Below are positions 1 to 64,000 of a stretch of 64,000 nucleotides of DNA, piece after piece. The DNA is from Octopus sinensis (taxonomy: Eukaryota). A program made the position numbers and the translations under genes. Within the stretch, counting starts at the first letter, position 1. Every line of letters starts with the position of its first letter. The notes under the pieces were generated by a model that made no database searches, had not been told where the DNA came from, and was given only the letters and a program-made list of their open reading frames with translations. The DNA lies in assembly GCF_006345805.1 (NCBI RefSeq), contig NC_042999.1, positions 44,330,001 to 44,394,000 on the forward strand. The letters run 5' to 3'.

Positions 1-478
1 ATAGGATGTTTATCATAGGTTTTGCTTTTGTTGGGGGGAGAAGATTTAAGGCTATATAACCCCTCCCCAGGTACCACCACGATATCTGCTTACAGTTTGG
101 TGGACATGTCTTTAATAGTTTTTTACTTTATAAAGAAATCAAACTATTCTCTATCAACCCTTAAAATGCTGCACCACAAATAGCCATCAGTGTCATGGGG
201 AACTGAACTGTATTCAGAAAGTGTTGTTTTGCACTGAAAAATGAGAACTAAGCACTTTTTCTGCAAGAAACAAAGTTTAGACTCTTTTAGAAAGTATTTT
301 CTGATAAAAAGACTTTCTGTTTGTATTTGTGTTTATTCAGTGAATTTCTTTAAGGATTTTTTTCTTTTTTCATTATTCTCTTCTTCGATTTTTTTTTTAA
401 CATCATGGTTGGTAGAAATAATATATTTCTAAATCTCTGAGAGAGATTTATGCAATAGCAGCATGATAAAGCGATAGT

Positions 479-820
479 ATGTTGTCAACTTAATGTGACA
501 GTCCAATGAAAGGGAAGAATACTGTGAGATTTAGAAATATATTGTTTCTATTTTCAAAAATCAGTGAATGTATTTCACTTGAAATATGTTTTCAAAGGCA
601 GATGGGCATTGAGAGCTAGCAAGCCATGCTACTCCAGAGTGATGATGAGCAATGGCTCTGAAACTAGTCTCTGGCTTTGCTGGGTGGAGGTGCTTATCTC
701 TACTTTGAAACATAAGGACACAGGAAATGTATCAAGTCCAACAAGAAACTGTGTTTCGTAGGGCTAAATAACAGTAGCATTCTTCCCTTTTATGGGACTG
801 TCGCATTAAGTTGACAACAT
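479..820. mobile_element. Inverted-repeat-bounded element (Penelope-like remnant or MITE) carrying a hammerhead motif
   Basis: About 42-bp imperfect inverted repeats (atgttgtcaacttaatgtgacagtcc..gggaagaat 479-520; attcttccc..gggactgtcgcattaagttgacaacat 779-820) with a hammerhead-like core at 634-674. Confidence 0.55.
634..674 (+). ncRNA. Minimal type I hammerhead ribozyme with C3G core mutation (probably inactive)
   Basis: ccaga-GTGATGA-t-gagc-aatg-gctc-t-GAAA-ctag-TC-tctgg: stem I ccaga/tctgg, stem II gagc/gctc, palindromic stem III actagt, GUC triplet. Confidence 0.7.
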
Positions 821-1140
821 GTAGATGACTTTAATCATGGTTGGTATATTCCAAGTTGCAAATTAGAATTTAGTGTTATTATCTATTAACTCTTGATACC
901 AACTTCCTGTTTTAAACCAATCTAAATTAACAGCTTGTCTCAAAATGTTATGCTAATTTGTTCTTGATCACCAAAATAATTAGTTATTTTCAAAATTAAT
1001 TGAAACAAAGGCAGTGTATTTCAGCAGAAAGATAACAAAAGAGTTAATGATTTTAATGATTTATTTATTTATTTGTTAATTAATGATTTGATTAAAGAGA
1101 GTTTAAACTTAGAGAAAATAATAGAGATTTCATTGTCATT

Positions 1141-1440
1141 GTGATATTGGGATTTATTGATTATGAACAGAAGTGGAGGAGTGATTGTATCGATGCTTTC
1201 CATAGCAATATGGGTCCTACAAAATCCTTGAACTTTGAAGCAAAGCATTTTGAGTTGTTTCTTCAACTTCTTCCTGAAAGATTTTTTGTCAGGATTGAGA
1301 GCACAGGATATACACATCAACTAAGCAACATCACTTTCATTACATCAATGGGGGAGATTAAGTTATATCTCGGAATGCTTTTGCTAATAGTTGTGCAACT
1401 TCCAGATTAAAGATTACTAGAGCACAAATTCAGCTCTTGA
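1141..1440 (+). mobile_element. Degenerate piggyBac-like transposase fragment
   Basis: ELFLQLLPERFFVRI...ITSMGEIKLYLGMLLL resembles the N-terminal part of piggyBac DDE transposases; followed by stops. Confidence 0.4.
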
Positions 1441-1777
1441 GACAGGAATTGATATCATGTAGATATGTGAAAATATATACCTGTAAGCAAATTACATATA
1501 TTCAACTTACCTGGGCAGGTAACAACAGCATCACAACTGGTAAAACTCGATGACAGATAAAATAACATTTCACATCATACACCAACAATCATTACATGTT
1601 ATCACCAAGTTTCATTGAAATTCATAGAAAAGTTATATTTTTATGATTTTTATTCTGGAATAACTGCATGTTTCTGAAAATATCTAGTTTATGACAAGAT
1701 TGGGAGATTTACCGAGAAAAAGCAGTACAATAATTAAAAAGTTGAAATAAAATTTATTTTATTAATTTCTTTTACAG

Positions 1778-1893
1778 TTGCAGAACCCACAGATGCAAAC
1801 CCTCATAAGTAACCCACGGGCTTTAGAAGCTATAATGCAGATCCAGCAGTCCTTGCAACAGTTACAGAATGAAGCTCCTGGACTTTTTCCAGG
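1778..1893 (+). CDS. UBQLN: Ubiquilin internal exon (STI1 region)
   Basis: tttacAG|[38 protein letters not shown](G)|GTatgc; NPRA..AI.QIQQ..QQL..EAP is the ubiquilin STI1-II signature; phase 0 to 2. Confidence 0.93.
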
Positions 1894-3461
1894 GTATGCA
1901 TTTGCTTTCTTAACTAAAGCAAACTATTTAAACATGACTGTCTTCTTTATTTTGTTCTATTTTTAATCTCATTTTCTATTTGTTGGAGATAAACGAAATA
2001 GAAAAAATTCTCCAAATTTTATTATTATAAGTAATTTCTAGGCAGTGAGCTGGTAATGATTGTTAGCATGCCAGGCCAAATGCTTAGCAACATTTTATCC
2101 ATTTTTATGTCCTGAATCCAAATTCTGCTAAAGTTGACTTTGCCTTTCATCCATTTGGGTCAATTACATCAACCCCAGTCAAGTACTGGGGTTGATGTAA
2201 TTGACTTCCACTTCAAAAACTGCTGGCCTTGTGCCAAAATTTGAAACATTATTATAAATAATCTCTCAATTTCTTTTTTTTAAAGAAATACTTAAAATCA
2301 TATTTGTAGGGCCTGGACAGCTCTCCGACTAGCCAGCTCCTGCCAAACCATCCAGCCCATGTCAGCATGGAAAATGGATGTTAAATGATAATGATTTGTA
2401 GAAACTAAAGAAGGAATTATCCATTTGTGACTGATTTCAAAATATTACAAATGATTGTAAAGAATCCACTTATTAACAGTAAATCAATCTCTGTTAGCTA
2501 TGGAGATAAGTATTCCAGTTGTCTTGTCAGCAGAACTGTTTGCTTGTTGAATTATAATGCAATTGGTTGAATATTCAACAGACAGTTGAGTCAACACGAT
2601 ACAATGTGTCACAAGGCTGACCTTTTGAATTATTGGTACAGTCTAGTATGCATGCTGCCAAAATTTTCATCTACCCAACTTCACTCACAAGGCTATGGTA
2701 AAAGATATTTTCCTTAGATGCTATACTGTTGGGTCAAACTCTGGACCTTATGATTTTGATACCACCTGTCTGTAACTACTTACCTACATAAAACACCACA
2801 ATGTCTACCAATCAAAATGTTGATTGTGTTTTTAAAGGTTTAGGTCATCATCATCATCATTGTTTAACATCCGTTTTCCATGCTAGCATGGGTTGAGTTC
2901 GTTAAATGGTGATCTGTATTATTAATAATTATTTCAAGGTAATGAGTTGAATCGTTGGTTGAAATGCTCAGCGGGATTTCTTCCAACTTTTTATGTTCTG
3001 AGTTTAAATTCCACTGAGGTTGATTTTTGTCTTTCATCCTTTGTGGGTTGATAAAATAAGTATCAGTTGAACCCTGATGTTGATTACATCGACTCATCTC
3101 CTCCCTCAAAATTGCTGGCCTTGTACCTAAATCTGAGACTGCAGAGAGCTGAAAGATAAAGTATTTTGCCAATCTGCCAGCCTGAATTAGTATTTTTTTT
3201 TTTTTGACTATGAAAGAATGAAAAGCTGGGCAGGATTTGAACTCGTAACACTCAGATTTGGATAGCAAAGCATGCTATCCATTGCTCTAATAACTGTGGC
3301 AACTCTCCACCTTAGTGTAGTCCTAGATATCTCTAAAAATACTTTGGGCTAAACATAAAAGAAAAGTTATTTTACTAAGCCCATAATTTAAATTGACAAT
3401 GGTTTTGAATATATAGAAAGGGTAGGCAGTGTATTGTTATTAGAAATCTGGTCATAAGAGT

Positions 3462-3787
3462 TAATGCTGGAGCACTGCCTTGGAAGATTTTAAATCGAAC
3501 AAATCGATCCCAGGAATTATTTTTTAAGCCTGGCACTTATTTTATAGGTCTCTTTTGCCAAACCGCTAAGTTACCGACACATAAACACAATAACACCAGT
3601 TGTCGAGTGATGATGTGGGGACAAACACAGACAAACACACACATACATACATACATATATACACACAAGGCTTTTGTTGGGCTGAGGCTATAGTAAAAGA
3701 CATTTGCCCAAGGTGCCATGCAGTGGGACTGAATCCTGAACCCTGTGGTTGGGAAGCAAGCTTTTTACCACGCAGCCACGCCTGCAC
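3462..3787 (-). mobile_element. tRNA-derived SINE family A (CORE-like ccttgggcaagt block)
   Basis: Matches the many copies listed below, e.g. 30925-31340. Confidence 0.8.
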
Positions 3788-3851
3788 TTATATTGAAACT
3801 TTTTTTAAATATTTCTATTGAAAATATATTGATCTTACTTTTCTCTTACAG

Positions 3852-4263
3852 TTTAACTGGTCTTTCAATTCCTACTACCAGTAATACAACCACTGGTAGT
3901 ACTGATTCTACTACAACCACAGCCTCCTCCACCGCCTCCACTACCACCACCACTACTTCTACAGAAGCCACCAACACATCCGCTACTGCTGGCTCTGCGG
4001 TGAATTCATCTGACAAGCCGGCTACGACTGCTGGTGAGAACACCTCCTCCTCTCCCGCCACCACAACTTCTACCACATCATCTACTTCTCCTAATATAAC
4101 TGGTGGCACCAATACCACAGCCAGCGGGGATTCTAACCCTCTTGGTGGTAATACCAGTGCTGATGCATTCAGTAATTTGATGGCCCAAATGGTACAGATG
4201 ATGGCCAGTGGTCAAATGGGAAATAATCCAATGACTAGTGGTTTACTCGGCACAGGACAAATG
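3852..4263 (+). CDS. UBQLN: Ubiquilin exon, Ser/Thr-rich low-complexity linker
   Basis: cttacAG acceptor in phase 2 with the previous exon; open 412 nt ending FSNLMAQMVQMMASGQM...GQM|GTaggt in phase 0. Confidence 0.85.
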
Positions 4264-5405
4264 GTAGGTGTTCTATATTTCATTTCTTGGAGTGATCTTG
4301 AATGTTGTGTGTTAATTGTTGGCATTACTCATAATTACCTTTCTTTCATTGACATTATATGCATACATGGCTATATTTTATAATGTATATATGCTTTGCA
4401 GCTATGTAATTTTGGGTTCATCCCACTGCGCAACATTGTGGCTGAGAGCCTTTTTTCTTTTATTTACCATATGTGGTCTCAGGCCCATCATGAAGCAATG
4501 TATGTAGATGACATTCCATGTCCCATATCCATAGGTTGCAGCCTGTCCTGGTTTTAAAATGTGGACAGTGCTATGCATCCATGAACCCACATCTGGCTTA
4601 CGTGGGCGTATTGGTGCAGGGTTGATCCTAACCTAGACGCCAACCCCAGTTGGTGAGTTGCAAAAGGCACTGGAACCTGCCAGACTTCAGCTGAGCAAGC
4701 CCAAGAGGCACATAAACATGATCGTGATAGCATAGTTTTTGATTGTGGTTGAATATTGAACCCAGTAGTTAGCGATTAACAATGGTTCAAAATAGTATTC
4801 CTCTGCACAGAGCAGTAGCCTGTTCATCTCCAGAAGAAGCATCCAGCTGTAGCACTTCCCCAGGGTGAGCTTCAAAGTTCCATCATGTACCACCAACCTG
4901 CATGGACTCCAACTTTTAATGACACTTGGATGTCATATGAAGTCTGGACCGCTCTCAAAGGGACATTGCATGAAATTACAGCGCTTTACCCAATTGAACT
5001 CAGGCTTTCGGTGTTGTTAGCTTACCCAAGAACCAATTTGGTATTATTGCATTTTTCTAATAAAACTCCTACCATTGGTTTAAGCCCTCTTACCACAATT
5101 TTTAATAGACCATCTTCTACTTTAGTTCTGAGTTGACCAGTGTATTATATGTAGAATCAAACTGAAACTATGGAAATCTCCCCCTCTTTTTATTTAATCA
5201 CTTCTTTTTTTTACTCTTACACTTGTTTTTCTTGGAATTTTGTTCACCTTTTCTTAATTTTTTTCCCTTTTCCCAAAGATGTTGTTTACATTTCTTGTTC
5301 ACACTTTGGCTAGTCACTGTACTTTTGAAGAACTTAATAAAAAAAAATGATACTTGTAAACAAGTAAAGGTTGATGACAGGAAGATCATCTGGTTGTAAA
5401 GTACC

Positions 5406-5594
5406 TATTTCTTTATTACCCACAAGGGGACAAACAAGGACAGACATAGGTATTAAGTCGATTACATCGACCCCAGTGCGTAACTGGTACTTAATTTATC
5501 GACCCCGAAAGGATGAAAGGCAAAGTCGACCTCGGCGGAATTTGAACTCACAACGTAACGCCAGACGAAATATGGCTACGCATTTCGCCGCCTT
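5406..5594 (-). mobile_element. SINE family B body with A-box region deleted, fused 3' of tRNA-Leu
   Basis: Same family as 6929-7111 and 33267-33499; about 29 bp between two ggcga microrepeats is missing from the head. Confidence 0.85.
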
Positions 5595-5607
5595 ATGAAT
5601 TATATTG

Positions 5608-5689
5608 TGGCAGCAGTGAGATTCGAACCCACGCCTCCGAAGAGACTGGTGCCTAAAACCAGCGCCTTAGACCACTCGGCCACGCTACC
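5608..5689 (-). tRNA. tRNA-Leu-TAG: tRNA-Leu(UAG), 82 nt, intronic and antisense in ubiquilin; probably retroposed
   Basis: GGTAGCGTGGCCGAGTGGTCTAAGGCGCTGGTTTTAGGCACCAGTCTCTTCGGAGGCGTGGGTTCGAATCTCACTGCTGCCA: full cloverleaf, CTGGT/ACCAG anticodon stem, TAG anticodon, long variable arm, A and B boxes intact. Confidence 0.95.
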
Positions 5690-6259
5690 ATCTGGTTGTA
5701 AAGTACCACCTCAAAAGAGTTCCTGTCCAATGAATACTAACATTGAAGGAAATGAATGTACTATGCTCTTTGCTGCTTTCTTTTCCTTTGTTTTTTGTTC
5801 ATCTTCAATTTCTTGGAATAAATGGAATTTGTCTCTTGATGGAGCTCACCTTTGAATTTTTTAGCAGAGACAGCTTTATTCTTTTCTACTCTAGGCACAA
5901 GGTCCAAAATTTTTGGGGAGGGAGGGAACCAGTCAATTACATCGACCCCAGTATGCAACTGGTACTCAATTTATTGTTACTGAAAGGATGAAAGGTAAAA
6001 TGACACCAACATCAGCCATGATTATGATTTCACTTAAAAAAAACCACCTCATCTCATCTAGGTTGTCCCATTGGGTGCCCCTTTTTTAGGGTTTTCGGTT
6101 GTACATTTATAGGAGTCACAGGGCGCTGCTCCATGTGATCCTGCAGTTTCCATTTTACCAAACAAAACTTTCTCACTCGCTGCCTTATCCTGCCTTCCTT
6201 TATCTTGTTCATTCTTGCTTTTTTTTTTTTTGTTACATTTTATATATCTCTGTTTCTAG

Positions 6260-6344
6260 GTTCAACCTCCTGATCAGCGCTTTGGACCTCAATTGGAACA
6301 GCTTGCAGCAATGGGATTTGTGGATCGAGAAGCTAATATTAGAG
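6260..6344 (+). CDS. UBQLN: Ubiquilin exon, UBA domain N-half
   Basis: ttctAG|VQPPDQRFGPQLEQLAAMGFVDREANIR|GTagtg; MGF loop of the UBA domain; phase 0 to 1. Confidence 0.95.
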
Positions 6345-6928
6345 GTAGTGTTTCTAAGTGTACTTCTGTTAGCTGTGTTGCAAAAAGTATATAACTGCAT
6401 GACTTTTAGTTTGGGTTCTGAAATTTCTAGATGGCTAACTAAATTCGAAGGTTAATGTAAATCTAAGTTAACCTAGTTTTCCAAATTCAAATACCGGTGT
6501 GGATTTGGTCCCTTCATTTATTATTTAAACTTAATTTGTATTTATATTGATTTTTTTTGACTAAATGGTGCAGTGTTTATTTTTCAATAAGTTTGATATC
6601 AATATCACAGAGCAAGTTCACTACTCAGCAGATTGCCATTTATCCAAGTTTTTCATTGTCTACTCTGTGAGGTGTCACATTCTGAGACCTTGTCTCAATT
6701 CGATGAAAGTGGGTGGGAATTGCTCTTAAGCAAATGAATACATAGATATGACTCTGTATTTTTTCTTATTAAGGACAATGGCAAAGCAGAAGTTTTAGTA
6801 AGGCCAGACATGTTACACTATAGTTGAGTTGTTTCTGCTTTTCCTTCGTTCAGCTTCATCAGGGAGGGTGTGGCTCTATAGTTTGGGTATACAGACAGTA
6901 CAGCTGGAGATCAGTTATATTGATTATA

Positions 6929-7111
6929 TACTTCTTTACTACCCACAAGGGGCTAAACACAGAGGGGACAAACAAGGACAGACAAAGGGATTAAATCGAT
7001 TACATCGATCCCAGTGCGTAACTGGTACTTGAACTCAGAACGTAACGGCAGACGAAATACGGCTACACATTTCGCCCGGCGTGCTACTGTTTCTGCCAGC
7101 TCGCCGCCTTC
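6929..7111 (-). mobile_element. SINE family B copy with 21-bp TSD
   Basis: Direct repeat agatcagttatattgattata at 6908-6928 and 7112-7132. Confidence 0.88.
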
Positions 7112-7224
7112 AGATCAGTTATATTGATTATAACCTCCCCTCTCTTAGTTTTGTCAGTATTAGATATCATTGTTTGTTTTTGTTGGTTGATATTTAATAT
7201 TCTTTTTTTTTTCTTCTTCTTCAG

Positions 7225-7286
7225 CTTTGACCGCTACCCTGGGTGATGTGAATGCTGCCATTGACAGGCTTTTACAACAGAGATGA
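7225..7286 (+). CDS. UBQLN: Ubiquilin last coding exon, UBA C-half and stop
   Basis: Long pyrimidine tract ttcAG|(A)LTATLGDVNAAIDRLLQQR-TGA; GD.NAAI.RLL is the ubiquilin C-terminus. Confidence 0.95.
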
Positions 7287-10200
7287 AGAGCAACAACATA
7301 AACTTCACCACCACTGCCACCACTACCACCGTCTCTCCATCTTTTGTTGTTGGTTAATTTAACTTTTCCAAATTCCAGAAAATTTTAAATTAAAAAAAAA
7401 AAGGACTACTAATTAAAAGAAACTCAATTCATCTGCAACTACTACTACTACTACTATTATTAATAATACTCTTACTTCTACTACTTCTACAGCAAATACA
7501 AAGAAGGGCTGTTACTATTACAGCAGCTCTACTTTCCACAACTGGTGGTGAAAAAAAAAAAGGGTTCTTGTTGCTCTGGCTTGATCTTATAAACAATGAT
7601 TTTGACATCTGTTACCAAGGTTACCTGTGTTATAAAAGAATGCATTTTGTTCTCTGCTCACGCACACACGAACACACACATACACACACGCACACACACA
7701 TACACACACGCACACATAGGCATCTATATTTAACAATTACTTTCGGCTGTTATTATTATTAGTTTGATCCCCTCCAAGATAAGTCCCATTCCCTTTTTCA
7801 GTTTGTTGCCAATCTGAGGACACCTGCACGAAAAGACAACTCAGTTTTCTTAACTTCCTTCCAAGTCTCTTCACAATTTTTCTTACTTCCCTTTATCTAT
7901 AATTTTTACTCTCTCTCTCTCTCTCTCTCTCTCTTCCTTTCTCTCTTCTCCCTTAAATTCTAACAAATCTCTTATTTTAGTTGTCTGCCCTTTTATGAAC
8001 AGGCTAATGACAAAAAAAAAAAAAGATCAGTTTGTTCTCTCCCCCTCCCCCAATATATTGATGCAACCTCTAATTCAGTGGTTTATCATTGGTCTGCTAG
8101 CTTGACAGATAATTAGTTGCTTCTGCTTTACTTTATTTCCTCTTACACTAATAGTGTGTGACTCCCCCGAAAGAATTTTATAGCCAGCTCTTTTTGAGAG
8201 ACATCGACAGGTGGTTATCTTGAAGACTGCTTTTTTTTTTTTAACCCCCTCCTCCAACACCTAAATCAATGAAATCTGTCCGCTATTTCTTAGAAAACAA
8301 ATATTTAATAATTAGATCTGAAGGAAGTTTAAGTGTCATAGCAGATTCTTATCCAAATCTGCATAGTCCTTGGGTATTTCCCTGTGATATATATATACTA
8401 TACTGCAAATATGAACATTTACATCATATTTTTAAATACACACATGCAAGCATACATTCACACAGATGGACATGGACATGAACTCTTATTATTGAATCAT
8501 ATTCTTTTATATTACAGGAATACTTTCTTTAAGATCGGTCTTATTAAAAAAAAAAAATTTAATGGAGTAAAGAAAAACTGGATAAAATGACAGCTGATTT
8601 TATAAAAGAAGAAAAATTTCAAAAATAAAGCTATGGGACTCCTGCCTTGGACAAGTTTCTACTCCTCCTTTTTAATTTGCAGAAAATTGCATTAGCTTTG
8701 AACTGGAGCAATAAAATATATTAAATCTTATAAAAATTTAGAAGATTAGTTGAAAACATATTTATGCAATCAAACATCATTAGCAGAAGAATACACAGTA
8801 TTAAAATAAAAGAAACCCAGATAAATAATTGCCATCATAACCATTTGGGTCAAGAAACTAGAAATATTCCTTTGGTAATATTTTTTTTTGTAATTTGTTT
8901 TATTTGTATTTTTCCATTTTTCTTTGAACTGATGAAGGAAAAGAACTTTGATGGTGGCAGTGATGGATTGGGTGAGGTTTGAATATGTTAGGTTTTGTTG
9001 ACCAAACCATTGACTTTTTGAGTACTGTAAATTGAGAACATCATAGATCCAGTATTCAAAAGGTTAAAACGAGAAAGATGAAGATGAAAAAAAAAAATAA
9101 AAAACAAAGGTATGTGCAAGGGTCTCAGGTTTTGTGTGTAATCAATGTATAAACACCATTACTGTTTACCTGAAACATTGCTCTTTTCCCTGTTCCATAT
9201 TTTCCCAACCAGATTGGAGAAAAAAAATCCCAATGAAAGGAGATTAAAAGAAAGACTGCTCTGAGGCATCTTTCCTGTACACTGATTTTTTTTTTTTTAA
9301 GAAAGAATAAAAAAAAAAAATTAGGAAGCTAAATTAAGATTTTAGAATTTTAGTTCAAAGACAAGAGTAAGCTTTTGAAAGTAAACACAAAAACACAGTA
9401 TTACTTTCTTCTAAAGAAAAAAGTAAAATAGAAACAATATTGACAATTGTTAAGAATTGAAGAGAGATAAATTAAAGAAAAGACTTCACATTGGAAAATT
9501 CTTTTTTTTTTTTCTTTTTTTTTTGTGGGGGTTAATCAGGATTGTTTTGGAAATTGCTTTTTGTGTTAAGTACAAAGTTTCAAATTGGAGTGTTTTAGTT
9601 CTTGTAGAATTAGCATATTTGGGCTTGGAGTTGAAATGGGAACGTGAGAAGAAAAAAAAAAACTAAAGAAAAGAGAAAAAAAATGAACAAGCCACATAGA
9701 AAAATGATGCTCTGGTTCTTCAGAGTTAGAATAAAAAATGACTGAAAGGGTTTGAACATGTTTTCTCAGTCATTGCAAAGTATCTTTTAAAAATGTTTTG
9801 ACCTTTAAACTCTATTACAGCCAATCCTTCCCATGTAAAAACAGTCTTTGATTCTCTATACCTGACTACTATTGTTATCCATTCTAATTACTACTGTAAT
9901 AATAATTATCATTATTGCTACTTTTAGTACAAATTGTACAAGACCATCTCTGCCAGCCAAATAGTGATACATGAGCAATTTACTTGAGAAGCCAACAATT
10001 GTAATAAACAATTAAGCAAGGTAGCCTCAGTTGTTAACTCTTTACTAGAGATATGTGCCTGCTTTTTGTTGTCTGTCTTGTCTGTTACATTTGGTAAGAT
10101 GGACACACACTTGACTGACTCAGTTTATTATCGTTTAAAATCCTTTGTATTGTATGCATATTTCTTTTTTAATATTAGTTTGCTTAATAATTCACAATTG

Positions 10201-10809
10201 TTTTGGCATTGTCTATTTTGCTATTTTATGAAGTATGCTTAAAATATTATTTTTTTTCCCTTTCACATTGTCATTTATTAAATGAGTATTAGGTAACTGC
10301 ATGAAGTGGTAAGTTTCGGTCAATCGGTGGCCCACTTAAATTTGCACTTTGTACATTTTTTGAAATGTTAACATTGTATTACAAGTTTGAATAGTTTCAC
10401 TTCAAATAGATGAAAAATAACACCATATAACAACGGATTAGTCATTCTGGAAATTTTAGCGTCTACAGCTTTATCTCCAAGGATTCTTTAGTAGTAACAG
10501 GTGCAACCAAGGACAGAGATACTGACATGTTTTGCTGTAATGTATTTAACAAATCAATGTTCCCCATTTGTCAAGACTGTTACTGCTCTTAATTTACTGA
10601 TGAGCTGACTAACTGTAAGTTAACCTCTATCCTCATCATTGTGTGAAGCAAGTGTTGAATGAAAATGTGTAATCCAGATTTACCAGGATCTAGCTGGAAC
10701 ATGAATGAGAACTGCAAAGAATTACCAGTATTTTCTGTTAATTATAATATTGATTCCTCTATCTTTAATTATTACGATTTATTTATTTATTTGTGAAGCA
10801 TCAGTTGTA

Positions 10810-11450
10810 GTGTGCGGGTATGATCATGTGGCAAGAATGGATGAAGATAGTTGTGTGAAAAAGTGTCACACCCTAACGGTTGAGGGAACCTGTGGAAGAG
10901 GTAGACTCAGGAAAACCTGGGACGAGGTGGTGAACCACGACCTTCAAACGTTAGGTCTCACCGAGGCAATGACTAGTGACCGAGACCTTTGACTCAGCAG
11001 GACAAGTGAGGCCATAACCCGTGGCCTCTATGCATACCTTTCCTTCTTGGGACACAAAACCCTACTTGCGAAGACCTGTTGAGGCAAGTGAAATCGGATT
11101 CGAAATTGAAATCGCTCAAAAATCAATGGAAATTGTAGTTGTGATACCAGTGCCGGTGGCACGTAAAAGAACCATCCAAATGTGGCCGTTGCCAGTGCCG
11201 CCCCGACTGGCCTCCGTGCCGGTGGCATGTAAAAAGCACCAACCGATCATGGCCGTTGCCAGCCTCGCCTGGCACGTAAAGAGCACCCACTACACTCACG
11301 GAGTGGTTGGCGTTAGGAAGGGCATCCAGCTGTTGAAACTCTGCCAGATCAGACTGGGCCTGGTGCAGCCTCCTGGCTTCCCAGACCCCAGTTGAACCAT
11401 CCAACCCATGCTAGCATGGAAAGCAGATGTTAAACGATGATGATGATGAT
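10810..11450 (+). mobile_element. RTE-clade LINE 3' fragment with tandem-repeat 3'UTR and (GAT)n tail
   Basis: HVARMDEDSCVKKC...GRGRLRKTWDEVV..DL ORF end, tgccggtggcacgtaaaaagcacc repeats, tail catgctagcatggaaagc..gttaaacgatgatg. Confidence 0.85.
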
Positions 11451-11934
11451 GTGGTACAAAACGTTGCAAAATTATCTGGTAATAATATCCTTGTTTTGTT
11501 TCTAGCACTTTTTGAACAGCATGAGAGTTATCTTTGTACAATAACAGAGTTAAGCTTTTGCTGTGGGTTACTGCCCATGCTCTCCAGCACTGTATTACCT
11601 AAATTGACATCAAGATACAGCAAAATTCAAGGATCTGGTATGTGCAAATCATTTCTAGAAGCTATTTGGCAATATTTTCTCTGAAATTTATTTGATTCTT
11701 GGATGTAGCTGAGAACAGTGATCAAAGATTCAGTAGGAGTGGCTGTGTGGTAAAAAGGCGGTGCTCCAGCATGACCGCAGTCAAATGACTGAAACGAGTA
11801 AAAGAGTAACCAACTTTGGAAAGAAATTTAAAGTTCAACCTGGCTGGTTATGTGAAAACACTGAATTGCCGTTGTGCAATAAAAACAAAGCAATCAGCAT
11901 ACTGGTAGGCTAAAAGTAATATACATCATATTAC

Positions 11935-12950
11935 TTCATCGTCGTCATTTAACATTCATCCATGCTGATATGGGTTGGACAGTTTGACCTGAACTGGTAA
12001 GCTGGGGAGCTGCACTAGACTCCAGTCTGATTTGGCATGGTTTCTACAGCTTGATGCCCTTCCTAATGTCAACCACTTTACAGAGTGTGCTGGGTGCTTT
12101 TATGTGGCACCGTCACAAGTGTAAGACACTACCAGAAGGATCAGTCTTAATACTTTTGTTGTGGAGTACAGGTCTTCTTGAGTATGGCAGGGCGCCAGAC
12201 ATCTGAGTCCCTTGTCATCTCGCCTGAAAGGTTCAGCTTCCTGAGGTCATTCTTCGGTACTTCATCCCATGTCTTCCTGGATCTCCCACTTCCATATGTT
12301 TCATCCACTTATCCACTTTGAGAATTCGGCACTTCTTTATGGAGCTGTTGGCATCCATCCACACATCACATGACCAAACCAGTGCAGTCTTCCCTCTTGC
12401 ACACAGCAACTAATTCCTCTTATTCCTAACTTCTCTCTCAGAACACTAGCACTCTGTCAAACATATACGCTTACATTACACATCCAGTGGAGCATACTTG
12501 CCTCCTTCCTTTCTAAACTTTACATGTCTTCTGCATTCATGGCCCATATCTCACTATCACGTATATTTACTGTCCATATACATGCATCATAAAATCTTTC
12601 ATGGCCAGCAGAGGTAACAGCTCTCTGAATTAACTGCATCCTATTCTAGCTATCACTCTCCATGCATCCTCCTCCGCTACTCATTTGGTCCCTAGGTAGC
12701 AGAAATTATCTCCTGCGTCTAATGAGCCACCAGGGCATTTGAAAGAATCAATTTTCTGAGTCTCTTAAAGTTTTTATCGATCCTCTGCATCTTCCACGTA
12801 TGAAAACTATCTTTTCTGATAACCTTTCTATTAATCCACTGCATGTCTCATGTGTCCATAGCCTGCACTGTATGGAGTTCCTGCCTACATCTCTCCTACA
12901 AATCAAACGGGGCCACCTACCTGAGTGGGATCAGGTCATATTTGTATTAT
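11935..12950 (-). mobile_element. Older, longer RTE-clade LINE fragment
   Basis: Reverse-strand RT C-terminal remnants (LHWFGHVM..KKC..GRSRKTWDEV) plus the same 3' tail. Confidence 0.75.
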
Positions 12951-13864
12951 AGTTCAGGCTAATACTGAACTTATGCATGAAAAATTTAGGAATGCATTGG
13001 TGTCGTGCAAACTATCCTGAGTGGCTGTAGAGATAATTACTGTTCCGTTTACAACCAAGCACAAGTGTTTTTGTTTTGTTAGATTGGTAGCAGTATGAAG
13101 GACAAGTTTTGGAGCAGGCTTATTACACCTTTTGCCGACTCAAATGAGACAACCCCAAGTAGCTTTTCAGCACTGCAGTAATGATGAGGGTGCACAGCAG
13201 TGTGTTTCTTACTGGAAAATATTTATTTTCTTGATTCCAGAAGATTTTAGAGTTCTCAGTATCTATATAAAAGTACAGGTAAGATATGATGAGAGACATG
13301 TTTAGGGCTCACAGAACATGTCTGAGAGTTTGTGTAGATTCAACCACAGTCTAGAAGTAAACATGATCTTTACATGAATTATGAGAGACAAGCATGAGCT
13401 GCTGTTTGTGGCCTTTATTAACTTTACAAAGGCTTGTATATATGACTTTACCCTCTAGCTACATTCTTTGGTTGCTTTGAAATTTTTTGTATCTTTGGAG
13501 CCCCACTGCTTCATGTACAAGTTACAGTCCATATTAAACCAAAAGATTTTTGTAGTTTTCTCGGGTTGTGGTCTAGCTTCAACTTTGTTCTCCTTCAAAT
13601 ATAAATAGTTATGTTTCTTGGCTAGTTTTCTGTATTCTGTGTATCCCATTGGACATGCTGAAGAAGGAATCTTCAAAGTCATATAACCATATAAATGAGA
13701 CTTGGACTCTGCAACTTGTCTCACAGGCTACCTGTTTTAGATGAACAGCAACAACTCTATTGCTGGCAACGTGATAAAATGCACCCAGTACACACTGTAA
13801 GACATGGCAACAAAGTTGGCCAGTTTTCTCTCGTGTGTGTCAGAAGATGCAACCTACAAAAATT

Positions 13865-14078
13865 AATTTAAACCGGCCATATCCGGCCAAAATATTTAAC
13901 CTGTTTTATGTTCAAACTGACCAGATCCAGGCCCTCATACCTACCCTACAATGTTATTCTACATTGGTAATTACACCATCAGGATCTTGAAGATATGAAA
14001 TAATGCATGATTAATTCAAATCAATGGGAATCAATAGACATTATGTTTGATGGAATAATCTGAACACTAAAGGGTTAA
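13865..14078. mobile_element. TTAA/piggyBac-type MITE (partial)
   Basis: Ends aaagggTTAA; body shared with 19658-20064 and 27641-27830. Confidence 0.6.
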
Positions 14079-16384
14079 AATAATTTTTTTTTCTGTTCCT
14101 GGACTTAAACTTGGTGTTGAATAAAATTGGAAGATGCAAATGTGAGATTATGTATGTGTTACTTCTAAAGATTGTAGAAAATACTGTGAGGTTAGATCTC
14201 TGGAAGCTGGATGAAATGCTAAAAAATGTGACAAATGATCAATATAAGATGAATGTCAATATACTATACACCAGACCCATCTAACCGATGTTAGCTAAAA
14301 CACTGGACGATGATAATTGTGGTGGTGATGGTATAGATATCAGCTTTTTATAATTTTCAACCATCATATTAATTATACATTTTCTTATTGTCACGAATTC
14401 AAATATTTGTAACAATACCAATTATATTCAAGTTTTACAATAATACATGGCTACTATAGCTCTTATGTAGTCTGTACATTGCTATTAGAGCTACTCTTCA
14501 TTACAAATCTTTTAATTATAATCAATGCAATATTCTAGGATTGTCCAAAGATCAAGTATGTTGTAGTTTTCAAATTGGCAGTGAGAGCATTGAATCAAAT
14601 ACCATGTGGAATTTATTTCAGTTTCTTGCATTCTAAGTTCAAATTATACTGAGACTGATTTACTTTTTCATCTTTTCAGGATCAGTAAATAAAATGCTAG
14701 TGTGGATTGGTGGCCTGATGGAATTGTTAGAGAACTGGACAGGATGCCTTGCTGTATTTGTTCTTGCTTTTTGTGTCCTGGTTTCAAATCCGATTAGGGC
14801 CCTACATGGGTGGTCGAGTTAATTAATTGTCCAGCACTTATTTTAATATCATCTGCTTTTTCAGTGTCTTTTGCAAAGTCCACTTTCTTGTAAGCATTTG
14901 GACTGTGAAATTAGACCATGAAGGCCTTTCCATCAGTTTCAGATGAGGATTGAATCAACTAGTTTTACTGTCTTTACACGTTGCCTCTCTGTCTGGTACT
15001 CAAGTATTTATTTTCAAGATGTCAACTTTGTATCATTATGCAAATGACTTGTGTCTGCTGTAATTTAGTTTACTTTTTTATAAGGTTTTTTTTTACTATA
15101 TCTTGCAGAGGGGAGATAAGTGATCCTTAATAACCTATAAAGACAGTAAAACCAAGAGGTCCAATGTTCATCTGAAGCTGTTGAAAATGACTTCATAGGC
15201 TTAAGAGACTAAATGCATATGAATACGACTTGTGCATATTTATTCATTCATTCATTCATAGCACATGGTGTATCGGTCTTCTAGTATTATATTTAACAAT
15301 GTGAATGAAGGTAGTTGATTGGCAGAAACATTAGAGCATCAGATAGAATGTACCACAGTATTTGTTCCAAATTCAAATCCTTCAAAGGACAGTTTTACCT
15401 GTCAGCTTTGTGCAGTTGATTAATTAAAGCACAAATCAATTACTGAGGCTGATTTAATCACCTAACCAATTCACACTAAATTTGTATATCAGTGTTGAAA
15501 ATGATGTTTCCAGATTGTAGTTTCTCTGGAAAGGTAAACAATTGCTTTAATGATTCCTTCTCCTAATATACATGCAATATGTTTTGGTGAGCAGTGAAAT
15601 AGGTTTTTTTTACCTTTCATGCTTTTTCAAAGATCTCCAAGCAAAAACTGAAATTGGCTTATCAATTAGGTTTACCCTTTTGCTGTGGTGATTATGATAT
15701 ATAATTGAGTGTGTTTAGCTAAACATTTCCATATGTTTACAAGGTGAGAAAAATAATAGGAATCAAGGCAGGAAAATGTACATTTTGTATGAAATAAAAA
15801 GTTTTTCCAATTAAAACTTCAGCTTCTATACTCTCCTACATTTATTTTATATCTCTCTATATATACATATGTATATGTATTCATTCATGTTAGTATGTTT
15901 TTCTATGCTGGCAGAATTACTACAGCCAGGTGCTCTTCCTGTCTACCAGCCCTTGTTTTCAAGTAAGGTATTTTCATTCCACTTGTCCTCATGTGTCAAA
16001 AACGATTCTTTACTTACTGGAGAATGTAAAAGCCACTGATTATTGCTCGTGCAATGTTAATGAGGACACATGAAACAACATTCATATATTACGACTGGAT
16101 TCTCCAGAGTTTCTATTGACTAGATCCACACGCAAGGCACTGGTCAACCAATGGCTATAGTAGACATTTTCCCATGGTACCACACATTGGGACTGAAACT
16201 GGAAATATTGCAAAATGAATGGTGTGACGACACAGCCATGTCTGTGCATCTGTGTGTATCTGTGTCATCATTTAACGTCTTCCATACTGGCATGGGTTGG
16301 ACAGTTTGACAGGCTCCAATTGTCTGTTTTGGCATGGTTTCTATGGCTGGATGCCATTCTAAACACCAAATATATATATATTCT

Positions 16385-16736
16385 TTTGTTCTTTTACTTG
16401 TTCCAGTCATTTAATTGCTGCCATTCTGGAGCACCACCTTAAACACTTAGTTGAAATCGACCCCAGGACTTATTCTATTGGTCTCTTCTGCTGAACTGCT
16501 AAGTTACAGGGATGAAAACATACCAACACTAGTTGTCAAGTGGCAATGGGGGGGAACAGACACATACACATTTATACACAACAGGCTTCTTTCAGTTTCC
16601 ATCTACCAAATCCACTCACAAGGCTTTGGTTGACTCAAAATTATAGTAAAGGACACTTGCCCAATGTGCCTTGCAGTGGAGCTGAACCCAGAACCATATG
16701 GTTGGGAAGCAAGCTTCTTACCACACAGCCACACCT
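16385..16736 (-). mobile_element. SINE family A
   Basis: Family consensus blocks present. Confidence 0.8.
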
Positions 16737-17565
16737 GATGTCTAAAGATTTTATTGCATAAATTTCTTAGTTTTCTAAATTTCTCTTAATTTTAAAAATG
16801 GTTACTTTTCAGACACCCTACATTTCATAAAATGCATGTAGGAGTGGTTGAAGATTTTTATATTTTAAAAAGCAGTTAAAAAAATCAAATATTGAAAAAA
16901 TATTTCATACAAACATTACTATAATTTATAGATAAATTGAGCAAATTAATAATTAAATTTACTGGTTTCCTTAAAATTTTATTCCAGTCATTAAAGTAAT
17001 TTTAAAGGTCTAGTTTGATAAATGAGTTCTGTCCATAGCCATCCCAGGCCTTCTATGAAAGTGACATTAGCACAATCCCTCTTCAAATAATTACGGATTA
17101 TGTTTTAGTGTCTAAATACTAATAGCAACACTACAGTAATTATATTCCTTTGTTTCCCGTGTTCTAATACTACTGAGGTTTACTTCGCCTTTCATTCTGA
17201 GGTAAATAAAATAAAGCCCCTGTCTGGTACTGGATTTGATTTATATCCTTAGGATGCTTCTTTTTGTGTGAATGAAATAATAGATGAAAATGATGATCAG
17301 TTAGATTTATTCATGATTAGTCTTAGCATGTTTCTATTCCAAATTATTGTAAAGTTTATATTGACTGGTACTTTAACTTTTGTTTTGTTGAGTAAACGGT
17401 CAGGCAAAACTTAAAGACCTGATCAACATGAAATTTTAACTCAGCTCTTTGTAGTGAGCCCTCCCAAAATAGCAACCTCTAACATCTATTTCTAATTATA
17501 TCTCCTATATAATTTATATATTCCCTCTTCTTTGTTAAAGTAGCACAATTAATAAATGAATAATT

Positions 17566-17575
17566 TTTATTTATT
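17566..17575 (-). terminator. Candidate TRPA1 polyadenylation signal (two overlapping AATAAA)
   Basis: tttatttatt on + strand, about 145 nt past the stop; the genome is AT-rich so specificity is low. Confidence 0.35.
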
Positions 17576-17717
17576 CATATTTTCTTTCTCAGTATCATCT
17601 TTAAGAGAATTGACTGCTCAATTCTCTATATTCCCTGATTTTCGTTTGCAAGATGTCTTAGGGTAGATATTTTCCAATGCTAACCCTTGAAATTTTCAAA
17701 TGAACACCAATCACAAA

Positions 17718-17973
17718 TCAGTTTTGTTTCTTCATGTTTTTGTTCTGCTTGTAAGACAAAGCAGCCGTTCGTTTTAACAAATTATTTCGAACTAAATCAG
17801 ATGACCATCCATTGACTACATGAGAGTTATCAACCCCTGATTCACTGTCACTCTCCACACTTGTATCTACACCTTCATCTTTGTGGTCATCCTCTGTGCT
17901 AATGTCCATCTTGCGAACAATGAGTCGAAGAAGTTCATAGTGTTTGTTTATGCTGTTTGTGATATCTCGCAAT
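17718..17973 (-). CDS. TRPA1: TRPA1-like channel, last exon (C-terminal coiled coil, acidic tail, stop)
   Basis: tttccAG|(R)LRDITNSINKHYELLRLIVRKMDISTEDDHKDEG... matches the TRPA1 coiled coil. Confidence 0.9.
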
Positions 17974-18382
17974 CTGGAAAGAAAGTACAAAACAGTGATA
18001 AAAGAAGGGGAAAATTATTAGATATTCGACAATCACAATGTGTATATTATATATACACACACATATATACCACACTATGAAGAAAAAAAACATTCTTATA
18101 GACCAACTTCATTTTTAATTTTAATGAAATGTTTCTCTTCATGGTATATCTAATTAACAAGTTACAGGTTAAATCATGATGAAAATTTCTAAAAGGAATA
18201 AAATAATGCTATACATGACTACCACCAACCAGAAACCCTAAGAACTTCATAGATAAATAAAATTTTAAAAATTAAATAAACTCTGCATCTTCGTGATCCT
18301 AAATTTCTAATTCCATTTCATGTTGCTATGAGGTAGTTACCTCCCTTCAGCATTTATGTGCATAAATAAATTTATATATATA

Positions 18383-18762
18383 CTTTTTACTCTTTTACTT
18401 GTTTCAGTCATTTGACTGCGGCCATGCTGGAGCACCACCTTTAGTCGAGTAAATCGACCTCAGGACTTATTCTTTGTAAACCTAGTACTTATTCTATCAG
18501 TCTCTTTTGCCAAACCACTAGGTTACGGGGACGTAAACACACCAGCATCAGTTGTCAAGCGATGTTGGGGGGACAAACATAGACACACAAACATATACAC
18601 ACACATACATGTATATATACATATATACGACGAGCTTCTTTCAGTTTCCGTCTACCAAATCCATTCACAAGGCTTTGGTTGGCCCAAAGTGCCACACAAT
18701 GGGACTGAACCCGGAACCATGTGGTTGGTAAGCAAGCTACTTACCACACAGCCACTCCTGCA
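18383..18762 (-). mobile_element. SINE family A
   Basis: Near full-length copy with (cttttta) tail. Confidence 0.85.
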
Positions 18763-19418
18763 CCTATATATATATATATATATATATATATGATATAAAA
18801 GTCCCTTTTCACATTAATGATAAAAAAAAAAAAAATTGGCATGGCAAGATTTGAACTCAAAACCTAAAGAGCCACAAGGAATATTGCAAAGCATTTTTTG
18901 CAATATTCTAATGATTCTGCCTATTCACTGCCTTAAAATAGTTTCTAGTTTAAGGCACAAGGGCAGCAATTTTGAAGAGAGGAAGTTTGTTGGTATCATC
19001 AACTCCATTACTTGATTGCTACTGTATAATATTGACCTCAAAACAGTGACTTTGATAGAATTTGAATTCAGAGTGTAGAGAGCTGAAAGAAACATACCAA
19101 ATCTTTTTATCAATTGTTCCAGTGATTTTACCAGACAAGCACCCTGTCTTCTATAATCTTAATAATACTACAGTTATATTACAAAGCAGTGAGCTGGCAG
19201 AATTATTACCCCACCAGGTAAAATGCTTAGCAGCATTTTGTCTGTCTTTATGTTCTGAGTTCAAACTCTGCTGAGTTTGACTTTGCCTTTTACCCCTTTT
19301 GAGTTTGAGAAAATAAGTACCAGTTGAGCACTGGGGGTCAATGTAATCAATTTATCCACTCCCTTCAAAATTGCTAACCTTGTGCCAAAATTTGAAACCA
19401 ATTTTACTATTACATTAC

Positions 19419-19534
19419 CTTTTCTTTTGTTGGTGCATTTCATCATAAAGGTAAGCATTCTGTGCAATTGAACGGCCCAAACTAGCTAATTTAGCATCCA
19501 ATTGCCCTGCATCTGCATCTTCATTTACAATTTT
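19419..19534 (-). CDS. TRPA1: TRPA1-like exon (pre-coiled-coil)
   Basis: cttgtAG|KIVNEDADAGQLDAKLASLGRSIAQNAYLYDEMHQQKK(R)|GTaatg; phase 0 to 2, joins the last exon in frame. Confidence 0.82.
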
Positions 19535-19657
19535 CTACAAGAAATAAAGAAAATTATTAATGTTTTCTTACCAGTTCAGCTATTCAAAATATTATTACTG
19601 AAATCTTCAAAAAGAAAAAAAAAAAGCACCTTTTCCTCTTCCCAAGTTTTGTGTTGT

Positions 19658-20064
19658 TTAACCCTTTAATGTTCAGATTACTCTGTTAAATGAAATACTT
19701 TTTCACTCAAATTGTTTTGAATTAATCATGCATTAACTTATAGCTTTGAGGTTTCAATGATATGATTGTTTATTTTTAGAATGTCAATGTAGGTTAGGTG
19801 TGAGAGGCTAGATATCGCCAGTTTAAACATTAAAGGGTTAATCCTCTAGCATTTAAACTGGCCATACCTGGTTCAAATGTTCTACCTGTTTTATGTTCAA
19901 ATTGGACAGATCTGATCTCTCACACCTACCATACAATGACATTCTAAAAATAAACAATCACACCGTCAAGATCTCAAAGCTATGAGACAACGCATGACTA
20001 ATTCAAAACAACGTGTATGAATAAGTATTACATTTGACAATAATTCTGAATACTACAGGATTAA
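19658..20064. mobile_element. Two adjacent, oppositely oriented TTAA/piggyBac-type MITEs
   Basis: TTAAccct...agggTTAA (19658-19841), then tcct...aggaTTAA (to 20064); the two bodies are reverse complements. Confidence 0.7.
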
Positions 20065-20742
20065 GGAAGCTATTGCTGCTTTCTTGTATTAGTACTGTAA
20101 CTGTAATAGAAAAAGTTGGTGTTGAGAATCATAATTGAAACCTATGCCCCAAGTAGAGCATTAGGAATTATCCTTAAATAATTATGGCACCAGGTCACCC
20201 AAAGCCATGTAAATGGAAGACAGAACCTTAAACCTAGTGTATGTGTGTGAGTTTGTTCGTGGTCCTCCAAAAATTTCTCAGTTTGAGTTGTGTCATTGTT
20301 GCCATTTCCTCTGTGAATGAATCATCTGTTGTCTTTACATGTTTTAAGACATGTGGTATAAGATATCCCTTAGTTGAAAAACAAGAGATAGTAGCAAGGA
20401 GGGCATCTGGCTGTAAAACAATTCCTTAATAATATATTCATTTAAGTCATGCCAGCATAAAAAAAAAAAACCCTGTAAAGACGAACATATACATATACTC
20501 CTCCACATATACATGCATACATACATTATTTATATATATTTATTATGATAAACTCTTGTATGTCCAAATTTGGCCAGTTGTGTTTTTTTCAGTATTTTTG
20601 CTTGCAATAGCCAGTTCATTTGGTCAAACTATCATATCTCCAGCTGCTTCAACAGTTTTGGTATGGAATAGTGAAACTATTTTTTTTGTTTTCTGAAAAA
20701 GCAATGTTTTGGATTTACAACACATTTGCATAAAAACAACAA

Positions 20743-20787
<45 letters not shown>

Positions 20788-21503
20788 AATTTGTGTGCTT
20801 GAGATGACATGTCAAGCTAAGTGAAATTGTGGACATGGCCTAGTGCTGGTGATAATGTGAATGGCACCCATGCTGGTGAAAGGCACACTGTGGACTGGTT
20901 GGCATTAGGAAGGGTATCCAGCCATAGAAACCAAGCCACTACAGACTGGGACCTGGTGCAGGTCTCTGGCTTATCTCCAGTCAAACCATCTAAGCCATAG
21001 TAGCATGGAAAATGGACGTTAAATGATGATGATATATATTTGTACTAATGTTCCCAGGTGGCAGGCTTGATAATTGTTGAGAGTTTTCTTTCTACATGAA
21101 ACCATTGATAGCATTGTTAACTCACAAATATGTGTATGCCTTTCTTTGATGCTCAACTGCTGATGAAATTGGAGGGACACCACTGTGTTGGGCATTTATT
21201 TTTCCAGACCTAACAGAGTTCATGCCTCTCCTGGTCTGATCATAGTTAAATTCTTTCAGAAATTGAGAAAGACGAAAACAGGCAGTGGAAAAGAAAAATG
21301 AGTGAGAGAAAGAGAAGAATCTACCCCCAGTACAGGATTGGTACTTTATTGTTGCTAAAAGGATGAAAAGTAAATTGACCTGGGCAGGGTTTGAACAAAA
21401 ATTCCTCCAATGCTCTAACAACTCTGCCAATTGGCTGTCTTACATCATACATACAAAATCCCCCCTCCCACACACATAAACATGCATACATATACACTCA
21501 TGC

Positions 21504-21543
<40 letters not shown>

Positions 21544-21552
21544 CACACACAC

Positions 21553-21955
21553 ATGGTGCGATGCGTAAATTTTCACCATTTTATATATTTAATTTCATGC
21601 ATTGTTTTTGATTTTGTTGATTGCACAGTATTGTAGGGTCAGTTGGGCACCATCTGTGAGAAAAACAGCACCATGATGCAATTCACTCTGATAGAAATTT
21701 GGAAACAACATGCTGTACTGCTTGGTATTCACAGTGGAAGCTCCAATACTAACATTTCAGAGTGTTTGGGTGTCAGTCTGAGGACATGTACTAAGAGTGA
21801 TAAACATCCAGTCAACATCATGGTGTTTGGAGTGATCACTAGTGATGGTGACGTTATGCCTCCATCTTCCCACATGACCTCAGTCTCAACACGGAAACCT
21901 ACATGTAGTGCCTGAAGGAGGTAGTATTGCCTTGGGTCAAGAGGGTGGCTGATGT
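21553..21955 (+). mobile_element. Deleted Tc1/mariner-superfamily transposon
   Basis: Transposase remnant KHPVNIMVFGVITSDGDVMPP, frameshifted. Confidence 0.65.
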
Positions 21956-22165
21956 AAGGCAACGCTGGTAACGATCATGCTCAAATGGTGCTTTTTATGT
22001 GCCTGTTACTGTTAATCTAATTTCAGTCACAAGTCTTTGATAGAAGCCTTTGCTCAAAATTATATGCTGTGGATTTGAACACACAATCGTATGACTGCAG
22101 CATGAGCTTGTTAACCGCATGGTCATATGTGTCTGAGAATACTATAAATGTGAAAGGAAACTAAC

Positions 22166-22258
22166 CAGTCTGTTGGGATAGATGCGATAAATCATTTTAT
22201 TGACTTTCTGGATAAATCTGCGAGGTAGTTTGCTTTCCAAATCGGCATGTAATTCTAC
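22166..22258 (-). CDS. TRPA1: TRPA1-like exon (TRP-like helix)
   Basis: ttacAG|VELHADLESKLPRRFIQKVNKMIYRIYPNRL|GTtagt. Confidence 0.93.
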
Positions 22259-24859
22259 CTGTAAAATGGATTTTAAAATATTCAAGCAAATAAAGGATTA
22301 ACCGTATGGAACATGACAAAAGACTTTAACAATAATTAAGACTTAAAAGGTTTTAAATAATAATTGTTGTGTAGGTATGAGTGAATAAATGAATGCTTAA
22401 ACCAAACGAGATTTAACTCTGTTTACATAACTAATTAAAGTATAATTAATGCACGTTTTGGTGCACCTGACCACTATATACAATAATTTCATTATTATTT
22501 TATTATAATATAATTCCATTATAAGAATACAAAGTATTCTAGCTTCACTCTAAAATACATTTTGTAGTGGGGATGTGTGGCAGAAGTTGGAGTTATAACT
22601 CACTAAATTATCTTAGAGCAAAGCTAGAAATAACTTGTACATTGTAATTCTATTTATATAATTGTATGTGTGTGTGTGTGTGCATAGTTCCAGTCTTTCT
22701 ATAGTACTCTGTGTATGTTTATGTGTAATGTATATGAGAGAAGAGAGTGGGAAGGTAGATTACATTAAGAGAATTAATGAGGCGTAAAAATGTACAGTTG
22801 AAAGATAGAAAAATAGATCAGTTAGTGCAAGTGTATATTCTGGAATAAAGAAGGGAGTTGTAAAAATAAAAAAATATTATTACTAGTGAAAAAGCATATA
22901 AGAGAAAAAGGTATATTTGGGGAGAGAGAGAGCCTTAGGTAATATAATATCAATAAATTCACTTAACCTGGTTTTTGGTGAAAACAAAAATTTATCTCAA
23001 AATATTTTGATTAGATAAAACACCTGATGTTTAGTAGACATATACACAAACTCACACATAAACATAAAGAAGAGAAAGAGTCAAACATCAATTTGTTTAT
23101 ATTTGACTGAACAGACCTATATTTATAACCCCCACACCTGTGATCATCCTCTCTCTCTCAAGATGGTTGTAAGATTTAAGGTACATTTGGTTGTTATTTC
23201 AAAGCAATTCAACGACTATATGGAGACTCTCTCATTGATTCATTTTGTACTCTGTTGTATCCAGTGATACATCATTTGGTTCTGAGAGAACAAATGTATG
23301 CTACAGCTTTCGTGCTTATTTTATGATTCAGAGGCATCACTATAGCATGTATTGCCCAGTGCAGTCCTTGAGCTTTTCCCCACTTCTGGGTCCTAAAGTC
23401 TGTACTGGCTTATACAACTGACCCAAAAGTGCTGCCCTCAAAAAAGCATCAACTGGGGGTAGACAGACCTTTCTTGTACCACCTAGCTAAATTACTGCAA
23501 GGATTTTATCATTCTTCTTAATTGGTTAAGAATATTTATTGTGTTAGAAGGCTCAGTTGTGTTTATGACATACATACCTCTCCCAGAAGCATTTAGTGTG
23601 TCAGTGAAGTGAAATAACATCAACTGGGACTTAGACTAGATCACAGTTTACAGCAGTGTTTACTTCTTACTTTGTACTTATGTGTTTTCAGGAAGAAAAA
23701 GGTAATTATAACATACTTGCTTCTCCTTAGAGCATTTACTATGTAATTGAAATAAACGGTAGCCAAAAGCCATGGCTGTCACTCACATGTAAGTATGGGC
23801 TGCTTTCACGGACTGTTTTCAGTGCCTCTGTAGCCATGAGTAAACATTAGTTTGCCTCCTGGCACTACCCATCCTTGATTTAGCAGAACATTGAGGATGT
23901 AACAGTTGAAAGGAAATAGGGCTGTACTAGCACTAGCTAGGGCTCATTTTCAGTTGAGTAGACTGGAACAGCATGAAATGAAGTGCATTTGTTCTCAAGA
24001 ACATAATTTGTTGGCTAGTTGAACCTACACCTTAAGATCATGTAACCAACTCACTTAAACACATTGTTTGATGTTTTCTTCAAATTCTATGCCCATGGGC
24101 TATGGGTTATAATCCATTCAGTCATAACTGGTGCACCTGAGCACTGTATACAATAATTTCATTATTATATTATTATTATAAAGATATCACTGAAGACTTC
24201 ATTGTCATCTTTATGCAGGGTAAGTCAGCATGGCAGAGGGATCATCCTTCTACAAACTGTACTCACAAGAGAAGTTAGGCTCAGTGCTGAGAGTTACTGA
24301 AATTCTTATCAATTTTATAGACCTTAAAGGGGTAAGTTGCTCCCATACAGCAGAATATATTTACAACCTTGTGCACCGGGTTAGTTAAGAGTTTTGGTTA
24401 TGTACAAATCATGGCTGTTGTTTAAGCTCCAGGCCAGCCTTAATTGGGTATACCTATAATGAAAATCATTGCAATTGTTATATACTCACTTCTACCCAAA
24501 ACTTGTATATTTACTAACTAACAGGTACCCTGTTGGTTATAGTGATGAAGGTTCCAGCCGGTCTGATCAACAGAACAGCCTGCTCTTGAAATTAACATTC
24601 AAGTGGCTGAGCACTCCACAGACAAATGTACCCTTAATGTAGTTCTTAGGGAGATTCAGCATGACACAGAATGTGACAAGAGATGGCTGGCCATTTGGAA
24701 TACAGGTACTAACTTTTGTCAGCTGTACTGATTGAAGCAATGTCAAAATATTTTGTTCAAGGATGTGTCTCTGGGAATCGATCTCATGTCCTTACAATCA
24801 TAAGCTAAATACCCTGACCACTAAGCCATGTGCCTTCACTATTCATATATCTATCTATC

Positions 24860-25140
24860 CACTCAGTTACTCGATGGATCAGTGTTCTTCAGCCAGTTCT
24901 ATCCTGGGTCGCTTCTTTCAGATTGGCTATGGCCATTCCTGTGTCACTCTTGATGATGTCAAACCAGTGGGTTCTTGGTCGGCCTCTTCCTCTCTTGCCA
25001 CTGGCCATTCCGAGCATGATGTCCTTCTCCAGGGATTTTCTCCGCATAATATAACCAAAATATGCCAATCTATGCTTGGTGAGCCTCGCTGTCCATGGAA
25101 TCCGTAAAAATCTTCTCCAACACCAAAGCTCGAATGCATA
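24860..25140 (-). mobile_element. RTE/BovB-type LINE 3' end
   Basis: Frame reading LAYFGYIMRRKSLEKDIMLGMASGKRGRGRPRTHWFDIIK. Confidence 0.75.
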
Positions 25141-25428
25141 TACTTAGGTCTATATTATGCAATGTGATCATCCTTTTTTTTAAGATGGTAGGATGTGACA
25201 TGAAGGAAATTGGGTTGCTAGACTTGCTTGTTTGTTCAATAGCAAAAGAATATTAACTTCTAACAACTTGATCATCTGGTCATCTAATGACTTGTCTCTC
25301 CACTCATGTTGACTTCTTGTTGTGTACCAATAGCAATATCTATAAAGTGCCACTTTGTAATCAATCATACTCCATTCCTCCATTACCAAACTGAAGCTTC
25401 GTGCCAATGTCAGAAAAACAATATTTAC

Positions 25429-25497
25429 CTGCATTGTCAATCTTTTTAATCGTGCATCTCTGATGACAGCATCAATATTGCCAACAGCCAGGCCGAT
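25429..25497 (-). CDS. TRPA1: TRPA1-like exon (S6 gate, TRP-like domain)
   Basis: ttccAG|IGLAVGNIDAVIRDARLKRLTMQ|GTaaat. Confidence 0.95.
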
Positions 25498-26432
25498 CTG
25501 GAAAAAAAAAGGAAAAAATGATATTAAAAAGAAAGGGGTCCCTTATTTGCTTTCCATGTTCTTGTACCCCTTTTATTACCATATTTGTGATGAAATATAC
25601 TGCTTTTGTTATAATTAATTTTGAAAATAATCTTTTACTTGTTTCAATCATTAATCTGCAGCTATACTGGGGCACTGCCTAGAAGAATTTTTTAGTTGAA
25701 TGGATTGACTCTAGTGCTTATTTTTTTAAAGCTTACTACTCATTCTGTCAGTTTCCTTTGCCAAACTGCTAAGTTATGGGGATGTAAACATACCAACACC
25801 AGTTGTCAAGTGGTGGTGGTGGGGGATAGACACAGGCAGAAAGACTCTCTCACACACACACACATCTGATGACCTTGTTTCAGTTTCCATCTACCAAATC
25901 CATTTACAAGGCTTTGGTCGGTTCCAGAAACCATGTGGTTTGGAAACAAACTTACCACACAGCCACTCACGCACCTATATGACCACTCCAGTGCCTATAA
26001 TGAAGAATTTGGTAAAATAACTCAGTCATTATTAAGTTGAAGTTTCAACGAAAACTAACATGAAATTTGGATAGAAGGTTTTCATTTTGATCACTTTAGA
26101 AAAGCCAATTTGTATCATAAAACTAAGTCTTGAGTAGGTTGGTATCAAAAAGGGTTGATATTTAAACTGAAGATATATATATATATACATACACACACTA
26201 AATAAAACCCTCGATTCAATAGCACTGTGTACAAACTCTGTACTTGGAATGACCGAGTGTAAATACTGTTGGAATTTACTCACAAGGTATTGGAATCTTA
26301 TATGTATACCATTCTGCCTAAATAATGGATCTACAAATGCAATATCCCTGCATATCTCACATCTTTTTTCATTCCTCAACTTCACTCTCTATTTCATATC
26401 TTATCTAAATTGCTTAACCATTTTCTCACACT

Positions 26433-26480
26433 GTCTCTGATGAAGGGATATATAAAATATCCTGGAAACAGCTGTAAGAC
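26433..26480 (+). ncRNA. Minimal type I hammerhead ribozyme (Penelope/retrozyme type), intact core
   Basis: gtct-CTGATGA-a-gggatat-ataaa-atatcct-g-GAAA-cagctg-TA-agac; stems I and II pair, palindromic stem III acagctgt, GUA triplet. Confidence 0.8.
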
Positions 26481-26555
26481 CTATTTATAAATGTTCTAGA
26501 ATCTTTACAGCCTTGGTTTTTTTTAAATCTCATTCTGGAAAAAAAATTTATATAT

Positions 26556-26930
26556 AGGAGCAGGAGTGGTTGTGTGGTAAGTAGCTTGCTAACCAGCCAC
26601 ATGGTTCCAGGTTCAGTCCCACTGCGTGGCATCTTGGGCAAGTGTCTTCTGCTATAGCCCCGGGCCGACCAATGCCTTGTGAGTGGATTTGGTAGACGGA
26701 AACTGAAAGAAGCCTGTCGTATATATATATATATGTGTGTATGTGTTTGTCCCCCTAGCATTGCTTGACAACCGATGCTGGTGTGTTTACGTCCCTGTCA
26801 GCGGTTTGGCATAAGAGACTGATAGAATAAGTACTGGGCTTACAAAGAATAAGTCCCGGGGTCGATTTGCTCGACTAAAGGCGGTGCTCCAGCATGGCCG
26901 CAGTCAAATGACTGAAATAAGTAAAAGAGT
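26556..26930 (+). mobile_element. SINE family A
   Basis: Full-length young copy. Confidence 0.88.
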
Positions 26931-26947
26931 ATATATATATATCATAG

Positions 26948-27452
26948 TGGAGGCGCAATGGCCTAGTGGTTAGGGTAGCAGACTCGCGGTCGAAGGATCG
27001 TAGTTTCGATTCCCAGACAGGGCATTGTGAGTGTTTATTGAGCGAAAACACCTAAAGCTCTACGAGGCTCCAGCAGGGGCCAGTGAACCCTGCTGTACTC
27101 TTTCACCACAACTTTCTCTCACTCCTTCTTCCTGTTTCTGTTGTACCTGTGTTTCAAAGGGCCAGCCTTGTCACACTCTGTGTCACGTTGAATCTCCCCG
27201 AGAACTACGTTAAGGGTACACATGTTTGTGGAGTGCTCAGCCACTTGCATGCTAATAAATGAGCTGTGACGTCACTGGTGCCAAGCTGTATCGGCCTTTG
27301 CCTTTCCCTTGGATAATATTGGTGGCGTGAAGAGGGGAGGCTGGTATGCGTAGGCAACTGCTGGTCTTCCATAAACAACCATGCCCAGACTTGTGCCTCG
27401 GAGGGTAATTTTCTAGGTGCAATCCCATGGTCATTCATGACCGAAGGGGGTC
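26948..27452 (+). mobile_element. tRNA-derived SINE family C
   Basis: Head ggaggcgcaatggcctagtggttagg...gtttcgattcc (A and B boxes); 3' end shared with 30301-30633. Confidence 0.8.
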
Positions 27453-28054
27453 ACAATATATATATCATGGTTTATGGTTTAATATTACTGCTTTTTCTAT
27501 CCTTGAGCCAAAATTTGAAACCAATATTACTTTCATTGCTCTCTTACTTTTTGCCAGCAAGGTATTGGTTAGGCCACTTAAATCTATCAACCTTGGCACC
27601 TGACCAGTACTGGAACATGACAAAGTGCTGAAAACAAACTTTAACCCTTTAGCATTCAGATCATTCTCTCAAATGTAATACATATTATTCACATAGTTTT
27701 GGATTAAGCATGCATTATCTTATAGCTTCAAGATTTCAATGATGAGAGTGTTTATTTTTACAATGTCATAATTGGGTAGATGTGAGAGGCCAAATCTGGC
27801 TGGTTTCAACATAAAACAAGTAGAATATAGAAAGAAAACTTTAAAAGCAGCTTGTTTTATTTTTGAAGTCATACAGAAAAACAGAAGTGAGAGAAATGCT
27901 TATCTATTTAATGATAAATACTGTAGGAGCCATTTAACAAATATTGTTAAAAAGATCAACGTTTCAACAAAATATGCGTTGAATTTATAACGGGGATGAA
28001 GATATTTTTAAAATAAATATATAGTTAGTTAAGAAGAAGAAATGTTGTATTTAC

Positions 28055-28249
28055 CAGCAAATTCATAAGCATGATGGGTGTGAATAACATGAACATGGCC
28101 AACATTAGAATACTGACATTGCCGAAATGTAATGTGTATGGATCGTCGTCTGTAAATGGCTCATTGAAATTATCCATAAACTCTGGTTCCAGAATCATCA
28201 TTCCAACTCTTAAGATAGACAAGGCTGGACTACGATGAGCATGGGATTC
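28055..28249 (-). CDS. TRPA1: TRPA1-like exon (pore helices, filter, S6)
   Basis: ttatAG|ESHAHRSPALSILRVGMMILEPEFMDNFNEPF...MFMLFTPIMLMNLL|GTaaat. Confidence 0.95.
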
Positions 28250-28334
28250 CTATAAAAGAAATAATTTTTTTTACTTATATAAATCAAACCCCTTAATGTA
28301 TCAGCATCATCATTATTATTATTATTTTCATTAA

Positions 28335-29569
28335 TGTGGTGAGCTGGCAGAATTGTTAGCACGCTGGACAAATGCTTAGCAGTATTTCATCTGTCTTTAT
28401 GTTCTGAGTTCAAATTCTGTCAAGGTCAACTTTGCATTTCATCCTTTCAAGGTCAATACATTAAGTACTAGTGAAACACTGGGGTCGATATAATTGACTA
28501 ACCCCCTCCCCTAAAATTTCAGGTCTTGTGCCTTTAGTAGAAGGGATTATTATTATTATCATTAACGTGGTGATCTGGCAGAGTCGTAAGCATGCAGGAG
28601 AAAATGCTTAGTGGCATTTCTTCCAGCTTTACCTTGTGTGTTCAATTTCTACCGAAGTCGACTTTGCCTTTCATCCTTTCAGGGTTAATAAATCAAGTAC
28701 CAATTGAGTCAAAGTAATTGGGCTAGCTAACCTCCTAAGAAAAATTGCTGGCCTTGTGCCAAAATTTGAAACTACTACCACTACTACTACTACTAACTGG
28801 CAGAATTTTTATCATACCTGACAGTATTTCATCCAATGCTTTATATCCTGAGTTTAAATGCTACCAAGGTTGACTTTGCCTTTCATCTTTTTGGGGTCAA
28901 TACAATAAGTACCTGTTGAGCACTAGGGTTGCTGTAATCAACTAAACCCCTCCTGACAAAATTTCAGGCCTTGTGCCTAGAGTAAAAAATTATTACTATT
29001 ATTAATTTTATTACTGAGTGAGAGAGCAGCCCATGTCATCAAAGTGACACTGGGGTACAAATATTTGAAGCCCAATATATCCATCATGACTACTCATTTG
29101 ACAAAGGTACACTAGGCACGTGATCATAACCATATGTGTGCAACATTGTCATCTCATATCAAGATAAACAGTGGATGACCTTGCAGGTGGGTCCCCATTA
29201 GAATTTTCTTCAGATTGAGTAGCCCATCCCACTCAAATGGTCCCTGAATAAGGTTTGTTTAAGGATGATAAATGAAATACCCATGTTTTCCAGAGGTGAA
29301 TTATTCACCCCCCCCCCAATTCCTCTCAACACATGGCTATGATGCTCCCCCAATACTCCTGCTTGTGATCAGAGATGCACATATTGTCAACCACTAAGGG
29401 ACATGCTCAACTGATTAAGGTCAAGCAACTGACAAACAAATCTGCAGTATTGAGCAGAATGTTTGCAGTAGCCCATCTTTTACACCTAGATAAAACATGT
29501 ACATGTTAATATTTCCAGTCAGTTAAGATCAGAAGCCATGGGAGTCATTGCCTGGTACTGCATCAGGGC

Positions 29570-29602
<33 letters not shown>

Positions 29603-30270
29603 GGTGGTGAGCTGGCAGAATCATTAGTGTGCTGGGCTTAGTGGTATTTCTTCTGTCTTCACGTTCTGGGTTCAAATTCCGCCGAGGTTGACTTTGCCTG
29701 TCACCCTTTCAGGGTCAATAAATTAAGTACTAGTGAAACTCTTGGGTTGACATAACTGACTAGTCTCCTCCTACCAAAATTTCAGGCCTTTTACCTTTAG
29801 TAGAAAGGATTATTATCATTACTATTCAAGGCGGCAAGCTGGCAGCATTGTTAGCACACTGGGCAAAATGCTTTGCAGTATTTCATCTGTTCTCATGTTC
29901 TGAGTTCAAATTCCACCAAGTTCAACTTTGTCTTTCATCCTTTCGGTGTCAATAAAAAGAGTACCAGCTGAAAACTGGAGGTGATGTAATTGACTTGCCC
30001 CCATCTTTGAACATGATGGCCTTGTGCCAAAAATTGAAATGATTACTATTATTAGTATTCAAGGCAGCAAGCTGGCAGAATCATTAGCACACTGGGCAAA
30101 ATTCTTAGTGGTATTTCCTCTGTATTTATGTTCTGAATTTAAATCCTGCTCAGGTTGACTTTGCCTTTCATCCTTTCAAAATCAATAAAATAGATACCAG
30201 TTAGACATGGGTCAATGTAACTGACTTACTCCCACCCCAAAATTGCTGGCCTTGTGCCAAAATTGAAACC
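28335..30270 (+). repeat. Cluster of about six same-orientation SINE family B copies separated by (ATT)n
   Basis: Heads near 28337, 28567, 28797, 29601, 29829 and 30061; an unrelated repeat lies at 29015-29575. Confidence 0.8.
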
Positions 30271-30300
30271 ATCATCATCATCATTATTATTGAGGAGGAG

Positions 30301-30633
30301 GAGACCCCCTTCGGTCATGAATGACCATGGGATTGCACCAAGAAAGTTACCCTCCGAGGCACAAGTCAAGGCAAGATGGTTTGTGGAAGGCTAGCAGTCA
30401 CCCATGCATACCAGCCTCCCCTCTCCACGCCACCAATGTTATCCAAGGGAAAGGCAAAGGCTGATACAGCTTGGCACCAGTGATGTCGCAACTCATTTCT
30501 ACAGCTGAGTGAACTGGAGCAACGTGAAATAAAGTGTCTTGCTCAAGAACACAACACACAGTCTGGTCCAGGAATCGAACTCATAACCTCACGATCGTAA
30601 GCTCTATGCTCTAACCACTGAGCCATGCGCCTT
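30301..30633 (-). mobile_element. SINE family C
   Basis: tRNA-like head at 30575-30633 and 3' end gacccccttcggtcatgaatgaccatggg. Confidence 0.78.
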
Positions 30634-30924
30634 CACTATTATTATTGTTATTGTTATTATTATTATTATTATTGGCATATACGCCCATTACCCATTTTGT
30701 CATCTTCGATCTCATTGTTTGCATCTGATGTTTCAAATATGAAATATAACAATGCTGAATGTAATTTCTATACAAAATCTGTAGAGATAACCTTAACACA
30801 TAATTTAAGTGCTAAGACAGTGGTACACAGTATTGACATATAAAAATGTTTAATATACTTTGTAGCATATTATGGTTGCATAATGCAATACTGTGTGCTA
30901 AAAGTTTTTAATATTTACATACCA

Positions 30925-31340
30925 GGCATAGGAGTGACTATGTGGTAAGTAGCTTGCTTACCAACCACATGGTTCCGGGTACAGTCACACTGTGTGGCAC
31001 CTCGGGCAAGTGTCGTCTACTATTGCCTCGGGCCGACCAAAGCCTTGTGAGTGGATTTGGTAGACGGAAACTGAAAGAAGCCCGTCGTATATATATGTAT
31101 ATATATATATATATGTGTGTGTGTGTATGTTTGTGTGTCTGTGTTTGTCCCCCCAACATCGCTTGACAACCGATGCTGGTGTGTTTATGTCCCTGTAACT
31201 TAGCAGTTCAGCAAAAGAGACTGATAGAATAAATACTAGGCTTACAAAGAATAAGCTGTGGGGTTGATTTGCTTGACTAAAGGCGATGCTCCAGCATGGC
31301 CACAGTCAAATGACTGAAACAAGTAAAAGAGTAAAAGAGC
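30925..31340 (+). mobile_element. SINE family A
   Basis: Full-length, tail aagtaaaagagtaaaagag. Confidence 0.88.
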
Positions 31341-32105
31341 ATGCCAGCTTCCAGGAATATGTTTAATATGTAAATTGGTATATCCAATAACATTACACCA
31401 CTGTAATTAGTGGCTATTTAAGCAATGAGTTTGTCGATGATCAATGGGTTAGATGGGTGCTGAGGAAGGAGCAAAAACTCCTGAAATATGGCATATATTC
31501 CCATTACTCATTTTTCCATCTTTGATTTCATTGTTTGTTTACATGTGACATCTCGGATATGAAATGTAACAAAATCAGTGGTGGCTATCATTTTGTATTG
31601 AAAATCTGTGGAGATGATCTTAACATGTGATTTAAGTGCACTGCTAACACAGTAGTACATGATATTGATTTATAAAACTGTTTGATATACTTTGTCTTTG
31701 TAGCATATTATGGTTGCATAACAAAATACTGTATGCCTGCAAGTCGATAATTATTATTATTATTCAGAGAGAGAGAAGTACATGCCATCAAAGTGACACT
31801 GGGGTAAAATAAAGAAGCCCGTCGTATATATATATGTATATGTGTGTGTATATGTTTGTGTGTCTGTGTTTGTGCCCCCAACATTGCTTGACAACCGATG
31901 CTGGTGTGTTTATATCCCCGTCACTTAGCGGTTCAGCAAGCGACATTGATAGAATAAGTACTAGGCTTACAAAGAATAAGTCCTGGGGTCGATTTTGCTC
32001 GACTAAAGGCGGTGCTCCAGCATGGCCACAGTCAAATGACTGAAACAAACAAAAGAAAAAGAAAAGAAAGAAATACAACAAATTGCTAAGGATTCACTGA
32101 TTTAC

Positions 32106-32235
32106 CTCTTTTGCCATGACAACGTAGAAACCCATACCAAAGGCAATGAAAAGAATGCTGTAGATACATAGTGCCTGGATTAAAGTTCTCAGCACTTCAA
32201 GACACATGACCACATGTAGACCAAAGATCTCAATC
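32106..32235 (-). CDS. TRPA1: TRPA1-like exon (S4-S5 linker, S5)
   Basis: tttcAG|(R)IEIFGLHVVMCLEVLRTLIQALCIYSILFIAFGMGFYVVMAKE|GTaaat. Confidence 0.95.
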
Positions 32236-32254
32236 CTGAAACAAATGAAGTTAG

Positions 32255-32580
32255 AATGTCATCATCATCACCACCATCACAATCATCATTGTCAACATTG
32301 TCTTCGTCGTCCTCCTCCTCCACCACCACCTCCTCCCCCCCTCTCCCCCCACCATCATTGTCTTCGTTAATATTGTCATTGTCATTATCATCATCACCCT
32401 CATAGAAATTGTTGTCCCACTCCTCCTCCTTTTCATCATTATCACCACCACCATCATTTTCATCATTATCATTATCCTTGCCATCAGATCATCACCATCA
32501 TTGTCCTTGTCATTCTCGTTGGGATCATCCTCATAGTCATCATTAACATCCTCTTCTCCATCATCATTTTCCTCCTCCTT
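32255..32580. repeat. Degenerate (CAT/CCT)n trinucleotide tract
   Basis: Low-complexity tract directly upstream of the S5 exon acceptor. Confidence 0.85.
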
Positions 32581-33114
32581 TGCCATCTCATGCAAAGGAA
32601 AAAAATTTGAGGTAAAAAGTGAAACAAAGATATCTACTATAATAATACTCGTGTGTTTTTCTCCGTCACAACATATGAATGAGAAAGGAAGGGGTGATAG
32701 ATGAATAAGGAAGGAAAGGGTGATGTCAAAGTTGGTAGAGGGATGATGGAAATTCTACAGTGACATATTCTATTTTTGCCCTTATTTATATATAAAATAC
32801 AACAATTAGCCATCGTTTTTGATGGCATGGGGCCAGCTAGTATATATATATTTATTTAATTATAATGACAGCTTAATATGATAATACAATTGTCTTAGAA
32901 TTCAGACTGTTGGTTAGCACATCAGACCCTGTTTGTTAAAATAAAGGTTTTTAGGTTCAATCTGTGGCACAGCTCTGGAATATTACCTGAAAATGGTTGA
33001 AGAGGACACCAATTGGAAATGTTACCTCACTATGACATACAATGATGAAAGAAATAATCCCCCAAAGCATATATAACTATGAAAAAATATCTCAGAAAAA
33101 TTATATAAAGCACA

Positions 33115-33780
33115 GGTATGGCTATGTGGTTATGAAGCTTACTTTGCAGTCATGTGGCTTCAGGTTCAATCCCATTGAGTGGCACCTTGGACAAGTGTCT
33201 TCTTTTATTGCCCCAGGGTGACCAATGTCTTATGAGTGAATTTGTTTACCAGAAACTGTACCAGAAAAGGCGGTGAGCTGGCAGAAACGTTAGCATACCG
33301 GGCAAAATGCTTAGTGGTATTTAGTCTACCGTTATGTTCTGAGTTCAAATTCCACCAAGGTCGACTTTGTTTTTCATCCTTTCGGGGTCGATAAATTAAG
33401 TACCAATTACACACTGGGGTCGATGTAATCAACTTAATCCCTTTGTCTGTCCTTGTTTGTCCCCTCTGTGTGTAGCTCCTTGTGGGCAGTAAAGAAATAA
33501 GAAACTGTGTGGAAGCCCATCATATATGTGTGTGTGTGTATGTGTGCCTGCCTTCATGTCTATGTTTGTCTCCCACTGACTACTTGACAGACAGTGTTGG
33601 TTTGTTTACATCCCCATAACTTAGTGGTTGGAATAAGTACCAGACTTAAGAAACAGATAAATGCTAAGGTCATTCTGACCAACTAAAACCCTTCAATGCA
33701 GAGTGCCCCAGCATGGCCACAGTCCAGTGACTGAAACAAATAAAAGATATAAGACAAATGAAAAGATAAAGAGATAAAAG
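33115..33780 (+). mobile_element. SINE A interrupted by a nested SINE B (33267-33499)
   Basis: agaaactgt duplicated at 33251-33259 and 33500-33508. Confidence 0.8.
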
Positions 33781-33788
33781 AACTTTAC

Positions 33789-33958
33789 CTTTGTAAGAAT
33801 ACCAGAAGGTTGAACCAAGCAAAGAAAATGGCCAAAGCACCTGCTTCCCACTGGAAATGAAGTGACAACCGAAATAGAAATGGTAGAATGAACACACATG
33901 TGGAAGTGTAGAGTATCCATTCCAAAATGTTTATAGGTTCACGGAAATATCTCTTTCC
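33789..33958 (-). CDS. TRPA1: TRPA1-like exon (S3-S4)
   Basis: ttatAG|GKRYFREPINILEWILYTSTCVFILPF...QWEAGALAIFFAWFNLLVFLQ(R)|GTaaag. Confidence 0.95.
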
Positions 33959-34690
33959 CTATAAAAACAACAATAAGAACAGCATCATCATCATCATCAA
34001 CTAAACTCAGACTAGGAAAATCAGTCTTATTTACTTATTTTCCTTGTAGAATTTATCTGTAAAGTAGATATAAAAACATGTAGTGAGGATACTGGAAGAA
34101 TCCCAAACACCAACTCACTATCAAGGAATTAAACTCCAAATTACTGTCTTTAGATGTGAAAATAACTATAAACACCCACTGGGACTTTGTCAAGGACTGA
34201 CAAGCAGCTAACCATTGCTAAAAACATTAAGAAACTAAACTTGCAAAAAACATTGAGAAACTGTTTTTGTCAGTGGCTGTGATAACTGTTGAAGTTGTGA
34301 AGGACCTAATCATTTTGGGGATAAACAACATTATTAGAATGTCATTAACAATTTTGTCTTTGGTGCATTTTCTTTGACAGTCTATTGGGTATATAAAGAT
34401 AGTTTGTCTGGTAACAGACTAGTGGTTGTGACACAGCTAAAAATCAACTTGATGCAGGAACTAACACCACTTACTTGACTATGGAATTTGATGCCTACTA
34501 CAATCTGCTATTATTACTGATACATATCCCACACAACTGAACATTTTTTTTTAAGTTGTTTCACGATGACATTTTTTTGTTAACAATTAAATAAATATTT
34601 ATGTATTAGGACTTCACACTGATTTTTGTTCTCTTTTCAACCAACCAAATATTTTGTTACAAGCATGTGACAATGTGATATATTACTTAC

Positions 34691-34780
34691 CTGCTGTATA
34701 ATTTGTACAATTTCTTTCAGTAAATTTATGATACAGAAAATTGTTATCAACCATATTGTGATACTGTGAAAAATGGACAG
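34691..34780 (-). CDS. TRPA1: TRPA1-like exon (S2)
   Basis: ttacAG|LSIFHSITIWLITIFCIINLLKEIVQIIQQ|GTaagt. Confidence 0.93.
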
Positions 34781-34832
34781 CTGTAAAGGATATACAGAAA
34801 AAGAATTACAAACAAGAAGTAGTTAAAATAAA

Positions 34833-34863
<31 letters not shown>

Positions 34864-35409
34864 TGTTGTTGTCAGTTATTATTACACCCCTTTTGGTTCT
34901 AATTTGCCTGAGACCACCCTAAGTTCTATTATACAAATCCCTTGTTTTATAGCGATCTAAATTAAAATTTGCCATCACAATTTCTTGTAAGTTTATGTTC
35001 CAAATACCAGCTTAATAACAACAAAGTTATTTTAAAAAATTCTTCATTACTTTAAAAATTGAAACAAAGGTAATATATTTCACAATAAATATGGCAATGA
35101 AATGGTTACAGCAAGCAAACTAGTTTCAATTTTATTTTAATTTCCTAATCAGTAGAACTGAACATAAATAGTTCTAGCTTCTTTTGTTAAGTGTAACTTA
35201 TATAAAAAAAAAAATGTTTTTAGTTCTATAATTACTAAGTTGAAAGGTAAACTACTTTTTTTTTGTAATTTAATCTCCCCTAATTAATCCTTCCTCCGAA
35301 TAATGATAGGCAAAACCCAGATAGTTTAGGCTCAAAAACAATTTCTTTAAAGCTGCAGTGTGGATTGGTTTTGAATTTCCTTTCAAACTCTTGGAATTAT
35401 GCCCCAAAC

Positions 35410-35452
<43 letters not shown>

Positions 35453-35619
35453 TGTATATATACATTCTATGTAGAATACCTCATATAAAAACTAGTAGAG
35501 TTTTATACTTTTTGGGGTTCAGTCCATCTGCATGGAACATTGGGTGCCTTCTACTATAGCTCTAAGTTGACCAATGCCTTGTGAGTGAATTTGGTTGACA
35601 GAAAGTGTATGCAAGACTG

Positions 35620-35657
<38 letters not shown>

Positions 35658-36070
35658 TCATATATATGCATGTGTGTCTCTGTGTCATTGTGTCTGTTCA
35701 CTGCCCCAAACTATTCCATGAAAACCCATCTTAGTTCGTTTACATTGTATAACTTAGTGGTTCATCAAAATAGCTAATACAATAAATATCAGGCATAAAT
35801 AAATGAGTATTGGGGTTGATTTGTTCAACAAAAAGACCCTTCTAGGTGGTGCTCCAGCATGACTATAGCCTAATGACTGAAACAAATAAAGATAAAAAAT
35901 AAAAACAAGAATCTTCACCAATGCTAAACCTAGTATTTCTTGAATTCTTTATTTACTATTTCACTTGAAAACAATCATAGGTATTTCATTCAATCAATTT
36001 AAATGAGAATAAATGCATAATTTAATGAGTTAAAATAATTAAAAAAAGAAAAAATACATAAGAAATTTAC

Positions 36071-36176
36071 CTCAAATGTCTGCATTACTTTGAAACTACA
36101 AGCATCAATTTCTTCTTTGGTCTTTTCATCATCAGCAGAAACTGTTGATACTTTTACAGTATGATTTAGAGCATAA
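36071..36176 (-). CDS. TRPA1: TRPA1-like exon (S1-S2 extracellular loop)
   Basis: tatAG|(S)YALNHTVKVSTVSADDEKTKEEIDACSFKVMQTFE|GTaaat; phase 2 to 0 is required to keep the frame between S1 and S2. Confidence 0.82.
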
Positions 36177-36274
36177 CTATATAGGGAGGAGTTGTGAGGT
36201 AAGAGAGCAATTAGAAATATTATATAGTATGAATATTTTTGAAAATAAATCCTTAAACTAATACATACATACAT

Positions 36275-36707
36275 ATGATGGCTACCCCCTCGTTATCGAG
36301 TATGGCCATTGCACAAAGCTTAACTGTTATTGATGCTGTGATCGAATGTGACTTTTTAGCCCAGCTAAAGATCTACAGTCTTGTACAGAATTGGCAGCTA
36401 AAACCTTTACCAGCTTCATGTACCTTTGCATGTCGTTTAAGTCCTCTTGCTGAATTACACTCTCTTCCACATGCCTGACAGATATGATTAGTATGGTGTG
36501 TTACACCACCACCAGTGGCCAGGTTGTCACTCATCAGTCTCGCTTTATGATTATGAAGATGACTCTTGAGTCCAGCTTTACTGAGGCAGGGTCTTGCACA
36601 GACACTGCATGTCAGCATCATAGGAAGACCCTTCCCATCTGGAAGTGTAACAGCGATGCCCTTCCTGACATCCCTCCTTACTTTCTCATGCACAACTCGA
36701 GATTTCT
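36275..36707 (-). mobile_element. LINE 3' fragment carrying three C2H2 zinc fingers, (ATGT)n tail
   Basis: CSVCARPCLSKAGLKSHLHNH, CQACGRECNSARGLKRHAKVH, CQFC..(frameshift)SLAGLKSHIRSQH; flanked by (CATA)n on both sides. Confidence 0.65.
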
Positions 36708-37064
36708 CATACATACATACATACACACATATCATTGTGTGTGTACACTTGTCCTGACATCAAACAATGGTTGTAAATAAGCATCATTGTCACACAAGCA
36801 ATTAGTTAGTTCCCAGTTTTACGTGGTAAAGCATGCCTGGCCATGGAAGATATTACCTTGCTTGGAAGCAGATGCGGGTTGGTGACAGGAGAAGCATCTA
36901 TGCATAGAAAATCTGCCTCAATAAATTCCGTCAGACCCATACAAGCAAGGAAAAGTGGACATAAAATGATGTAAATGTGTGTGTGTGTGTGTTTGTGAGG
37001 GTGTGCATGTGTCTGTATGTGCATTGTTTGTGTTCACCCTTGTCATCAATCATCATTATAATCA

Positions 37065-37310
37065 TCATCATCATCATCGTTTAACGTCCGTTTTCCATGC
37101 TAGCATGGGTTGGACGGTTTGACTGGGGTCTGGGAAGCCAGGAGGCTGCACCAGGCTCCAGTCTGATCTGGCAGTGTTTCTACAGCTGGATGCCCTATCC
37201 TAGCGCCAACCACTCCATGAGTGTAGTGGCTGCTTTTTATGTGCCACTGGCACAGGGGCCAGAGGAGGCTGGCAACGGCCACGATTGGTTGGTGCTTTTT
37301 ACGTACCACT
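37065..37310 (-). mobile_element. RTE LINE 3' tail
   Basis: Reverse complement of the 11230-11450 tail. Confidence 0.8.
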
Positions 37311-37786
37311 TGACATTATTTGTTGGTTGCAAATGAGTAAAAGAGTCATGCAGGCAAGGTTGTATAACAACAAGAAGGACATTCAGCCATAAAAAATCTG
37401 CCTCAACAAATTCCATCTGACCCATGCAAATATGGAAAATCAACCACTAACTGATGATGGTGGTGATGATGACGATGTACTTTGGAGTGATCCCTAATAT
37501 ATAACTGGTACTGTTATTTTTCATATGAGCCACTGAGATGAAAGATAAAAACTATCTCAGTGGAATATAAAATCAAGAGAGAACAATACTCAAATGTTTT
37601 CAACCCCCTATCCTATTAACTCACTAGTCTTGTTCATTCTTGCTTTATGGAATTTAATAACAGAAATTCAGTTCATTAAAACTAAGAAATACAGATGTTA
37701 AGAGGATTTTAAAGAAGAAATCAAAGTCTATTGAAATAATATGCTATAGATACCAATTAAAATCAAAAGAAATCACTGTCTGGTAC

Positions 37787-37906
37787 CTGCAGTCTGGATC
37801 GTAATGCATCATTGAATCATGAGTGGTTACAAAATTGGTTAGAAGTCCAAGAAAGATTATGTACAGGAGAAGATTGAAGATATAGATCCAACGGCCATAT
37901 GCATTC
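37787..37906 (-). CDS. TRPA1: TRPA1-like exon (S1)
   Basis: gatAG|(W)NAYGRWIYIFNLLLYIIFLGLLTNFVTTHDSMMHYDPDC|GTacca. Confidence 0.93.
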
Positions 37907-37944
37907 CTATCAAATTGATTAAAGAAAATGAAAAATACAATGTG

Positions 37945-38320
37945 AATTAGATGATAGATTAAGTGTGGGTTAGATGGTAGAATAAATATGAATTAGGTTG
38001 TGGATTGTGTGTGGGCTAGATGATGGCTTAGTTGGTGGATTAGATGGTGGATTAAGTATGGGTTAGATAGTGGATTAAGTGTGGGTTACATGGTGGATTA
38101 CGTATGGGTTAGATGGTGGATTAAGTATGGGTTAAATGATGGGTTGTGTGTGGATTAAACCATGGATTATATATGGATTAGATGGTGGATTGTGTGTGGG
38201 GTAGATGGTACATTATTTGTGGGTCAGATGGTGGATTAAGTGTGAATTATATGGAGGATTACGTGTGGACTAGTCAGTGAATTAAGGGCAGTTAAGTGTG
38301 GGTCAGATGGTAGATTAATT
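37945..38320. repeat. Minisatellite, about 23-bp unit (gattaagtgtgggttagatggtg)
   Basis: About 15 degenerate tandem units. Confidence 0.85.
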
Positions 38321-38419
38321 AATGTTCCTCAAATTTCAAGTTCAGATCTTGCTGTCAACCTTACATTGTATTTTTACAAGCCACTGAGAGAACCTCTACA
38401 TGATTTCTTAACCCGATAG

Positions 38420-38922
38420 AAATAATAATAATAATAATGAAATTATTGTATACAGTGCTCAGGTGCATCACAACTTGTCAGAGTATATGCAGTAATGTAC
38501 AAATGTCTGGAAAGCAAACAATGCATGAGTCAGATACATGTTTGTGTATGTATGGAGGGGAGAAAATCAGGTGTAGTGTTGGCGAATCTCAGAAAGCATG
38601 GAAGTTTTGAAGGATGCAGTGCTCTGACAACTAACAACTGATGCTGGCAGTTTGTTCCATGCTTCAGCAACTCTCAGCGTGAAAAAATGTTTCCTGAAGT
38701 CATGGGAGCTGTGCTGTTTTCTGACTTTGTAAATATGTCCACGGGTGTTAGATGGGTGGAGTTTGAAAAGGTGCTCAGAGTTATTGTTTGTATGATAGTT
38801 GATAATTTTATGTGTGTCTGCCACATAAAATTATCAACCATCGTACAAACAATAACTCTGAGCACCTTTTCAAACTCCACCCATCTAACACCCGTGGACA
38901 TATTTACAAAGTCAGAAAACAG
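38420..38922 (-). mobile_element. 5'-truncated CR1/L2-type LINE 3' end with foldback inversion
   Basis: NTRGHIYKV...RKHFFTLRVAEAWNKLP..V...FK motif, (ATT)n tail, 101-bp palindrome at the truncation point. Confidence 0.85.
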
Positions 38923-39604
38923 AAAATAACAAAGAAATTCTTGTGATAACACCCATATGATCTTCCAAAGTGAGGGTGACACTTTACAATGTAGTTTTGG
39001 ATATGGCGATGCCCAAGAGGCTGTCATGGCTGCATTCCTTGTCTTATAGATTCTGCTTAGTTGTTAAGGATGACTTGGGATTAAACAACAGCATCATTGT
39101 GCTTTTGCATAAATTAGATTGCTCATTCATCTAAGCTGAAAAAAAAAATCCTGAGGCCATCTTTTGTAAAGATAATATAGGGATTTGACAAATATTTGGT
39201 GTAGAAGCTGTTGTACAGTGCCCTAAAGCAGTATTTCTCAAAGTGAGTTCTATGGACCCCAAAAGTTCCATGAAAATATTCTGGGATTCTGTGTGATAAG
39301 GTACGTTTTTAAAAAAAAAATTAACAAAAATTAATTTTATGAAAAAATTGAAGTTGTCAATTTCAAAATAATAAATTATATTTATTTTTTTATATAAATA
39401 AATACTCTTCTATATTAGATGTTTGTCTGTAAAATAAAGCCGTATAAGCTCTGTAATTTCTGAAAAAATTACATACAAGTTCCATGATAAAATAAGTTTA
39501 GGCACCACTGCCTTTGATCAAGAGTGCTAACTAGACTTTCTTTAGTTTGCCTAATAATAATAATAATAATAATAATGTTTTATAAAGATTGTTGTTCATA
39601 TGCA

Positions 39605-40065
39605 CCACATGAGAGATGACTGCACTGGTATGGTCATGTGATGTATATGGATGAGGACAGCTGTGTAAAAAAGTGCCAATCTCTAACTGTGGAGGGGAAT
39701 TGTGGAAGAGTTAGACCCAGGAAGACATCGGATGAGGTGGTGAAGCTTGATCTTCAAACATTGGTGATGACAAGTGACCAAGACCTTTGGCAATATGCTG
39801 TGCTTGAGAAGATTCATCAAGCCAAGTGAAAATTTAGTTGTGGCCAATGCCAGGGTCATATGACTGGCACCTAAAAACACCTATGCCAGTGGCATGTAAA
39901 GAGCACCCGTTACACTCTTGGAGTGGTTGGCATTAGGAAGGGCATCCAACCATAGAAGCCATGCCAAATCAGAATGAAACTTGGTTGCGACTCTCTGGCT
40001 TACTGGCTTTAGTCAAACTGTCTAACTCATGCCAGCATGGAAAGCAGATGCTAAACGATGATGAC
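39605..40065 (+). mobile_element. RTE LINE 3' fragment
   Basis: HWYGHVMYMDEDSCVKKCQSLTVEGNCGRVRPRKT plus tail. Confidence 0.8.
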
Positions 40066-40440
40066 ATAAATCTTCATGAAGGTAAATAGACAATGAAAAG
40101 AATGTGATGCAATTTGTAATAGTTTATTTAACAGTTTGAACAATATTTCAGCAGCTTGTCTGTCTTCTCCAGGTTAATAATAATAAACAATCCTTCCTAG
40201 TGTAACAGGATGAAAGGTCTGTAACACATGAGGGGTGCAGGTCTCATCCCGTTACATTAAATTATTTGTTGAAGGAAAAGCCAAGACATCGAATATCTTC
40301 AAGCAGCATAAATATTTTTTATTTCCTGGATTTGCAATAATATATATATATATATATATCCTTCAGGGCGAACCGGTAGCCATGGAACTAGTCACAGTAG
40401 TTAAATGGTGTGAACCAAATCCTATTTTGTTCCAGCATAG

Positions 40441-40649
40441 TGTAGCTTTGCCACGTGGTGGCAGCTTAGTAGAGCTATGAGGACGCGTCCATTCAATTCG
40501 GTGTCAGCTTCAAGAGAGAGAACGATACACGGGAAGTTTAGCTGCTGGTAGTTCTCTGCGCATGCACATGAGGGGACTTCCGGCAGCCTCCCGGAAGAAA
40601 TCCAACTCTGCGCATGCGTGCTGAAGACTTCCAAAATCGCGTCACTACA
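40441..40649. mobile_element. Possible solo LTR or GC-rich regulatory island
   Basis: TGTAG...CTACA termini, atag/ctag flanks, CpG-rich, two tgcgcatgc and two ETS-like ccggaag motifs. Confidence 0.4.
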
Positions 40650-41016
40650 CTAGTGTAGGCACAAAGCTTGAAATTTTGTGAGAGGGGCTAGTCTATTACA
40701 TTGACCTCAGTACGCAACTGGTACTTTATTTTATCAACCCTGAAATGATTAAGGGCAAAGTCAACCTTGGCAGGATTTGAACTCAGAATGTAAAGACGGG
40801 CTAAATGCCGCTAAGCATTTTGTCCGGCTTACTAATGACTCTGCCAACTCATCCCTGCTTCTCTTCTTCTTTTACAACTCAGTTGCTAGCAATCCAGCTG
40901 TAAAAAAATTAATCCAACAAGTGATTCATCTTCCCCCAGGGAAAGACAGATATAAAACAAAAAACATAATATGAAAAGAAAACAACTATGTTTCAAACAA
41001 AAATGTAAATATTTAC

Positions 41017-41087
41017 CATTTCATTTTAAGAAAGTTTTCACAAACAGGATGTGAAAGTAAATCTTCTCTTCCAAGTTTTGCCATCAT
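41017..41087 (-). CDS. TRPA1: TRPA1-like exon (pre-S1 helix)
   Basis: aaAG|MMAKLGREDLLSHPVCENFLKMK(W)|GTaaat; LL.HPVC..FL.MKW signature. Confidence 0.95.
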
Positions 41088-41319
41088 CTTTTGGAAGATA
41101 TATAAAAAAATTATGTGATTAGTCATTTGTCATTTGAAATAATATTTTCATTACTTTTAGTAAATGAAGTTACATTAGTCGTTTTTGGTTCTAATTTGTT
41201 GAATGGAAAGTATTTTTATATTTATTCACACACACACATACAAGCGTACACATAGATGCTCATACATGCATGCACACCCATACACACACATACACACACA
41301 AATATTAAAAAATGGTTGA

Positions 41320-41644
41320 TAGATAGATAGATAGGTAAATAGATAGATAGATGATAGACAGATGGACAAATGGATGGACAGACAGATGGACAGACAGACA
41401 GATGAATAAATGGATGGATGAACAAACAGAGAGACAGACAGACAGACAGAGAGATAGTCAGACAGATAGACAGACAGACAGAGAGATAGTCAGACAGACA
41501 GATAGATAGATAGACAGTCAGACAGACAGATAGATAGATAGACAGTCAGACAGACAGATGAACGGATGGATGGACAGAGACAGATAGAGAGGTAGTCAGA
41601 TAGACAGACAGATTAAATAGTTAGAGAGCTAGATAGATAAATAG

Positions 41645-41675
<31 letters not shown>

Positions 41676-41692
41676 GATAGAGAGATAGATAG
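41320..41692. repeat. (GATA/GACA/GATG)n compound microsatellite
   Basis: Direct inspection. Confidence 0.92.
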
Positions 41693-41779
41693 AGTGCTTG
41701 TCTCTACTTCTCTACAATAGTTTCATGCTAGTATCCAGGAATTTGGACATGGTGATGTTTTATCAAACTTTTGTCATAG

Positions 41780-42437
41780 GAGGCAATGACAAGCGACTGA
41801 GGCCTTTGGACATATGCTGTGCTTGAGAAGACTTAGCAAGCCAAGTGAGACCGTAGCCATGGCCTATGCCAGTGTTGCATAACCGGCCCATTTAAGAGTA
41901 CCCTTCAATCATTGGGCAATATACTGTGCTTGAGAAAACCTGTTGAATCAAGTGAAATCATTATCGTGGTCGATGCCAGTACTGCCTGACTGGCACCCAT
42001 GCCAGTGGCATGTAAAAAGCTCCATACGAGCATGGTTGATGCCAGTGCCACTTGACTGGCTCCCATGCCAGTGACATGTAAAAAGCACCATACAAGTGTG
42101 GTTGATGCCAGTGCGGTCTGATGGGCTCCCGTGCCGGTGGCATATAAAAAGCATCATTCGAGCATGGTCGTTGCCAGTGCCACCTGACTAGCTCAGATAC
42201 TGGTGGCACGTAAAAAGCACCCTTTGATTGTGGTTGATGCCAGTACCACCTAACTGGCTCCCATGCCGGTGACATGTAAAAAGAACCCACTACACTCTCA
42301 GAGTGGTTGGCGTCAGGAAGGGCATCCAGCTGTAGAAACCTTGCCAGATCAGATTGGAACTTGGTGCAGCCTCCTGGCTTGCCAGTCGTCAGTCAAACCG
42401 TCCAACCCATGGAAAGTGGACGTTAAATGATGATGAT
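41780..42437 (+). mobile_element. RTE LINE 3'UTR with about six 51-bp tandem units
   Basis: gatgccagt..actggctcccatgccagtggcatgtaaaaagcacc repeats and (GAT)n tail. Confidence 0.82.
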
Positions 42438-42559
42438 GTGTTGAAGCAAAAGACAAGATAACAGATAATATTTATAAATCTAGACCCTGTAGGCGGAAAA
42501 AAAATGCTGAATCTGTAGCAGATTGATGTTACTGGAGATGATGGAATACATATAATCAG

Positions 42560-42665
42560 GAGAAGAAGAAGAAGACGACGAAGAAAAAAAAAGAAGAAGA
42601 AGAAGAAGAAGAAGAAGAAGAACAACAACAACAACAACAACAAAAACAACAAAAACAGAAAGAAG
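42560..42665. repeat. (GAA)n/(CAA)n microsatellite
   Basis: Direct inspection. Confidence 0.92.
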
Positions 42666-42806
42666 AGAAATGAAGAAAGGAACAAGAGTGGAGGAGAAAA
42701 GGTGAAAAAAAATTGAAAGAATTAATAAAGAAGGGAAAAAAATTGATTTATAGAAGCTTCTATCTATGATAATTTGATGAATTAAAAAATAGCAATATCT
42801 ACTTAC

Positions 42807-42902
42807 GACTAAGCAGGATAAAGGCCCAAAGCTCTCTTTCTGGGCTGGCTTCTTCTTGTGGTAAATTGCTGGATGTTGCATGTGTTTGAAGTTAAATTCA
42901 AT
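42807..42902 (-). CDS. TRPA1: TRPA1-like exon (coupling/linker domain)
   Basis: ttcaAG|IEFNFKHMQHPAIYHKKKPAQKESFGPLSCLV|GTaagt, compare human IEYNFKYLQCP..EPLTAL. Confidence 0.92.
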
Positions 42903-43479
42903 CTTGAAATATTAAAAGGTGGGGGAAAAAAAAACCAACAATGAAACAACAATAAAAATCATTGATTTCTCAGATTGGCACACAGCTAGAAATTTTCAAC
43001 GAAGGTATAATTAAGTAATTCAACTTCAATATATGACTGGTATTTATTTCAAACTAATGAGTGACCTCTATATGATTAGAGAATCTTTTAAAATTTCCCT
43101 CAAATCACACTTGCATCATTATCATTATCTGTTTTCCATGCTGGTACGGGTTGGATGGTTTGACAGGAGCCGGCAAGCCAAAGGACTATGCCAGGTTCCA
43201 TTGTCTGCTTTGGTATGGTTTCAATTGTTGGATGCCCTTCCTAATGCAATTACTTTACAGAGTGTACTGGGTACTTTTTACATGACACCAGCACTGGTCC
43301 TTTTTATATGGCATCTTTAGTTCCTGAAGCACCATAAGAGGAAACAAAGTATATTTTGTTGGACTAATGGCTGTGGATGAAATATATATCATACATACAT
43401 AAATACACACACACACACACGCAAACACATATGTATATTATGAGGCAATTTGGCCTCATGGAGGCAATTTGGCCTCATG

Positions 43480-44051
43480 GAGGCAATGATGAAAGACCGA
43501 GATCTCTGGAGATATGCTGTGACTGCGAAGACCCGACAAATAACGTGAGTTCATGGCTGTTTCCTGCACCAGCTTCACATAGCAGCCCCAGCCCATCCAA
43601 AGTATCTTAGATTGCAGGACGGCCTGCTGTGCTTACCTTGGATCATAGGGCGACCTGCTGTGCTTGAGGAGACATATTGAGTCAAGTACATCAACATCAA
43701 AATAAAAATTAAATGGAAATTGTAGGTGTGATACCCTTGCCGGTGGCACATAAAAAGCACCATCTGAACATGGCTGATGCCAGTGCCACCTTGACTGGCT
43801 TTCGTGCCGGTGGCTCATAAAAAGCACCAACTGATCGTGGCCGTTGCCAGCCTCCCCTGGCACCTGTGTCAGTAGCACGTAAAAAGCACCCACTACACTC
43901 ACAGAGTTGTTGGCATTAGGAAGGGTAGCCAGCTGTAGAAACACTGCCAGATCAGACTGGAGCCTGATGCAGCCTCCTGGCTTTCCAGACCCCGGTTGAA
44001 CTGTCCAACCCATGCTAGCATGGAAAATGGACGTTAAACGATGATGATGAT
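43480..44051 (+). mobile_element. RTE LINE 3'UTR
   Basis: Same family tail. Confidence 0.82.
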
Positions 44052-44683
44052 GTGTGTGTGTGCATATTAGTCACAGCCTTACATTATATTGCACAAATAT
44101 ATGATAAAATGAAATTAAAGCAAAATATTACTGGTATCTTTTTTTTTTTATCTGCAGCAGGCATGAAAGACAAATCTAAATCAGTCAGTTTCAACTCTCT
44201 TAAACAATGCAACAAATGAAGTACCACTGTGTTGTTGAAGATTGAATCTTTGGATTCATATCTACTACACACCAAGAAATCTTAAAAAACACATTGAAAT
44301 TTATAAGTAGCTATTAATGTGTAAAGCATGAGGAGAGAATTTATTGAGAATTGAAGTCACATTGCACAAAACACCATCATCCTTCAGTATGGTTGAACAA
44401 CCAATCTCAACCAGTTAGGATCCACAGTTTGCATTATACTGTTCATCTTTTTGACCCCTGAGTGCAAAACATGACTCACAAAACCCCTGTTTGGGTGATT
44501 TTACATAATTTTGAATGCATTACTTTCTGGAAACATATTACCATTCTTATAGCACAGTTATTAAATGATTCAAATCATGGACTTAAAATGTATCCATCAA
44601 ACAATAGTTATTTTAAGTTCTAATGACTTATAGAACAAATGTAATGAACCAACTTTATCATGATATAAAGACATAAAACTTAC

Positions 44684-44743
44684 ATAAAAATGATAGCTCT
44701 TTGGTTGATGACTTGAAGAAGTCTGGCATCGATCTAAGACAGC
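44684..44743 (-). CDS. TRPA1: TRPA1-like exon (linker)
   Basis: ttctAG|AVLDRCQTSSSHQPKSYHFY|GTaagt. Confidence 0.92.
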
Positions 44744-46006
44744 CTAGAAGGATAAATTCAAATAATGTAGTAAAGAATAAAAACATAGAACCATAGTTTT
44801 GCAGTGTATATCTTCTAGGCATGGCTATAGTGTTAAGAAGTTTGCTTTGCAACCATATGGTTTCAGGTTCAGTCCCACTATGTAGCACCTTGGGCATGTG
44901 TCTTCTTCTATAGCCCTGTGTTGAAATGATTTGTCAATAGAGGAGAGAGAGTAAGACGATTACAGTGACCATAGTCTTCAATTGACATTATTTTATTGAT
45001 CTTGTAAAGAGAAAAGGCAAAGTTGATCTTGGTGCTATTTGAACTTAGAATGTGAAGACATGAAATGTTACTAAGTGTTTTGTCTGGAATGCTAACAGTT
45101 CTGCCAGCTTGCCACCTCTAAACTGTTAAATGATACTGATTGATGACCCCCATCCTGTGGAAACTACAGTTAGATAAACAGGAACAATTTGAAAATTGTC
45201 TTTACCTCAAATATGTTGCAGTGCAAACCATAATATGTATATGATGACATGTCATCTGGTTTACTGATGCTCAACCAAGCCAGCCATCTGTTCTTTGAAA
45301 TCCTAAATCAATAATTCTCAATAAGTGTTATTGTATTTGATGGCACATAAATACAGTGACCGAGCGAAGGAACAAGCAGGGCCCCTACTTTCGTGGACAA
45401 AACCACATGTCCAGGGGGTGAATCCATCAGCCTGCGGGATTGGCTGCAAACCCTTCGATGCACGGATCATAACCTCACATAAATAGCTGTGGTGCACCTG
45501 AGCAGTTGTGGTGTACCTGAGCACTATATACAATAATTTCATTATTATTATCATTTCATTATTATTATAAGACAAACATTTAAAAAAGCAAGTCTCAAAA
45601 CAATACTTGAAATATATGAAATTGGGCCTATTATTATATGGCTTTAATACACAAAAAACTTTTTTTCCTGAATATGCACAACTGAAATTAGTGTGCATCT
45701 AATATACCCATATGTCTTTAATACCATTAAATATAGATTTTATATTTACTACATAAATCTTCTAGTGATTGATTCATGATAAAATATATTTAAAACCATC
45801 AAAATCTTTTCATAGCTGTGTAGGTCTTCATTTTTCATAACCTTTAATTTCTTATAGCTTCTCATCTTCAATATTCTTATATGATATTACAAAATCTACA
45901 TTCATCTTTCCACCATGAGATCATGTAAACATTATGTTATAAAACTTGATTTTAATTAAGATTAATAAGGTTCAAATCATTCCCATCTTTTTAGGGATTG
46001 TAGATA

Positions 46007-46227
46007 TATGAGGGGTTACTGAAAAGTTCCTGGCTTTAAGGGTATCACAAAAGTCTAGGTTGGAGGCCCAACTTTCTGAGTTCTCTTACAGGGCTTAGGA
46101 AAACTGAAGGACCACTGCAACAAGTGTGTGAATCTGTGTTGGATCTATGCTGGATAAAACTATAATTAACTGATCTTCCTGTATTTTCTTTTACCCAAAG
46201 CCAGGAACTTTTTAGCAGCCCCTCATA
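46007..46227. mobile_element. Mariner-type MITE
   Basis: TA-tgaggggttactgaaaagttcctggcttt ... aaagccaggaactttttagcagcccctca-TA terminal inverted repeats. Confidence 0.82.
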
Positions 46228-46538
46228 TGTATATTTATAGTTGTACATGTATTTACAGTTCCATCATATCATAAGAAAAAGGTAGACAATGAAATTAGTA
46301 CCAAATGAAGTAGCCCAGTAAGAATTATTGGTTTGTTGAAGATTACCCACATGGTAATTGACTCAATTTGAGTGTTATAATTAACATAATTTTATGCTTA
46401 GCAACTGGAATCAGTCTGTGACATATATGAGAATATTACTTATAATATTAATAATAATAATATAACAGTGAATGATAACAAAATAGCACTAAATGATATG
46501 GATTAGTTGAGAGTCATAAATGAAACTGACTTGCTCAC

Positions 46539-46623
46539 CATACAAACTTCAGGAAGTTGTCGAACAAGGCCAATCATTGGCCAGCCATATAACACAGAAT
46601 ATAGCTCCATACATTCCTCCCAT
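46539..46623 (-). CDS. TRPA1: TRPA1-like exon (electrophile-pocket region)
   Basis: ttacAG|(R)WEECMELYSVLYGWPMIGLVRQLPEVCM|GTgagc. Confidence 0.93.
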
Positions 46624-47569
46624 CTGTAAAATATCAATAACAATAACAACAATAATTGTTTCAAATTTTGGCATAAGGTTAACAGTTTTAGGGGGTGGGG
46701 TAGTTGATTGCATCAACCCCAGTACTTGACTGGTACTTTTATTTTATCAACCCTAAAAGGATGAATGTCTGTGTGTTTAAGGAGTTTGCTTTGAAACCAT
46801 ATAGTTCCAAAGGATGTGTGACTCAGGAGTGCATGAGTAGGGATGATGCCAGTTCTGAGTATCAGTGGCCACTAATCTATGTAGAAAAAATAAACAGAAA
46901 TAATATAGTATGACTCTGAACCAGATGTATGTTGATGATCAACTTCATGTTAATCAGATGGTAGGTTGTTCTTCTTTAGAATGCATGGTGCATTAAAGAG
47001 CTACCTAGAAAATATTACATGGTGGGGAAAAAAGAATGATATTAGTCCTTCACTAATATCATTTTTATTTCGGCAAGTATGAGAGTCAAGTCTGAACAGG
47101 TTTTAATCATGGTATGCTCTCATTATCAAAGTATAGGCTTCACTGTACTTTTCAAAGTAATAAAGTAATTGTACAATTATTGTAATGTAAGGGCTGTTGG
47201 GGGAGGGGCAGAGGCATAGGGCCAGTGAATGGCCAAGGGGTCTTGCTGTAAGGAGAGGAGTGAGGGAGGCCATGTGAGCAGAAGGATGACTAGTGTGGGC
47301 CTCTTTTGCTTTGGATCTGTTGCTCACAGTGGATGTGGTGACTGTGTGAGTTCAGGGAGTTTGCTGTTAGATTCTGGCTAGAGGTTAGACAGATAAGGCT
47401 CCTACAGATATATCTCAGCTGGAAAGGATCAATGTTACATGTAAACTCACAAGTTAGGTGAACTTTTTCCCCCCATTACACGTATAATAAAACTGTTCAA
47501 TAAATAAATAATTCAGAGGTACATCTACATTAAAAAATAATAAATCTTAAGTTAGATTTAAACATATTT

Positions 47570-48000
47570 AGGTCTTCCTGCATGATGAGATGTATAAGGC
47601 AACAAACTTTCTCCATTGTGGCTGATCTAACACAGTTCTTGTTGTACCTGTCCAACCAATCACTATGCATTTAAGGTCCTCCTGGAATTTCCAGCACAGG
47701 TGTTCTTAATAGGTGCTTTTCTTGTTTTCCTTCTTTCAGCGTGCATTTTTCTGCAGTCTTTGCATCCTGAATGGCTGGCAGACCCAAAATATGACCTGCT
47801 AGATGAAACCAACACAATACCATGGTGTTTTGCAGTGATTGGGATTCTCTTTGAAAAAGGATTTCCTCATTTGTAATTCTATCTCACAAGTGACTTTGCA
47901 AATTCTTTGCATGGATCATTGATACTTCTTGACTAACTTCACTCTCATTTTCTAAGTTTCACTGCCACAGAGAACCATTGGTAGAACTATTGTACTATAA
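47570..48000 (-). mobile_element. Ancient RTE-type LINE RT C-terminal fragment
   Basis: Degenerate VLCGSE..ITNEEI..LAGHIL..W motifs with stops and frameshifts. Confidence 0.5.
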
Positions 48001-48181
48001 AATTGTACCTTCACTATTCTAGAATACAGCCCCTGTTTTGAAAATTATACAATTCACATTACATCCTATTTACAGAAAGCGCTGTAAAGAATAGAAGAGT
48101 CAAGTTAATATTAGCATATTCAATGGAGGCTAACAAGAAACATTTGCATAGCAATGAAGAAAGAAACAAAAAAGTTTTTAC

Positions 48182-48348
48182 CTTTCATGTAAAACTACTG
48201 TCATTGCTGCATCATGATGTTTGTTATAAATAATGTAATCAAAAAAGGTTTTCTCTTCATTATTGGAATCAAGTTTGGCTCTGAGAGTTAACAGAACGTT
48301 TACCATTGCTGCATGCCCTTCAGCAGCAGTGACATGAAGGGGTGTATC
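48182..48348 (-). CDS. TRPA1: TRPA1-like exon (last ankyrin repeats)
   Basis: ttttAG|DTPLHVTAAEGHAAMVNVLLTLRAKL...AAMTVVLHE(R)|GTaaaa. Confidence 0.95.
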
Positions 48349-48537
48349 CTAAAAACAAAAATTTAAGTCATTGATATTTCATTGTGCATTTGTGTGTAGT
48401 GCATTTTATATATATATATATGTCTGTGTTTTAATCTCTACCTGATCGGCTTGAAGAATTGTTAAGATATTTCTTAACAAGTAAACAATCGTAGCCTTAA
48501 TACACAAATACAGAATCTTTATCCACCAATGCATATA

Positions 48538-48949
48538 TCTAGTATATATAAATCACAGTATGTGTGTGTATATTGACTAACGTATGCATTTCCACAATTC
48601 TCAACTGATTTTCACCAAACTTTATACACACATTAATTATGTGCCAAGGATGGCCATGCATTTTGCCCAGAGTTCCAGTGTAAAAGGACAAACAAGGAAA
48701 AACGGTGGTTTACATGGGCTTTTCTCTAATTCCTTGCATTATTCTTTTATTCTTTTACTTGTTTCAGTCATTTGACTGCAGCAATATTGGAGCACCGCCT
48801 TTAGTTGAACAAATCGAGCCCAGGACTTATTTTTTGTAAGCCTAGTACTTATTCTATCAGTTTCTTTTGCTGAACCACTAAGTTACAGGGATGTACACAC
48901 ACCAGCATCAGTTGTCAAGTGATGGTAGGAGGGCAAACACAGACACACA

Positions 48950-48986
<37 letters not shown>

Positions 48987-49548
48987 ACACACACATATGC
49001 ATATGACAGGCTTCTTTCAGTTCCCATCTACCAAATCCACTCACAAGGCTTTGATTGGCTGAAGGCTATAGTAAAAGACACTTGCCCAAGGTGCCACACA
49101 GTGGGACTCAATCTGTAACCATGTGGTTGGTAAGCAAGCTACTTACTACACAGCCACTCCTGTACCTATGTACATAGTTTTTTCGTATGTAGGGTCTTCC
49201 ATACTTTTTTTAATCTATATGGTCATATATTATATCATTAGAGAATATTTTTAGTGGTTTTCACATTTTTTGATTTATTATTTATTTGTATGTTGTAATT
49301 GTGCATTATTACTTTCTATTTTTTTAAATATGTGTATTGGTGTGTATTGTTTGAGGGTTTTGGCTAGAGAATATTACAAAAGTGAAAGGATTTTGTCTTT
49401 ATATTTATTTCGACTGTTTTCCATACTTTTTAATCTATATGGTCGTATATTTGCATTACAGAATATTTTTTTTTAGTTGTTTTTACATTATTTTGATGTA
49501 TTATTTATTTATATGTTAAACCGTCCAAAGGACAGCTGCGTTTGCTAG
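48538..49548 (+). mobile_element. Non-autonomous Helitron with nested SINE A (48745-49165, -)
   Basis: 5' a|TCtagtatatataaa, 3' hairpin ccgtccaaaggacag then gCTAG|t. Confidence 0.6.
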
Positions 49549-49612
<64 letters not shown>

Positions 49613-49937
49613 ATAAGGATTTATAAACTTTTGAGAGAATGTAACATCATTCTTTTATGGAACAGTGAATTCAAAGCACATAAAACTATAAATAATTACG
49701 TGTAGACCATGGGTTGTATATATGTGTGTATGTATGCATTAATGAAAATCTTAACAGAGAATCATTACAAACAGTTAAACTGGGGCACTACCTTGAGTGG
49801 TTTTAGTGGAACAAATCAACCCCTGCACCTGTTTTTTTTAAGTCTGGTACTTAATCTATCAGTTGCTATTGTTGAACAAGCAGTGGGTTACAAACACAGA
49901 TACAAAGACACAGACACACATGCACATATATATATAT

Positions 49938-50338
49938 ACTCTTTATTCTTTTTTACTTCAGTCATTTGACTGTGGCCATGCTGGAGCACCGCCTTTGGTC
50001 AAGCAAATCGACCACAGGACTTATTCTTTGTAAGCCTAGTACTTAATCTATCGGTCTCTTTTACCGAACCGCTAAGTTATGGGGACATAAACATGCCAGC
50101 ACCGGTTGTCAAGCGATGTTGGGTGGGGGGGACAAACACAGACACACAAACACACACACACATATATGTATACATATATACGACAGGCTTCTTTCAGTTT
50201 CTGTCCAACAAATCCACTCACCAGGCTTTGGTCGGCCCGAGGCTATAGTAGAAGACACTTGCCCAAGATGCCTCGCAGTGGTACTGAACCCAGAACCATG
50301 TGGTTGGTAAGCAAGCTACTTACTACACAGCCACTCCT
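49938..50338 (-). mobile_element. SINE family A
   Basis: Full-length copy. Confidence 0.85.
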
Positions 50339-50764
50339 ATATATATATATATATATATACACACATGACAGGCTTCCACACAGTTTCATCTGTCTTTACA
50401 TTCTGATTTCTAATTCTATCGAGGTCAACTTTGCCTTTCATCCTTTCAGGTTCAATAAAATAAATACCAGTTAAACACTGGGGGGTTATGTGATCGATTT
50501 ACCCCTTCCCCCAGAATTGCTGGTCTTGTGCTAACATTTGAAATCATTAATTATATAAAACATTATATAAAACAGCCACTCCTGCACCTATATATATATA
50601 TAAAACATTTATAATTAATCATATTATAATTATACCCATGCTAGCATGGAAAGCGGACATTAAACGATGATGATGATGATATTATGATTATGATTATATA
50701 AAATGTTTATAATTAATTAAATTAATATTTTATATATTAACTATATAAAGCATTTAGATCTTAC

Positions 50765-50879
50765 TCTGTTTAGATTTTTAGAGTCCAAGATATTGGGGTA
50801 AATATCCAAAAGTAGTCGCGCAGTTTGTGTATATCCATTCTTTGCTGCTAAATGAAGGGGCGTGTTACCATCATTGTCT
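50765..50879 (-). CDS. TRPA1: TRPA1-like exon (ankyrin)
   Basis: cttAG|(K)DNDGNTPLHLAAKNGYTQTARLLLDIYPNILDSKNLNR|GTaaga. Confidence 0.95.
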
Positions 50880-52119
50880 CTAAGATAAATAAAGGAAAGA
50901 AAAAATAGAAAGAAAGTAGAACAAGAGGAGACAGGTGGGGGTAGAGAGACACTGAAGAGGTCACAGTATGTGTGAGGAAAAGACTTTGAGAAATAAACTA
51001 AGAGTAATTATAATAAAGCTAAAGAAAAGATCAAATAAATAGAGTGTGTTTAATTGACAAAAGATGACCACCCCCAAGTATAATAATAATGAAAGAAATA
51101 TTCTAATTTAATTTCTTCTCTCATCAGAAAAACTAAATATACATGCATGTGTACAACTATCCATACATGACCACCACTACCACCACCACCACCACCATCA
51201 TCATCATCAGTTTAATGTTCTCTTTCCCGTGCTTGCACAGGCTGGATAGAGTTTGTTGAAGCAAACATGCTACAGCTGTATGCTCTTCCTGTTCCTAACT
51301 CTCACCTATTTTCAGGTAAAGAAATGTTACCATTTGGCCAGGTAAATTCATGCAGAATATTGGAAATAAATAACACTGCTTGTATGACAGTGGCAATCAT
51401 TTTCTAATTATCATGCAATGTCAAGCCAAGGAAACACAAATATACACAAACTTTCATGACACACATACACACACACACACACATACACACTCTTTCATGC
51501 ATATATATACATATATGTGTATGTATATATGCGTATGTGCGTATGTATGTATGTTTCCTTTCCTGAGCATCCAATAACACTATACTTGTTCCACGTCCTT
51601 GCACTTGTGTTTTCTCTTTGTGTTTTCATGTTTGGATTAACTATGTATGTATGTATGTAAACACACACACAAGCATATACAGGCTTCTTCCAGTTTCCAT
51701 CTACCAAATCCACTCACAAGGCTTTGGTTGACCTGAGGCTACAGTAGAAGACACTTGCCCAAGGTGTCACACAGTGGGATTGAACCCAGAATTATGTGGT
51801 TGGCAAACAAACACCTCACCATACAGCCATGCCTGTACCTATTGACATATATTCTGAGGAGTTTCAAATCAGTTTCAACAATGAATGTTTCTATGTGTGT
51901 TAAGTTACTGGAACAATTTACTTATTGAATTATAGTATAAGTGGCTGAATACTCCACAGACATTTGTACTTTTAAAGTCCTTCACAGGCTGACTCAATTT
52001 TACACACTGTGTGACAAAGCTAGCCTTTAAAGTACAACCAATTACAGTTACAGACAAAGCAATTTATTCAACATAGACTGGAGTCAAATGAATGTACTTA
52101 TTTTAGGTATATAAAATAA

Positions 52120-52880
52120 GCATAGGCATGTGGTTAAAAAGCTTGCTTCTTAAGAAAATATTGTTGGGTTAAGTCCCACTGCATAGCGTCTTGGGCTGGT
52201 GTCTTTTGCTATAGCCCCAAGCTGATCAAAGCCTTGTGAGTGGATTTTGGTTGGTAGAAACTGAAATAAGGCAGCAAGCTGGCAGGAGCGTTAGCATGTC
52301 GGACGAAATGCTTAGCGGTATTTCGTCTGCCATTATGTTCTGAGTTCAAATTACACTGAGGTTGACTTTGCCTTTCATCCTTTCGGGGTCGATAAATTAA
52401 GTACCAGTTACGCACTGGGGTCGATGTAATTGACTTAATCCCTTTGTCTGTCCTTGTTTGTCCCTTCTATGTTTAGCCCTTGTGGGCAATAAACAAATAA
52501 GAAACCGAAAGAAGCTCATTGTGTGTGCATGAGTGTGTGTGTACTTGTGTTCTTGTCTTGGCATCACTTGATAACAGTAAATGAGTGTCACTGTCATACA
52601 AGCAGTGCTGTTCATTTCCAATATTTGGCAGGTCGACTTTGCCTTCCATCCTTTCAGTTGTGTACTGAGGTTGAGCTAATCGACTGACCCCCTCCCCCCA
52701 AATTTCAGGCCTTGTGTCTAGAGTAGAAAAGAATATTCTGCAAAAGCATATCTGGCCATAGGGAAATATTATCTTGCTTAGGAAACAGGTGAGGATTGGT
52801 GACAGGAAGGGCACACAGCCATAGAAAACCTGCCTCAATAAGCTCTGTCCAAACTTTGTCGAAGTATGGAAATGACAATA
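52120..52880 (+). mobile_element. SINE A-headed element interrupted by nested SINE B (52268-52499)
   Basis: agaaactgaaa / agaaaccgaaa at 52256-52266 and 52500-52510. Confidence 0.75.
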
Positions 52881-52942
52881 TTAAAATGATGGTGGTAACC
52901 TTATGCAAGATATAGAAATAATTAAAAAAAATATAAGGATAA

Positions 52943-53334
52943 TCTCTATCTATATAAAGCTGAAGTTGTCTGTACATGGCTGGTTTGGTAGCCTTCAATT
53001 AATACTATCTCCTCCAAGACCCTGCAGTGCAAGTTGACCAAAATTGAGAGTATGATAGAAGAAGGCTTGCTCTTCCTTCCGTAGAAGAAAAAGTTCAAAT
53101 TGGACCATGTTAGCACCAAAAATTATTTACATCAAAAAGGTGCTTTTTTTCTATGAAAATCCCTATTTTTTACTATTTTTTGACTGCTGTGTCGCCATTT
53201 TTCGGTGTATTTCAACCAGAAAAATGTTCACTTAAAGAGAATAACAAGTTACGTAATGCAAAATTTTTACTTTTCAAAAATTCCAATTCTAAAGGGTCAA
53301 AACAAATCCGAGCAACGCCGGGCGATACTGCTAG
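52943..53334 (+). mobile_element. Non-autonomous Helitron
   Basis: 5' a|TC..tatataaa, 3' ccgagcaacgccggg hairpin plus gCTAG|t, inserted between A and T without TSD. Confidence 0.8.
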
Positions 53335-53362
53335 TATATATTAAAGAAAGATCAATACTTAC

Positions 53363-53527
53363 TTATATATTACTGCACCCTTCCTTAGCAAAAGTGATAC
53401 CAGCTTGGTATGACCATTCTGAGAAGCCAGATGAAGAGCAGTCTGATTCAGGTTATCCATCTCATTTAACATTGTAGATCCATCTTTACCCGTGAGGAGC
53501 CGCACACATGTGTTAAAGCGACCATAT
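53363..53527 (-). CDS. TRPA1: TRPA1-like exon (ankyrin)
   Basis: gaAG|(R)YGRFNTCVRLLTGKDGSTMLNEMDNLNQTALHLASQNGHTKLVSLLLRKGAVIY|GTaagt; YGR.NTC.RLL is TRPA1-typical. Confidence 0.95.
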
Positions 53528-53729
53528 CTTCGATAGAAAACAAAGAAAGCTTATTTATAAGAAGCAGTTCGACATTTTGAAGTTGATATATACATACATA
53601 ATTACATGTAGGTATATACATACAGACACACACATGGAAAAGTGGATGTTAAATGATGATGATGATGAGAAACATAAGATTAAAGAAATTAGACACATTT
53701 AGAACTGATGTGAAAATAAATATTTAGAC

Positions 53730-54072
53730 TGACCGTTGCCAGTTCCGCCCCGACGGGCCTCCGCGCCAGTGGCACATAAAAAGCACCATCTGATCATGGC
53801 CGTTGCCAGCCTCGCCTGGCCCCTGTGCCAGTGGTATGTAAAAAAGCACCATTTGACCATGGCCATTTGCCAGCCCCATCTGGCACCTGTGCCGATGGCA
53901 CGTAAAAAGCACCCAATACACTCACGGAATGGTTGGCATTAGGAAGGGCATCCAGCTGTAGAAACATTGCCAGATCAGACTGGGCTTGGTGCAGCCTTCT
54001 GGCTTCCCAGACCCTAGTTGAACCGTCCAACCCATGCTAGCATGGAAAGCGGACGCTATATGATGATGATGA
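53730..54072 (+). mobile_element. RTE LINE 3'UTR
   Basis: Same family tail. Confidence 0.82.
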
Positions 54073-54124
54073 TTAAATGTTGATGATATTTCCTAAGTAT
54101 TTGTTTAATATAACCAAAACATAC

Positions 54125-54288
54125 CTGGATGCAAGGTGAAATGGTGACTGTTCATTATTGTTTTTCAAATTAACAATAGCCCCTAGTTTCATTAAGTCAT
54201 CAATAGCAGTTAAATGACCCATTTTAGCAGCATAATGCAGAGGTGTCCAACCACTTATGTCTCTTTCATTTAGTAGATCTTTACTGTG
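54125..54288 (-). CDS. TRPA1: TRPA1-like exon (ankyrin)
   Basis: tttcAG|HSKDLLNERDISGWTPLHYAAKMGHLTAIDDLMKLGAIVNLKNNNEQSPFHLAS|GTatgt. Confidence 0.95.
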
Positions 54289-54964
54289 CTGAAAAAGGGA
54301 GAAAATATTCTTTGAAGATTCTAAACAAGGAAATTAAAAAATTTCTAACTGTATGTTCTCTGAATCAAATCATCAAATTACTAAATATAGCAAATTATGC
54401 ATGCATGCATGCATCCATGCATCCATCCATACATACATACATACATACATACATACATACATACATACATACAAACAAACAAACAAACAAACAAACAAGC
54501 AAATAAACAAAAATACCCTGTTGTTGATGTTGAAATTCCAACTTGGATCTAGTTTAGAAACCAGCTCTTTTTCTGTTGGCAAGAAATCTTGAAGTAAAAC
54601 TGAACAATGACACACATACATATATACACACACACACACTCACACACACAAACACATATAACAACAACAACAATCCCTTCTATTATAGGCACAAGGCCTG
54701 AGAATTGGTGGAAAGGGAGAGTTGATTACATTGACCCTAGTGCTCAACTGATACATTTTTATTGACTCTGAAAGGGTGAAAGGTAAAGTAGACATCAGCA
54801 GTATTTGAGCTCAGAATATAAGACAGAAAAATGTTGCTGCTGCTAAAAACAGCAGCAGCAACAGTAACAACAACAACAACAACATATACACACACATACG
54901 TACATACATACACACATACATACATACATATGCATGCACATACATACATTGTTGTTGTTGTTTG

Positions 54965-55201
54965 TTCCTTCGTGAACCACGCCTGGCTCATAAGGACCAG
55001 TTTCCCTGTAAGATGCAGGAGGAAAGAGTGAGAGAAAGTTGTGGCGAAAGAGTCAGCAGAAGTTTGCCATTACCTTCTGCTGAAGCCGCATGGAGCTTAG
55101 GTGTTTCACTCATAAACACAAACATCGCCCAGTCTGAGATTCGAACCCGCGATCCCTCAACCGCGAGTCCGCTGCTCTAACCACTAGGCCATGTGCCTCC
55201 A
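54965..55201 (-). mobile_element. SINE family C head
   Basis: ggaggcacatggcctagtggttagagcagcggactcgcgg...ggttcgaatc, as at 26948. Confidence 0.78.
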
Positions 55202-55499
55202 CACATACATACATACACATATATATATATAATAATGCCAAACCAAATATTGATGTTTTGAATGCATTTAAAATATCAGTATTTGGTTTGACTTTATTAT
55301 TATATGCTATACAACTCCAACTCATTACAAGATAGTGATACTGTAAAAGATTTGGAATGGTTCGTTTCACTGTGCCCAAGTTGAGAATTTCTGCTAAAGT
55401 GCATTACATCTGCAGACACACACACACACACACATGCACACACACACACACACACACATGCATATTGAGAAGATACTTTAGTGATAATCTGGATAACTC

Positions 55500-55895
55500 T
55501 TTTTTTACTCTCTTTTTACTTGTTTCAGTCATGCTGGAGCACCACCTTTAATCGAGCAACTCGACCCCGGGACTTATTCTTTTGTAAGCCCAGTACTTAT
55601 TCTATTGGTCTCTTTCGCCGAACCGCTAAGTAACAGGGACATAAACACACCAGCATCGGTTGTCAAGCAATGCTAGGGGTACAAACACAGACACACAAAC
55701 ACACACATGCATATATATATATACATATATACGACAGGCTTCTTTCAGTTTCCATCTACCAAATCCACTCACAAGGCTTTGGTCGGCCCGAGGCTATAGT
55801 AGAAGACACTTGCCCAAGGTGTCACGCAGTGGGACTTAACCTGAAACCATGTGGTTGGTAAACAAGCTACTTACCACACAGCCACTCCTGCGCCT
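55500..55895 (-). mobile_element. SINE family A
   Basis: Full-length copy. Confidence 0.85.
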
Positions 55896-56617
55896 AGGGT
55901 TTTCAGAAAAACAAATCAACTGACTAACTTACACATTACAAATACAATCTATAAATGAAACAGTAAAATTATGCAAAACTTCTCTTAAGTTTAAAATGTG
56001 ACACTGTTTTTCCAATGATAGAGCTTCGTGTCTTTGGTAGAAACCAATTCCTTCTTCAGAGGAAGAATTTAAATAATTAAAAACAGAAGTGTTCACACAC
56101 ACACACACACACACACACATATGAATGGTGTTGATTAATCTCTTATTTTCTGAGATATATTAATTTACAATTTTCATATCTACTGATTTTCAATATTGTA
56201 CATCTTCTTAATAACTCTGGCATCACTACTTCAGAGAATACAGTAAAGTCTCTGACTTGCTAAGGAGGTTTAACTAGACTGAAACATGTTTGGAGTTGTC
56301 TGTTTTACCTGCTAGAATAATTAAAATAATATTACTGTTTAATGACTAATATACTTTTTTCATCACATAATTATTTCAAATTAGCATTTTAATGCTACTG
56401 AACTAAATATAGTGCTAACAACTCAACCATTATTTTCATGCAAATGGCATTCCTGAGTAATTTCTCACAAAATTCATCATTATAATAAGTTTCATTTAAC
56501 AGGCTATGACTCTTCTCAATTAAGAAATCAATTAATCCACTAAGTTAAGAGCCATTAACTCCATTCACAGACCATATTTTATCTATACTATTTGAAGAGA
56601 AACAGAAGTATTCATAC

Positions 56618-56818
56618 TTTCCTCAAAGAATTCCAAAACAAATTTAAATGGGATCCATTTTCAATTGCCAGGTGAAGGAAATTCCGATAGCTTTCATCTT
56701 TCACTAATAAATTTGCACCTCTTTTAATTAAAACCTGAACCATTTCCCAGTGTCCTTTACTTGCAGCTAAAAGTAAAGGAGTTCGGCCACGAGAATCCAG
56801 TGCATTAATGTCAGCACC
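56618..56818 (-). CDS. TRPA1: TRPA1-like exon (ankyrin)
   Basis: ttgaAG|GADINALDSRGRTPLLLAASKGHWEMVQVLIKRGANLLVKDESYRNFLHLAI...LRK|GTatga. Confidence 0.95.
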
Positions 56819-57759
56819 CTTCAAAAGAAAGAAAGAAAAAAAATGTTATATATTTATCAATATAATAGACTGGATTATGATAGAGTCATTCTGGCATTTT
56901 TAAATACATGTATTATTATATACCCACCCTTTTTTTTTGTCCTAGCATCATATAATATTAAGTATGAAAGCCTTTCATTGTACATTTAATAAATAGTTGT
57001 TGATATTCCATTCCACTGTTTCATGCCACATCGCTGTTTTTCAGTGGAATATCAGTAACTAGATCATAATTAATGTTATGTACAACTGGAAAAAAATATA
57101 TATAACAACAAATAAATGTAACAATCATCATCATCATCATCAGCAGCAGCAGCATTATCAAAGTCATCATTGTCATCATTCAATGTCTGTGTTTTCCATG
57201 CTGGCTTGGGTTGCATGGTTTAACCTTTTCAATACCAAGCCTGCTGAAACTGCTTCTGACTCTGTAGTACAAATGTCTTGTTTTCATAAGTTTTGAATTA
57301 AAATCTTCCACCAAACCTTAGTCACAATATATGTTCCTAATACACTAGCTTAATGATAACCAAGACATTTTACTAAATTCTTTGTTATATTTAAAGTAAT
57401 TGAAAGAAACACAGAGCACCTCAAAATAAATATGGTAACAAAAGGATTAACAGAATCCAGCAATTTGCAGGACGGCATTGAGCTCCAGTACCAGTATTGG
57501 CATGGTTTCTATGGCTGAATGCCCTTCCTAATGCCAGTGTGTGTTTTGACAGATTAGCATGAAGTAGTCATCTTAGTTTCAACATACAATCTCAAATCAA
57601 AACTCCTGTCAACATGTAGTTACAACAAAGAAACCGTTTCTATACTTATGTTTTTTTCTTATGTCATTTCAACAGTTACAGTTATTGGACCATAGCCATG
57701 CTAAGTCAATGTCTTCAAAGGTTTCTAGTCAATTATATGAACTCCAGTAGAAGCTATGG

Positions 57760-59415
57760 ACTATGTTTTGTGAAACAGGCATGCATCATGATGTGAGGAG
57801 ACAAACAAACAGAAAAACAAGTACTGGTGTCAGTCAGATGGATAATGACAGAGAAAAACAATATCAAAGATAAAAAAGTCTACAAAAATTGGATTTACAT
57901 CATGTCACACTAAGGGAAGCAGATAGATAATCAGCATAGGTACTACCTCATGAGCTTTGAACATCCTGTCAGAATAGCAAGGTATGGCTACACTCCAAGA
58001 CAATGCCTGTTCTCTAGTTAGAAATAACAACACACAAAAAGCCTGTCACTTTGGTTACTATCCACACAGAGAGGAGAACAAGTTACAGTACAATGTTGTT
58101 TACAAATTAACCTATGAAAGGGGAAATGCAAACAATGGACTGACCAAGTGATAATTGCATGTCAAAATAGCAGGACATTTACAATCATACACCTTCTAGT
58201 ATAGTAGACCACCACAACAATTATGCAAAAAAAAACAAATACATTTAAATATTCAAATAAATAAATAAGAAACCCACATATCTTTGTGAGACATCCAAAT
58301 ACTAAAAATTATTGGGTTGAATAAATATAGTTCATGGAGAAACAGAAACCAATTTTGAACTGCAGTTGAGAATCAGACATGTAGAAATAGACATTTAGTC
58401 CCTGCGAGTTGCAAAATTATGTGATTCCATGTTTCTCCTCTATTAATGAGAATACAAATCAATGTCATATGAAGACTTATATATAAATCAAAATTGCTCT
58501 CAGTATAAGCAATAGAACTTATACCAGCAGCAAAGGAGCTTCCATTCAAAAGTTACCCATCAATTTGTTTATACATTTATCTGTTTGTTTATGCATTCAT
58601 CCGGCCATACACTTACTCTTTTACTTGTTTCAGTCATTTGACTGCAGCCATGCTGGAGCACCGCCTTTAGTTGAGCAAATTGACCCCGGGACTTATTCTT
58701 TGTAAGCCCAGTACTTATTCTATCGGTCTCTTTTTTGCCGAACTGCTAAGTGACGGGGACATAAACACGCCATCATTGTTTGTCAAGCAATGCTAGGGGG
58801 ACAAATACAGACACACAAACACACACACACATATATATTTACACATATACATATATATGACAGGCTTCTTTCAGTTTCCGTCTACCAAATCCACTCACAA
58901 GGCATTGGTCGGCCCGGGGCTATAGCAGAAGACACTTGCCCAAGATGCCACGCAGTGGGACTGAACCCGGAACCATGTGGCTGGTTAGCAAGCTACTTAC
59001 CACACAGCCACTTCCCTGAGTATACAAATATAAAAAGTTGTAGTAATGTAGAAGACATGATTCCTCACAATACAAAAGATTGCTGGAAGGTTTTAGTCAA
59101 AAGCTCAATAAAATGCAAGTCTAACAGACCAGACATAATGACCTGAGATTGAGGAAAGAAGTTATCCAGAGGAAATCAGTTACCCAGCTGATGTCAGCAT
59201 AATGTTTAATGATTAGTGGAATGAGAATCCTACAGTTACTCCACCCAACTTTGAATTTATACCTGTAGTTATAGGGGTACTTGGATATATAACTAACTAC
59301 CTTGACACTAATCTTGAAATGCTAGGCTTTACAAAAGCTAAATGAACATGGCTAATCAGGAAATTACTGCTACAAACCATTAAGAGCACTGTCACAATAT
59401 GTAAAACATTCTAGG
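57760..59415 (+). mobile_element. Degenerate R4/Dong-like (REL endonuclease) LINE, split by SINE A (58612-59015, -)
   Basis: IKCKSNRPDI...SYPAD...FEFIPVVIGVLG...ICKTF remnants match REL-endonuclease C-termini. Confidence 0.55.
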
Positions 59416-59636
59416 TTAGCATTTAATAAATGTATATTCACATGTTTAAATATGCAAACATACTTGTGTACACATATGCAATGACATCTATGCTTGCATA
59501 CATGTATATATGTATAATACAATGAAAGTATATAAACAGGCAAACAACTGGTGTCAGATTAGATTATGATATTTATATATTTAAACATAATGGTTATTAC
59601 ATAAGGATGAAGAAAGTAAGGAGGTGTGCAGATAGT

Positions 59637-59738
59637 TCCTTACAGCTGTTTCAAAAATAGATGCACAGATGATGCATTTCTCAGCAAACGAACAATAGAT
59701 ATCCATATAAGCAGTGATCTATTCCATCATCAGAGAGA
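59637..59738 (-). ncRNA. Hammerhead-like motif with extended stem II
   Basis: tctct-CTGATGA-(74 nt closed by gaatagat/atctattt)-GAAA-cagctg-TA-agga; stem I weak. Confidence 0.5.
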
Positions 59739-60100
59739 GAATGAGGTAGTTTCTTAGTAGAAGGCTTTGGTCTACCATCAGTGTAGTAGATCAAAGCTTT
59801 CTATCAAGGATCCTCTCCAATGATAGAATTGATTGCTACTTAAGCTCTCTACTGAAAATACCAGTTATTTGCCTGTTTATATTACCATTTTATTATACAT
59901 GTATCTGCTCAAATGATAAACCACCTATAGCCAATCATTGTTAGGTAGCAACATCTCTGTTTTCAGTTGGAGTCTTAGGTGGCAAGTCAATTTGAGCACT
60001 AATTGTATGTACATATTACATTACATCATCAAACATAATATTACATGAATTTTACATGTATACAAGTGCTTATACATATATACAAACATACATGTTTTAA

Positions 60101-60670
60101 TATTGGGTTGACCGGAAAGTTCCTGCCAATTTTTAAAGGAAAGGAAAAGGTCAATAAATACTTGCCATTACATTTTTAATCAACCAAATATGAATCATTG
60201 TATTGCACTATGCGTCTCCATCTTTCCTTTAACTTGAAAATACCCACTTCTCAGAGTTGAGGTGGTTTCATGGCAAAGAATACATCAAGGTCTCTTTTTA
60301 CGTCATCCAAAGAATTGAAATTTTTACCATTAAGACTATTCTGCAGAGACCTGAATAAGTGGAAATCCAAAGGAGCAATATCTGGTGAATATGGAAGGTT
60401 GGGTAACACATCCCAGCTGAGCTGCAGCAATTTTTGTCTGGTTCCCAAAGCATCAAGTGCCGAAAATGAACTTTCTTATCTTCCATTTTAAAGGGTTACA
60501 GAATTAACACAGGTTATAGGAACATAAACTTTCTTCCACGAAAAGATAGCTTAAACTGTGCTCTAAATAGAGGTGTAATCAAATCCTATTTTATGGACTC
60601 AACCATGTTCTAAAATAAGTCGAAAGGTAAGCTACTATAAATCGGCACGAACTTTCCGGACAACCCAATA
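60101..60670 (-). mobile_element. Internally deleted mariner transposon
   Basis: TA plus TIRs ttgggttg(a/t)ccggaaagttc; N-terminal MEDKKVHFRHLML fused to C-terminal WDVLPNLPYSPDIAPLDFHLFRSLQN. Confidence 0.92.
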
Positions 60671-60854
60671 CATACATATGTACTTCATACATATATACAT
60701 GCATATCTGCACATATGTACTCATACATGCAAGAGCATATATGCTTTGATGAATTTATCTAAGTTCCAATGGAAGAGCCTTGTGTCTGTTTAGAAGCTGA
60801 CTCTTTTTCCATTGGTGAAGAATTCAAATTATAAAACCATTTGTAAAGACGTAC

Positions 60855-61043
60855 CCTATCAAGTAGGAAGTGCACGGCAGCAGCTTGGTTCAGTTGTGCA
60901 GCTCTATGTAGTGGTGTCATCTTATGAAGATCAGCCATGGAAATGGCAGAGGAGAACTTTTCAGGTTGGTATTTTTGCATATATTCTAGAATTTCCACTT
61001 TGCCTTGTGATGAAGCACAATGAACCGGAGTAGAGAAATCTTC
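60855..61043 (-). CDS. TRPA1: TRPA1-like exon (ankyrin); most 5' exon recognised, gene continues beyond the window
   Basis: tttcAG|EDFSTPVHCASSQGKVEILEYM...MTPLHRAAQLNQAAAVHFLLDR|GTacgt. Confidence 0.94.
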
Positions 61044-61149
61044 CTGAAATATATGATTACGATAAATAAGAACCAGCTCTTTTATCAACATCATGTTTTA
61101 TCTGTTGTTGTTGCTGTTGTCATTGTCATCATCATCATTGTCATGGTCA

Positions 61150-61370
61150 TTGTTCATTATTTACATTATTTACATAATTTACATTCAACGGATATTTGTC
61201 CTCATCTTGTTTGTTGTTAACACGTTTAATACAAAATTTCAAACCTGGGTTCAGGTTCGAAATTTCCCCAAGACACCTGAAGAAGGCTGGAGGGTATATC
61301 AGCTGAAACATTGTGTCAACAACGAACAAGATGGGGACAAATATCTGTCGAATGTAAATAATGTACATAA
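61150..61370. mobile_element. Penelope-like inverted-repeat remnant
   Basis: About 60-bp inverted repeats (61165-61223 versus 61313-61368) enclosing a hammerhead. Confidence 0.65.
61272..61317 (+). ncRNA. Minimal type I hammerhead ribozyme
   Basis: gacac-CTGAAGA-a-ggctgg-agggtata-tcagct-GAAA-ca-TT-gtgtc; 5-bp stem I, 6-bp stem II. Confidence 0.7.
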
Positions 61371-61616
61371 ATCCTCATCTCTTAAATACAGAACTGTAGG
61401 GTCATTGTTGTTCTCATCATCATTTATATCCATATTCCATACTGACATGGGTTGAACAGTTCTACAGGATCTGACTTAACCAAAGGGCTGCATTGGTTTC
61501 CAGTATTCACTTTAGCAAGGTTTTTATGGTTGCTTACCTTTCAGTTTACAGAATTAGCTGAGTACCTTTTTTTCATGGCAGATGGTCAAAAATTCAATAA
61601 AACAATCCTGAGTTCC

Positions 61617-61839
61617 TTACTCTTTTAATTGTTTCAGTCATTTGACTGCAGCCATGCTGGAGCACCACCTTTAGTCAAGCAAATCAAGCCCAGGACTTAT
61701 TCTTTTTGAGCCTAGTACTTATTATATCAGCCTCTTTTGCTGAACTGCTAGGTTATGGGGCTGTAAACACACCAGCATTGGTTGACAAGTGATGTTGGAG
61801 GGACAAACACAGACACACAAACATACACACACACATACA

Positions 61840-61883
<44 letters not shown>

Positions 61884-62045
61884 TACAACGGGCTTCTTTC
61901 AGTTTCCGTCTACCAAATCCACTCACAAGGCTTTGGTCGGCCTGAGGATATAGTAGAAGACACTTGCCCAAGATGCCTTGCAGTGGGAATGAACCCAGAA
62001 CCATGTGGTTGGTAAGCAAGCTACTTACCACACAGCCACTCCTGT
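61617..62045 (-). mobile_element. SINE family A
   Basis: Full-length copy. Confidence 0.85.
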
Positions 62046-62325
62046 ACCAGTTTCTCTATTTTTATTGCATATCACACTCTTCTAATTGACAATTTACCTT
62101 AATAAAGAGTTACATCAGTTTTCATGATAGCGTGGTGGCAAAATTGTTAGAGTATCAGAATAAATACATTTTGGTATTTCTTCTAACTCATTATGGTCTG
62201 AGTTCAAATTTTACCAAGGTCAAGAAAATAAATATTGGTCCAGTACTGGGATTGATGTAATCAACTTGCCTGCTTCCTTCACAATTGCTGGCCTTGTACC
62301 AAAATTAGAAAGAATTATTATTATT

Positions 62326-62695
62326 ATTACCTCCATCTTAGAGGAGGCAGAAATATTGTTTTCAGTCACGTTTGTTTGTTTGTTTGTCTGTGGACAAGAT
62401 ATCTCAAGAACTGCTGGATGGATTCAGATAAAACTTTCAGGGATGCTTGGCCTCATGACTGGCACAAGCTGATAGATTCTGAGATCGATCTGGCACCGAT
62501 AAAGGATTCTGGATTATTTTTCTGGTTCTTTTACTTAATTTTTGAGAGCGGTTGGGTTCATTTTTAGTATTCTCGTTTGTGAGAGCAGTCAAGTTTATTT
62601 CAGATATTCTCATTTTAAAAATCATCTCTGGCTAATTGTTGAGAGGACATTAGTGTTGATTTGGTGGAGGTTTGTACTCGCTGAGTGCTCTTGTT
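62326..62695 (+). mobile_element. DINE-1/HINE-like non-autonomous Helentron
   Basis: attACCTCCA 5' and TGGAGGT subterminal inverted repeats, (GTTT)n near the 5' end, 3' stem-loop actc-gct-gagt. Confidence 0.65.
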
Positions 62696-62828
62696 ATTAT
62701 TATCATCATCATATTTTCTTTGCTTACCTTTTAACACTGGAGATGTGTAACAGTATCAGCAGTCCATTACCAGGCTGAGGTAACACTTTATCGACATCGT
62801 CGTCATCATTATTATTATCATTTTTATT

Positions 62829-63790
62829 AAGGCGGTGATCTGGCAGAATCATTAGAACACTGGGTGAAATGCTTAGCATTATTTCGTCCACCTGAGTTCA
62901 AATTCAGCGGAGGTCAACTTTGCCTTTCATCCTTTCGGGATTAAGTACCAGTGAAACACTGGGGTTGATGTAATCAACTAGTCCCTTCCCCAAAATTTCA
63001 GGCCTTGGGCCTATAGTAGAAAAGATTTTATTATTATTAATACAGCAAACTGATAGAATCACTAGCATGCCTGGTGAAATGCTTAGCGGCATTTCATCCA
63101 ACCTTATTTTATGAGTTCAAATTCCGCCAAGGTTGACTTTGTCTTTCATCCTTTCAAGATCAATAAATTAAGTATCAGCGAAACACTGGGATCGATGTAA
63201 TTGACTACTCCTCACCACCCAAATTTCAGGCTTTGTGCCTATAGTGGAAACAATTATTAATGTTCCGGTGGCACGTAAAAAGCACCTTCCGATCGTGGCC
63301 GTTGCCAGCCTCGCCTGGCCCCTGTGCCGGTGGCATGTAAAAAGCACCATCTGATCGTGACCGTTTGCCAGCCTTGTCTGCACCTGTGCCGGTGGCACGT
63401 AAAAAGCACCCACTACACTCATGGAGTGGTTGGTGTTAGGAAGGGCATCCAGCTGTTGAAACACTGCCAGATCAGACTGGGCCTGGTGCAGCCTTCTGGC
63501 TTTCCAGACCCCAGTTGAACCGTCCAACCCATGCTAGCATGGAAAGCGGATGTTAAACGATGATGATGATGATGATTAAGGTGCTGAGCTGGCAGAATTG
63601 TTACCATGCCAACAAAATGCTTAGTGGCATTTCGTAAATCTGTATGTTCTGAGTTCAAATTCCCGTGAGGTCATCTTTGTCTTTTACCCTTTCAGAATTG
63701 ATAAAATAAATACCAGTTGAAGTCTGGGGTTGATATAATCAGTTTACCCCCTCCCCCAAATTACTGGCCTTGTGCTAAAACTTGAAACCA
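62829..63790 (+). repeat. Cluster of three SINE B copies and one RTE tail (63265-63575)
   Basis: Heads near 62829, 63040 and 63578, each after an (ATT)/(GAT) tract. Confidence 0.8.
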
Positions 63791-64000
63791 TTATTATTAT
63801 TTTCTCTTTATCACAGGTTTTGTTCGAGCTCCTAGAGTCTTGCATGCATAGCAGGCTTACTACCTGCAGCCTATGGTACCATGTCATTTGTTCTTTTCAG
63901 TTAATACTTTCCTGATTATTCTGGCCATGCCAAGGAGGCAAACCTTTTGTAACAGTTCTACTGGGCACTCTATTCTAATTTCCTTTATATTCATCTTGAT

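Follow-up and report, generated by a model that had tools for sequence, protein, structure and literature searches.

Does a tRNA gene that lies end to end with a SINE inside one pair of direct repeats mark the birth of a new SINE family? The question is raised by a unit on the minus strand of a 64,000-nucleotide stretch of Octopus sinensis DNA (the window, by which we mean that whole stretch), for which the original prediction was that a tRNA-Leu gene had been read through into a SINE crippled by loss of its A-box region, and that the joint transcript had been retroposed to give a new composite SINE. Our best reading is that the unit is raw material for SINE head replacement and not a born family, and its value lies in the class of insertions that it exposed.

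A tRNA copy and a SINE within one target-site duplication

The structure itself is real: a tRNA-Leu(UAG), a trailer and a SINE lie within a single target-site duplication (Table 1). Around the unit the longest repeat has 19 nt (5387-5405 and 5689-5707), made up of 18 nt and a one-nucleotide overlap with G1 of the tRNA. Here the sequence bears out what had been predicted: the direct repeat brackets one minus-strand unit that starts at G1, 13 nt (5607-5595) separate the tRNA from the SINE, 29 bp of the SINE are lost, its 3' end falls at 5406, and an ordinary SINE copy with its own duplication is visible nearby in the window. There are two occurrences of the 18-mer in the window; of 251 fetched loci 4 contain it, each of them the window site, and it is not the 5' flank of other Leu genes among those fetched; the duplication also lies outside the tRNA, contrary to what a SINE landing beside a resident tRNA would leave. 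That tRNA and SINE were retrotransposed together, in one event and with the tRNA still carrying its 3' trailer, is supported.

ARAGORN calls one tRNA gene in the window, and the sole Rfam match there is the same minus-strand tRNA-Leu(UAG) at 5608-5689 (52.3 bits). By sequence, an internal Pol III promoter (A and B box) is present in the tRNA head, and a Pol III transcript of the unit would end at the downstream T9 run, at ~345 nt. As predicted, neither trailer nor SINE body holds a T4 run; the only one in the unit lies in the anticodon arm of the tRNA and is common to genomic Leu(UAG) genes. The claim of an unmutated tRNA promoter stood for the two boxes but not for the molecule around them: compared with genomic Leu(UAG) genes, the copy carries two C>T changes, C62T (5619) and C66T (5615), with A58 (5623) unchanged. 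Both leave G-U in place of a G-C pair, so that the T stem and the acceptor stem are weaker, and the minimum-energy fold of the copy is not a cloverleaf, whereas that of the source gene is.

The SINE retains its native 5' end and has two deletions, one of 29 bp that removes the A-box region between GGCGA repeats (at 5590/5589) and one of 15 bp in the tail between CCCC repeats (near 5429). The three bases at the junction were likely added without a template. GGTA, with which the duplication begins, is also the continuation of the SINE family past its 3' end; since many duplications in this family begin with GGTA, the SINE's tandem continuation, the duplication in the window is of the kind that this family normally leaves.

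The unit appears to lie antisense within an intron. Two exon-like stretches downstream of it (6260-6345 and 7224-7286) give weak UBA/CUE matches below the Pfam cut-offs and are presumably the end of a ubiquilin-like host gene. A ribozyme at the shared GGCGG start of the partners was considered by eye, with the tRNA alone matching Rfam in the window, and a scan for bacterial promoters, which are irrelevant to Pol III, gave chance-level matches.

Table 1. Parts of the insertion unit, listed in the direction of the unit
Feature	Position	Strand	Remark
5' copy of target-site duplication	5690..5707	-	18 nt; 19 with the G1 overlap at 5689
tRNA-Leu(UAG) copy, G1 to A73, without CCA	5608..5689	-	ARAGORN, Rfam
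A box and B box of the tRNA-Leu(UAG) copy	5682-5672; 5629-5620	-	both intact
Pre-tRNA 3' trailer	5598..5607	-	ends in two T of the source gene's T5 terminator
Junction bases CAT	5595..5597	-	fit neither terminator nor clearly SINE; last T may be the SINE's first base
SINE copy, native 5' end to usual 3' end	5406..5594	-	two microhomology deletions
3' copy of target-site duplication	5387..5405	-	opens with bases of the SINE's 3' continuation, like other copies of the family
First long T run (T9) downstream of unit	5339..5347	-	sequence

A single copy whose trailer points to a gene elsewhere

A composite SINE family would have many dispersed copies, and here there is one copy in 2.72 Gb. The exact 23-nt junction occurs once in the genome, in the window (control, 0), and in a DNA search of the genome the whole query was matched by the window locus only, among the 40 of 143 candidates that were scored. 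The assembly yielded no source locus with tRNA and SINE adjacent and no duplication. The window copy has left no daughters in the assembly and is a dead-end example; the predicted SINE birth is not supported.

A search with the trailer pattern returned eight matches (one in the control): the window locus, one ordinary gene and six other chimeras. The gene (L003/L038, G000:C18:24417559) lies on contig C18, separate from the window contig, and consists of a 6-nt leader, the tRNA, the trailer, a T5 run and then a T7-8 terminator, with no SINE behind. The trailer in the window agrees with L003 at 9 of 10 positions and with three sister chimeras (L035, L036, L037) at all 10, and its end falls inside the gene's T5. 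Another locus, L004, has leader and distal trailer in common with L003, which ties the trailer family to this gene, but carries a third trailer variant; given that variant and the one-base mismatch to L003, the window trailer likely represents an older state of the gene or an unassembled paralog. Read-through from the tRNA gene into the SINE, as had been proposed, does not sit with a probable source gene that has T5 at the very junction and no SINE downstream.

Among the six other loci with this trailer, the partner is a second SINE head at three and an unknown sequence at one; the others have short tails, of two kinds. The tRNA part begins at the leader in two of the six, precisely at position 59 in three, and at ~59-61 in the last.

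For the left flank of the window unit (5050-5450), contigs from two runs match without differences and reach 18-20 nt into the SINE tail; the site is therefore filled in those two runs, and no empty allele was seen in them. In a more distant organism the contig ends at 5341, ~45 nt before the site, and one raw-read run gave a single read. This comparison covers 4 of 24 runs, and the best of them may be the window's own source and so not independent.

Loss of the A box is incidental

The original prediction also had the tRNA gene reading into a SINE that was already crippled. The A-box-deleted head is found in 33 copies genome-wide (control, 0) against 33,553 exact intact heads, or ~0.1% of SINE heads, and the deletion thus recurs in 32 copies besides that in the window. 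The thirty deleted copies that were fetched vary in tail and in diagnostic bases, and many lie within duplications of their own; leaving the window copy aside, a called tRNA is found in none of the remaining 29. Sister fusions to the window's SINE keep the A box, as does L115, a near twin of the window unit that joins Leu(AAG) to the same SINE subfamily. Loss of the A box is a recurrent, incidental microhomology deletion.

Internal deletions are frequent in copies of this SINE, several of them between short repeats (window 5406-5594 and 6930-7111; L047, L049, L063, L066, L067), and the neighbouring copy at 6930-7111 lacks ~50 bp. The SINE often continues head to tail, its ~184-nt body restarting at GGTATTTCG (L004, L008, L017, L021, L025, L045, L046). 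Named octopus SINEs are OK, OR1 and OR2/CORE, with OR2 cited as a CORE-SINE.

A genome-wide class of pre-tRNA/retroposon chimeras

Collapsing 150 rows gave ~125 distinct chimera loci of many isotypes, the window included, with 0-3 control matches per targeted search; the patterns were exact, which makes the figure a lower bound, and a few members are decayed or have unknown partners. Before this count 28 loci were dropped: 19 LTR primer-binding sites, 8 chance or non-tRNA matches (L070, L091, L110, L112, L114, L119, L170, L214) and 1 source gene. The 19 had been candidates because they start at A59, and were set aside because CCA follows (17/30 in one search, 2/28 in that for Leu(CAA/CAG)); the last 15 nt of tRNA-Leu plus CCA we take, by the 18-nt rule, to be likely primer-binding sites of LTR retroelements (L071-L074, L077-L080, L087, L089, L090, L092, L093, L095-L098, L227, L228).

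The Leu(UAG/AAG) search, which was blind to 5' extent, gave 21 matches against 1 in the control, with 17 chimeras and 4 dropped as chance. The searches for Leu(CAA/CAG) (28 matches, 26 chimeras) and Glu (37 matches, 36 chimeras) both had empty controls, and that for Ser was small (3 matches, 1 control). A generic pattern of T arm, trailer, T run and partner gave 54 matches and 1 in the control; 53 were tRNA-derived, and ARAGORN finds Glu, Asp, His, Gly, Arg, Ser and Leu among them, with presumably a few further isotypes.

Each junction appears to have its own history. Combinations of trailer and 3' end are all distinct among the 53 generic-pattern loci compared, and a single pair in the 125 (L226 and L251) has the same trailer and partner junction, with differing 5' flanks. 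The trailers of several Leu chimeras match, exactly or within 1-2 bases, those of T-run-ending genes with no partner directly behind, among the 100 of 164 rows listed for one gene search. The longest T run of the trailer is at least 3 in 111 of the 125 loci, a proportion that is partly built into the patterns. Of 19 fusions to the window's SINE, 3 were dropped and 16 had a recognisable 3' end; a duplication of at least 7 nt brackets tRNA and SINE in 11 of the 16, compared with 10 of 240 mismatched pairs, and 5 of the 16 are without one. Partner patterns required a [A/T]GGCG junction, so partner 5' ends are unevenly sampled.

The commonest partner (30/53) is a tail module, seen as two related modules of 50-60 nt (L043:602, L116:2182, L118, L120). 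By eye these form two hairpins, with compensating changes in the second, and start at AA(A/T)GGCGG like the SINE head; one of the two also occurs alone in microsatellites. One Glu/SINE chimera (L212, G000:C24:10077772) lies within an unusually long duplication of ~50 bp and adjoins another SINE tail. Full-length tRNA copies in chimeras are called as genes by ARAGORN at L002, L004, L104, L109, L115, L148 and others.

5' ends of the captured tRNAs

The prediction that all copies would start at G1 did not survive comparison with the sister chimeras, many of which, when full-length, keep their 5' leaders. Among the Leu(UAG/AAG) chimeras (n=17), 7 have A59 itself as their first base, 2 begin no more than two bases away, 2 are intermediate and 6 are full-length or nearly so. 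A peak at A59 was predicted beforehand for Leu(CAA/CAG), and of those 26 chimeras 14 start at A59, 2 at 58, 5 at 62-61 (some of which look like changed A59 starts) and 5 are long. Two of the three Ser chimeras start at 58/59. Exact A59 starts are thus found in 21 of 43 Leu chimeras versus 2 of 36 for Glu (Fisher p=1.6e-5). The 5' ends of the Glu chimeras (L186-L223) cluster ~49-53 nt and 60 nt from the tRNA 3' end, for which other modifications, or microhomology with TA repeats, are possible causes.

Methylation of A58 (m1A58) both stops reverse transcriptases and causes them to miscode, and in human cells m1A58 is high on 40 of 46 tRNAs, with a high signal for Leu and low levels for Asp(GTC) and Glu(CTC) (as reported in PMC5066629); these are human levels, not those of this animal, and the Glu copies here are mostly of the TTC form. 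A preprint describes m1A58 already on human pre-tRNAs that carry leader and trailer (10.64898/2026.05.17.725798). On this comparison, the points at which the chimeras are cut off likely record m1A58 on the tRNAs. A58 substitutions in read-through copies (L085, L116, L188, L229) are few and not significant, and thus suggestive only; misincorporation as proof of m1A was set aside, since it concerns 1 Glu copy and, in the unbiased sets, 2 of 13 Leu copies that read through, which is too few.

Three A59-start chimeras (L101, G000:C3:100899114; L103, G000:C5:102637557; L239, G000:C12:4677107) have their own trailer and partner inverted upstream, making a palindrome centred on the 15-nt tRNA piece. 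From their sequence, these inversions look like stalled cDNA folded back on itself.

Proposed mechanism and alternatives

The chimeras display co-insertion, unlinked sources, a junction at the terminator and RNA-shaped 5' ends. We consider it probable that the window unit is a chimeric insertion, present as a single copy, in which a LINE reverse transcriptase reached the end of the SINE RNA and then jumped to the oligo-U 3' end of a pre-tRNA transcribed from a gene at another locus. Target-primed reverse transcription would start at the SINE 3' end on the short GGTA match; at the 5' end of the SINE RNA the enzyme would add a few untemplated bases and jump, end to end, to a nuclear pre-tRNA ending in U's, which it would copy until it met the leader, G1 or a block, the block for Leu and Ser usually being methylated A58. 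In the window copy it would have read through to G1, which fits a template that was 5'-matured and 3'-unprocessed or unmethylated at A58, and the A-box deletion of the SINE would be a separate microhomology event.

Several of these steps have precedents. The R2 reverse transcriptase is described as jumping between separate templates, with non-templated addition required (PMC8857657; 10.1101/2021.04.30.442027), and the oligo-U ends of pre-tRNA are reported to be bound by La in the nucleus (PMC10275265). For RTE-type elements the start of the duplication has been linked to the 3' repeats of the retroposon (PMC6007223), although the LINE at work here may be of another type; for O. vulgaris, RTE, Dong-R4, CR1 and L1-Tx1 families are listed as recently active (PMC13282606).

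The main rival places the joining before the copying: the 3' end of a pre-tRNA, or a trailer fragment cleaved in the T loop, would be ligated to SINE RNA and the product retrotransposed, as in the RtcB route proposed for U6/L1. This would yield an equal sense structure in one duplication, and the A59 starts could be the 5' ends of T-loop-cleaved fragments rather than polymerase stops; both routes are given for U6/L1 by Law and Burns (10.1101/2025.02.02.635956), and the sequence by itself cannot tell a template jump from ligation before copying. We nevertheless regard ligation as unlikely, as partners are often joined at their native 5' ends, many junctions carry extra bases, and the fold-back inversions at A59 copies suggest a stalled cDNA. 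The ends would also be wrong for RtcB, whose substrates are a 2',3'-cyclic phosphate and a 5'-OH: a pre-tRNA has U-OH at its 3' end, and a SINE RNA made by Pol III has a triphosphate at its 5' end.

An event at the DNA level, either insertion of a SINE or site-specific element into the terminator of a resident tRNA gene or repair that copied a stretch of tRNA-gene DNA into the 5' junction, strikes us as very unlikely, although the last bases of the target resemble the source gene leader (AACC) and could have aided annealing. The duplication lies outside the tRNA, the source genes are intact elsewhere, and a DNA template would leave it unexplained that the captured pieces end at landmarks of the transcript (leader, G1, A59, terminator) in a way that depends on isotype. 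The model in which a terminator-less tRNA gene reads into an A-box-less SINE, the composite being a new SINE family, is largely refuted, and we give it hardly any weight. It does account for the one duplication, the start at G1, the intact tRNA boxes and a trailer and SINE devoid of T4, and with deleted heads so rare, deletion and capture in one copy are a mildly unlikely coincidence on any other account. Against it stand the lack of a source locus and of a second copy in the assembly, a source gene that terminates at the junction, the recurrence of the same trailer in six other fusions, the 29 other fetched A-box-deleted SINE copies without a called tRNA, and sister fusions in which the A box persists.

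Relationship to known chimeras

A jump from SINE RNA onto pre-tRNA would bring the octopus chimeras close to those of U6 and U6atac with L1, L2 and RTE elements and the SINEs Mon-1 and AnolisSINE2, in which an oligo-U Pol III RNA likewise lies 5' of a retroposon, in sense and within one duplication (PMC4476161). There too, each copy is described as independent, and stringent LINE clades and their SINEs also take part. The features of U6/LINE-type chimeras are found here, namely sense orientation in one duplication, an oligo-U junction, and unlinked parts with independent junctions. Unlike in that system, what is captured here is pre-tRNA with its trailer, and of many isotypes; among the snRNAs studied there, template switching may be restricted to U6 and U6atac, and a modification-linked stop, as we propose, is not described for U6 chimeras in the available text (PMC4476161).

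In human tRNA/LINE-1 chimeras a tRNA is also co-inserted with a retroposon in one duplication, but the 21 loci reported are mostly antisense halves ascribed to twin priming, whereas those described here are in sense, have the trailer to the terminator and number >100 (10.1101/2025.02.02.635956). Tailless tRNA retropseudogenes are similarly attributed to nuclear, sometimes unprocessed tRNAs copied by LINE machinery; they differ in being 3'-truncated, primed on the tRNA itself and partnerless (PMC5322556). A switch of reverse transcriptase from SINE RNA to tRNA, giving a chimera within a duplication, has been proposed in general terms, as here, by Kojima 2018 (PMC5786205) and for SINEU (PMC4494074). 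The same mechanism was proposed for PittSINE, derived from TguSINE1 with its head replaced by a switch to tRNA-Asp (PMC5729268); the founding event there was deduced from a family already amplified and, for want of an assembly, was described as untestable, whereas here unamplified intermediates can be counted, and the old SINE head is kept or only partly deleted instead of being replaced.

In the literature covered, mostly outside subscription journals, we found no report of sense, trailer-bearing pre-tRNA/SINE chimeras in such numbers, nor of genomic retrocopies with an m1A58 footprint; this is weak evidence of novelty.

Implications for SINE founding and tRNA gene dispersal

The gain or replacement of SINE heads is usually put down to a template switch onto tRNA, normally inferred afterwards from amplified families. 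Here a single genome offers more than 100 intermediates that are independent and have not been amplified, so that the rate, the RNA substrate (trailer-bearing pre-tRNA and not mature tRNA) and the failure modes become measurable. Since most captures of Leu and Ser retain just 15 nt and neither promoter box, m1A58 may limit which tRNAs found SINEs. We lean towards seeing the genome as a fossil library of hundreds of pre-tRNA captures, that is, of unamplified SINE founding events, whose stops (A59 for Leu and Ser, read-through for Glu) read out m1A58 on nuclear pre-tRNA of the germ line; if this is true, assemblies by themselves would suffice to map the state of the modification and to compare it across time.

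Capture of pre-tRNA is also a route by which intact tRNA genes disperse. Retrocopies make up part of the dispersed tRNA genes counted in this genome, and its tRNA annotation should be read with the caution that some of the genes are such copies. Among the Leu genes, Leu(UAG) and Leu(AAG) alternate in nearly identical arrays on two small contigs, G000:C518 and C8813, which may represent two haplotypes of a single cluster.
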